Source: Glaucostegus cemiculus
Lineage: Eukaryota
DNA length: 64,000 bases
Reading direction: 5' to 3'
Assembly: GCA_976551045.1 (NCBI GenBank)
Contig: CDPCPM010000263.1
Span: 4,092,001 to 4,156,000, forward strand
Positions 1 to 64,000 of the stretch are shown piece after piece. The position numbers and the translations under genes were made by a program. How positions within the stretch are numbered: the stretch's first letter is position 1; each line of letters starts with the position of its first letter. Below the pieces are notes generated by a model. The model made no database searches and was not told the DNA's origin. It was given only the letters and a program-made list of their open reading frames with translations.

Positions 1-245
1 TCTTTATAGCTCATACCCTCTAATCCAAACTGTATCCTTGTAAACCTTTTCTACACCCTTTCCAAAGTCTCTGCATCCTTCCTGTAATGGAGAGGGGGGC
101 AGCCAGAATTGCACACAATACTCCAGATGTGACCTAATTGAAGTTTTATATAGCTGCAACATGACTTCCTTACCCTTAATGCACTGACTGATGAAGGCAA
201 ACATGCCACATGCCTTCTCTACCATCCTACCTACTTGCATGTTAT
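1..245 (-). mobile_element. CR1 (HER1-like) LINE ORF2 fragment
   Basis: Minus-strand translation KEVMLQLYKTSIRSHLEYCVQFW resembles the CR1 RT C-terminal motif LYKxLVRPHLEYCVQFW. Confidence 0.85.
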
Positions 246-261
246 CAGAAAAAGTACCAAG

Positions 262-641
262 TGTCACAATGTTGATTGAAGAGCAAGCTCACAGAGAACC
301 CAAATGCAGCACACTGATACAAGACTGGAGTCAGGATACTTCCTCAGGACCAGACACAGGCAACACTGGAAGGAATCTTGCCTCAGAGATCTGAGTAGTA
401 ATCCCAACACAAACAGAATCTTCAAGCAGGACTGCTCTAGAGTAGACCACTCTAAGCAGTTAGGAGCTAAACTTGACCAATCCTCTGGCAACTAGTGCTA
501 GAGAAACCCAGGTACTTATGCTAGGCCCCTGATGGGGCTCAGGTGTGTGTCATTATGCAATCAGTCCAGCATGGAATCCATGTGCTGTACAATGAGGCAT
601 CTAAGGAACCAAATCAAGGGCCAGTACTCAGAATCATGACA
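262..641. mobile_element. Solo LTR (Gypsy-like)
   Basis: Begins TGTCACA, ends CATGACA (TGTCA/TGACA inverted termini); flanks ccaag/ccaat form a 4/5 match to a 5-bp TSD; no internal coding region. Confidence 0.6.
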
Positions 642-654
642 CCAATGAATTGTA

Positions 655-892
655 GTTCTGTGGGTTCCCTCTGGGTGCTCCAGTTTCCTCCCACATTCCA
701 AAGCCACGCAGGCTGGGAGGTTAATAGGCCACCTTAAATTGTCCCTAGTGTGTAGAGGAGTGGTAGAATCTGTGGGGAGTTGAAGAGAATAAGGGGAAAA
801 TTAAAAAAAAGTGTGATTAATGTAGGATTAGTGTAGATGGTTGGTAGAGACCTGATGAAGGGCCCATTTCACTGTGTACCTCTTTATGACTC
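655..892 (+). mobile_element. V-domain (HE1-like) SINE, 5' truncated
   Basis: V-domain TGGGTT..CTGGGTGCTCCAGTTTCCTCCCACA, then AAATTGTCCCTAGTGTGTAG and CR1-like tail GAAGGGCC..TATGACTCT. Confidence 0.75.
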
Positions 893-1635
893 TGTGCCTC
901 TATGTGTGGAAAGGACTTAGTCAAGGTTCTTCCTCCCCACAGATGAACCAGAGGTGAGACATAGTTGGGACAACAAATACCTTTCTCTGTTAAAAGGAGA
1001 ATGAGCAAAGAATAAAATTCAAGCCCAGAGTTTCCTGTTGTAACTGAAAGGTGTTCTGGTGATGAGCATTCAGATGGGGAAGCTGAGAGAAATGACTTTT
1101 AATCCAACGATCATACTAGCTGGCAAATGAGCAGGAGCACATTAATCACGTACTGGTTCCTATTAAATGCTTTACAATTGGAAAGCAAGTAATTGAAAAA
1201 AGTTGCATTTTAAGTATTGGAGGACTTGGATGATAATTTATCATGATCAAAGAGAAAAAATAGGAAGGTGAAGTAAGTCAAAGTTATCCCAAGGTTGGAG
1301 ATCAAAGGAGAAGGAACATTAAGGAATCTCATGTGAGGGGACTGTAGACTAACTGGTGAATTGCAATCCAGACAAATCCTGTCTCTTGGCACATTTTGAT
1401 TATCAGCATGTACCTTCCACACAGACATACCTTTATGAAATAAAATCTCCATGGTACCTTTTGTTAGCAAAGTTTTATTATCCTTGTCTGATGATTATAT
1501 GCTGCAGTGCCCAGTATGAAGTCCTTTCTGGTGCCCTGTAGATTTGATATATGTTCTCAGTCAATCTGCAGTGGGATCATGAAGATGGATTACTGTATGG
1601 TGAAACTTAATGAAGAGCTTACTTACACAGAATGT

Positions 1636-1858
1636 ATAGAGTTTGTACGCTCTCCCCGTGTCTGCATGGGTTTCCTCTGGGTGCTCTGGTTCCCTCCCAC
1701 ATTCCAAAGACGTATGGGTTAGGAAGTTGTGGGCATGCTATGTTGGCACCAGAAGCATGGTGACACTTGCGGGCTGCCCCCCAAAATCACTATGCAAAAG
1801 ATGGATTTCACTGTGTGTTTTGACGTACATGTGACTAATAAAGATCTTATCGTATCTT
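1636..1858 (+). mobile_element. tRNA/V-domain SINE family A (Rex-like tail), 5' truncated
   Basis: V-domain followed by GTACATGTGACTAATAAAGATCTTAT tail shared with other copies in the window. Confidence 0.8.
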
Positions 1859-2671
1859 AGAGTCCAAACAGGCCACTTGGGCTGAAATATCCATGGCTGT
1901 GATAATACTCCTCTTGAGTCATCTCCCAATCCACTTATAAATTGACCTAAGTGCGTAGGTGAGGCAGATTCTGGGTGGAGTTGATGAGAACGTGGGGAGA
2001 ATAAAATAGGATTAGTGTAGGGTCAGTGTAACTGGTTGGTTGATGGTTGGCACAGACTAGGTGGGCCGAAGGGCTTGTTTGTGCACTATATCTCTTTTTG
2101 ACTAAACATATCATTCCTGTGTATGTGGATATCATTCAGGGAAGTATCAATAGACTTCGGGGAAACTCCAGTTGTACGGTGATAAAAAAAATCTGTCTGG
2201 GAACATATTAAGACAGAATCTGTTCATGCAGGACTTACTCTCCCTCCCCCCACCTCCCTGAGGCGACTTGTGGTGCAGATCTACAAGTACATAGGCCTGA
2301 CCTTTCAGGATTGACAGTCTCCCATCCCAGAACAAACCATCTGGGGATTTACAGTGAACTTTCAAAGAGCCCGGAAATTATCAGGTTCCTTGAATTAAAT
2401 GTTTGCATTGCTAATGATGGTATATTTGAACCTTGTCTCCAGCATCACTAGCACAGCAGAATAGTAACTAACAACGACAGAACATGCCGAGGTGAGGGTT
2501 AACTTGAAGTATTAATTCTGCTTCTCTGTCCACAGTGCAACCTGACCTGCTGAGCACTGTTAGTGTTTCTTCTACAGCTTTCCAGCAGCTGCAGTATGCT
2601 ACTTTTAGTAGTATAGTGACTACCACAGATTAGGACAAGGTTCTGTTTCTGTGAGCTATTCGTAACCTAAA

Positions 2672-2930
2672 GCCTATTACAGCACCGGCGACCTGGGTTC
2701 AATTCCAGCTGCTGTCTATAAGGAGTTTGTACGTTCTCCCCATGCCTGCATGGGTTTCCTCTGGGTGCTCCAGTTTCCTAAAACATACGGGTTAGGAAGC
2801 TGTGGGCATGCTGTATTGGCGTTGGAAGTGTGGAGACACTTGTGGGCTGCCCCCAGAACGCTCTATGCAAAAGATGCATTTCACAGTGTGTTTTGATGTA
2901 CGCATGACTAATAAAGAAATCTTAATCTTA
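2672..2930 (+). mobile_element. SINE family A
   Basis: B-box-like GGGTTCAATTCC, V-domain with an internal deletion, tail GACTAATAAAGAAATCTTAATCTT. Confidence 0.8.
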
Positions 2931-3231
2931 AAAGCTTTCATGTCGGAAATGCAGGTGCAAACGAAGAAGATACCTGCAGCCCTGCAGCAGCCAGCAAATC
3001 CATCCTGCCAGTCTCCAAAAAGCTGGTTCATTTGTGTGGGGCATACATAAGCTGGGGAGGGCCTATAATATCAAACATCAACTGCACAATCCTTTTTAGT
3101 ATCTATTGAGAGATGGGTATCCTGAACGATGGACTGTGGACACAACTGACAGGCATCATTTAGGAAGTGTCAAAGTGTGACTGAACCTTGCCATCATTGA
3201 TGCTTCCATGAATACAAAAATAAATTTAAAG

Positions 3232-3650
3232 AAGACACAAGAGATTCTGCAGGTGCTGGAATCTGGAGCAACACACACAAAATGCTGGAGGAACTCAGCA
3301 GGTCAGGCAGCATTTATGGAGGGAGATGAACTGCTGACACTTTGGGCTGAAGCCCATCATCAGGACTGGAAGGGAAGAGGGCATAAACCAGAATAAAATG
3401 GTGGGGGAGGGGGAGGAGCACAGGCTGGCAGGGCATAGGTGAGTCTGGGTGAGAGGGGGAAGGTAGGTAGGTGGGGGAGGGGGGATGAAAGGGAGTGAAG
3501 TGAGAAGCTGGGAGGTGATAGGTAGAAGAGGCAAAAGGGTAGAGAAGATGGAATCTGATGCGAGAGGACAGTGGACCATGGAATAAATGAGAAACTGGGT
3601 TTTTGCTGTGGTTTACTGTCCTCTCCTATCAGATTCCTTCTTCTTCAGTA
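3232..3650 (-). mobile_element. Penelope-like element terminal repeat (pLTR) with decayed hammerhead motif
   Basis: Reverse complement homologous to 55035-55295; CAGTC-CTGATGA-tGGGCTtcAGCCC-AAAGTGTC at 3331-3370; 3610-3648 is an inverted copy of 3543-3578. Confidence 0.7.
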
Positions 3651-3674
3651 GGAAGTAGGGAAGTTTTTACAATG

Positions 3675-3775
3675 GAGACACAGGAGACTGCCGATGTTGG
3701 AATCTGGACCAAAAATAAGCCACTGGAGCAACTCAGTGGGTCAGGCAGCATCTGTGGAGGGAAACGTTCAATCAG
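3675..3775 (-). mobile_element. Penelope-like terminal fragment
   Basis: Second copy of GGAATCTGG..CTGGAG.AACTCAG..GGTCAGGCAGCATCTGTGGAGGG seen at 3255-3325. Confidence 0.6.
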
Positions 3776-3909
3776 AGTTTTTGCTATAACTGTTATTATG
3801 TTGACACCGTAAGTACCGGTCACAATTTTGGACTCCTTATTTAAAGGTTGGCATGTATGCCTTGAGAAGGCTGACTAGATGAATTCTAGATTTGGAAGGT
3901 TACTTACTA

Positions 3910-4263
3910 CACCATTGAAGGAGGCCATTCAGCTTATCAGATCTATGCCAGCTCCCAGCAGAGCAATTCCATCAGACCCACTTCCCTCTCCTTGTTTTCT
4001 CTTCAGCCCAACAAGTTTTGCTCTCTTACATGTCCATCAACTCCCCTTTGGTACCTTTGCCACTCACCTACATTAAGGGGTAATTTATAGCTGCCAATTG
4101 ACCTTCCAGCACACAAAGGGATGTGGGAATAAAATATAGAGCACCCAGAGGAAACCAACACGCTCCTGGGATGAACATGCAAACTGTGCACAGGCAGTAC
4201 CCAAGCTAAGGATCAATCCCAGGACCCTGGAGCTGTGAGGCTGTGTGCACCACTGAACTGCCC
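3910..4263 (-). mobile_element. V-domain (HE1-like) SINE, old
   Basis: Reverse complement of tRNA head (CTGGAGCTGTGAGGC), V-domain (GAGCACCCAGAGGAAACC) and CR1-type tail (AGGCCATTCAGC). Confidence 0.65.
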
Positions 4264-4269
4264 AGTTTG

Positions 4270-4980
4270 GTATATGAGGAAATTTAAGCAGATTCGGGCT
4301 TTACGTTCAGCAGTTCAGACAAGCGAGATCTGATCTCATTGAAACAGAAGAGAGGGGTTTTGCCAGGGTTGATGCTGTGAGGTACTTCCTCTCTAGAACC
4401 AAGGGGCTTGTATGCCATCACCCGTTTAAAACTGAGACCGAGGTGAGGATGAATTTCTTCAATTGGAGGGTTCTGAAGCTTTAGAATTCTGTATTAAATT
4501 TTAACTTTTAAATTTTATTTAAAATTTAATAAATAAATTTATAAATTTTTATTTACAGCATGGTAACAGGCCCTTTCGGCCCAACAAGTCTGTGCCGCCC
4601 ATTTTAAACCCCCAAATTAACCTACCCGTACGTCTTTTAGAATGTGGGAGGAAACCGGAGCACCCGGAGGAAACCCACGCAGACACGGGAGAACGTACAA
4701 ACTCCTTACAGACAGTGACGGGAATCGAACCCCGATCGCTGGCGCTGTAACAGCATCGCGCTAACCGCTACGCTATCGTGCCGCCCCTAAGTTCCTACTG
4801 AGTTGTGAAGGTTGAATCATTAAATGCAGCCAAAGCTGAGGATTTTAGGCTTTAGAGGAATCAAGGGTTTGGGGAGTAAAATGGAGGTGAGGTCATTGAT
4901 TAGATCAGCCGCTATCCTATGGAGCAGGCTCAAGGGGCTGTGTGGCTACTCCAGTTCCTGTTTCCATGTTCTTTTGTTTC
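4270..4980 (+). mobile_element. Old CR1 3' fragment interrupted by a SINE
   Basis: GATCTCATTGAAAC..AATTTCTTC..GAGGGTT..GAATTCT, resuming after 4787 with GTTGTGAAGGTTGAATCATTAAAT..AAAGCTGAG. Confidence 0.6.
4495..4787 (-). mobile_element. Full-length young SINE family B (tRNA head, V-domain, CR1-type tail)
   Basis: Minus strand: A box TAGCGTAGCGG, B box GGTTCGATTCC, tail GGCCGAAAGGGCCTGTTACCATGCTGTAAATAAAAAT; near-identical to 61552-61820. Confidence 0.9.
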
Positions 4981-5313
4981 TTCAGCAGCATTCAAATGTT
5001 ATAGCTGTTCTATCTAACTTTCTCCAGTGCACTGATCCGTCACATGATGGTTCAGTAGTAAAGATATCAGGTTAGAATTAGGAAGACAGCAGCATACAGT
5101 CAAACGCATGGGGGACAGCCTGAAGTTATCAGTCTGCATAGGCTTTATGCAAACTGTTAATTCTGAATCAACAATTAAAGACTGATTTAGTTGCTCAGAA
5201 AAATGTTTGCATATTGCTTCATCTAGACCCTCTTTAAAATTGTAAGACTGGGAAGTGTGAGCTCAAAGAAAGCAGTGTGACAATGCACCCCCCTCCAACA
5301 GCAAGGGTTGGTA

Positions 5314-5630
5314 GAGCATAGAACATAGAACATTACAGCACAGTACAGGCCCTTCAGCCCACAATGTTGTGTCGAACATGCTCTAAGATCTATCTAACCC
5401 TTCCCTCCCACATAGCCCCCTATTTTTCTATCATTCATGTGTCTAAGAGTCTCTTAAATGTCCCTAATGTATCTGCCCCCACAACCTCTGCTGGCAGTGC
5501 GTTCCACACACCCACCACTCTCTGTGTAAAAAACATACCCTTGACATACCCCTAATACCTTCCTCCAATCACCTTAAAATTATGCCCCCTCGTGTTAGCC
5601 ATTGTCGCCCTGGGAAAAAGTCTCTGACTG
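5314..5630 (-). mobile_element. Young CR1 3' end
   Basis: (AGAACAT)n tail and CAGGCCCTTCAGCCCAC; highly similar to 24507-24952 and 33560-33845. Confidence 0.85.
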
Positions 5631-6134
5631 TCTTCTTTACTCCCAGAAGTGGAATGCAGCCATCGTCTTCAGTCCTGTTACTAAACTCCACATCCTCTCC
5701 TTTGTTTCTGTCCCCCAGCTGCCAGCCATTGCCTGCTGCTGAACCATCCCATCCGCTGCTGGAGGTCCCAGCCATGCTCTGATATCCCAGTGTTCTGCTG
5801 TCCCTATCTATGTCCGTCATAAAACTGAGCCAAATATAACAGCTCATTTCCTATGTCACATGCAGTCCCACTGACCCATTATTGACCTGCATCAGCTCCC
5901 ATAAATTTATCAATCCCAGTTCATGCTTTAGGATGCCTTTCTGGCCTCAGTAGACCCGACGCTAGAAATTTGTTCACAGGATTCAAATAATGGTGCAATT
6001 AATTGGTCAACTTGAAGTGGAGCAATTCTGTGTGCATTTCTGGACATGTCGCCAGGGTATTCATCTCCTCCTTTTCTTGGTGGAACTTTCCTTCTCTCCA
6101 GCACTCCTCTTCTTACATGTCTCTCCCCTGTAGC

Positions 6135-6640
6135 TGGAAGAGTAGGAAAATAAGGACATTGGAACTGGGAGCAGGAGTTGGGCATTTGGCCCCCTAGCCT
6201 GATGTGACACTTGACCTCGCTGATCTTCTACCTCAACCTTTCCTGTCCAATCCTATCTCCCAGGAACCTTGTGGTATCCAGAAATCTATTGATCTCTGCT
6301 TTGAATACAATAGTAACTGAGTCTATATACCTCTGTGGGTATAGAATTCCAAAGATTCACCTCTCTCTGAGTGAAGAGATTTCTCCTTATTTTAGTCCTA
6401 AATCCCCTACCCATTATTTTGACCTGTAGTTCTGGACTATTTAGCCAGGGGAAACTTCCATGTCCACCTTTTTGAATCCTCTAGGAATGTTGTATGTTTC
6501 AATGAGGTTATCTTTCATTCTTCTGAGCTCTAGAGAATCAAGGTTGAGCCTGCTCAATCTCTCCTTGTATGACAGACCCACCATCCAAGGAACCAGTCCG
6601 GTGAATCTTCTACCCATTCCCTCCAGCATGTGTATCAAAT
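6135..6640 (-). mobile_element. CR1 3' fragment
   Basis: Translation RRFTGLVPWMVGLSYKERLSRLNLDSLELRRMKDNLIETY (CR1 LSYEERL..LFSLE.RR.RGDLIE). Confidence 0.85.
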
Positions 6641-6654
6641 ATTTTAACTAATCA

Positions 6655-6848
6655 ATAACAACCAACAATAGCCTGCCTGTCCCAGTCCAACCACGTAGAC
6701 ATCATGGCCAAGAAAGCTCCCCAGCACCTTTACTTCCTCAAGAGGCTAAAGAAATTTGCATGTCCTCATCGACCCTCCCCAATTTTTATCGATGCACCAT
6801 TGAAAGTATCGTGGCTTGGTATGGCAACTGCTCTGCCCGTGACCACAG
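6655..6848 (+). mobile_element. Rex1/Babar LINE RT fragment
   Basis: Reads NHVDIMAKKAPQHLYFLKRLKKF..NFYRCTIESI..AWYGNCSARD, typical of the Rex1/Babar RT C-terminus. Confidence 0.8.
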
Positions 6849-6954
6849 AGGGAATTGACAGCACGGTTCTATGAATGTGGCAATTGAAATTGCTCTTAGG
6901 GTGGCTTTCACAAGCAGTGTTGGAGCGACTCATCACATTGTTTTAATGTTGAGA

Positions 6955-7165
6955 ATGGTCCAGTTTCCTCCCATGTCCCATAGGCCTGCAGGTTGATTGT
7001 CCACTGTAAACTTCCCCAAGTGTTGTAGGTGCATGGTAGAATTTGGGGGAGTTGGGAGTATGGAGACAATAAAATGGAATTAATGTAGGGTTAGTACAAA
7101 ATGGGTGCTTGATGATCGGTATACGTATATTTGGTGGGCTCTTGGAGCTGTTCCTGTGCTCTAGT
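6955..7165 (+). mobile_element. V-domain SINE 3' part
   Basis: CAGTTTCCTCCCA..GGTTGATTG.CCACTGTAAA..GGTAGAATTTGGGGGAGTTG. Confidence 0.65.
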
Positions 7166-7654
7166 AAAAGCAATGTGGAGCAATTTCTGGCAACTATCTA
7201 TTCCACCCCTCAACCACTTCCAGTTCTCACTCTGGTCTTTACTGTAACTCACTCTCTGTCCAATCAGAATTTTCCCCTTCCTACAACCTGTCAAACTGTA
7301 GTGAGGGAGGTGGGGGTTTGAGGGAGCTGACAGGTGCCCGCTGGATGACGACAGCTAACTCACGTAAATGGTTCAAGCTGCACGTTGGCACCAACAGTTG
7401 GATCTTGAACATGTCACACCTGACACTCCTTCTGTGCTCGGAGATTCAGTCATATTTCACAGATCCTCTCCACCAACAGGATATCCAACGACGTACGTTG
7501 CTCCTGTTTCTTCCAGACTTACTTCAGTCGTGGAATGTGGGCATTGCAGGTTAGGCAGGCATTCATTGCCAGCCCCTGAGTAGAGCTGGGCAATTTCAGA
7601 GGGCAGTTAAGTGTCAACCATATGGCTGTAGGTTTGGCGTCACAAATGGAGTAG

Positions 7655-7905
7655 GAAGCTTAGAGGGGTGAATTTTCTCACCCAGAGCATGGTTGGAATC
7701 TGGAACTCATTGCCTGAGGAGCTGGTGGAGACAGACACTCTCACAACACCTGAGAAGTATTGAGATGAGTGCATGAAATGCCATGACATAGAAGGCTTTG
7801 GGTCAGATGCTATGAAATGGGATGGGTATATATGGGTGTTTAGTGGCTGGCACAGAGACAGTGGGCCAAAAGGACTGATGCTGCACTATTTCACTCTAAG
7901 TCTCT
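7655..7905 (+). mobile_element. CR1 3' fragment
   Basis: TTTTCTCACCCAGAG..TGGAATCTGGAACTCATTGCCTGAG..GTGGGCCAAAAGGAC. Confidence 0.65.
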
Positions 7906-8377
7906 ATAAGTCAGACGAGGAAGAGGTAGGAAATTGATGAGGGGCATTTTAGGTGAGTTCTAGTGGTTTCATGATCACTATTACTGATGCTAGATTTTTA
8001 TTCCAGATTCATGGAATTAGCTGAATCAAACTTCCCCAACCTCCAAGATGGGATATGAACTCCCATCTGGGATATGGGATATATCTTCCCATCTTTAATG
8101 CAGGCTCCAGTGTTTCTGGTCCAGTTGCTATGTTACCACTAGTTCACTAATGAGAGCGAGAATAATAATCCACTGTAGGTCGACTCATATATTTTCCAAG
8201 CTGAGTCAACACCCATGTCTGTGTAGGGAGCCAAGACATTATGGTCCTGGCTAGCAATTCAGGAGTTGACAGTTCGAACCTTGCTAAGGCAAGTTGAATC
8301 CATTAAGCCTGACACCAGTTAAAAACTGTGAAAACTGTTGGACTGTTGTTAAAAACCCAAGTGGTTCATTTTTCCTA

Positions 8378-8650
8378 AGGTTTAAGGTATCTTTATTAGT
8401 CACATGTACATCGAAACACAGAATGAAATGCACCTTTTGCGTAGTGTTCTGTGGGCAGCCCGCAAGTGTTTCCAACATAGTGTGCCCACAACTTCCTAAC
8501 TCGTACATCTTTGGAATGTGGGAGGAAACCGGAGCACCCGGAGGAAACCCCCACATTCAAGGGGAGAACGTACAAACTCCTTACAGACAGTGGTGGGAAT
8601 TGAACCCGGTTCGCTGGCGCTGTAATAGCGTTACGCTAACTGCTACACTG
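8378..8650 (-). mobile_element. SINE family A, near full length
   Basis: ATCTTTATTAGTCACATGTACATCG tail, V-domain, GGAATTGAACCCGG (B box reverse complement) and tRNA head. Confidence 0.85.
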
Positions 8651-10429
8651 CTTCAGCAGACAGAAGCAGCCCCTCCATGGCCCTGCCTTCTTGTGATTTC
8701 AGTCTCATGCTGCACAGTTGCATTTTGATGCTTTCAAGGCAACAAGTATAGGCCACATTCTGAGAACAAGGAAAAGACAAACTAAACATTGGTTCATGAT
8801 TATTACCACACAAGTTGAAACACAAGGGAGGGCGGATTAAATGGTGTGATAAATTACAGGCATTCAGAACCTAAGCTGCTTGATTCTCTCCCTTTCAGAA
8901 CTTGGTGGCATACAGTACAGGGGGCCTGCCCTTGCTTTGAAAACTAAACTTCATTTACCCGCCCAGGCAAGGTCAGCACACCCAGCTGAGATGAATTGAT
9001 TAAATGCTTAGGGCATTTGTTGTTTCCAGTATTGATCATTCTTTTTGTTAGTGTTGGTTCAAGGCCATGTCCTCTCCTACAGAAAAATCAAAAGGCCCAT
9101 CAGCAAAGTGGCTCTGCTGCACCCTCCAGTCAAATGTGTTCCCTAGTTCCAACAACACGATTGTTTTCCAGAGAAAGTCATCAACAGGGTGTGCTCTATA
9201 ATGCACAAAAAAAGGTTACTGTTCCGATTGAATAATTAGCAAACATGAAATATTTTCTGGAGTAGAAGCAAATGTCACTTCCTGTGCAGTTGGACAGAAT
9301 AGGAAAGTACCACATATCTTGTGCTTGAATAATTGGTGACAGAAAATGATGTAATGTAGACCAAACATCATTAACCGCATGATTAATTAAATTTGACCTT
9401 CCCCCTTTTGCTGAGAATGGAATGTGCATTCATCTTGTTAGAGATGTTGATGTAAGGTAACCTTGTTCTGCTGGGCTCCAGACAAGAGCCACACTGAGGA
9501 CTGGGTGGATAATTCATAGTTGGTGCTTTGCTAAAATCATTAGTTGGATCAGTGGTGATAGAGGTAGTGTCTGAAATATGGTGTTAGTCACTCACATATT
9601 TACCTTCCAGTGACCGGGTGAATGCTAGTTACAGTAAGTTGTTTCTTTCAACGTCATTGAGGCAAAGCTATGAGTAGTTTAATGTGGCATGTGACTCCAG
9701 ACCCACACACACTACATGGTTCAACAGTCAACTTTCTGGGTCGTACTTGAAGCATGTCGAAAGGGTATAAAGAAAGCCAGTCATTTCTTGCTCACTTCAG
9801 AGTAACGTCCCCAGCCATTGAAAATACCCTTTAATTGACCTCACGCAATACCTTGGAGCAATTAGCTCTGTGACCACGACTTGTGCTTACCTGAGCATAC
9901 TGGGGAGGCTGATTGGTGCTCGTGGTGATCTAATTATGTCATCTGGGGCACCCATAACACAATTGCATTGGCTACGCGTGCTATTGCAGTAACATGTGGA
10001 CATGGTATTATAGCAACAGTGTGTCAGCTAGAGGAGGCAGAGTTATTGCACTAATGTTGCTGGAGGTACCCTTCTCCAACCCAACCATCTCCCAACCAAA
10101 GAGCAACTGTTCTCCTCTCTTGTTTTCTTTTTATGATGAATTTCTGACCAAACCATTGACTTTTGCACAATAGTTGCACTAAATTTCTTGGACAGCACCA
10201 ACTGCTTTTCTGTCACTTCGACAATGTCGGTCTCCACCCTCTCACAGACATTTCCTTGGTTCACTCCACCCCTCCCACTTTCTGCAACATAAAACATGGC
10301 TGTTTGCTAACTTCAAAATTTCTGATGAAAAGTCACCGACATGGAGCATTAATTCTGTTCCTCTCTCACAGATGTTGACCTAGCACTCTCTGTTTTTGGC
10401 CACTGAACTTTTGTCTGCCTGTGATTGGA

Positions 10430-11250
10430 TTACACACCTTCCTTCTGGATGGACACATTCCATCAGGATCCAAACGTCCATTGTACCTCTGGGCTTTGCC
10501 CATCACAGCTTCAGTAAGACTCTGCTGCAATGGCTGAGATGATAGGCCAGGTGTTGGTCTGGTCCTGATCATTATTCGTGGCCGTTGGGAGGGAGTGTGG
10601 TGCCGGTGTTCACGTGAGTGTTGAAGAGTGGGTTGCAGAGTTGGGTGGGAGGGCAAAGTTGTGTAGTGAGCTCCTGAAGCAGAGCTTTCAACAGGAACTG
10701 CAGTACTAGTAGTAAACATATCAATGATCCATGCAAATCTGTAGCATGGACGGAAATCGTTCAAACCCTCATAACCATGCTGGTCCAGTTGGTTAAGCCA
10801 GGTACACAGGAAGAGGTGACCAATGAAATTCCCTAAAATTAATGCATGGAGAACACAATAATACATGCATATAGGATTCTCTTAGGATGCTGCAACACTG
10901 TCATAGGGTCTTGATGAACTGCAGCTCTAAGTGTGACTAACATGGAGAGTTCCAGCACAGCTTGGTGTCCTGATGCAAACTGATGTCTGAACATTGTCAG
11001 ACAGCAGGAGGTCCTTTCCATGGGAATGTACCCCACCACTTTGGGTTTACACCGGATGATAAATAATCTCACCTTGGCTGCAAGTCTGAAAATGTTGGAT
11101 TGCTTTAAGTGTACAATATGCATATTCCTCTCACTCTCCTCGATGTTCAATACAAGTTGCGAGAGATCCATGCATCTACGGAATTTGCTTGTGCTTAAAA
11201 CTTTGTTGCTGCACTTGGTTGCTTGATATACCCAGGCCACTGAGGTCACT
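10430..11250 (-). mobile_element. Highly decayed non-LTR (possibly RTE-like) LINE fragment
   Basis: Minus-strand peptide LKQSNIFRLAAKVRLF resembles RTE 'W...I...TK.RLF'; weak match. Confidence 0.35.
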
Positions 11251-11664
11251 GTGTGATTATAATGAGATGGTGTTTCAGATCATTAGGTGCAATCAAACAA
11301 TAGTCTTGGTCTACAGGTTGCTGGCAGGCTGTAGGAGGTGAGATTATTCTGAAATGTAGATAATACTGGTGACAACTGGGGAATGAAGGACGTTCATGCT
11401 GAGGGAGAGAAACATTGTACAGGCAATAAGCTTTCTTGGGTAAATAAGGGAATGTTAATTGATGTCTTTAATACTGGTCCTCCAGGGTTTCCCTCATTCT
11501 GTCCAGCAAGTACTGATACATATTACTGCTTTGTTTGCAGGTGTTTGGAGGCCTCTGATACTCTGTACAGGTGCCCATTCCTCATGGCTGCCCCTGCATT
11601 GTGAGTAACAATTCCAGTGTTCTGCATTTAAAACCTCCTGAAATCTGAGTGTATTTGAAGCTTC

Positions 11665-11945
11665 TGTTCACTGATTCCTAACTTGCTCCAGGTCCCCTTT
11701 ACCCATCGCTCCTGTGCTCATTGACCTCGATTGCCTTCCCTCCAGCAATGTGTCATTTTTGAAACTCTTGTACCTATGTTCATATTTCCCACCCCTCCCC
11801 CCACCCCACCCCCTGGGCTCAACCCTCCCTCTCTCTAGAACTTTCTCCAGGCCCTCAACCATTCTAAAGCCCAGCAACCTTCTAGTTCTGGCATCTTGCA
11901 TGTCACTAATTCTCCACTGGTGGTTGTGTTCCAGTGACCAAGGTC
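11665..11945 (+). mobile_element. L2 LINE 3' fragment
   Basis: ACCCATCGCTCCTGTGCTCATTGACCT.GATTG.CTTCC..TTTTTGAAACTCTTGTAC resembles the L2 HITPVL..LHWLP..FKIL region. Confidence 0.55.
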
Positions 11946-11949
11946 CTAA

Positions 11950-11961
11950 TCTCTTTCTCCA

Positions 11962-12020
<59 letters not shown>

Positions 12021-12070
12021 CTGTCTTTCTGTGATTCTCTGTCTCTCTGCCTCTGTGCGTCTCTCTCTCT

Positions 12071-12106
<36 letters not shown>
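11950..12106. repeat. (CT)n microsatellite, interrupted
   Basis: Directly visible. Confidence 0.95.
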
Positions 12107-12109
<3 letters not shown>

Positions 12110-12549
12110 GGAGAGTGTGGGATGTGCTTCAAAATCTCTCGCTTGTCCCAATATCTCATGTGGCTTAATGTCACGTTTCATCATGAAGGGGACATTTCAC
12201 TAACAAGTGCTATGCAAATGCAGGTACAGTAAGACTCCAATAATCTGCTATCCAACCATTCCATTTGGAAGTTCTGATGGTTTGGCACCTGGCTCACCAG
12301 ATCACCTTTGCATGCTCCCTTTCCACTCAATGGGATCCAGTGTCCTGCACTCCCTTTCCATTCATCAGGGCCTCTGTTCCCCTGCACCCTTTCTACTGAC
12401 TGGGGCCCCATTCCCCACACTCCATCTAAACTTACCTGATGCACTTAAGTGTTTATTATAATACTGCCTAACATCTAAAATGGTGAATTAAATGCGTATT
12501 AGGGTATTAATATAATTAACATCAACAGTCTAGGAAATCTGCTAACAGG

Positions 12550-12760
12550 CGACATAAGAGATGGCTGGAATTTGGAGCAGCACACAAAGCGCTGGTGCAA
12601 CTCAGCAGGTCAGCAATCACCTATGGAGGGAAGTGGACAGTCAACATTTTGGGTGGAGACCCTTCATCTGGACTGAAAGATAGAAGGGAGATGGCCAGTG
12701 TAGAAGGGTAAAGGGAAGGGGTGGAGCAAGAACTGGCAAAAGATTTGCCAGATGAGGAGC
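12550..12760 (-). mobile_element. Penelope-like pLTR with decayed hammerhead
   Basis: Minus strand CAGTC-CAGATGA-aGGGTctccACCC-AAAATGTT-GACTG at 12638-12675. Confidence 0.65.
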
Positions 12761-12829
12761 AGGATTGGCAGAAAGTCTGCTCATCCAATATCGCCAAAGT
12801 CCCAGAAGTGCTGGGCTATAGGAGTTTTA

Positions 12830-13470
12830 TTGTATTTATTATTTATTTAGCCAAGCCAAGCCTCAGTGATATCAGATGCAGGTTTAAGTGCCAGCAGCCC
12901 ACCTTTGAGCTCCGTCAGTGGTCATTTGTTGATGATGTTTGATATCAGTTGGACCATTCCACAGCCGCGTTGAAGCTGGTTGGCTGTAGCCCATTTGGGA
13001 GTGGTTTAGAATGGGTGACCTGGCAGACCAACGGTGAGCGGGAACCCTCCACCTCACTTCATCAGCAATGTTGGGAGAGTGCAAGGGAGGTGATAAACCA
13101 TCCAGGAGGGTGAGAAACATCTGCATGGATTGGCAGCGGTGGGTTTTGATGCACACTACCTCCAAAGGTCACGGAAGTGGTTTACACTGATGTTATGATG
13201 AGCAAGCTATTAGATCCAAGGTATTATAGCCAATTCTGCATCATTACTTGCCATAACTTACCCAGACGTGGTGAAGCACCCCACCTGGTACGTTGGCTGA
13301 GACTGGCAAATTCAGTGTAGACCAGCGACCTCGCCTCCCCTTTTTCCAATCCATGTGCTGACACCTCCGATATTTTGGAGTGCATTCTTGAAATGTCCAT
13401 CTGAACTTTTGGAGCTGTTCTGCACCCAGGCTTCTATTGTACCAAATCATTCTGTTCTGCAACAGTCACT
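12830..13470 (-). mobile_element. Decayed Vingi/Ingi-like LINE 3' end
   Basis: Minus translation KWATANQLQRGCGMVQLISNIINK*PLTELKGGLLALKPASDITEAWLG* resembles the Vingi C-terminus (KWG..C.CG..QT..HI...CP....GGL..L....A..WL); followed by (TAAA)n tail. Confidence 0.5.
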
Positions 13471-13734
13471 GCCTCTGCTAGTGTTTTCCTCTATATAGAA
13501 GGTTTGATCACTGATAAATAAGTAACAATGAAGCAATCCATGAAAAAATCCAGTCCCTGAACAATTATGGTAAAAAATCCATCAGGTGCAAGAGGCTGGG
13601 TGATCCACAGCCAACACCTTTGGTTTCCACAGACTGATAGTCACTAATGAGAGCAAAATATCAGTCGTCAGTTAACTTACTGTTTCCCTGAAAACTTTCC
13701 TGAACATTCTCATCAACACTGGGACTACTACTTG

Positions 13735-14030
13735 CACAGTTCAATCCTGACTTCTGGTGCTGTCTGTGTGGAGTTTGCACGCTCTTCCCATGACCATGTG
13801 GGTTTCCTTGGGGATCTCCAGTTTCCTCCCACACGCCAAAGACGTGGTGGTAGGTTAATTGACTGCTGTAAATTACCCCCAGTGTTGGTGGGAGGCTGGA
13901 GGACCATGAAGGAATTTACGGGCATGTGAGAGAGAGAAGGTTACAGGGAAATAAGTGGGGGTGTGGGACTGATGGAAATGCCGCAAGAGCCAGTAAGGAC
14001 TCAACAGTTGAATGTCCTCCTGTTTGCTAA
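13735..14030 (+). mobile_element. V-domain (HE1-like) SINE
   Basis: GTTCAATCCTGAC B box, GTGTGGAGTTTGCAC, V-domain. Confidence 0.75.
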
Positions 14031-14254
14031 GAGAATACGACATGTAAGGCTTTCCATGAATAATGAGTTCAGGAAGTTCTCACACAGTTTCTGACCCCTC
14101 AGTGTGCAGTGGCGGGAGGACCTTATGCTGTGACTGTTCCAAAAGAGTCTTTGTATCAGATGCACCAGCATTAGTGTGTCCTTTGGCACATAGTCCTGTA
14201 TGTTGTGCCAGTCTACAGGGAGAGGTAAGATTTTTTTTCCAAGAGATAAGGCTT

Positions 14255-14645
14255 TTTTCTAAAAATAAACTTTATCTTTAATACATATAGTGAACGCAAC
14301 CAGGACTTCATTCGCTGTACCAAGCAATTCAGCACATTTCCTTGCAACGTATCAGCTTCATTAACACTTCATCCTGAAGCATTCTATCAGTGAAGTGTTT
14401 GACAGGTTGTTACTCTAGGCCCAGCCTCCAGGGTCCTGTAGAGGCAAGACCCCAGACTGTGGTCCTTCCCTACAGAGCCTTTGCAGTGGCTGCACTGAGC
14501 CTCAGTGCGTCCCTCAGCACGTGCTTCTGTACCCTGGAATGTGCCTTTCACTTACAGACAACTCCTTGAGCTGGAAGACCGACAAACTTTGGGCGGACCA
14601 AACTGTGTCTTTCACCAAGCCGATGACCTTCCAGCAGCATTTCTG
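14255..14645 (-). mobile_element. Tx1-like (L1 clade) LINE 3' end
   Basis: Minus translation CCWKVIGLVKDTVWSAQSLSVFQLKELS..HSRVQKHVLRDALRLSAATAKAL*GRTTV; homologous to 58230-58690. Confidence 0.7.
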
Positions 14646-14674
14646 TCACACTTTTCACTTCCCTTTCATGTCAC

Positions 14675-15060
14675 CACAAAGCACGTTACAGCTGATGAAG
14701 TATCTTCTGCAGTGCAGTCATTGTAGGAAGCACAGCAAGATCCCACAAGCAAGGATGTCATAATCACCAGGTCATCTCTATTTTTTTCCTGTGCTGTTGG
14801 TGGAGGGATAAATATCTTCTGGGAAGCTGGGAATAGCTCTCCTACTACTCTTCAAAGTAAAGCCATGGAATGGCTCTCCTACTACTCTTCATGTAAAGCC
14901 AACTTGATGGAGAAGTTGAAAGTCTCTCCAAAGAGAGACACCTTCAACAGTGGAGAACTCCCTTGGTATCGTACCGCTAAGTTACACTAGATTTTTGTTC
15001 TCAGACCTCCAGAGAGGGACTTGAACTCACAACTTTCTGATTCAGAGCTATGAGAACTAC
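14675..15060 (-). mobile_element. Deu-domain SINE (SacSINE1/AmnSINE-like) relic
   Basis: CACAGCAAGATCCCAC, GTTGG.GGAGGGATAAATAT, CTCTTCAAAGTA.AGCCATGG, and GGACTTGAACTCAC (B box reverse complement). Confidence 0.6.
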
Positions 15061-15804
15061 TTATGTGCTGCTGAGGTTTAGTGGGTGAGGGTAGGGTATG
15101 GTGTACCCAACTCTCTGATTCCACAGGGATGATCTGCCTTGCGTTTCCACACCAGTTCCAGGAATTTAAATGAGCATTTCAAGAATGCACTTCAAAATGC
15201 TAATTCAATCGCTTTCAGCACTCAACAGAGTTAACAGCAAAGCGATCAGGGAGTTTCCACAGTTGACTGCCCTCCTACGCTGAGCTAGCTGATCTCAGTT
15301 TGTGGAGTTCAAGGAGGGGGGCATCAAAGGCCTCAGTGAACACTGCTGATGAATGCCGGCCTGTGGACACCTGCCAAACAGGGTTCCAGGGTTGGCCGTA
15401 AAGCCCAATGATCCTACAGCTTGCTGCTATTTCCTTCTTAGAGATAGGCACATTTCTCTCTCTCACTCTCTCTTTCTCTCTCTCCTTTTTTAACACAATT
15501 GGGTTTAAGTTAGGAGGATTGCTCAAAACAACTTTAACTTAACTGCATAAGAAGTAGCAGATTAGTGGAACTTATTATAGATTGGAGAGTAAGTTCTCAT
15601 TGTTTGGGTGAATATTTGTAAAATTTAAAGATTTTGTTTGAATTGTTCATTATTTTTCTAATTGAATATCTTGATGACATTACATCGTGTTATTAGAGAA
15701 GTTCAGCTTACTTAACATGTTTAAGTTTAGAAGTTTTATTCACTACTCCATTCCAAACTCATATCTTGGCTTTAAGTTTAACTGCTTTGCTCCTGTTCTT
15801 TAAC

Positions 15805-15936
15805 TTTTTTTAAAGATTTTATTTACAGCGTGGTAACAGGCCCTTTTGGCCCAACAAGTCCACGCCACCCATTTTAAACCCCCAAATTAACCTACCTGTA
15901 CGTCTTTCAGAATGTGGGAGGAAACTGGAGCACCCA
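15805..15936 (-). mobile_element. SINE family B, 5' truncated
   Basis: Matches the 3' half of 4495-4787. Confidence 0.85.
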
Positions 15937-16267
15937 GTTCTTACTTATGTCTCCTTTCCCAACCGGCCCTGATCACTCACAATGCATTGTAAAATATTCA
16001 AACAATAGCCACATTTCAGTTGTATTGTTCCACTTGTCACCCGTGGCAAATTTCCGGCAGGGATCTCTGGGTGGTGATAAGTGCTGGGAGTCCTCATTCC
16101 TTCCTGAGGCTGGAGAACCAAAGGAAAAGTTATTCTATTGGGAAGGGATCCATCCAGGATGGGATCAAACCTGTGACCTTCCTGCATGTAAGAAAGGGAG
16201 ACCTGAACAGTGACTTTCCCAAGTTCAGGACATTCTTAAGCAATTTATAACCAATGAAGGACTTACT

Positions 16268-16735
16268 CATAGAGCAACACAGCACAGAAACAGGCCCTTC
16301 AGTCCAACTCATCCATGCTAACCAAGATACACATCTAAGCTTGTCCCACTTGCTTGCATTTGGACCCATATCCCTCTAAACCTTTCCTATCCATGTACCT
16401 GCCCAAATATCTTTTAAATGTTGTTATTGTACCTGACGCAACCACTTCCTCTGACAGCTCGTTTCATATACGTACCACCCTCTGCGTGAAGAAGTTGCCC
16501 CTGATGTCCCTTTAAATTTATCTCCCTCACCTTAAGCCTGTGCCCTCTAGTTTTTGATTCCCTTTCCCTGGGTAAAAGATTGAGTGCATTCACCCTGTCT
16601 ATGTCCCTCATGATTTTATACACCTCTATAATGTCACCCCTTAGCCTCCTACACTCCAAGGAATAAAGTCCTAGCTAGCCTAACTTCTCCTTATAACTCA
16701 GTCCCACGAGCCCTGGTCACAGCCTTGTAAATATT
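16268..16735 (-). mobile_element. CR1 3' end
   Basis: Translation ECRRLRGDIIEVYKIMRDIDRV..SKTRGHRLKV; tail CAGGCCCTTCAG. Confidence 0.85.
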
Positions 16736-17099
16736 GATGAACTGTTGCCACTATTGTAAATCAAGGAACGTGGCAGCTAATCTGTGTACACAGCAAGAGC
16801 CCACCAGCAACAATGTGGCCTTCCTTAGTAGTAAAAGTGCAATATAAATGCAAGTTGTTGCTGTCCACATTGCCAAGTTGTAGCTGGTGCAGTGTGTTTA
16901 CCAGCCAAGAGAGGGGAGTGTTTTATTTTTCCAAACCGGACTGATGACTGCACTTGGACTCGATCTGCATCAATTGACAGTAGGGAGTGTTTGAGCTGAA
17001 GGAAAATACTTCCTCTTGGTCTATATTATTGCAATCTGCTCCTGAATCAACATACTCAAAGTAGCACCACCCAGATGCCTGGAACATCTATGTTTAAGC

Positions 17100-17400
17100 A
17101 AAGCTGACAAGATTGGGACCATAAGCACATCACTTCTCTGAATAAATGTTTACTGACGTCACGCCGAGACTCGGCAGACTTCACTCGTGTACGATTCTTT
17201 CCCATCCGCAGTTTCCTTTGAGCTGAACTTGAGATCAAACGCAGGTCATATTTAATAAAGGTGTTGGTCAACATTACGTCACCCGAATCACATTTCACAG
17301 TCAGATGGGCTGCTTTGCCCCTGAAGGCAGTGCAGTACGTGGAGCTATGCTTTGAGTCACTCTTAGTCTTAATAAGGTCAGCATGGGGCACAGCTACAGT
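17100..17400. promoter_or_regulatory. Candidate bZIP-motif enhancer
   Basis: Repeat-free, CpG-retaining segment with CRE TGACGTCA (17154), TTACGTCA (17274), AP-1 TGAGTCA (17353) and AGGTCA half-sites. Confidence 0.35.
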
Positions 17401-18142
17401 ATCTGACAGGTATTTAAGTTATTAAATGTTTGGGTCGTTTGCACCAGAAGCAGTTAATGGCAGCATCATCGGACAAGGAACGATGATGGAAGGTGTTTCT
17501 ATTTGAGGGGAAGGAGCAACAGAGGTGGAGGTGCTTGGGTGATGGGCTGGTGCAGTATACCCGGTAAGAAGCGGCCGAGGCAATCAGTACAAATGGATTA
17601 AATTGGCAATGTTAGTGATACCAGTTTACCAGTAGGAAATTTAAGTTACCTTGTCCCCTGCGTGGAAGCAGGTGATCAGGTGAAGCTACTGCACTACTGA
17701 TAGCAAAATATGCAAATTTAACAGAGGAAGTGTTGAACTTTTCAAAACCACCTCCTCCCCCTTGCTTCCCACTCTCTCTTTCATTTATTTCCTCGCTTGC
17801 AATTCCCCTCCTTCATAACCACCACTTGTCTCGGGATCCGTTGACTGTTTCTCATGTTACGTTTGCTCTTCCCTCTGTTCTTGACTTTGCCGTTCCTTCC
17901 TTCTGTGTCTCTCCCACAGCCATTCCTTTCTTTTCTAATCGCCTCTCTGCTCCTTTCTGTCTGCCGTTCTTGCCTGGAGAACGGGAGCGGTGTTGAGGCA
18001 CCAACCACCGTTGGTCATTGGCAGTCACCCTCACACCAACACCCCCCCAACCCCAGTTCTAACTCTGGTTCTGCTCAAGGGTTTCTGCTCTGCACAAGGT
18101 CCTGGCTGAAACTGTGCTGGCTGAACCATGGTGAAATAAAGT

Positions 18143-18432
18143 AATACAGCACGGGGACAGGTCTGTCTGCCCAACTCGTCCATGACAACCAAGTTGCCTA
18201 CTTGAGCTAGTCCCATTTGCCTGCGTTTGGCCCATATCCTTCTAAACTTCTCTTATCAATGTCTTTTAAACATTGTAATTGTACCTGCCTCTACAGCTCC
18301 ATTGTCCCTCTACCCTCCACCCTCTGTGTGAAAAAATTCCCCTTCAGGTCATGTTTAAGCCTTTTCCCTTGTGTTAAGCCCATGTCCTCTAGTTTTCGAC
18401 TCCCCTCCCCTGGGAAAAAGACTGTGACCATT
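18143..18432 (-). mobile_element. CR1 3' end
   Basis: Minus translation DLKGNFFTQRV; CR1 3' UTR GCCCAACTCGTCCATG. Confidence 0.75.
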
Positions 18433-18931
18433 CCCCTTCCTGCGGCCCAGCTCGGCAGCTGGTCAGCCATGGGCCTGATCTGTGACTGGGTTTGGCGGGG
18501 GAGAACCATTGGATTCATCATTTGGTAGGGGCCCTGGGGTAGAGGGTAAGACTCAGGCTGGGGATCGACTGACATCTGGAGTTGAGAATTGGGGAGGGGT
18601 AGGGAGGAAAGGACCGGCATTGTGTCTGGAGAGGGTCTGTGTCTTCATTGGAGTGGGCAAGTGAGTGTAGGACCAAGAGACGGACAGTTCAAGGGGAGAT
18701 GGGGAAGATGAGTCTGGCCATTTCTGTTGGGTGAGGAATTTGGTGGGGGTGGTATCTGGCAGTACAAAGGGGACAGGGGGAAATCAAAGGGTTGTGTCGG
18801 GGGCCTCAGATTGGGTAGGAGGATCTGTAGCAGGAGATGGGGGAACGTTGTGGGGAGCAGAGGGTCAGTGCAGTGTGTGGTGGGGAGAAAGTGTGGCTAA
18901 CTATGTAGATGCTTTGTAAGGTAGGACCATT

Positions 18932-19062
18932 CAAAAGCAACATACTGCAGATACTGCAAACCTAAAATAAAAACAGAAAATGCTGGAAGTGCTCAGTATT
19001 TCAGGGAGCATCACTGGGAGAGAAACTAAGTTTACACTTCAGGTCAATGATTTTTTGTCAGT
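18932..19062 (-). mobile_element. Penelope-like terminal fragment
   Basis: AAATAAAAACAGAAAATGCTGGAAGTGCTCAG..; decayed hammerhead remnant (CTTCAGGTCAATGA..TGTCAG). Confidence 0.5.
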
Positions 19063-19065
19063 AGA

Positions 19066-19497
19066 GTGCTATCGGGAGAGGCTGGACAAACTTGGGCTCT
19101 TTTCTCTGGAGCGGCGGAGGCTGAGGGGTGATCTGTTGGAAGTGTATAAAATTATGAGCGGCATAGATAAGGTGGACAAGCAATATCTTTTTCTTATTAC
19201 TGAGCGATCCAATACCAGAGGGCATGCATTTAAGGTGAGAGGGGGTAGGTTCAGAAGGGATGTGAGGGGTAAGTTTTTTACTGAGAGAGCGGTGGACGCC
19301 TGGAATGTGTTGCCTGATAGGGTGGTGGAGGCAAATTCATTGGGGGCTTTTAAGAGGGTCTTGGGTGGGCAAATGAATGAGAGGAAAAAAGAGGGATATG
19401 GGCATTCTGTAGCTAGGAGGGATTAGCTACATCAGCACAACATTGTGGGCCGAAGGGCCTGTTCTGTGCTGTACTGTTCTATGTTGTATGTTCTATG
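19066..19497 (+). mobile_element. Young CR1 3' end
   Basis: YRERLDKLGLFSLERRRLRGDLLEVYKIMSGIDKVD..TRGHAFKV..FFTERAVDAWNVLP in an open frame; (TGTTCTA)n tail. Confidence 0.9.
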
Positions 19498-21619
19498 AGT
19501 GTAAACCTATCTAGCCTCAGGGGACACGGTCCATATTCTCTTGCAATTCTCCAAAAGGGGCTGTGCACAGGAAATGACATCATCTCATGTATCCTGGCAT
19601 GACTGGGTCCTAAGAATTTCCTGACTGAGGTGATGCATCCCAGGAATGGTTGAAAACATGACCCATTCCAGGTAAAAATAATTTTCAATCTTGCAGTGCT
19701 GAAGAAAATGAAGTCTTATTTCCTGCTTCATTTTTTTTCACTTTAATTTCCCTTTGCCCTTTCTCTCTCATCTTTCTGTTCATTCCTTCTTTATCTCACC
19801 CACCTCTTCTCCTTTTCATTGCCTGCTTATCTCACTGAAAAGGCAAAATATGTTCTCAGGTGTTCTTGAAGCGAAGATGACAGAACTGGTCTCACAATCT
19901 GGCGTTTGAGAACCTCCCATTCATACGGGAAAACTTTGCCTAAAAGATAGTCACAGTGCACAAAACCCACAATGTCACTGGAAATTAAGTCAGTTCCATT
20001 TTTTGCTACCTTGCCACAGAGTAACTTCACTTCAAAGTGACTTAATTCACTAAAAAAATGCTCTTGGACATCCTGAACCACCCTGAGACATGGCATAAAT
20101 GCACGTTGTTTCTTTGTGGTTATTCTCCCCAAGTGCCAATTTATTTTCTTTGACTTTTGAGGTTGCAATCAGTGGACAAGTCCGACATCAAGACACCGCA
20201 GTCTGCCCCTGGAGAAGAAAGACTGAATGGATTTAACTTAATACTATTTCCTAAGGATGATAGTACATCCATGAGGCACATCCCAAAAATTGGTCTCTGC
20301 ATTCTAATCTAACTAAAAGATAATGTGAAGTTTTTAAGAGTTAGCTTTAATTTAAAAGTAGGTTAATCAATGGCTTGAAATTAAATGTCAAAATGCTTAT
20401 ATTTTGTTTATAAACTCAGTTCAAACCACACTTATCCAGCTATTATGACAGATATAGAGATACATTTAAATATATCCTTTTCTCTGTATTTGCCTCTTAT
20501 TTTTTTTCTCTTATTTCACTTCTTTTGTCTCCCTCTGCTACATTTCTTCTCTTGTTATCTCTTTGGCTCATTACATCGTCTTCCACACTGTTTCCCTTGT
20601 ACACTTTCTCTCCTCTCAAATGATTTACAGCTCCTTAAACATACAGTTCAAACTTAGTAAGTGCTACACACTTGAACCTGGAGTTACCTTTGGCTTTCAA
20701 ATCTTGTTAAAGGTTTCATTTTTAATGTTTTTAAAACACTGAGTTTTAAAATGTTGATTGATGATGGTGGTTCAGGCAAATTTTTCATTTGGCGATAGCC
20801 AAATGAGTTTAAACAGAAGTGGAATCACAAAATCTCTAGATTATTACCTGAGCCACATGCAAATTTTCATGGTGTCAATAATATTTGAGAGCTGAATGTG
20901 TGGCTCAACGATTAGCAAGGGAGAAATGGGTTTTAGTTCACTACTGGGAAGAAAGGGAGTTGTTCTGTTAGCATGGACTTTGCTTAAATTAGTCTGGGAC
21001 CATTGTCCTAACAAATGGAGTAACTAGGGCTGTGGGTAAGGTTCTAAACTAAATTGTAGTGAAAGATTTTTAGAAAGGGGAAATTTATAAAGATAAACAG
21101 TCAAGGCAATTCTGCAGAGTTAAAGTTTCAGGTCAAAACTCTCTCTCTCTGTCTCTTTACAGACGCTGCTACATCTGATAAGTACTTTCAGCATCCGCCG
21201 CCTTTTGATTTTCAATTGATGCAAATAAGGAAGGAGCAGCGCAGCCAAACATGTGAGGATATGTTCAATTCCTGTCAGAGTGGGGGACATTAGTGAAAAG
21301 GCCTAATATAAGGCTCTTTATCTGAATGCGCACAGCACTCATAACAAGGTACATGGATTAGTGGTAGAAATGGAAATAAATGGCTATGATGTAATGAGAA
21401 GGTGTGGTTGTGAAGTGATCAAAATCTGGGATTAAGTATCAAAAGATATTTAACTTTTAGTAGAGACAGATAAAATGGAAAATCATGATTAAAAATGATT
21501 GGATAAAGGTAGTGGAGAGAAAGAATCTTAGTTTGGAAAATCAAGAAGTAAGATTAGTTTGAATGGAGCTACAAAACAGCAAGGAGGAAAGAAATAACTA
21601 CTGGGATTTTTATGCATTT

Positions 21620-21878
21620 GGTTCTTGAACCAACTGGCAAAACCATAATCATTACAGTTTAGCAACACCATGACCACTTCGATTACTTTGCACTAGAAAG
21701 GACTTTGCTTTTTGTTCTAATTGTGCTCTTTCTTGTAAAATCGTGTATAATTTATGTTTTTCTTGTGAATGTTGTGTCTCTGATGCTATGTGCCTGTGAT
21801 GCTGCTGCAAGTGTATTTTTTCCATTGCACCTGTGTACACCTGTACTTATGCATGTATTAATAAACTCAACTTTGACT
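21620..21878 (+). mobile_element. Rex1/Babar 3' UTR inserted in CR1
   Basis: Homologous to 31098-31357, which directly follows a Rex1/Babar RT peptide. Confidence 0.75.
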
Positions 21879-21978
21879 CTATACAGGTCCCCAAACAGTA
21901 GCGGTAATGCAATAGTAAATTAAAAGATCAGGAAATTAGAAGCACAATTAATTAGGTAATATAATAATCATGGGCGTA

Positions 21979-22229
21979 CAAGTATCCCTTTATTTGCAAG
22001 TGCTTGATTTGTGAATTTTCATTATAATGCCTTTTATTTTTTGGGGTACGGATCTTCGATTTACAAGGCAATTTTCTCTATGACAAGTAGTACACCACAC
22101 TCTGTATGTTGGAATATACTCTGCCAAAATTCCCATAACCTATTTCACCTACACTTTTTAATTTGCAAAATTTTGCTTAAGGGAGCATTTTCCAGGAATG
22201 TATCCCTTTCATAAATTGAGAAATGGCTG
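21979..22229. mobile_element. Tigger/Tc1-mariner-type MITE
   Basis: TA on both sides; decayed termini CAAGTATCCC.. and ..GGAATGTATCCC..GAGAAATGGCTG; interrupts the CR1 IMG/IDW motif. Confidence 0.45.
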
Positions 22230-24394
22230 TATAGACTGGACAGGTCAAATCAGAGACAGCGTGGAGGATGAATTCATGCAGCACATGAGAGATGTTTTTC
22301 TAGATCAGTAATTTATAATGAATAAATGTCCTTTTAAGGCACAAAAACCCATCAGGTAACTGACCCATCCAAGGCTAACAAAGGTAGTTAAAGAAAGGAT
22401 TTGATCAAAGGAAAAGTCTTTTAATGTTGCCATAAAGTATAGTAAGACTGAGTATTTGGAAATTTTTAAAGTTTAGCAAAGGACCATCAAGGAATTAGTA
22501 AGGAAAAAGAAAGTAGTAGCTGTGTGTAACCTGGTGAGAAACATAAAAATCCAACAAGAAAGGCTTCTGTACATACAGTACGTAAAAGGTGAAAGACTGG
22601 TGAAAGTTAATGTTGATCCCTTACAATGTGAGACAAGGAGAATCATACTGGCTAATAAGGAAATGGCAAAGAGATTAAACATTTCTCTTGTTCCCTCTTC
22701 ATGGAAATCTCCTGGGAATAGTGGAGGACAACCGGTGCAGTGTGAATGAGGAGCTGGAAGAAATTAGCACTAATAACAAAATGTACTGGAGAAATTAATG
22801 GGAACGAAAGATAAAAAACTTTTCGAAGCAGAGGTGGTTTGTGCCAGATTTGCTAACTGTGAACAGAGGCAATGCTACTGCATTGAATTTCATCAAGGTA
22901 ACAATTGCCTTGCAACAAAATAACATGCGCTTTAAATGCATCTCTCTTTTGAACAGGTTTTTAGAAACCCATTTATTTGCAACCACCCCCATCTAAGAGG
23001 CCAGACAGATCCTCTGACGGGATAGAAGGTCTTCAAGAGGGAGTCCTTTTCTTGGTTATGAGCAGTGAGCATAGTTGGAGGGTGGATGAAAATGGCAGCT
23101 CCAGAATCTCGTCAACAACTCAGTCCAAGAGTTCACTAAGGAGCCCTGAGTTTAAGCTCGAGGTGCAGAATGTCGGCCCGTGGATATGAATTAGGATAAC
23201 AGAGTGCCTGGAGAGTAAATGATAAAGAAATCCTGGCGTTGATCACAGTAAGCTGATAACGCACGGTTATAATCACCGAGCAATCAGACAGATGCTAAAG
23301 TTTTCAGGTGAATGTCCCAATTTGGCTTTGCAGAAGTTACAATGTGCTTCATAACTGAGTAAGCACTTATTGCAATGCGATCTGCCCTTTCATTTCATCA
23401 ACGTTTGGATGTGAAAGGTTAACACCTCCTGTGTGTTTTTATAAGACTGTTGCTGCTGCCAGAGGTTTCACCTCGAGATCAGACCCGTGAAAAGAGCTTC
23501 TGGGAAAATGTGTATCCATTAGCTCCCTGAAGGCAGGTGCCCAGTTTCCTGACCAAAGCATCCTGCCCATCCACTGAGAGAAATTAATGGAGCTTGAGGG
23601 ACAGTGATGGGAAAAGGCCAACTGAGACGACACCCAGCCAACCAGAGGAGCCGAGAGCAGCGGTGGAGGGGAGGTGGAGCAGCAAACTATCTCTGGGGAA
23701 GTCAATTAGCTGGATCACTCTAAATGTGTGGAAACAGAGCAAGGTCCAAATCACCAAGTGTGACAGTGCTTGTTATGCAGTGCCACAGAGTTTTGGCTTC
23801 AACATGCTATCAAATCTGACAGTTCTGGATCAGGTCACTGATTCTTAACTCCTTAGGCATGGCCTGTGTTGTCAGAGCTTTTGACTTTTAAGGAAGCAAC
23901 TTTGCCCACAAGTTCGGAAGTTTCAATAAATGTATATGAAGACAAGCTGTGGCACTTCCTCAGCCAGGGCCCAGTTGCTTACCAGGCTCTTCAATGCATC
24001 AAAAATGGAGCCACATTGAACAGACATTTTAAATTCCTAATCTTAAACAGAGAGAGACAGGACATAAAAAAAAATGTGACGCCAGAAGCAAGCTCGCAGT
24101 TCCTGACAGTCAGCAGACGAAAGGGAGAACAAAATGTTTCACTTAAATGAAACGTAAAAATTGCTCATCCTCGACTGTGTATTAATGGCTGTGGTGAGTC
24201 AATGATTCAACAGGTTCCATGTGAGAATGGAGGCAATGCGGACTAATTAAAGCAGCCTGCTCTCACCCCAGCCTTCCATTAATCATCTCTTCTTTTCTCC
24301 CTCCATAAAACCTGTTGGACCCCTTCACCCAGACTTATTTAAAACCATGAACTTTTTAAAGAGATCTCTGTGAAAAGAGATAATTTGACAATTC

Positions 24395-25185
24395 AGGCGG
24401 CATGGTGGTGCTGCTGGTAGTGCTGATTCCTCACAGCTTCAGCTACCCGGGTTCAATCTGGATCTCCGGCGCTGTCAGTGTGGTGTCTGCAATGTTCTCC
24501 CAATGACTTATGAGGATACTCTGAGCGAGCTAGGGCTTTTCTCTTTGGAGAGAAGGAGGATGAGAGGTGACCTCAGAGAGGTGTGCAAGATGATAAGAGG
24601 CATAGATCGAGTGGAAACGCAGAGACTTTTTCCCAGGGTGACAATGGCTAACACGAGGTAACATAATTTTAAGGTGATTGGAGGAAGGTATAAGGGGGGA
24701 TGTCAGGGGTAAGTTTTTTACACAGAGAGTGGTGGGTGCGTGGAACGCACTGCCGGCAGAGGTTGTGGGGGCAGATACATTAGGGACATTTAAGAGACTC
24801 TTAGATAGCCACATGAGTGATAGAGAAATGGAGGGCTATGTGGGAGGGAAGGGTTAGATAGATCTTAGAGGGGGATAAAATGTCAACACAACATTGTGGG
24901 CTGAAGGGCCTGTACTGTACTGTAGTGTTCTGTGTCCTATGTTCTATGTACTATGCGGGTTCCACCGCGTGTTCTGCTTTCCTCCCACATCCCTAAGATG
25001 AGCCGGTAGGTTAATTGGCTGCTGAAGATTTCCCCTGATGTGGACAGCAGGAGAATGGAGCAGAAGGGAGAGTTGATGGGGACATGAGCCAGAACAGGTT
25101 ACAGGGAAATAAGCAGGGGAATGGGACTGATGGGAATGTTCCAAGGGCTAGTATAAACTCAATGGGTTAAATGGCCTCTTATGTC
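24395..25185 (+). mobile_element. V-domain SINE split by a CR1 insertion
   Basis: tRNA head with CCGGGTTCAATC at about 24448; V-domain resumes after 24952. Confidence 0.75.
24507..24952 (+). mobile_element. Young CR1 3' end
   Basis: CTAGGGCTTTTCTCTTTGGAGAGAAGGAGGATGAGAGGTGACC..; (TGTTCTA)n tail. Confidence 0.88.
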
Positions 25186-26153
25186 ATAAGAAGTTAAGAA
25201 AATCGAATACTCCTTCTGTTAATTATCTCCATTTCTTCCCACCATAACTGGGAGATCATGATGGGCAGTGTTAATTGTTCCATTTGATCCAAATCCACAC
25301 TCTTTTACTAAATGAATGATTAGCACAGCAAGGATAGTGGCACTCTCTTCTACCAGGGTGGCAAACAGCTTATCCATTCTGGACAGAGAGGGTGGATGGC
25401 ACTGAGCTAAATGGGAGAACATGTGGCAGTGGTACAGGAGCAGGTCGTACACCTGCTCAAAGAAGTTCTGCCATTTGGTTAGATCCTGGCCAATAGTCCA
25501 CCTTGGTTACTGAACAGGTATCCCAGTTCTGATGATTTCAGTTCCTATCACCTCAGTTTTAGGGGATGAGAGTTCGCTATTTCCATTAGCCTTTGTGTGA
25601 AGAAGTGTTGCTGGCTTTATGTGAACAGGTTAACTCCAACTTAAGGTGATGCACTCTTGCTGTGTACCCCACCAGCACAACATTTTTTTGCATTCTGCTC
25701 AATCAGTCCCTCCATATCACACGACCCTCCAATCACAAGGGAATACAAGCCAAATCTACACAATGTAGCATCCCCTTCTATCTAAACTCAGTCTAACCCT
25801 TGGGAGGAGCCTTGCCCATCACTGATCAAATGGATTTACTCAGAGCTTTATGCCAACTGCAGCTTGGCTCCCATTGAGTCATCCAGATGAACAGGCCTCT
25901 GTCCCGGGTCTGTGGTTGGTTAGGAAGCTATGGTTGGTTGCAATTGAAAGGGGTGGGAGCAAAATCGTTCAGTCCCCTGCTGAAAAAATGGAAGTGGTAG
26001 TCGATGGCATATCTCTGCTACACTCACACTAGAGGGAAAGTTTCTTGGATGAGGGTGATCTCTGAGGAACCTTGACCTGTTATAATGCAGGAAAACTAGG
26101 GAAGGAATTTTAATAATTCAGAGTATTAGGAAGGCCAGGACCCTTAATGACTA

Positions 26154-26712
26154 TAAGATAAGATAAGATCTCTTTATTAGCCACATGTACATCGAAACAC
26201 ACAGTTCACTGGCCACTGCCTGTAAGGGGTTTGTACATTCTCCTCGTGTCTGTGTGGGTTCCCTCTGGGTGCTCCGGTTTCCTCCCACATTCCAAAGACG
26301 TACAGGTTAGGAAGTTATGGGCATGCTATGTTGGCACCGGAAATGTGGCGACACTTGCGGGCTGCCCCCCCAAAATAATCACTACACGAAAGATGTATTT
26401 CTCTATGTGTTTCGATGTACATGTGACTAATAAAGATCTGATCTTATCTTATCTGAAATGCATCTTTTGGGTAGAGTGTTCTGGGGGCAGCCTGCAAGTG
26501 TTGCCACGCTTCCGGTGCCAGCGTAGCATGCTCCCACAACTTCCTAACCCGTATGTCCTTGGAATATGTGAGAAAACCGGAGCACCCAGAGGAAACTCAC
26601 GCAGACATGGGGAGAACATACAAACTCCTTACAGACAGTGGCCGGAATTGAACCCGGGGTCACTGGCGCTGCGTAATAGCGTTATGCTAACCGCCACACT
26701 ACCGTGCCCGCC
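26154..26712 (-). mobile_element. Full-length SINE family A (host of a nested insertion)
   Basis: (AAGAT)n tail, CACACAGT|GAAATGCATC junction split by insertion, tRNA head at about 26650-26712. Confidence 0.85.
26206..26454 (+). mobile_element. SINE family A inserted antisense within another family A copy
   Basis: 5' truncated; V-domain and TAATAAAGATCTGATCTTATCTTATCT tail. Confidence 0.85.
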
Positions 26713-26999
26713 AGAGCTGTTGAAAGGTTGGTTTGGCTGCTGATGGAGCCTCACCATTATGTTGCAGAGCAAGATGTTGAGGGGGCCATAGGATTTTGTG
26801 TTGTTGGGGGTCTAGAAGCAGTGACCCCAGTACTGGCCAGGTGGAATTGGGTTTGCTTGGAGAATCACCAGGTTCCCCGGAGTGGATAGTTTATCGGTGA
26901 CAGCCCTGATCCATCACTACCTGGCAAAGAAATAAAACAAAGCAACATCACTGAGGGAGGCAGTAAAACACATGGATGACCAATTACCTGTGCAGCTAA

Positions 27000-27270
27000 T
27001 TGGTATTGGTTTAGCATTGTCACATGTACCAAGATGCAGTGAAAAGCTTTTGTTTGCATGTGATCCAGACAGATTATTCCGTACATAAGAACATCGAGTT
27101 AGTTTAAAAGGGAAAGAGCTCCCTACAGAATGCAGTGTATAGTGCTACAGTTGAAGAGGAAATGCAGTGCAGGTAGACAAATAAAGTGCAAGGATCATGA
27201 CGAGGTAGAATGAGAGATCAAGAGTTCACCTTTGTCATACAAGAAGTCCGTTCAAGATTCTTATTACAGT
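27000..27270 (-). mobile_element. Rex1/Babar-type 3' tail fragment
   Basis: TGGTATTGGTTT..ATTGTCACATGTACC..CAGTGAAAAGC; related to 55570-55672 and 62205-62372. Confidence 0.55.
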
Positions 27271-27874
27271 GGGGTCAGAATCAGAGTCAGGATCAGATTT
27301 ATGCAGGAATTTAAATTTGCCCACTATTGAAGAAGCACTTCAAACACACATATCATATATGTTTACACATTATAAATACTTGTGCATGTCCTTAAACAGC
27401 TTAATGATTATAGGGGAGGCCTGTGGTTGAGCTGTCCTTGTCACTGTGCAGACTTCTGCATGACTTAATCCATGTGGTCAAGTAAAATCAAACGTTCTGA
27501 AAAATAATCAGTAAACGCCTGAGAAACGCCCATGATCTTGATTTACTGGGAATCTCTAACTTAAGAGCCAGAAGATCTTAAAAGATTAAAAATCTAAATT
27601 CTGCAAAGAAAACTGGTGTAATTTTATTAAAATATCAACTAATTTTCTCTGGTGTAAATTGCAAGTTTGATCGCTTGGTGATTATAACAGGGCATTATCA
27701 ATTTATTGTGACTTTGCTGTGCAGGCTGATGCTCAGGGTGTTCGCTGGGTTGTGGTGTGAATGAGAGCTGGTTACTTGCTGAGGGAGGGACGCCTCGAAA
27801 TGTAACCAGCTGTCTGCAAGTGGGAGGCTTTTAAAACTGAGATAGGGAGAGTTCAAGGCCAACATTTTACTGTT

Positions 27875-28645
27875 AGGGTGAAGGGCAAGGCTGGCAGAAT
27901 TAAGGAACCCTTGCTGACGAGGGATATTGAAGCACCGGTCGTGGAAAGAAGGAGGCATATGTCAGGTATAGGTGGCTAGGATCAAGTGAGTCGCTTGATG
28001 TAGGTGTACACTTAAGGAGAAAATCAGGAGGGCAAAAAGAGGACATGAGATATTCTTGACAGATCAGGTAAAGGAGAATCCTATGAGATTCTGTAAGTAA
28101 GATATTTAATATACTTACAGAATTAAGGGTAGTTAGGGAGAGAATAGGTTCCCTTAAGGATCAGTGTGGTTGTCTAGGTGTGGAGCTACTGGACATGGGT
28201 AAGGCCTCAAATGAATACTTCTCATCTGTATTTACCATAGAGAAGGTGATGGAAGCTAGGGAATTCAGGGAAGAGAATAGTGATATCCTGAAACATATCA
28301 ATATTATGAAAGAGGAGTTGTTGGTGGTCTTGAGGTGCATGAAGGTGGATAAATCCCTGGGGCCTGACCAAGTGTATCCTAGGACATTGTGGGAAGCAAG
28401 GGAAGAAATCGCTGGGGCCCTGGCACAGATTTTTGTATCTTCCTCAGCCAGGGGTGAGTTGCTGGAAGACTGGAGGGTGGCTAATGTTGTGCCTTTCGAT
28501 AAGGGGGGCTGCAAGGTCAAGCCAGGGAATTACAGGTCAATGGGCCTTCCAGCAGTCGTGGGCAAGTTCTGAGAGACACAATCTATCTGTATTCAGAAAG
28601 GCAAGGTATGATTAAAGAGAGTTAGTGTGGCTTTGTTCATGGCAA
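27875..28645 (+). mobile_element. CR1 ORF2 fragment (linker and start of RT)
   Basis: NEYFSSVFT..KSLGPDQVYPRTLWEAREEIAGAL..DWRVANVVPFDKGG..PGNYR. Confidence 0.9.
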
Positions 28646-29877
28646 GGCAACCACTGCCATGCCTTGTCAGAATTTAAAATGATTTGATAAGATTGTATCT
28701 CCTTCTTCCAAAACAATCTACTCTGTTTATTCTCACAGGAAAGCATAAACCAGAAACATCAATACAGCTCAGCTGTGTATCTAATATATCTGCATCCAGC
28801 CACCTCCACCTGTCTCACCAACTCCTGAGCTCCCCCAGTAGAGGCTGTATTTTAAATTTATATACAAGCTTAGATTTCACAAGCTGAACAGGAAGTGTTT
28901 AGGGGAGTGGAAATGGGACAAAGTAATGAAGGAGTAATCTGAATCTAGTCCATCATTTCTCACATGGCAACCCTTTCGTCCCAGGAGTTAACCTACTGAG
29001 CCTTCTCCACACTGCCATGTAAGACTTCGGATGAGATCTTACCAAAGCCTTTAATAGTTGCAGTAATAATTTTCTACCTTGAAATAAAGGCTCGCATTCT
29101 ATTTGCCTTCCTGTACCTGCGTGCTAACTTACTGTGTTGTGTGTAGAAGAATAAGGTGGGTGGACAGGTTGCTTTGTGCCCCTTGCATGTGGCTCCCCCT
29201 TTAGAACAGAGCTCCCACTGTTACTATAACTGCAGTGTCAGAATGGTCTGACTTTGCCCACTTAATTTTAAACTTTATCTCTGCTACATCTTCTATTGCT
29301 CTGACGTGAGGTCTGTGTGTGGCACTCACGTTGCAGGTTCTGGGCGTGGCATGAGTCGAGTTGTGCTGAGTCAGCTTCCTTTATGGTGCCCGGGGGCAGA
29401 GATCTACAAAAGCAGTTGAAAAGCTGGCTGTTTCCATTGGTGACCCCAGCCAACAGAAGTCATGCAGCTGCAGTATGTAAGGTGTCAAGGAAAGGAGTCC
29501 CATTGTAAAATGCAATCAAAGCATTCAAGTCTCTCACATTTGCAATTAGTCACTGGGTCAGCATGGGCGAGTTGGGCCGAAGGGCCAGTTCCCGTGTTGT
29601 ATGACTCTATGACATGGTGACTGCTCCCATCAAAAGCCCCTTCAAACTCACCCTATTATCATCTTTGGGTGGTTAGCAATGCACCCCTCACCACCTCCTC
29701 CCCCTGCACTTGAATGTTCCATCATCACACCTTCAGCTGTTTCTTCTGATCCTGAGCCTCCTTATAAATCCTCCCTTCAATTCCCCACATGCCTCTAACT
29801 TATTAAAGCATAAACTTCAATATAGCTCACCTTTCTATCTCACGTGAATGTATCCAGCCACCCCTACTACCTATCTG

Positions 29878-30025
29878 GAGAAACAGGAGACTGCGGATGC
29901 TGGAAACTGGAGCAACACACAAGAAGCAGGAGGAACTCAGTGCGTCAGGCAGCATCTGTGAAGGGAAATGGATGTTCGGGTTTGATACCCTTCATATGGA
30001 CCCTCCAGCTATTTGTTTGTTGCAC
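29878..30025 (-). mobile_element. Penelope-like terminal fragment
   Basis: GAGACTGCGGATGCTGGAAACTGGAGCAAC..GGAACTCAG..GTCAGGCAGCATCTGTG; decayed hammerhead remnant. Confidence 0.55.
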
Positions 30026-30974
30026 CTCTACCTATCTCACTGACTCCTGAGATCCCCAGTAGTTGCTATTTTCCAAATTCATGTGTAAACTTGGATTTCA
30101 AAAGTTGAATGGAAGGTGGTTACATTTTGGATGGTTCCATACTAGTTAAGAATGTTATAAATGGGACAGAGGAAGGAAGGATTAGAATAACTTAGGCAAT
30201 TGTCACCAGCAATGGCTGATGCAATTCTAGTGAGGGGAATGTATTTGGAAAAAAGAAAAGTGTGAGCTTTATGAAGGGGGTTACAATTGAGGAGGTGAAC
30301 ATGTAAGACCCAACAGTCCTGGCTATCCAACACCTCCAGCCATTTCAAAGCAGAATCAACAGAACCCGTAGAATGTTTAATCATATTGCCAAAAGACTGG
30401 AATACAAACCAGACAACAGAGAAGCCAGATTGAACCACTTTGTGCAAAAAGCTATGCTGAGTTCTGTAAACTAGAGGTGAAAAAATGAACCCTGACAAGA
30501 TAGTATCTACCAGGATGATGGAACACTAAACTCACTTGTGGGTCAGCGGTGAAGCACTCGAGGAGGCTCTAGAGGTAAATTAACTGGAGATGGAAATGGG
30601 AAAGGTAAATCAGGGTTATTACTTTTAAGGTAAAAACCAGGGGACATATTTTCAAATTTAATGTATTTAACCAATAATTGTAAATTCTTGTTTATACTGA
30701 GAGTAATTGTTACATAGTTATTAGGTGCTGATTCAACAGACATATTTATTCAGCTGCTGAAGAGTTCAGCCCCCATCCTTGAAATAGGTGTGTGAGATCA
30801 GTTCTAACCATCTGAGAGGTTGATTCCTTGATTTAACATCTTGTAATTTATATTGTTCATGTCTATGAGAGCTATGGGTACCATGTGGTCAGATTCTGGT
30901 TATATTGCATTAATCATTAATCATGAAAATCCATCCTATTCACCTGCCTTTTTAAACACCAACGTAATGACTAT

Positions 30975-31357
30975 CCATCATCACAGACCCCCACCATCCC
31001 CTGCCATCTTCTCGCAGCTCCCATCGGGCAGGAGGTACAGAAGCCTGAAGTCCCACACCCCCAGGTTCAAGAACAGCTACTTCCCTTCAACCATTCTGTT
31101 CTTGAACCAACTGGCAAAACCCTAATCACCAGTACAGTTTGGCAACACTATGACCACTCTGATCTCTTTGAGCTGAATGGACTTTGATTTTTTTTGTTCT
31201 AATTGTGTTTTCCTTGTAAAAATGTGTATAATTTATGTTTTTCTTGCGGGTGCTACTTATATGATGCAATTTGCCTGTGATGCTGCCACAAGTAAGTTTT
31301 TCATTGCACCTGTGCACACATGTACTTGGCCATATGACAATAAACTGTCTTTGACTC
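30975..31357 (+). mobile_element. Rex1/Babar LINE 3' end
   Basis: FSQLPSGRRYRSLKSHTPRFKNSYFPSTILFLN; 3' UTR ends GACAATAAACT. Confidence 0.85.
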
Positions 31358-31949
31358 TGAATCTTTGGAGTTTACATTGGCAGTGAAAATTGGGTATTGG
31401 TTCTAAGGCAGGAACCAAGAGTGAGAGAAAGATATCGCAGTTCAGTAGACAGAATGGTATATTGGTGAGCTGGAATATTATGAGGCCATTTGCTCCATAC
31501 ATGGAAGGGATGTAGATGTTCCTGAGAGCAAATGATGTTGTTGGCATCCATGGGAGGATAGAGAATGGAGACAAGAGTCTATGTAAAAATAAGGAGGCAG
31601 TATTATTACTGGTATTTAGGGCTAGGACATGAAAAATGCTCATTAACACCACAGACCACAGATGAAATCTCCAAAAAGGATATTTTGATCGGATATTTAA
31701 ATCCTGCGCCTTTGGAGATTTTTTTCCAAGTTACACATTACATGTAATCAGTTACCAGAAGAGACTCAAATATGTCATCATGGTAAAGACCCCGGCTAAA
31801 AAATACAACGTTCAGATCTTTTTAGCTAGGGTGCTGTGGGATTGTTTGGTGTGTGGGCTGTCAGACCAGAGAGGTTTCAGGTAGAGTTGTTTGATACCTG
31901 GCTCTGATGTTTTTGGGAAGTGTGCAGGATATCCAGGAGTACGTAAAGC

Positions 31950-32500
31950 GCAGTGATGAATGTGAAGCTGTTTTACTCAGGACACAGCCGAGTGCAGGCT
32001 TACCGACGTGGTAACAGCAGCGTTGCTTTTATCTTTGCGGCTGGGTCGGTCATGTTGATGTTATGAGGACCTTCGGTAGGAGAACAGCAGGTCGTCTGAG
32101 TGGTAATGGCAGCGAGTTGCAAGTCATGTGCATGAGAAGGGCAGGAAGCCTTGCAATGAACCGTCCTGGAAGTCATCCAGACTCAGAATGCAAGTTCAGG
32201 ATGACCTCGTGTTTTAATTGTGGCTAGCTTGGGCAGATAGGGAGGCAGTGAGGCAGTTCCTCAAGAAGGCAGCTGATGGTAAGGATGGTGGTCCCTATTT
32301 GCCTTGGATGGAAGAGGGAATAAGTCCAGAATAGTCCCATTGGGTTCTTCTTTCCTTCACAACTGATTCTGTAGACCAATGTGCAATCCTCATCACCAAT
32401 GGAAACTCCAGAGATCCTTCTCTATGTTGTTGTTTAGCAGGGCAAGAGAATAGAATAAGTCTTCTAGCCAAACATCCTTTGTTGATGGCTGACCGTGGTA
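31950..32500 (+). mobile_element. Decayed Gypsy gag remnant
   Basis: GSHPDSECKFRMTSCFNCG*LGQIGRQ* at about 32165-32250 resembles the Gypsy gag zinc-knuckle region (H....C.F....CFNCGK.GHI.R.C). Confidence 0.45.
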
Positions 32501-33559
32501 GTTAATACAACAATGTAACCAAAATCTTACCACACGTTACATATTGTTCTTAGAGGTACATACTCACACAGGAAGAGGAGGAGTTGAGTTTGATAAATGG
32601 AGTTTACTGTACATCTGTAGCAGTAATGTACATTAGCAGACCCTTTGGTAGTTGAAGATAACACGATCAGTACACATGTTGACCCTAGTGCAAGCTGATC
32701 AGTCAGTTAAGGTATCTCAAGCACTCTTCATGAGGATAATTAAGCTGGGGTTGAGCACTAAAGCAGAAGCAAGTCTCTAGGTTCAGGGGTAGATAGACTG
32801 ATGTGGTGACATTCCAGAGCCATGCACATAGATCGAGCCAGAAGAGTTGAAGGACTTGAAGGACTGTAGTGTTGGGCAGTGAGGAGATAGAACATAGAAC
32901 ATAGATGCCTACAGCACAATTCAGGCCCTTCAGCCCACAAAGCTGTGCCGAATGGCGATCCTGGAGCCATTCTAGTTGTGGGGTGCACCAGCCTTGCTCA
33001 AGTAGGTCACTCTTCAGGTGAATTCCAGAGGTACCAAGGAGCCTACAGTTCACAAACATGGCCGCACCGGGACTGTCAGCTGCATCATGAATGGAAAGGT
33101 GGAAGCTGCTCTTCTCTCTGGGAAGGTAAGTGGAGGTATGTCTGGTGGAGGAGGCAACTCCCTCCACAGAGATGAGTGTAGTAATTGTACAGTCTCTTCC
33201 ACTATGCCAGGTCTGTCCAACTGATTAAAATGACCTCACTTGGTCAAGCTTCTCACCTTCTACGATGCTACTAAATTCCAGCAATGCTACAGCCCTCGTC
33301 CATCACTCCAGTGAACCTGTTGTCTGAGAGGGAGGAACTCATCTGAAGATGACCATTTGCAGTGTCTTCTAGCGGAGGAGGAGTTGGGTCAATACATGAA
33401 ATGGCTGTGTGCACAAGGGATTGTTAGTGCATCCCACAGTGTGGAGCCAGGGGCTGTAGTGGAGTTGCACAATAGCATATAGAAAGTTGGTACTCTCAGG
33501 CATGAGGCTGTGGCGTGAGGTTTGGAACATGAATTATTGCCAAAGGGATATTCCTCATT

Positions 33560-33845
33560 AAAGAGGGGACATAATTTTAAGGTGATTAGAGGAAGGTATA
33601 AGGAGGATGTCAAGGGTAAGTTTTTTACACAGCGAGTGGTGGGTGTGTGGAACGCACTGCTGGCAGAGGTTGTGGGGCAGATACATTAGGGACATTTAAG
33701 AGATTCTTAGACACATGAATTATAGAAAAATAGGGGGCTATGTGGGAGGGAAGGGTTAGATAGACCTTAGAACAGGATAAAATGTCGACACAACATTGTG
33801 GGCTGAAGGGCCTGTACTGTGCTGTAGAGTTCTATGTTCTACGTT
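33560..33845 (+). mobile_element. Young CR1 3' end
   Basis: Near-identical to 24655-24950. Confidence 0.85.
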
Positions 33846-35924
33846 TAAAAGGATTGTGTGTTTTTTGAGACTTGGATGTTTGCAGTGTTATCCAGCAAGA
33901 GCTGCTCACGTGTTTTCTTTGTTGGGAAGAAACAACTAAAGCAAATACTGCAGGACAACAGTTGGGAGATGCTTGGATAGCAGGTGTCCATGGTGGTAGC
34001 TTCACAGGAGGCAACTGTGAGGGGGAGTGGGGACATTACAGGACACAGCACCCAGAAAGCCATAAGAACAGATCAGTGTGGGTTGTCCTAGAGTGATGAA
34101 CAATCTTGATGAGCAGGTCGGTGAGGGCTGTGGTAGAGACAATGACCTTGCTTTTTCTGGGCTATAGGAATGGTCACAGTTTTCAGCAACAAGCAGTCCA
34201 GAGAGGACTCAGTCACTTGTTCAGATGGTATAAGGGAACAGGAATACAGTGGCAATGTAGAGGTGAGAAGCTCAACGTAGGGTGTTCTAGTGAGGTCATT
34301 TCCATTAGTGGACAGACCTGGCATAGTGGAAGAGACTACACAGGTTCTAGAAAATGGTGCAGTGTGTACAACGTGCATGGTGCTGCTGAGTGGCCTGAGC
34401 GGGAAGCCTTGAGGGAGGATTGTGTAATGATGTGGAGGCTATTTAAATAGGCCAATGGTCCCATGTTACCACAGACCTGTATGCATCAATGTTAGCTCAG
34501 TAGACTGTAGCTAAGATGCGGCAGAGAACTGGGATGGCTGAGTTCTGCGCACTGGAAACTATCCAGAGAGGAAAGGATAGAGATCATGACTGCCTAACTT
34601 GGAAAGGGCCAATAGACAAAGGGAAAAGTGGAGAGTCTGTGGAGAATTGAGGTGAGAGTTGAGATCCAAAACAGAATGTTGGTGAAAACAATTAGGTGGG
34701 AAGCTTAGAAAAGAAATTAACTTAGACATTTTTATACTGGGTTATGGAAGTATTTCAGTAACCTTGTGTATTTGCAATACTGCAGTAGCTAATGAGTTGT
34801 TTTTCTATATTAAGTGGTGTTGAGAAATGTATTTATGGTCCTGTACAATTAAAGTAATTCTTTAGTTCAAGATGTGAGATTTGTTGCATGTGAAGGGCAT
34901 TGTTCAGTCATTTATTGGGTTTATTGGTATCAGGCGCACACTATTGAATTATTCAGTGGTTCATGTTGTCGTGTTTTAGTCAAGAAAAGAAGTAGATCAA
35001 TGGGTAGTTTTGTAAATGTGTTTTGTATATTAGTTGTTTTTATAATTTTGCAAGTAAATAGGCTTTGGCTAAAAATGATATGCAGGTAGCTATTGTTATT
35101 CTGGATTCGTTACATTTTAGGGGAAGGCATAGGCTGTGTGGATACCTTTAAGAACGAGCGCGCCATGGTGTATGCTGTGGGATATGTTGTTGAATCTACC
35201 ACCGCTATTAGTTGGTGACGTTGGCCATCAGTAAAGGATGCTTGGCTGAAAGCTCTGTCCCATTTACTTACCTTACTGAAAACCAGTACAAGGAAGAACG
35301 TATGTTTACTCACTTCATATAACACCCTTGACAGCACTCCCTCAACGTTCCACTAGGGGTATCGGCCTGTAGATTCTGTCCCTGGAGTGGGATTCGAACC
35401 TGTGAGCATGTAATTCAGAGATGAGTTCTACCACAAACTAATGGGCTAATAGTGGCCCTTTAAGTGAGGTTTGCTCTCTGCCCTCCTGAGATTGTGTCCA
35501 AGTAAACTCATCTATTGGCTGTAGTTTGTGGTGTGATAAAATATAAACACAGCGGGTTAAGTTGTTCACACATAGTTTTCCCCGCTTGACGAGTTGCCCT
35601 CTCAAAACACAACTGCCAGCTCACCGAGAGGTTATGTTCATTGTTTTTCTTTGTGTTAATCTTTCACCGGCATACAGCACCCTTTAATATTGGGAAATCT
35701 TTGTCCAGGATTACATGGCAGGCTTCGATGCATCACCGAAAAATTCTAACACATCAGAAGATCTGGCTCTCCACACAGTGCACTTATCCCAATGGCAAGC
35801 AAAATTTGTCATTTGGCCATCACTTCTTCACAGCTAAATTAGTGATCACAGATATAAAATCAGCATTGGTCCCAGTGTTCCATTTACAAAACATTGCCAT
35901 GTATGTGGACCTGAGCTGCACAGC

Positions 35925-36871
35925 ATAAAGGTGTGCTTGCTTTTATTAGTCAAGGCATTAAGTTCAAGAGTCAGGAAGTTATGTTGCAGCTTTATAAAAC
36001 TCTGGTTAGGCTGGACCTGAAGTATTACATTCAGTTCTGGTCGCCCCATTATACAAGAGCACGTGAGGGTTTGGAGAGGGTGCAGAAGAGGTTTACCAGG
36101 ATAAGATAAGATATCTTTATTAGTCACATGTACATCGGAACACAGTGATAAGCATCTTTTGCGTAGAGTGTTCTGGGGGTAGCCCGCAAGTGTCACCACG
36201 CTTCTGGCGCCGACATAGCATGTCCACAACTTCCTAACCCGTACGTCTTTGGAATGTGGGAGGAAACCGGAGCACCCGGAGGAAACCCACGCAGACACGG
36301 GGAGAACGTACAAACTCCTCACAGACAGTCGCCGGAATTGAACCCAGGTCTCTGGTGCTGTAAAGTGTTATGCTAACCATTACACTACCATGATGCTGCC
36401 TGGATTAGAGCACATGTGCTGTGGGGAGAGGTTGGACGAACTTGGGATGTTTTCTCTGGAGCAGCAGAGGCTGAGGGGAGATCTGATAGAAGTTCATAAG
36501 ATTATGAGATCTATAGATAGAGTGGACAGCTGGTATCTTTTTCCCAGAGTCAAAATGTCTAATACTAGAGGGTATGTAAGGTGAGAGGGGGTGAGTTCAA
36601 AGGAGATGTGTGGGGCAAGTTTTTACACAGGGAGTGGTGGGTGCCTGGAATGTGCTGCCAGAGGTGGTGGTGGAGGCAAATATAACAGAGGCATTTAAGG
36701 GCCTCTTAGATAGGCACATGAATGCGCAGAGAATGGAGGCATATGGACATTGTGTAGACAGAAGGGATTACTTTAGCTAGGCATTTAATTACCAGTTTAA
36801 TTAATTCAGCACAACGTTGTGGGCTGAAGGGCCTATTCTGTGCTGGTCTGTTCTATGTTCTATGTTCTATG
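35925..36871 (+). mobile_element. CR1 3' region interrupted by a SINE
   Basis: VMLQLYKTLVR..QKRFTR|MLPGLE..ERLDELGMFSLEQQRLRGDLIEV; (TGTTCTA)n tail. Confidence 0.88.
36103..36392 (-). mobile_element. SINE family A, near full length
   Basis: (AAGAT)n tail joined to host CCAGGAT; host resumes ATGCTGCC. Confidence 0.9.
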
Positions 36872-37072
36872 CTCTTTTAAATGTTGTTATTGTACCTGCC
36901 TCAACTACTTTCTCTGGCAGCTCGTTCTATATACACACCACCCTCTTTGTGAAGAAGTTGCCCGTCAGGTCCCTTTTAAATTCCACCCCCCCCCCCCCCC
37001 ATCCTAAACCTATACCTTCCAGTTTTTGATTCCCTTTCCCTGGGAAAAAGACTGAGTGCATTCACCCTGTCT
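36872..37072 (-). mobile_element. CR1 fragment
   Basis: Homologous to 16410-16600 (TTTTAAATGTTGTTATTGTACCTG..GAAGAAGTTGCCC). Confidence 0.75.
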
Positions 37073-37854
37073 AGGACTTATAGCCCCATATGTGCCCTCA
37101 CTGGAAGTAGTTTCTCTCCATTTACCCCATGAGAGCTGAATTTATGATGGTTTGATGAAAAACCTCGCTAAATTCTGCTTTAATTTCAAGCCCTAGTTTA
37201 TGTAACACCTCCTGGAGTCCAGGGTTCATTCTGATGAATCTAAACTGCACTTCCTCCAAAGGTCAATATATACTTCGTAAGGTATGGTGCATAGAAATGA
37301 CTAGGTTGAGGTTATGATCTGACCAGGACTTAATATAACTGCAGTATGACTTCTACCTCCCTGTAGTCAGGTCCTCTGGATACATAGCCAGCATCTTGTA
37401 AGTGTCTGATTATTTTTCTATCATGGCCTATGGCATTTTTATGTCCGTCATCTCCCTTTGAACCTCCACTGCTTCTTTTTCACCTTTTGGATAATCTATC
37501 CTTTAGGTTCAGGAAGATGACTTCACATCTGTCTACATCAAGGTCCATTTGTTGCAGTTTGCTCAGTCCACTAACACACATCTTTGTAATTCTAATTCCT
37601 TACGATGCAATCTATCTTTGTGGTTTTCTCTCCTATTACCAAGTCACTTCCACAGGTCCTTGCACACTCCATGAGCCCCATGCTCCTGCCTATTCTTCTT
37701 ATCATCAGCTCTTGCCCTGCAGTTAATTTCCTAACCAGATCTATGGACCTACAGCGATAAGGATAGCTCAGATAGACATCTTGGTCAGCATGGATAAGAA
37801 GGGCCTCTTTCCGTGTTGTCTAACTCTATGACTCTAAGCATGGTGAAAATTTTA

Positions 37855-38000
37855 CAAAACTGCAGACGAGGAGATCTGAAATAAAACAAACAGGCAATGC
37901 TGGAAACACTCAGCAAGTCAGGCAGAGTTAACATTAACTCTGTTTCTCTCTCCGCAGATGCAGCCTGACCTGCTGAGGGTTTCCGGCGTCATTTTCTGTT
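37855..38000. mobile_element. Fold-back of two Penelope-like terminal fragments
   Basis: TGCTGGAAACACTCAGCAAGTCAGGC pairs with GCCTGACCTGCTGAGGGTTTCCGGCG around GAGTTAACATTAACTC. Confidence 0.55.
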
Positions 38001-38017
38001 GAGATGAGGAGGGTATT

Positions 38018-38088
38018 GGTGGAGTGGGATGGTGGGGTGGTGGAGTGGGATGGTGAGGTGGTGGAGTGGGATGGTGAGGTGGTGGAGG
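38018..38088. repeat. 21-bp G-rich tandem repeat (about 3.3 copies)
   Basis: GGTGGAGTGGGATGGTG(A/G)GGT units starting at 38018, 38039, 38060. Confidence 0.85.
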
Positions 38089-38738
38089 AATTTGAAAGCA
38101 AGGGTGTGAATCTTAACATCAAGGCATGAATGAAGCAGGAGCCAGTGTTGTCTCAATGTAAAACAAGTTCCGGCAGATGAAGGAGGTTTCCGGCTGATAG
38201 GGACTTTATTGTGTTTATTGTTATTGTTTCATGTGCTATGGCAGGTATGTGACATCTCAGCCTCCTCAAGAGACTGAAATAGTTTGACTACTGCAAAGCC
38301 TGTGGTGGTGTACAGTTCTGGCCATAAATCAACAGTGCCTATCCCACAGGATTGTGGGTCATTTGTTTGAGTTAACAATGCAAACTGTTTTTGATAAGGC
38401 TTGTCTCTGTTTAGATTGTTCACGGAAACTGTTTTGGATGGAAATTTACCATCAGCTTGATCTACAGACTTTGCTAAATTACCTTTTGAGGGTGGAGCTT
38501 GATTTGTATCACTGCTTCAATTCAGTCATTTCCCAAGGATAGTCTAGTGATCACATTGCATTGTTTCAGGCAGGTAGTTCAAGACCTTCCAAGTGAACCA
38601 GTACTTGGTTCAAAATAAATTGATAATGGTACTGTTAACAAAATCAACCAGACCTCTGCTGATAACCAAACCTGCACGGGTAGGTTATTAGAAATAATCT
38701 GGATGGTATTTTTGCTTTTGTGCACTCCCATATCACTC

Positions 38739-38892
38739 NNNNNNNNNNNNNNNNNNNNNNNNNNNNNNNNNNNNNNNNNNNNNNNNNNNNNNNNNNNNNN
38801 NNNNNNNNNNNNNNNNNNNNNNNNNNNNNNNNNNNNNNNNNNNNNNNNNNNNNNNNNNNNNNNNNNNNNNNNNNNNNNNNNNNNNNNNNNNN
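38739..38892. other. Assembly gap (154 N)
   Basis: Run of N. Confidence 1.
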
Positions 38893-40224
38893 CTGTTACA
38901 TCAGTACAGTACAGAATCTAGGGGCATGGAACAGGATTCAGCTTGTATTAGATTAGGACCTGATGGTTTTCTCAATGCAGCCTGTAACTGCTTCTTAATG
39001 CATCTGTGCGTTTTGCCTCCACTGTTCCATTTTGAAGAGATTTCGAAGTACTTATCACTTCAAGTGAAGATGGGCTTCTAAAACTGCCTTTCAGTTTGAT
39101 CCCACTACCCTGCAGAATTTAAAGAAAAGGCATATTTCTAATTCCTTCTTTCCATGTCACTATCAATTTCCACACCTCCTTATGTTCACTTCCCCCATGC
39201 CTCTTGTCCAATTGCCCTTGACTTTCCCTGAAAGCCAGATGCCAGTCACCATGGACTCGTCTCAAGGTTCTTCTCTGCTGTAGCTCCAGTGGGCGACCAC
39301 TCTCCTTATGTCTTTATGGCCAATGACGCAAATCCCCAGGAGGAAGTGAGGCCAGAACTCTGTACAGTTTGGCACACCTTCCACCCAATTTAAGCTTTGT
39401 AAGTCTAGAATCTATTGTCTTTATACTTGTGCTTAGCTTGGCGTGTTTAGCACAGCTTGCAAGACAACTGGGCCTCTTTTCACTTTATCCTAGATCATTT
39501 TCCACTTGGCTATTTTGCTACCATTCGTGACCATTTCTTTCTCCCAGCCAATGTTTGCCTACACCTGCATTTAGTTTAATCTACTATTCATTCATCCACT
39601 TACATATCTTGGCCAGTTTATCATTTTCGAGCTCTTTTCTTTGCCTTGCTTAGTTTGGTCTCTTTACAAAGTCTGAACACTTCGCATTGAGCTTTTGAGT
39701 CCAGACCCAGAGTATCAATGGAAAACAATAATGTTTCCACTACCTGAGTCTTGGGTTCCCTGTTCAGACTTTCTAACCCCCACTCTTCACTCCCTAACTC
39801 TTATCATAAGTACTTATTTCTCTATAGCCTTCAACTTGCTACTTTTATTCCATCCCTATAACCCATGCCACAAACATTTCTTGTGCTGATCTTCTCATTT
39901 AATGCATATTTTGCAACCCCCAACTCCCAGCTCTTGGAACCAGTGAGTTAGAAACCCTCACCATCAGTGCACCAGCTTCATTTCACACACAATTTCTCTC
40001 CAACACCTCAGCAATGAAACATTTCTCCATTATATTAAACTTTGCCCAGTTTTACACCTCCTGTTGCTCATACCTTCCCCACCCCCTCAGCTACCCCCAG
40101 CCACTCTCAACCCATTTTGTTTTGAGCATGCGATGTTTATTGTGATGGAGCAGAACGTAGTTGACATCCCACAGCCCAGTTGGTGGTGAGAGTGCTATCT
40201 GTTTCCCTTATAATTTGCACCATG

Positions 40225-40480
40225 TTCAGCAGCTAGTCAAGCTACTATGTCACAGGTCCCACGACCCAGGTTCAATCCTGACCTCTGCCTGTGTGGAGTT
40301 TGCATGTTCTCTCTGTAACCACCTGGGCTTCCTCCCAGTGTTCTGGTTTCCTCCCAGATGCCAAGGACTGGCAGGTTGGTGGGTTAATTGGACACTGTAA
40401 ATTGCTCCAGTGTGTAGGTGAGTGGTAGAATCTGAGGAGAGGGCCTGTCTCCGTCCTGTATGGCCCTATGAAACTATGAC
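40225..40480 (+). mobile_element. V-domain SINE
   Basis: GACCCAGGTTCAATCCTGACC, V-domain, GAAGGGCCTG-like tail. Confidence 0.75.
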
Positions 40481-40674
40481 TCAATTTCACATTATGCCTA
40501 TTGTATTATGTCTAATTTGATTGAGAGCATTGATAAGCAGGAATCTGCAGTTCACATGTATTTGGATTAAATTGCATTGTATTATGTAAATCAGAGGATG
40601 TGACAGTGTGATAATTTCACAAGCTGAAGTCTGACTTTCTAGTCAATAGTGTAACACAATCAACATTACAGAGA

Positions 40675-41000
40675 CATATAGCATGGAAAATGGCCCTTCA
40701 GCCCACAGAGTCTGTGTCAACAATCAAGCACCCATTTACATTAATCCTATTTTGTTCTAGAACATTCCCATCCACTCCTCCCCCCTCCCCAGCATCACCC
40801 ATCCCAACCACTCAACTCCACACGCTATGGGCAATTTTCAGAGCCCAGTTAAGCTACCAATGCACACACCTTTGGGATGTGGGAGCAAGCCGAGCCCCTG
40901 AAGGAAATTCATGCAGTCACAGTGAGAAAACTCCACACAGACAGCACCAGAGATTGGAATTAACCCCATTTGGCTGGACCTGTGAGGCAGCAGTTCTAAG
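40675..41000 (-). mobile_element. V-domain SINE
   Basis: GGCCCTTCAGCCCAC tail, TTTGGGATGTGGGAG, GGAATTAACCC, CTGTGAGGCAGCAG. Confidence 0.7.
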
Positions 41001-41044
41001 GGTAAAAATCCAAATGTTTTTCTGCAATATAAAGTTATGACAGG

Positions 41045-41395
41045 CACAGATGGAGTAGACAACCGGTATCTCTCACCATAGGGTCAAAATGTGTAATATT
41101 AGAGGGCACGAACTTAAGGTGAGAGGGGGAAAGTTCAAAGAGATGTGCAGGGCAAGTTTTTTTTTACATAGAGAGTGGTGGGTGCCTGGAATGCGCTGCC
41201 AGGGGCGGTGATGGAGGCAGATACAATAGAGATGTTTAAGAGGCTCTTAGACAGGCACATGAATATGTGGAGAATGGAGGGATATGGATCATGTGTAGGC
41301 AGAAGGGATTGGGTGTCATTAGCTTAATTAGCTCAGCATTGTGGGCTGAAGGGCCTGTTCCTGTGCCGTACTGTTCTATGTTCTACATTCTATGT
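41045..41395 (+). mobile_element. CR1 3' end
   Basis: AAGGTGAGAGGGGGAAAGTTCAAAG..GTGCCTGGAATGCGCTGCCAG; (TGTTCTA)n tail. Confidence 0.85.
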
Positions 41396-41480
41396 TAAAT
41401 AAGTGAGTAGAAACCAGTCAAAGTGGAAGGACCTCAGACTTGTATTCAGGTTTGAGTTTGGCAGGTGGAGTTGTGGCTTT

Positions 41481-41712
41481 AGAACATAGAACGTAGAACC
41501 ATACAGCACAGTACGGGCCCTTCAGCCCACAATGTTGTGCCAACCTACCCCACAATCAATCTAACCCTTCCCTCCTACACAGCCCATAAGTCTCAATTTT
41601 TCTTACATCCATGTGCCTACCAAAGAGTCTTTTAAATGTCCCTCTTGGATCAGTCTCTACCACCACCCCCAGCAGTGCGTTCCAGGCACCCTCCACTCTC
41701 TGTGTAAAATAT
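41481..41712 (-). mobile_element. CR1 3' end
   Basis: (AGAACAT)n tail; minus translation YFTQRVEGAWNALLGVVVE. Confidence 0.85.
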
Positions 41713-41928
41713 CTACCAGTGACAACCACATCCTGCAAAATAACTAATTGAATAAAAGTCTAATATGGGACAAAATGGAATAAAAAGTAGTGCTTTTGAA
41801 GGGAGAGAGATTGGGAGGGACGACGTTGGAGACATCAATGAAGATGGCAGGTGGATCGACAAGCTTCCTGTTACTGCATTGTGAGGACTAAAGGTGAAAA
41901 AAAAGTGTCTGATGAAGATGTGAACAAG

Positions 41929-42227
41929 AAAGATAAGATTTCTTTATTAGTCACATGTACATCAAAACACACAGTGAAATGCACCTTTTGCGTAGTGTGC
42001 TGGGAGCAGCCCGCAAGTGTCGCCATGCTTCCGGCGCCAACATAGTATGCCCACAATTTCCTAACCTATACGTCTTTGGAATGTGGGAGGAAAGCGGAGC
42101 ACCCAGAGGAAACCCACACAGACACGGGGAGAATGTACAAACTCCTTACAGACAGTGGCCAGAATTGAACACGGGTCACTGGTGCTGTAATAGCGTCACG
42201 CTAACTGCCACACTACCGTGCCTGCCC
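41929..42227 (-). mobile_element. Full-length SINE family A
   Basis: AAGATAAGAT tail, V-domain, tRNA head ending CCGTGCCTGCCC. Confidence 0.88.
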
Positions 42228-42689
42228 TTGGGAAGGTTTTGCTTGGTTTGATGTATTGATTGGATAGGTACATGGAGGTAAATGAGATTGAAGGCTATGG
42301 GTAAGCCGAATAGTGTAGGGACATGTTTGGCACAGCTTTGTGGGCCGAAGGGCCTGAATTGTGCTGTAGATATCTATGTTCTATGTTCTATGTGATTTAG
42401 AAAATGGAATCTGTGACAATATGGCAGTAAACAGCATGAGATAAAACATATTTGCCTGGATATTAGACATGGCATTTTTTAAAACATTGGACATATTTAA
42501 AATGTGCCATTTGTGCAGGTGATGTTTCCATTGTTGTATTCCTTTACCAGCATTTATAAGTCGTGGCATTGTGCTTGAAATGCCAAGCATTGCCTTATGT
42601 GGAAAATAACCCTCTTAAACAGCACTATCATTCCAATATAAAACACATGGATTATAGCCCTTAAAAGGGTCTCTCCAGCATCACCCATC

Positions 42690-44280
42690 ACACTGCAGAA
42701 AGTGGCTTGTTTGACAATGCAATACAGGAAGGAGACGGAGAGCAGGGATTGTGCCCTGACGTTCCAGTAGAGGGATGTGGAATTCCTGGGGGAAGCAGCT
42801 GAAGAGAGAAGGGACCTGGTTTTTGTAGGGGTGGTCAGCTTGGTGAGCCATCTCCTGGAGGGCTTGGGACACAGCGGCCAGCGAACTGCCAGCTCACTCT
42901 GCAACTCCTGGGAACCTAGGTCAGTGCCACAGGAAAAATTCACGACTTGAATTGGGTACAACAAGGTCAGACTCACACCCAAACATCTCTCCTCTGCACA
43001 GAGTGGCTGTTTTAGGTATGCAAATGATGTGGTGCGCCCAACAATGCTGACGGAGTGGAATTCAGACCTTATTGCTGGGATGTTGGCCCAGGTGAGGATG
43101 CTGATGGCAGTTTGCTTATTCTCAAAGGCCAGTGTTTTGAGGGTCCTGCTAAGTCTCAGGAGCATACAGGAGGGCTGGGATCTCCACTCCCTGTTGACCA
43201 GGAATGTTTTGCTGGGTTTGAGCTCTTGATCTTCAAGCACTGTTCTCCTCGGATGGCCAAAGGCTATGTTGGCAAACCTGAGAGGAGGTTCCCTCCATGG
43301 TCCACATCTTCCAGGGTTCCCGTTGTAGACCCTTGATAGGGGTTGGTATTGTACTATAGCAGGGGCAGCTCGGTAAAGACCTTTGGTTTATGGACGTTAG
43401 TTGAAAGTCCCATCGTCTGAGAGCCTCGGTGAATGCGGCAACAGTGCTTTGGGGTTCTGCCTTTGAATGCATGCCTGTGTGGGTGTTGTCTGCCTTCCAC
43501 AGCTCGACAGCGGAGGCTTGGCGGACCTTGGTTCTGGATTACAGTCACTGTAGCTTGAGGAGTTCCCCGTTTTCAGTGAACTCCACTCCAGTGGAAGCCT
43601 GCTGGAGGCAAGGTGAGGCATAGAAGCGAGGAGGATTGACGAAGGTGTCGGGAAGGTGACACTGCCTGCTTAACAGCAGCCTGAACTGAAATTGGATCGA
43701 TTGTAGATCTGTTGCTTAGGAATATGGCTGGCATGCCATCCTGAAGCAAATGTAGGATGGAGACCAATATCTGCTGGCAGCCAAATCTGAGGAGAATTCT
43801 CCAGTCTGTCTCGATTGACCAGGGGGATCGAACAAGATTATGTACAGTGGCCAATACTGTTCCCTGCCTGTCTCTTGGAGTTGACCAGTGGTGAAAATCG
43901 TGGCTATGTTGCATCCTGAAGGACGGAATCCTCACTGTGATTCAGTGAGCCGCTCATTGGCTGTGGGAGAAAGTAACTGATTAGGACCCCACCATGTCTT
44001 TACCTGTTGCAGGCAGCAGGGAGTCACCTATGTGGTTACTGCAGTCGGATCTGTCTCGTTTCTTGAAGATGACCATGACTGCAATATTTCTGAGCTCCCC
44101 TGGCCTTCCCCCCTCCCAGTGTGTGAGATGAGGTTGTGATCATGTGACGGAGTTTCCTCAGTGCTGTGTTCCAGAATCGTCCCGGGCACTTTTTTTGTTT
44201 TTCAGTTGGACGTATGTCCTATTCAGCTTCTGATTGGTCAGCAGTGGCAGTTAGTCTGGACTGAATAATTCACTGTGGGA
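42690..44280 (-). mobile_element. RTE-clade LINE RT region, decayed
   Basis: Minus peptides VMVIFKKRDRSDCSNHIGDSLLPATGK, WRILLRFGC..VSILHLLQDGM, ISVQAAVKQ, HSKAEPQSTVAAF, WANIPAI match RTE RT motifs. Confidence 0.8.
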
Positions 44281-44594
44281 TGGAGTAAATGTGAGTATTC
44301 TTTTGTGTATGTCTGCGCATTTAAGTTTCTGCACTGTAAGTAATAAATTAGGTTTGATTGGAAAATTCACTGTTCCGGCACGTTTCCACGTGAAAAGTGC
44401 CAGAACATTTCGTGAGCTCATCTGTAGACGGTGTCCATCTGTAGATGCCTTGTACCTTACTGGAGCCCTAAATTAACAAATGCATATTTGGAAAGAAGCA
44501 CAAGAGGAATCAAAGAAATTATTTTTCGAAAAGTTTTTGTAGAAGTGGTAGGTAGAGCTTTGAGTTGAGATCTAGAAGTTAGGAGTGGCCCTTT

Positions 44595-44918
44595 ATAAAG
44601 TGATAAAGCACACCATCTTTTTCCCAGGGAGGGGCTGCTAAAAACAAGAGGGCAAAGGTTTAAGATCAGACGCGAGAGATTTAAAAGGGACATCAGGGGA
44701 AGCTTCTTCACAAAAAGGGTGGTGCGTATTTGGAATGAGCTGCCAGAAATAGTGGCTGAAGTGGGCGCATTAGTAAAACTTAAAAGCCCTCCAGGTAAGT
44801 ACAAGGATAGGAGAGGTTTAGAGAGCCAAACAGGGATGGGACTAGCTCACTGGGCAACACAGTCGGCATGGACGAGTTGGGCTGAAGGGCCTGTCCCATG
44901 CTATAAACCTCTGACTCT
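44595..44918 (+). mobile_element. CR1 3' end
   Basis: GGGAAGCTTCTTCACAAAAAGGGTGGTGCGTATTTGGAATGAGCTGCCAG; GGGCTGAAGGGCCTG. Confidence 0.8.
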
Positions 44919-45194
44919 TAAGCGCTGTTTCTGGGCAAACATTGTAACTAAAACCTGCTTCTGCCAAGAGTGATGTACAGGGTGGCAAAACGTGTTCCAA
45001 TGCCCCTGCTTCAGATAGGGAGCATTGCAAGTGAAGTCATCAGACCTACAACAAACCAAATCGAGATATTTATTGGCGTGAGCACCAAGCACACTGGGTA
45101 CTTTGGAATCCAGCGCCCAGTGCAGCGCTAATCCTTTCAGAGTACCCTGCAGCTGCCATTTTGTCACTTAGTGGTCCACATTCAGCCACAGCTA

Positions 45195-45450
45195 TTCCAC
45201 TTCCCTCACTTCTGCTCTCCTTCCAGCCAGAGCAAGGTCAAGTTTCCCCTTGACCTCGCCTTCACCCACCAGCCTCCACATTGAATGAATCATCCTCTGT
45301 AATTTCCACTAGATTCAACAAGTTACCACAACCCGTCACATCTTTCCCCTCCCCTTTCAGTGTTCTGAAGGGACCATTCCCTTCCTAGCTTTGTTCTTCC
45401 ACCTCAATAGTCCGGCTCTCCTTCTCATGGCACTTTCCACTTCTACTGCT
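45195..45450 (+). mobile_element. Penelope-like ORF fragment (RT-to-GIY-YIG linker)
   Basis: Homologous to reverse complement of 62480-62595 (CACATCTTTCCC..AGGGACCA; T.HIFP.P.LS.FRRDHSL). Confidence 0.55.
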
Positions 45451-45524
45451 GGAGCATTGTGTAGATTATTAAGGAAGGTGCATTGGAAGCAGCTTAGGGG
45501 AAGTTAGCTGGACCAGTCATGGAA

Positions 45525-45970
45525 TTGGCAGGTTGTCTTATGAGGAAAGATTGGACAGGTTAAGATTATACCTGATGTAGTTCAGAAGAGTCAGAGGGAA
45601 GTTGATTGAATCACATAAGAATCTGAGGGGTCTTGACGGATGGATTGGGAGAGGGTGCTTCCTCTGGTGGGAGACACTTGATCTAATAGTCACTTCAATA
45701 GTAACAGGTCTCCTACTTAAGGCAGATATGAAGTGGCATTTTGTTTCCAGAGGTTTTGAGTCTTTGGATCTGTTTCCTCTAGGGGCTGTGGAAGTAGAGT
45801 CATCGAGTATTTTCAAAGCAGAGGTAGGTAGATACTTGATAAGCAAGTGGATCAGAAGTTCCAAGGATAGGCTGGAATGGGAGGTTGCAGTCAGATCAGC
45901 TGAGGTCTTATTAACTAGTGGGGCAGACTTGAGGTGGCTGCATGGCCCGCTCCTAATTCATTTGTTCAAG
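45525..45970 (+). mobile_element. Old CR1 3' end
   Basis: LSYEERLDRL..; GAVEVESSSIFKAEVGRYL. Confidence 0.75.
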
Positions 45971-46239
45971 TGCTCTCCTTACCTGCTGTGTTTCACTGAA
46001 GGACTTCCCAACGTGCTTCACGGGGATGTTACCAATCAATAAAAAAGTGTCACCAGTCAGCAAGAGCAGGTACTGGGGCAGGTGACCACAGGTAGGTTGT
46101 GAGGAGAGTCTAACAGGAGGAAGTAGGGGTAGTGATGCACGGAGGGAAAACCCGGAACTTGGCAGTTGAATGCGCGGCAAGCCAATAGTGGCAGTGCTTT
46201 AAGTTCTGGCATGCTCACGAGACCAGAAATGAGGTAGCA

Positions 46240-46950
46240 TTGACATCACAGTGGGTTATAGGGTTGGAGGAGATTATAGAGATGGGGAGGGAAAGGAGAG
46301 ATTTGAAAGCAACAATAAACATTTTAAAACTGAGGTGCTGTGAGTAGATTAGCAAGCAGGGTGTGGCTGGCACTGATGGATGAATGGGACTTGGACTGGG
46401 TTATGACATGGACAGCAGAGTTTAGAATGATCTCCTGTTGATGGAGAGTAGATCAAGAAAGGACAGCAAGGAGAGTCACAGCCTCTTTTCTCACCTAAGA
46501 CACACTTTTCAACCTACCTCATTAACCAAGCTGCCCCGGTATCTCCCCTTGGCATTGTTGAGGCTGGAGGTACTAAATTCACAAATAAAGGTTTCAGCAG
46601 CAGTGATCTGAGGCAGCATTAGAGGTGGAAATGGACACCTTTAGTTAGGCTGTGGATATTTTCTAAACTCAGTTCAGGAGAAAACCTGACTCAAGGAACA
46701 CCAATAGTCTCACTTGGAGAGAGACAGAGCAATTGTCTAAGAAGTGGAGCTTTTGACTGGAACCAAAGACAACAACTTTCATCTTTACAATATTAGCTGG
46801 AGGAAATTCCTGCATCACTGTGGTTAGATGCTGGATAAGTAATCTTACAATCCAGAGAGAGTGCAGGAGGCAAAAGAGGTGTTATGAGTTGAGGCTAGGT
46901 GTCGTCAGTGTACGTGAGGAAACTGACCCTGTGTTTGCAGATGACGATGC
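46240..46950 (-). mobile_element. Decayed L2 LINE fragment
   Basis: Reverse complement resembles 11665-11945; GTGTCGTCAGTGTAC near 46900 encodes YTDD (RT YADD) on minus. Confidence 0.55.
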
Positions 46951-48639
46951 TAATATCGACAGGTTTCCTTTTATCTAGCCTTTGACTTTGTCAGGGAAAA
47001 AAGTTTTCTTTTATGGGAGAGGAAGAGGGACCTCCATCAAATGTGTTTCCTTTTTATTAAAATTGTACTGCATGTTCTCAGGAAACAAGACACAATGCCT
47101 TCTATAACTATTACATGTTTGTGAATGCAAATAATGGACACCTTGGACATCTCCGTGTTCAAACGTGGATCAGTTACTGACTGAGTCAGGTGGATCCTTA
47201 CTGGGAAATTCAATCTGGAAAGGTGTCTTAAATCAGAAATGAGCATGGAATCTGAGAACTCTTACATGTTCAAGAAGACATCGATTTCAGAATTAACCTT
47301 GTTTCTCAATTATGGAGAACCCCTCATATTGAAAGGAAAAGGTAAAGTAGTAATCCTTTGCTCCACTTCAGACATGATGTGAACTAGCCTAATTTGAGAA
47401 AGTGAGTTCATTATAAGCCAGTTTTGGATAATAGTGTGATTACTGTGGGAGAGAGACACGAGTAGTAACTATTTGTGTTGTTGTTGGGCAACAAGTAACA
47501 TATTTACCAAGTTTTGACTCTTGTATTTGATGGGTTTTCTGTCAGTGCAACGTATGGTAATGTGTAAAGTGATAGTGGTTTAAATTCCCCTGGCTTCAAG
47601 GGAGAATGAACCCCTGTGTTCAGAGGAAGCTGTGGAAAGGTCTGTGACTAATAAGGGAAGGGGCTTTGGGAGGATTGGACGGGAAAGATAACAACATAAA
47701 TCACAAGCATTCAGTGCAGCAGACTGTTTAAGTGCCTGCTGATGAGTCACATGATTTGATGTACAAGAACATCCAGTGCTATTCAGATATGCACTTGGAT
47801 ATGAAGTAGAAACACACTGACAACAATATCAGATGTTGGGCCAGTACTGACACCCCCTTAATTCCGCTTCCCATGTTGATGATATATTTCTATAGCACCT
47901 GTCACAACCTTAGTATATCTTGAAACAATTTTTTTAGTTAATTAGCTATGACTTTTGAACTGACTCTTTCTTGCCCAGATCTGTAGGTATCACTTCTGTA
48001 ATTTAGAATTAAGGGGCTAAACATTCCAACAAATGATTTGAAAATGACCAAATGGGTTATTTTTATAGATTATGTAGCTCTCAAGATATTTGCTTGGTCA
48101 GTTTGTTAAATCCCTGGAATCAAAGGTGTTTAGAATTAAGGAAATTTGGGGGAGATACTTTGAGGTCTTTGGAACTATTGTCAAGGCACCAGAAGCAGAA
48201 GAGTAACCTGCAATTACACACTGATTTTAAGTTGACCATCTTATAATCTTTCTATTGGTAAAATCAGCAGTGTAGGACTGATAGAGAACATAAGGCAGTG
48301 TGTTTGAAGTGTTGACTCTGTGGCAACATTTACAGGACTGTGCAGATAAAGTACAGGCTACTTCTAGAACTGCAGGATGCCATTGCTGTATTATCAGGAT
48401 TTCAGTGTTTTCACTCTGTGCAATTTGTGCTTCCCATCCAAGGCTTATAACAGGCCAAAAGCTGCAGCTCATAGTGGCCAAGGCACCTTTTTAAGATTCC
48501 TCAATGTCATTTCAGACATTGAATTTTGTTACTTATTGTCACATTTTTTAAAATGTGTTTATTTTGTTGCAATCGTTCTAGAATCAGAATCAGATTCACA
48601 TTGTTTTTGCTCCTGCATGGATTATTTGTAACCTCCCTA

Positions 48640-49290
48640 ATCTGAAGCTTGTGCTGATACAATTGGCTTTAACCACTTCTAATTCCAGTCTTCAGCTGAA
48701 GAACTGACTCTTCTTTGTCCAATGTCACAGGTACTATGTACAGAATACCAGCTAATCAGTACATTTTCCTGCTAAACCATCAAAGAGGCCACATGGATGC
48801 CTCTTCTTTGCTGCCTGACTTAATCTTCACTCTGTCCTGAAATACTGACTCTGGCTGGAGTATGTTTATATTTGAGGCTTGCCAAGTGATGCGGTCGGGT
48901 ATAAACACTGCCAATCTGTTATCATTTTACAAGCTTCATTGCACATTTCATTCTTAAATTGCAAAAGCTTCAGTCTACATAGTCAATCTTCATCAGCATG
49001 TGCAAACAGCAGCTGGACACAGTTGAACTCTAGGCTTCTTGTCAATGTTTAATATTGGACTATTTTACCCAACCTGACTCCAATTCTGTTCTTGCAAAGG
49101 AGAATTGCCCATTTTCCAACAACATAGTGCCATGGTGATATGATGATAGTGCCATCAGAACTGATGGTGTTTCCTCTGGCCCAGAGGCATTGAAACCAAC
49201 TGTGTCATCCTGTACAATGCCATGGGCGGAATCATGAAGCATTGAGCAAAGACTGAACCTATGATCTCTGCATGGCATTGTATAACACAG
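48640..49290 (-). mobile_element. Decayed RTE-like RT fragment
   Basis: Minus peptides MLHDSAHGIVQDD and QLLFAHADE resemble RTE LHDGM.G.V and LLFADD. Confidence 0.4.
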
Positions 49291-49779
49291 TACTGTGTAA
49301 ATTAATAGCCAACAGCCATATATGGCTAATTGGTGAATAGGAAGTTATGATGATGAGTGGAGGTTGATAGGCTCTTGATTAGTAAGGGTGTCAAAGGTTA
49401 CAGGGAGAAGGCAGGAGAATGGGGTTGAGAGGGAATAATCAATCAGCCATGATTGAATGGTGGAGCAGACTTGATGGGCTGAATGGCCTGATTCTGCTCC
49501 TATATCTTATGGTCTTATCATTATTAAGCACAACCTCAAGCCATAATTCCATGGAAGATATAAATTTCCCTATATCTTTGAGTGTGCTTTAATTTGTTAG
49601 CCATCCATTGGTTATCTACTAAAATGGTGTGGAAAATTCATGAAAGGAACAAACCATGAAAGCACTCAAGGAGTGTGGAGGAGAGCTATCACTATAGTCA
49701 GCTCAACCAAATGGAGTAGTCACTATAAGCCAGCAGTGGCAAAAAGCTTGCCCACAACCACTTGGTCAAATATAAGGGG

Positions 49780-49897
49780 ATAGACACAAGAGAATGGAAT
49801 CTGGAGCAACAAACAATCTGCTGAAAGAACTTAGCAGTTTGAGCGGCATCTGTGGGAGGAAAGGAATTGTTGACATTTCAGGTCGAAACCCTGCATC
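49780..49897 (-). mobile_element. Penelope-like terminus with partial hammerhead
   Basis: Minus GATGCAGGGTTTCGACCTGAAATGTC; cut off where the adjacent CR1 begins. Confidence 0.55.
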
Positions 49898-50435
49898 GCA
49901 GGGACAGTATGCGGTTAATTCAAACGTAAGGCGCATGTAACAGTTAAAGACAGGACTGTGAACAGCACTGATGTACAGAGGAATCTTGGGATCCAAGTCC
50001 ATAGTTTCCTGAAAGTATATGGAATGCAAGTAGAGCAGGTGGTAAGGAAAGCATGTGGCATGTTTGCCTTCATTGATCGGGGCATTGGGTATAAGAGTAA
50101 GTAACTCATGTTGCAGAAGAGTTAGGCTGCACTTGGAGTATTATGTGCAATTATGGTCACCCCATTACTGGAAGGATGTGGAAGCTTTGGGAAGGGCACA
50201 GAAGAGGTTTACCAGGATGCTGCCTGGATTAGAGGGTATGACTTATAAGGAGAGGTTGGACAGACTTAGGCTGTTTTCTCTGGAACGTCAGAGGTTGAGG
50301 TGAGACCTGATAGAAGTTTGTAAGATTATGAGAGGCATAGATAAGGTAATGGGATTAACTTGAATGTACATCTTGGGCGGCATGGACACGTTTGGGCTGA
50401 AGGGCCTTTTTCCGTGCTGTACTACTCTATGACTT
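49898..50435 (+). mobile_element. CR1 RT C-terminal fragment and tail
   Basis: VRLHLEYYVQLWSPHYWKDVEALGRAQKRFTRMLPGLEGMTYKERLDRLRLFSLE. Confidence 0.9.
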
Positions 50436-51289
50436 TGACAGCCATAATTTTGATTAGTTGCCAATTATTATCAGTCAATTCTAGTTTAGTGCTGGACTGG
50501 ACAGCTACTCACTCACTTGTACTGACTAAAAATTATGAATTTGCAGATTTTTGTGTGTGTGTGAGCGAGAGAGAAACCAAATTCTACTTTACTGTCATTC
50601 AAATAAAAACTATGCAATCTTTTGAGATACCAAAACTTCCATAATTCTGCACCTTTTAATACAGACCAAGGTGCCAGGATGGAATATTTTTTAAATCTAT
50701 AATAAACAGAGGCCCTTTGATCAGTGCATATACCTGAAGGAAAATCACCTTCTAGACCAGGAAATGGTGTGTGGCTGGAGGAGTCATAAAATAAAAAGGT
50801 CTTTTTGTGGCCAGAATCATGCAGAGTGGGTAATAAAGTCTTTTTATATGAGAACATTGTGAAGACTTATTTGATGTGTTTGGCTTGAAGACAGTTTGGG
50901 CAATGCCAGGAAAAGGTTAATTTTCACTCTCCATAGACTCCTCTCTGGGTAAGTGAGACCGTCTCTGAGGTGGTGAGGTTAATTTTTAGTTAACTGTTTG
51001 GAGGACAGCCTGTCCCAGCCAGCAGCAAGGAGAAGACCCAGGTGATGTACTTCAGGCCAGACTAGTTGAAAACCAAATAGGCCAGGTAGTAGAGTGATGA
51101 GAAGAATGAGCAGTAGGAATGACAGGTGAGAGAGCTGGAGCAGCTATCCTGCAAGTTGGGAGTTCTTAGTCCTATCATTCCAAACTACTAAATAATGGGA
51201 TTCAATACATAGTTCATTACTGGATTGGATGTTGTTCATGATTTTATATATTAAAAAAATATTGGATTGCCATTGAAAACATTTAATAC

Positions 51290-51550
51290 TTGCCTTTAAA
51301 TCATGCCTTTCATGTAATCAACAGAGTACCTGTACAGTGCAGTTATAATGTAGGAAATCTGGCCCCAAAGTTGTACACAGCAATTTCCAACAAACAGCAG
51401 TGCAGCTGCAAGCAGATAATCTATAACCATGATGCTGACTGAGGGACAATTATTGGTCAGGACACCAGGGGATGTCTCTGGGTTTTGATCTTTCATTGAC
51501 AGGCAGGCAGGACCTTGGTTTAAGGGCCCATCCACATTGGCAGCACTGCC
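51290..51550 (-). mobile_element. Deu-domain SINE relic
   Basis: GAGGGACAATTATTGGTCAGGACACCAGGG and CCTTGGTTTAA resemble the Deu-domain reverse complement. Confidence 0.5.
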
Positions 51551-51664
51551 AACCAAGCAAAATCCTCTTGATACCATGGTATCCTCTCGATGGTATCCAT
51601 GGTATCCTCTCGATACCATGGACATCTGTAGCGACTGCATTTATTGTTCATCTGTAATTGGTTT

Positions 51665-52283
51665 TGAACTGAGCATCTTGCTGGACCACTCCAGCATGCA
51701 GGTAAGAACAGAGCATCTCATACCCATCTGAACTGAGCATCTTGCTGGACCACTCCAGCATGCAGTTAAGAACAGAGCATCTCATACCCATCTGAACTAA
51801 GCATCTTGCTGGACCACTCCAGCATGCAGTTAAGAACAGAGCATCTCATACCCATCTGAACTGAGCATCTTGCTGGACCACTCCAGCATGCAGTTAAGAA
51901 CAGAGCATCTCATACCCATCTGAACTGAGCATCTTGCTGGACCACTCCAGCATGCAGTTAAGAACAGAGCATCTCATACCCATCTGAACTGAGCATCTTG
52001 CTGGACCACTCCAGCATGCAGGTAAGAACAGAGCATCTCATACCCATCTGAACTGAGCATCTTGCTGGACCACTCCAGCATGCAGTTAAGAACAGAGCAT
52101 CTCATACCCATCTGAACTGAGCATCTTGCTGGACCACTCCAGCATGCAGGTAAGAACAGAGCATCTCATACCCATCTGAACTGAGCATCTTGCTGGACCA
52201 CTCCAGCATGCAGTTAAGAACAGAGCATCTCATACCCATCTGAACTGAGCATCTTGCTGGACCACTCCAGCATGCAGGTAAGA
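51665..52283. repeat. 64-bp minisatellite, 9 full units plus a 43-bp partial
   Basis: Unit TGAACTGAGCATCTTGCTGGACCACTCCAGCATGCAG(G/T)TAAGAACAGAGCATCTCATACCCATC starting at 51665, 51729 ... 52241. Confidence 0.97.
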
Positions 52284-52814
52284 GTCAATCGCATTGTTGG
52301 GGCTGGAGTGACATGTGGGTAGACCAGGTAAAGAAAGCAGATTTCTTCCCATAAAAGATATTAATGACAAACCAGTTAGTGTTTGCCCTGGTAGTTTCAT
52401 CTCACCATTAACATTCCTAGTCTTTCCCTTACAATCCAAAATTTAGTTGGATTTGTACTCTTGCATCCAGATCAATATTGTATACCAGCCCTCTTGCTTA
52501 AACATTGTGTTACCATATCTCTGGCTAACAGCACTATGACAAGCTCATCATGTGTGGAAAATCTCAGCTGCTCCATTAATTGTGCCAGTGCCATACTCTC
52601 CCTCAGTGAGTCTTCCAGCTCTTGGGATCCAGTATCCTTCTTTCCAAAGCTGATGAGAGTGTCGCTGTGGTCCAACTTCCATCAGCACCACTGGAGCACC
52701 CGTTGCTATCCACTGTTGTAATTTGCCACATTACAGTGAGCAAGTCATGGGTAATGTTGCATGTTTCCTGACCACTTATGGAATAAAAAATACACATGAT
52801 GTTAGACGTAGAGC

Positions 52815-53140
52815 CGTGGGGTCATAGAGAGATACAGCATGGAAACAGGCCCTTCAGCCCACCAGGTGTGTGCTGACCATTTACATTAATCCTACATTAA
52901 TCCCATTGCTACTTTTGTTTTCCCCACAGCTTCTACCACTCTCCTACACATGAGGGGCAATATACAGTGGCCAGTTAATCTACCGACCGGCATGTCTTTA
53001 GGATGGGGGAGGAAACCAGAGAACCTGGAGCAGGTCCATATGGTCATGGGGAGAATGTGCAAACTTCACACAGTCAGCACCAGAGGTCGCGATTGACCCA
53101 GGTCTCTGGTGATATGAGGTAGCAGCTCCACTATGCTGCC
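52815..53140 (-). mobile_element. V-domain SINE
   Basis: CAGGCCCTTCAGCCCA tail; GGAGGAAACCAGAG; ATTGACCCAGG. Confidence 0.75.
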
Positions 53141-55034
53141 TTTCACACCTTTTAGAAGAGAATCGTGACTTCCATTTAGACATCTTTTATCAGCATCCAG
53201 GATAGCTTCTAATGATGATGTTTGGAATTCTGATTATCTATTGATGTGAATGATATGGTGCAATATTTGTAGTTTCATTGCTCCTTTACCTTTGTGGCTG
53301 TCCACTACTGTGTAACATTCTGACGACTCATCTTCCTGTTAGTTGGCTATCTGAAGAAGCTTTAGTAGATCTAATAATTCCTTTTCAGGTAGCCTAATTT
53401 GGTTAAAATTTTGGCTCTCTTAAGCAAAAAAAAGGTGTGCCACGTACAAACCACTAAAAAAATAACTTAGATCTTGTTTAGCAAATGGTGTTGAAAGGAA
53501 ATGGCAAGTATCCACAGCCTGAGCACTCTGATTTCCTCCGTGGCGTTTACATTAATGGGGCAACGAGCAGTTTATTAACAGTTGGCACATTGTGAAAAAT
53601 GAACATCAATCCAGTTACACACTGGCGAGTTCCTGCTGTCAATATTTATTTAATTTGTACAACAGGATTGTGATTGGAGGAAGTGTGGGCAGTTCCAACA
53701 GCTTGTGATGACTCATAAGCTGGTAAAATGTAATTGTCTCCAACAGAGTTATCAGAAACTATCTCCAGATGACTTCTACCAAAATCAGGGAACTACTGCA
53801 TGAGGATTAGAAGATGCAGAACACACGGGATATCACGTCTAGAATCAAAAAGTAAATAATATGCTTCAAGCATTAGTAACCATCTCAATGTCCAAATGAA
53901 AGAAAGAAAATACATGATTTTCTTATTTCAAATAATTAAAAAAAACTATTACACACAAGTACAAAGACAGGATTCAATTCAGATGAGACTTTCAGAAATT
54001 GGTTTCACTTCCTGTAATTTCTGACTTCATGTTGTTCAAATAAAATTCTTCTTCGATTCCCTTTAGTGCTGTGATATTTATATATGAGTGGGAGTTATAA
54101 AATGTATTGTGAAGTGTTAGCTGTTATTTGCACAGTAGATACTGCTCTCTTTATGTTGTTTGATTCCATGTTTGTTAGTCTTCAAATGCTGCCTGTTGGA
54201 TTCTGGTGGAAGTATTACCATATGTAATGAAATAGCAATCTCCTCGCTGGAGGTCATATATTAATTGGCATTTTATTAGTGTTTATTGGTGAAACTGGTA
54301 TTAGCTCAATCTGCACACCAGCGTTATACAATAAATGATTTTGTGGCTAGGAATTGTTTGGTGATTAGTTTGCTGATGCCTGCTTTGTTTCTCTTCGGTG
54401 GACAGCACTGGCGATTGGATTATTGATTATTGGATTGTTGATTATTTTGGGAGACTGGAGGCACATTGATTCAGCACTGCTCCCTTTGATGCCAGGTTCT
54501 GGGGCAGAATCCAATACAGATTAAAGGGATGAAAATCAATTTGCCCCTTATGAAAATAATGTCATGAAATAAGCCTACTGCAGAACATGGCATTAAAGGG
54601 AAAGGTGCTGGCTCATTGAGCCTCCATTCTATGTCCACTTCCAAGTTGCTTTTTTCAACAACAGATTGTCGCAATATCAAACACTTAGCTCAGACCAGGG
54701 GTTTCCTATGGTAAGGGAACAGCCACACAGAGTGATACCTCTCCTTTGAAAGATTAAATTGACAGGCTCTTCCCCATCTTGAGCTTCAGGTGAATGCTAA
54801 TAGTTCTATGAAAACAGGGTGTACCAGACAAAATCTTATTCTGCATTGAAAGTGGGAAGAAAATAAATACTTACATTTATAGAAATCACAATCATAGGAT
54901 ATCCCAAAGTGCCCTTCAGCCAGTCATATTCCTTTTTGAACTAGTAACTGATGGCAAATATGTAACACAGCTAACGTGGTCACAGCAAGCTTCAACAAAC
55001 TGCAGTGAGTTCCAACCCTGAAGACATATGGTAC

Positions 55035-55295
55035 TATCACCTATCACCTCCCAGCTTCTTGCATTATTCCCAATCCCCCCTCCTCCCCCATCTACCTACC
55101 TTCCCCCCTCACCTGAACTCACCTATCACCTACCAGTCTGTGCTCACCCCCATCCCCCACCCTTTTATTCTGGCTTCTGCCCTCTTTGTTTTCCAGTCCT
55201 GATGAAGGGTCTTGACCCGAAACGTCGACTGTTTATTTCCCTCCACGGATGCTACCTGACCTGCTGAGTTCCACCAGCACTCTGTGTGTTGTTGC
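55035..55295 (+). mobile_element. Penelope-like pLTR
   Basis: Reverse complement of the 3232-3530 element; contains intact hammerhead core. Confidence 0.75.
55194..55231 (+). ncRNA. Minimal type I hammerhead ribozyme motif
   Basis: CAGTC-CTGATGA-a-GGGTC(tt)GACCC-GAAAC-GTC-GACTG: stem I CAGTC/GACTG, stem II GGGTC/GACCC, palindromic ACGT in place of stem III; predicted cleavage after C55226. Confidence 0.8.
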
Positions 55296-55569
55296 AGTTC
55301 GTGTCGAGGTTGCATCCACCCAAACAAGTGGAGGATATTCCATCACACTGCCGACTTGTGTCTCGCATTTGGTGGAAAGGCTTTGGGGTGTAAGTTTTTT
55401 TTACTCTTTTACCTCAGAACAAGACCAAATTGTTTTCCAAGAATAGATATTCTGCATGCAACAAACTGAAAATCTTTTTTCATTAAGAGGCTTCTAATGA
55501 AAGGGGTTATTACATGAAGCAGCCAGAAATCTTTGGCTCAGGGCCCTCAAACGTACATCCGAACCACCT

Positions 55570-55672
55570 CCTACATACTGTGTAATAAATTGACCTGTAC
55601 AATCGGTATGCAAGATAGGTTTTTCACTGTACCTGGGTACAAGTGACAATAATAAACCAATACCAGTACCAA
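55570..55672 (+). mobile_element. Rex1/Babar-type 3' tail
   Basis: TTTTCACTGTACCTGGGTACAAGTGACAATAATAAACCAATACC. Confidence 0.55.
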
Positions 55673-56454
55673 CACTCTGCAGCCTTGGATTGAGAATGCT
55701 GCCTTCTGTTGTGCTCTGAGTTCACCCTGACACAGAATTAGTTACAGTGCTATGTGATGGTGCAATGAAGTCATTTTGCAATGAGTGCAACAAGTGGCCA
55801 GGCACTAACATCACAGCTAGGAGAAGTAATGTTCAGACTTCAGCCTTAGCTGGATTCCAGTTAAGATGTGACATCTGTAGACAGGCGCTAACCTACTGGG
55901 GCAGAACTGAGCCAAAAACTTCACTGGTGCATATTTGTTGAGTAGGGATCTCGAATGGTTCCTAAGTTATATTTAATATCATTATTCTAAAGGTGCTGTA
56001 ATGTTTTTCAAACTACGACTTTGTCTACTATCTTGTGGAAACATTTTGGTAGTGGTTCAGGGAAAACCAATAGCCGCATCAGTAGTTGTGAACAACCTCT
56101 GAATGTGGTCAGTTCCAGGGTGCTGCAGTAGGCTGAGCGAGATTCAAAAACTTTACTTTTGTTTTGGAACATGAACCTTTTCTGGGCAGTTTTCTGAAAG
56201 TTTTGCCGGGCGTGATTTATCATTTCTTCCCATCCCACCCCATTGATGTGAGACTCCAAGAGAGGCAAGCTGTGCTCTCAGGGCCACGTAGCTAACCAAC
56301 CTCGACTAAAGTCGGCTCCTTTTTTTTACAGCACAGACCTGGATTTTAATTTATTTCACAGATCATTTTAATGACGGCGTTATATTTAGTTTCAAGGGCC
56401 CTCCTTCTCTTTCGGTGACTACCACAATACTCTACAGATCTGCTCACCAGCCTG

Positions 56455-56625
56455 AAACAAAATCAGAAAATGCTGGGAACAGGTCGGGCAGCATTTGTGG
56501 AAAGAGGAATGGAGTTAAAGTTTCAGGTGGGAGTCCCTTGTCAGAACTGGGACAGATCCCTCTCCACAGATGCTGCCTGAACCGCTGATGTTTGACACTG
56601 TCAGTATCTGCAGATTGTTTTCGTT
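56455..56625. mobile_element. Fold-back Penelope-like terminal element with decayed hammerhead
   Basis: GGTCGGGCAGCATTTGTGGA pairs with TCCACAGATGCTGCCTGA; minus AGTT-CTGACAA-GGGACTCCCACCT-GAAAC-TTT-AACT. Confidence 0.5.
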
Positions 56626-57337
56626 CATTTAATGCTCATCAGACTTATTTCCCCAAGATGTTCCTTCAGGGAACCTCGACCAATTCACAGCTGGGGGCTG
56701 CTTCACATCACTCTCCGCCAGTGAGCTGTTCTGCTAACGTCCGTCCTCGTTCATTCCCGTCTTCCTCTCTTGTTTTACTTCAAACTCGCTACTCTCTCCC
56801 ACTTCTCCCTCTGCGCCACTGACAATCCATGGCACCAGATATTCCCCTTCTCACCCCATTCTCCCTCTCTTACTGCCCGTTCTCTTCTCTCAAAGTAATC
56901 ACTGTATAAGTGATGTGATTTCCCAAAGTCAATGCTTCCACCTCTGATTATATTACTTCACTCCTTCGAATCTGCCCCCTAATGATATTAATCTGATAAC
57001 CAACTTGTAAGCAGCAAAATCAATCAGTTTAGAATGATGGATCACAAGATCCAATTATTTGGGGACGCCTATTGTCCCGTGGATAGCTAACTCGTTATTT
57101 CTTGTGGGGGCGGGATGGTTTCGGTCACTAGGTGAAAGGATTAGACTGTGTGCCTTGTTCTCCTTATCTAGCCTCAGGTGTGAGGTGGGGCTGTTTATTT
57201 CTTCCTTATTGTTATTTTATATAAAATCCTTTTGTCTCTCTGAGCGCTGCAGGGTTAAGGAAGTCCTTGCTCCAATATTCCAGGCGAGGGCGGAGGGGAG
57301 AGGAGACACAAGGGATGCCCATCATGTTTACATTGGG

Positions 57338-58030
57338 TCATAGAGATATACAGATGGAAAGAGGCCCTTCGGCCCAACTCGTCTGTGCTGACCAAGTTGT
57401 CAACTTGAGCTAGTTCCCTTACCCCCCGTTTGTTCTGTTCCCTTTAAACCTTTCCTGTCCATGTACCTCTCTAGATGTCTTATAAACATTGTAATTGTAT
57501 ACACCCCTACCCGGATTAGGGGAGTCCAAAACTAGGGGGCATAAGTTTATGGTGAGAGGGGAAAGAGTTAAAAGGGACCTGAGGGGCAACTTTTTCAGCA
57601 CAGTACGTGGTGGGTAGATGGAACAAGCTCATTCCACATACCCAGCACCCTCTGTCTGAAAAAGTTGTCCCTCGGGTCCCCTTTAACTATTTCCCCTCTT
57701 ACAGTAAACCTCTGCCCCATAATTTTGGACTTCCCTCCTCTGAGAAAAAGACCTTTTCTATGCCCCTCACGACTTTAATTACCTCTGTTAGGTCACTCCT
57801 CGGTCTCCTACACTCCAGACAAATGTCTTCCAGCCTGCCCAGTCTCTCGTTATAACTCAAGCCCTCTAGTCCTGGTAACATCCTGGTGAATCTTTTCTGC
57901 CCCCTTTCCAGCTTTAATGACACCCAGGCAACCAGAACCACACACGGTATTCCAAGTGCGGTCAACCAATGTCTTGTATCTTCCAGTCCTGTCACCCTGA
58001 TATTACCTGGCCTACTGCACCACTGACGTT
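57338..58030 (-). mobile_element. CR1 3' region containing an oppositely oriented CR1 segment (about 57510-57629)
   Basis: Minus LERGQKRFTRMLPGLEGLSYNERLGRL; plus-strand piece GGACCTGAGGGGCAACTTTTTCA. Confidence 0.8.
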
Positions 58031-58229
58031 TTCAAGGATTTCAGCATGTGACTAGAGTTTATGCAGTGATCTAGTGCAGAGTTGACATTATTGGTTCAGA
58101 TTAAGACAACTGATCGGTGAATTGTTTTTGTAGGAGTGATGTACAGAAGGAAATCGTAGAATCATAGAAACTTTACTGAACAGGAGGTGGGGACTCAAGT
58201 CATCATATCCATGCTGGTTAGACCAGAAT

Positions 58230-58690
58230 TTCAAAAGCATACTTTATTCATAACATATACAGGGAATATGGTCAGTACACTTATTTCTCTCGACCAATGT
58301 GTCATCAATTCAATACGTTCTCTCACAATGAATTAACGCCATTTATGTTTCCTCCTTAAACAATGCATCTGTGAAATGTTTGAGAGGCTGTTACACAGGA
58401 CCCAACCCCTCAGTGTCCCATGGTGACAGGACCCAACCCCTCAGTGTCCCCAGACTATGGTCCTTGCCCACAAAGCCTTTGTGGTTGCTGCACCAGGCTT
58501 CAATGCATCACTCAACATCTGCTCCAGTGACTTGGATTCTGCCTGTTGGCTGCATTCACTTCAGACAAGAGCTCTCCAATCTGATCCCACCTTCCAGCAG
58601 TATCCATAACCCTGCATGACTCTTCAAGAACACATCTAAGTCCTTTTGTAAATATGATGGAAGTTCCTCTACCAGCCTTTCAGGCAGTGA
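58230..58690 (-). mobile_element. Tx1-like LINE 3' end
   Basis: CCCAGACTATGGTCCTT.CCCACAAAGCCTTTG..GCTGCACC homologous to 14450-14510; ACTTTATTCAT tail. Confidence 0.6.
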
Positions 58691-58729
58691 GTTCTGGAAC
58701 TCCCTCCATGGAAATATCATTCCTTATCT

Positions 58730-59143
58730 TCCTTAGGAGGCTTAAATGTATCAGGGCAAGAACGACCAGGCTGAACAATAGCTTCTTTCCGCAAGCCATC
58801 AGAACTGCAAACTCTCTCATCCCTCCATCTTTCGTGTTAACACTAAGAGATGCTAGGTGCACAGAAATGCACCAGCACTTTAAATGCCCGCCACCAGCCT
58901 GTTCACTTTAATAACTATTTATTTATTTACCAGCCATTTTTAATTTAATCTGCATATTAATTTAATTTTAACTTCCGTAGTTTTTAATGTTTAATGTTTT
59001 TTAATGTTTATTTTGTTAAGTGTGTCTGTGTGTCTCTGTTGGTTGTTATTTAATGGGACGAGCACCTGAGGAGGACGGTATCTCGCTCCTATGCATACTA
59101 TGTATGTATATGGTTGTGACAATAAAACTGATTCTGATTCTGA
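58730..59143 (+). mobile_element. Rex1/Babar LINE 3' end
   Basis: RRLKCIRARTTRLNNSFFPQAIR; tail GTGACAATAAAAC(TGATTC)n. Confidence 0.85.
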
Positions 59144-59412
59144 TACTTACCTTTCCATCAACTACTTCAAATCCATGCTCCCTTGCTTTTACACTTTCTG
59201 CTTAGGAAAACACATCCTTTCATTTAGTCTGTTTAGTCCCCAAACAATTTTATGCATCTCACTTAAGTCTGTCCTTATCTTCCTGAAAGCAGACCCGACC
59301 TATTCAATCTTCTTACAGCTAGCAGACTCAGTTCATTTCATTTTGAATGTAATAGAATTGTAGCTCATGCAGAGGCAGCCTTCTAACTTTGAAAGTCAAG
59401 ACTAATTGTCCT

Positions 59413-59725
59413 TAAGATAAGATAAGATAAGGTATCTTTGTAGTCACATGTACATCAAAACACACAGTGAAATATATCTTTTGCGTAGAGTGTTCTGGGG
59501 GTAGCCCGCAAGTATTGCCACGCTTCCGGCACCAACATAGCACGCCCACAGCTTCCTAACCTGTATATCTTTGGAATATGGGAGGAAACTGGAGCACCCG
59601 GAGGAAACCCATGCAGACACAGGGAGAACATACAAACTCCTTACAGACAGTGGCCAGAATTGAACCCGGGTCACTGGCGCTGTGAAGCATTATGCTATGT
59701 GCCTGCCCTAACTACCATGCCTGCC
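59413..59725 (-). mobile_element. Full-length SINE family A
   Basis: (AAGAT)n tail, V-domain, GAATTGAACCCGGG. Confidence 0.88.
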
Positions 59726-61551
59726 CTACTATCCTTCCATTGTCAGTCAAGAGATAACAGCCTTTCATTAAAATTGCAATCTTCACCGAGCAGAGCTTCA
59801 AACTGTTTCCATGGGACCTGTCAGGATGAAGACATCATGCTGTCTGTGTAACCTAGTTCTGCCTGCTGACAGTCATAAGGTGAACATTCATTCCATTTTG
59901 TATGAAGCCCGCGGAAGGGTTAAGCTGTAGAGTTAAGTGCACTAGACATTGTTCTGTGATTGCCTTCAAGCATATCTCACATAAAACAAAGGAAAAGACA
60001 AACATCAATCTAATTTGACTGAATTAGATTTGAAATCAGCTTTCCTCATTGAATGCAACACCGTTTTAAGGCACTCAGTTGTCAACGTCCAGTTTATTTT
60101 AGGCAGAGTCTGTTGTAATCCAACTGCATCCATTTGGATGTAAGGATCAGCAGTTGTGTTTATCACTTGGCACTTACAGAAAGGATAGACTATAATTTTC
60201 AATGTGGCAGGACTTGGCACCAGAACCACCTTAGTGTGAGAATAGGTGGAAGCAATAATTGTGATTTGAGTATTTCTGGTATCCTCAAAGAAATAAACCA
60301 TTATTATGAAATTACAGAGCTATTGGGTAAGCACAGACCAGATTTGGGTATTACCAGCACAACTATTCACTTTCTTCTGTGCAAGAAGCAACAATGCCGA
60401 AATCTTGCCGAGCACGTTTACAACCACAGGCTACACTCAGTGACCAGAGGAATTCTTGTATTCACACCATTTTACACGTTTCTGTCTCAACTTCCTGCTG
60501 TCCACCTGCTCATCACCTCTAAGCTTGTTGATGTGCTTTGGGTCTCAGCACAGCAAAACAGGATAGTCATCCTTGTGCTCAAATTCATCCATGGTTTTGA
60601 CCTGCCTATTTCTATAACTTTCTTTATCCCCACACCCCTCCAACAACTTCCTCCCATTCTGATACTCTGACAGTAGAGTCCTTCATCTTTCTCTCACTTA
60701 ACATGCTTCTCAAAATATAACCTCAAAACTTTTGTTCATCAATCCCAACATCTTCAAATGGACTCCGTGTCATTTTTCATTATACTACTAGCACTTTGGG
60801 CTCTTTTTTAAATGATGTAGAACGCTCAATATAAATGTAAATTTCTTGTTATTAGAGTTGAGGATTTCCCCAAGATACATCCTTTTTGATGCTGTCAATA
60901 TTAACACCCAAAATGTTCAGAGTGGGTGGAAGTGGGAAGAAGGGACAAATGCCTGGCAGCTTTGCCACTGATTTGTTTCATTCCAGGAGATCCTGGCCCT
61001 TTAAGTTATAGTTATGGTAGAGTTCTTCAAAGGACAGCAGATATTCCATTGCAAAACAAAATTTTCAGCCTTAAGTAGAGAGCATACAGAGAATGGAAAA
61101 TGCGGTTACGTGGTAGGCATGAATGTGATGGGCTGAAGGGCCTTTTCCTTCCTTGTATGGTTCTAAATCAGACATAAAACAGAGCTTGTTGCTTTGTGGT
61201 GTCACCAGGGTGGTTACATTACCATTTGCATTTATGCAAGGGAGCTGCAGATTTTTCATCTTTAAAGGTACAACTTGGGATTGAAGGGATAGTCAATGTT
61301 TCAGGTCAAGGCCCTGCATCAGGACGAGAGTGTAGTGAGAACATAGCCAGTGTATAGAAGTGAGAGGGAGGGTGAGACAGAGGTAGCCAGGTGGTAGGTG
61401 GAACCAGATAAGTCGGGGTGGGGGTGATGGGCAACTGGAACAAAGTGGCGGAGGGGGTACGAAGGGTGAACAAAGGATGAAGAAACCGAGGTGGATTGGT
61501 ATATGGTGATCAGCAGATGGAACCAGGTGGGAGAGGGTGATGAGTCTTGTT

Positions 61552-61820
61552 TTTTTAAATTTTATTTTATTTTATTTTTTTTATTTACAGCACGGTAACA
61601 GGCCCTTTTGGCCCAACGAGTCCGTGCCGCCCATTTTAAACCCCTAAATTAATCTACCCATACGTCTTTTCAAAATGTGGGAGGAAACCGGAGCACCCGG
61701 AGGAAACCCACGCAGACACGGGAGAACGTACAAACTCCTTACAGTCAGCGACGGGAATCGAACCCCGATCGCTGGCGCTGTAACAGCGTCGCGCTAACCG
61801 CTACGCTACCGTGCCGCCCC
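61552..61820 (-). mobile_element. Full-length very young SINE family B
   Basis: Consensus A box TAGCGTAGCGG (61798-61808) and B box GGTTCGATTCC (61754-61764) on minus; CpGs largely retained. Confidence 0.92.
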
Positions 61821-62204
61821 TTAATTTGTTAATGAGGGGGAAGGGGATGGAAAAGGTGGAGAGAGAGAACCTGGGTGGACTGGTGGATTTAAAGTTCCCA
61901 CTATATCCTAGAGCCCACTGGGTTACCTGAAATGGGAGAATTCGATGTTCATGCCAGCTGGCTGTAGGCCACCCAAGCAGGGTATGAAGTGCTGTTCTTC
62001 TTGTTTGCATTTGACTTCAAGGTGGCAGTGGAGAAGGGGGAGGACAGGCTGGTTAGTGTGGGATGGGAAAGGGACTTGAAATGACCTGCAAACAAGCTCA
62101 AGATGGCCACTTGAAGGTTCTCTGCACGATGGTCTCCTAATCTACACTTGGCCCCGCCAACATAGAGGAGACCACATCACAAGCACCAAATGCAATAGAC
62201 CAGG

Positions 62205-62372
62205 AGATATTGGCGTTGGTTTATTATTGTCACTTGTACCGAGGTACGGTGAAAAACTTGTCTTGCGTACCGATGGTACAGGTCAATTCATTACACAGTG
62301 CAGTTACACTGAGTTAGTACAGAGTGCATTGAGGCAGTGCAGGTAAAAACAATAACAGTATGGAGTAAAGTG
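62205..62372 (-). mobile_element. Rex1/Babar-type 3' tail inserted in the Penelope relic
   Basis: Reverse complement closely matches 55570-55672. Confidence 0.6.
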
Positions 62373-62859
62373 TCGTTTGAATCTGGGCTGTTTAGGTCTC
62401 TGGGTGCTAGTGAGGGGTGTGGGGACAGCTGTTGTTCCGCCTACATTTGCAGAGGAAAATGCCAGGGGATGGGAAGGGGTGGGTGGGTGGGAAGGGATGA
62501 AGCGACCGGAGTGTCACGGAGAGAGTGGTCCCTGCGGAAAGCAGAAAGGGGTGGGGAGAGGGAAAGATGTGACTGGTGGTGAGATCCTGTTGGAGAAGGG
62601 ATGTGGATCCCAGCCGTCCCAGGAGAAGGCAGTCAGACGCCAGCGCCGAGTAACACTATTTGTAACTGGCTTTGTAGAATGGGCCGGTGCAGTGGGCTCT
62701 TGGACACAGTGGGAACTTTAAACCCATCTGCAGTTAACAGATTAAACAGAAGGGAACGCCAGTACCACCTGAGATGCTTGGACTCCACAGGGCTTGCTCA
62801 CGACAGGACTCAAGCGGCTACTGGCGGGCTGTTAACACTGGACCGCACTGCGCCGAGAC

Positions 62860-64000
62860 CATAAACCTCACTCGATAATATAACATATGCATTCACATAA
62901 CATTATCGACAACATGCTGAGTACAACACTACCGGAGTTTCAGGAGATGAAGATTCTCATAGCAATTGTCCTTGTGATTTCACGTCGATTTCAATTGTTT
63001 GTTACAATTGAGACTTTAAATGTACTGCAAAAAAAACACACCTTTAAGAAATAAGAGCAGCATTTTAAAAAGCACGTTGAGTAAAAGTGTGAAACCTGTG
63101 TGAAATCAGCGAGAATGACAGCATTTGATAAAACTGCCCAGCTGTGTTCGTGGTGGGATGCGGGGCACTCATCTATTCTGAAATTCTTCAATATAATTTC
63201 CCTCTCTCTAAATACCCGTGCAGATGGAGAAATGGCCACGTGTTTTATTAGTTGCCGCCGACAGAGTCAGACTTAACGACTGGAAGAACAGTCTTAAACC
63301 ATTTGACTCAGTCCGCTTAGAATATTTTATTACGAATTTAAATTCGGCTTCAAACGGAGTCCTTTATACTCCCGTGTATGATTTTATAAATACTGTTCCC
63401 GACAACGAAAGTTTTAAATTAAGTAACCAGTTATTTCACAATAAAATAATCAATAGAAATTGAAAACATTTATATGTAATAGTCTAAGTTTCCAATATCA
63501 TTTAACATCTCTACTACAGCGGGGCTTTTCCCCTCTCTGTGCGAATTAATTCTGTTCCCGCTCCCTTATCTGGATTGGGCTCATCTTCATTCCCTGCAGT
63601 GTCTGGAAGACAGCGAGAAGCCCTTTAATGCGAGAGACCCTTCAATAAACTCATTCGATCAGTCGGTAATAATAAGGCTAAAGGGCCGTAAAACCGAAAT
63701 TCCAGCGTCTGTTTGCAAAACTAACCTACGAACTCCTCCCAAATTTAACAACTGTTTCATTATGACAATTATTTTTAAAAGTTTTTAAGCAATTATACTA
63801 AGACCCCCTCTTCATAAACTGATTGGTTTGGTGAGTTAGTCCCTTGATAAAACACCACCTGATGAACTAGGATAAACCGCCTCGTTATTTAGACCGACGA
63901 ATTGCATGTGAATTCGCATTTACAAACAGACTTTAATCAATTTCACAAACGTTTTATTTACTCAACATGGAGTTACTCTAGATGTGGTTTGGGGAAAAAA
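62860..64000. promoter_or_regulatory. Repeat-free, CpG-retaining region (possible hypomethylated promoter flank)
   Basis: Many CG dinucleotides in AT-rich unique sequence, unlike the CpG-depleted bulk of the window; judged by eye. Confidence 0.3.

Follow-up and report, generated by a model that had tools for sequence, protein, structure and literature searches.

Lunse et al. (RNA Biol) reportedly found that hammerheads of Penelope-like elements (PLEs) cleave as dimers. The closest described relatives of the motif studied here are the minimal hammerheads in the pLTRs of metazoan PLEs, including the fish Xena, Poseidon and Neptune elements, which lack helix III and carry a palindromic 15.2–16.2 segment, a helix I of 4–5 bp, a bulge between positions 9 and 10.1 and a G10.1–C11.1 pair, and which are thought to work as dimers (Cervera and De la Pena 2014, PMC4209133). 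Truncated PLEs leave such motifs as thousands of dispersed single copies, with counts of about 4,000 in coelacanth and 9,000 in Xenopus, and in Schistosoma a single minimal motif gave no cleavage and dimers and trimers gave low cleavage (PMC4209133). The main-text portion of that paper names no cartilaginous fish, and our literature search turned up no paper dealing specifically with PLE hammerheads of sharks or rays; such motifs may be listed in its supplements or in those of a 2026 preprint on non-LTR retrozymes (bioRxiv 10.64898/2026.07.22.740005).

The PAc hammerhead of Anolis, which belongs to an active Penelope/Poseidon element, likewise consists of stem I and stem II without stem III in a vertebrate PLE pLTR (PMC11167929). 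In that study, it is cleaved in vitro only with the element's protein, insertion in vitro is independent of cleavage, and no RNA-seq read ends fall at the cleavage site; the copy studied here, in contrast, has no ORF. Neptune-clade EN+ PLEs encode an RT followed by a C-terminal GIY-YIG domain, with a CxxC between GIY and YIG and a CX2-5CxxC linker finger, and show strong 5′ truncation, inverted truncated neighbours, a 30–40-bp tail on some copies and a hammerhead near the 3′ end (Craig et al. 2021, PMC8557442). These traits recur in the family described below, of which, unlike those elements, every copy seen in the studied genome is decayed.

The DNA analysed is a 64,000-nucleotide stretch of the Glaucostegus cemiculus genome, referred to as the window. 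Positions 55194–55231 of its forward strand hold a 38-nt minimal type I hammerhead with a complete core and a stem I of 5 bp, lying in a short PLE remnant as follows.

55038–55298 (+): PLE 3′ end (pLTR part), 5′-truncated, ~260 bp, no ORF sequence (sister alignments)
55194–55198 (+): stem I 5′ strand, CAGTC (sequence and structural descriptor)
55199–55205 (+): catalytic core C3–A9, CTGATGA (CUGAUGA) (sequence)
55206 (+): unpaired A between A9 and G10.1 (sequence), a bulge typical of PLE minimal hammerheads (PMC4209133)
55207–55218 (+): stem-loop II, either 4 bp closed by CUUG or 5 bp closed by UU, closing pair G10.1–C11.1 intact (descriptor and fold)
55219–55222 (+): core G12–A15.1, GAAA (sequence)
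55222–55225 (+): palindrome ACGT (ACGU), 4-bp stem III possible only between two copies (sequence and fold)
55223–55224 (+): CG, C15.2–G16.2 (sequence)
55225 and 55226 (+): U16.1 and C17, respectively (sequence)
55227–55231 (+): stem I 3′ strand, GACTG, five Watson–Crick pairs with 55194–55198
55226/55227 (+): what we take, by hammerhead numbering, to be the cleavage site, after C17 of the GUC triplet

The full core (CUGAUGA..GAAA..UC) that the first-pass annotation had placed at 55194–55231 is indeed found there, together with the perfect 5-bp stem I and, in lieu of a monomeric stem III, the ACGU palindrome that it described; its account of the motif's anatomy lacked the unpaired A55206, which corresponds to the conserved bulge of PLE minimal hammerheads (PMC4209133). 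Its perfect 5-bp stem II holds in part, as five pairs can form if a 2-nt UU loop is allowed (GGGTC-TT-GACCC), while RNAfold returned 4 bp closed by a CUUG loop. RNAfold excludes 2-nt loops by construction, so this result says nothing about the fifth pair. Among 24 sister copies picked regardless of the motif, C predominates at 55213 (18/24) and G at 55215 (18/24), so the studied copy carries minority variants at both positions.

Every residue required for catalysis is present in the studied copy. The motif has the CUGANGA/GAAA/UH core, a closed stem II and ends in a stem I within the 4–5 bp range, and it combines the absence of helix III with a palindromic 15.2–16.2 segment and the nucleotide left unpaired between 9 and 10.1. 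It also lies in a PLE terminal repeat in sense to the ORF; in sisters it is found downstream of the EN stop, in the same orientation. Helix II, at 4–5 bp, is shorter than the 7–8 bp of the Schistosoma motifs (PMC4209133). The AUG within the core opens a 21-codon frame (window 55202–55267); in the Anolis element, the ORF begins at stem II (PMC11167929).

The hammerhead at 55194–55231 is not a chance pattern. A strict structural descriptor matched once in the real window and not at all in 200 first-order Markov windows, and genome-wide the core pattern gave 7,394 matches against 5 in a reversed control, the former being a family-independent count with the ACGU palindrome built into the pattern and a second family included. 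In this second abundant minimal-hammerhead family, positions 7 and 17 are A and U, respectively, and stem I is imperfect (loci L130, L133–L137, L140, L142, L144–L147 and L150–L154, with L146/L147 showing two copies back to back). The Rfam hammerhead scan that the annotation had proposed as a check returned no match at E ≤ 10 across 50000–60000.

Searching the genome (2.85 Gb) with the fragment yielded 5,436 first-look candidates, and 39 of the 40 that were scored are non-self matches with 84–86% identity, most of which cover about 55038 to 55289–55298. The sisters have a common 3′ end and variable 5′ truncation, extending upstream to many different lengths and into GIY-YIG and RT sequence, and many of them carry a 3′ tail of ~35–40 nt that the 55038–55298 fragment lacks. 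The fragment would have arisen by target-primed reverse transcription that started from a PLE 3′ end and stopped after ~260 nt. A candidate target-site duplication (TGCAGT at 55001–55006 and 55293–55298) was rejected, being at about chance level in the stretches compared and leaving 31 nt over. At one locus (L115), same-strand terminal pieces ~2.9 kb apart (583–675 and 3446–3647) flank RT/EN remains in the expected pLTR-ORF-pLTR layout, with the upstream piece beginning at the hammerhead core. Five loci on one contig (L042, L045, L046, L054 and L059 on C172) are near-identical (94–97%) segmental copies of PLE-containing DNA, three of which have in common the core change U16.1 to C.

The coding part of the family was reached by following longer sisters upstream stepwise, translating their frames and searching these against Pfam and for protein homologues. 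Their upstream parts revealed decayed frames with GIY-YIG motifs and, further upstream, RT motifs. Decayed RT pieces gave Pfam RVT_1 matches at E 5e-05 and 2.9e-05, and a decayed EN piece a GIY-YIG match at E 0.012, all below the Pfam cut-offs. At E ≤ 1e-20, an RT piece of a sister nevertheless matched 425 homologues. The best of those with a named source (50–71% identical) come from the rays and sharks Mobula, Hypanus, Rhincodon, Chiloscyllium, Amblyraja and Leucoraja, pointing to a cartilaginous fish as host; a PDB search with the RT piece returned nothing at E ≤ 1. One homologue (P0018) carries RVT_1 and then GIY-YIG, both past the Pfam cut-offs, and another (P0096) carries GIY-YIG past the cut-off and aligns to the sister EN piece (E 5e-23); in this alignment, the stretch from GIY to YIG contains a CxxC (CCHH finger). 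The RT–EN linker of P0096 and of the sister locus L059 reads C-X4-C-X2-C, within the CX2-5CxxC pattern of the Neptune clade.

The family thus has the RT and C-terminal GIY-YIG order of EN+ PLEs, domains that are absent from the studied copy itself. This order in the longer copies bears out the annotation's assignment to a PLE minimal type I hammerhead and removes the objection, which it had raised against itself, that the flanks might not be Penelope-like. By the definitions of PMC8557442, the family appears to be an EN+ PLE of Neptune type, the choice between Neptune and Nematis being judged on motifs alone. No intact ORF was found among 50 ORF-side loci, where the longest stop-free RT stretch is 394 aa; these loci were those that matched decayed query DNA best, and a younger subfamily could fall outside them. 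Three ray gene models that bear the names of ordinary enzymes (P0002, a chitinase domain protein; P0005, divergent kinase 1C; P0008, nicotinamide riboside kinase) include this PLE RT, which suggests mis-annotation or exonisation.

The studied copy stands alone in its surroundings. Neither the 64-kb window nor the next 10 kb contains a second match to the core pattern, and a same-strand partner is absent nearby. The window's other pieces of the same family lie mostly on the opposite strand, with cores broken or missing, and are listed here with internal fragments of related PLEs.

3264–3583 (−): same PLE family, core broken or missing
3602–3648 (+): same PLE family, core broken or missing
3723–3774 (−): same PLE family, core broken or missing
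12572–12738 (−): same PLE family, core broken or missing
29904–29970 (−): same PLE family, core broken or missing
61291–61400 (−): same PLE family, core broken or missing
45233–45382 (+): internal fragment (RT-to-EN region) of a related PLE
61921–62082 (−): internal fragment (RT-to-EN region) of a related PLE
62486–62595 (−): internal fragment (RT-to-EN region) of a related PLE

A match at 852 was rejected as a hammerhead, its GAAA and a stem being missing. At 56482–56582 lies a short fold-back element, whose inverted arms of ~25 bp resemble the family's 3′ end by descent and which encloses a decayed hammerhead of another family (~56513–56548, −; G8 lost, palindrome broken) and is the source of a weak mir-3158 Rfam match. 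The window further contains a young 64-bp tandem repeat (51665–52283, 9.7 copies, 98%) and a run of 154 N (38739–38892), and the sole matches of 52400–54560 elsewhere in the genome are to an unrelated repeat. With regard to host genes near the motif, comparison of 18 + 82 stop-free window frames with Pfam gave nothing above the cut-off, and a crude splice-site scan indicated no exon; a minus-strand last exon near 53650–53790 was dropped as unsupported.

Outside the motif, the studied copy is 10.4% diverged from the family majority, as compared with 9.1±1.9% for one set of sisters (33 copies) and 10.7±2.8% for another (24 copies). Judged by this divergence, the copy appears old, and it is neither young nor special among its sisters. 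Twelve copies of exactly this 38-mer are present in the genome (11 besides the studied copy), and at the 9 of these 11 other loci that were compared, identity to the studied copy outside the 38-mer is only 74–84%, so that a young subfamily behind the identical motifs is ruled out.

The preservation of the core was set against the decay of its CpGs by counting copies with the 5′ half of the motif held fixed and the 3′-half CpGs either free or fixed. All three 3′-half CpGs are kept in 403 of 4,163 near-matches (CpG variants allowed), or 9.7%. The C11.1–G12 CpG is retained in 403/853 copies (0.47), and 0.47 cubed predicts 10.5% intact copies, an expectation that presumes equal and independent rates at the three CpGs from a rate measured at one. 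The intact state of the studied copy matches this prediction. Among copies selected by their upstream ORF region, 1/33 is as complete, which places the studied copy among the best preserved, though chance readily allows for this in a family that numbers thousands.

Moreover, the C11.1–G12 CpG has mutated from G12 to A, a catalytic loss, in 202 copies and from C11.1 to T, which is tolerated, in 248 (binomial p 0.034), a small asymmetry slightly in the direction of selection. Non-CpG core positions (230/240 kept) are no better preserved than the rest of the motif (447/473; Fisher p 0.59), but have a small advantage over the 3′ flank (1003/1089; p 0.053). Both this core-versus-flank difference and that between 248 and 202 could also be explained by sequence context, A-richness or subfamily variants. 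CpG decay in the family is near-symmetric and near-neutral. That G12 is lost nearly as often as the adjacent C11.1 simply indicates that, once inserted, copies experience little or no selection to keep cleaving.

Folding predictions were examined for the monomer and the dimer. The predicted monomer is a rod in which G5-A6-U7-G8 pairs with C15.2-G16.2-U16.1-C17, the core-locking pairs having probabilities of 0.95–0.97 in the 38-mer and, for one pair checked, 0.92 in its 261-nt context. This predicted rod sequesters the core and is not the active fold. For the strand-swapped active dimer, two monomers and the inactive dimer, predicted energies are –19.3, –24.8 and –36.7 kcal/mol, respectively, so that two monomers are favoured over the active dimer by 5.5 kcal/mol; these nearest-neighbour values leave out hammerhead tertiary contacts and Mg2+ stabilisation. 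An engineered tandem dimer might show weak cleavage in vitro.

Taken together, the locus very probably represents a PLE-terminal-repeat minimal hammerhead in an old, lone, 5′-truncated fragment of ~260 bp, whose core probably owes its intact state to chance and which is unlikely to undergo cleavage in the cell. The working form of such a motif would be the protein-aided tandem transcript of an active element. In a once-active tandem element, two motifs carried by a single transcript would exchange strands, so that stem I and the 4-bp ACGU stem III form between the copies, and the strand-swapped pair, probably assisted by the PLE protein, would be cut after C17.

The annotation had proposed that this copy may still cleave as a dimer with transcripts from sister copies. 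A low level of such trans cleavage in cells, perhaps aided by the protein of a surviving active PLE, could draw on the intact core, palindrome and stems, on the 7,394 core-intact motifs that carry ACGU by construction of the pattern and are thus partners in principle, and on the weak in vitro activity of minimal-hammerhead dimers (PMC4209133). Nevertheless, we regard it as unlikely. The copy is solo and old, with an intactness expected from CpG decay alone, and its predicted monomer locks the core and is favoured in energy over the active dimer. The strand swap requires a partner with a matching stem I, none of the 50 ORF-side loci holds an intact ORF, and the family decays near-neutrally. Published PLE minimal hammerheads are also inactive as monomers and low as dimers (PMC4209133) or protein-dependent (PMC11167929).

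A bolder version of trans action, to which we give very little credence, is that the core-intact minimal hammerheads of the genome form a latent trans-acting pool. Their monomers, locked by the GAUG/CGUC pairing, would be unlocked by a PLE protein or a host chaperone, whereupon two unrelated host transcripts would pair via ACGU and cut each other.

Even less probably, the ~260-bp piece could itself be mobile, as a non-autonomous retrozyme or SINE-like element propagated via circular RNA. Non-LTR retrozymes, which are PLE derivatives with a type I hammerhead and monomer copies dispersed in the genome, are reported in one chondrichthyan genome, but they require tandem units with at least two complete consecutive hammerheads (bioRxiv 10.64898/2026.07.22.740005), whereas the studied copy is a single truncated PLE end with no tandem array at its locus. 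Among 111 loci with a motif-covering match, 78 are solo, 31 have an opposite-strand partner and 2 have a same-strand partner only (a few loci overlap, and 5 of the 31 also contain a same-strand pair). Moreover, the 5′ end of the piece is not common to its sisters, which continue into GIY-YIG/RT at varied lengths, and such staggered 5′ ends largely refute this reading. Host domestication, for example as an intronic or 3′-UTR ribozyme akin to the RECK and Clec2 hammerheads of amniotes, is scarcely credible, since, although this is the sole complete motif within 64 kb, it has gained neither stem III nor tertiary loop contacts, is as diverged as its sisters, shares its intactness by chance with ~1/10 of copies and has no nearby host gene in the Pfam frame scan or the crude splice-site scan.

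The copy is thus likely an ordinary and inert representative of a known class, and adds one further lineage to the examples of PLE minimal hammerheads. The ~7,400 core-intact minimal motifs in this one genome lie between the counts given for coelacanth and Xenopus (PMC4209133). The finding would carry greater weight only if lone copies were shown to cut host RNA in trans. Should a latent pool of this kind exist, dispersed PLE ends would constitute a genome-wide source of RNA breaks.
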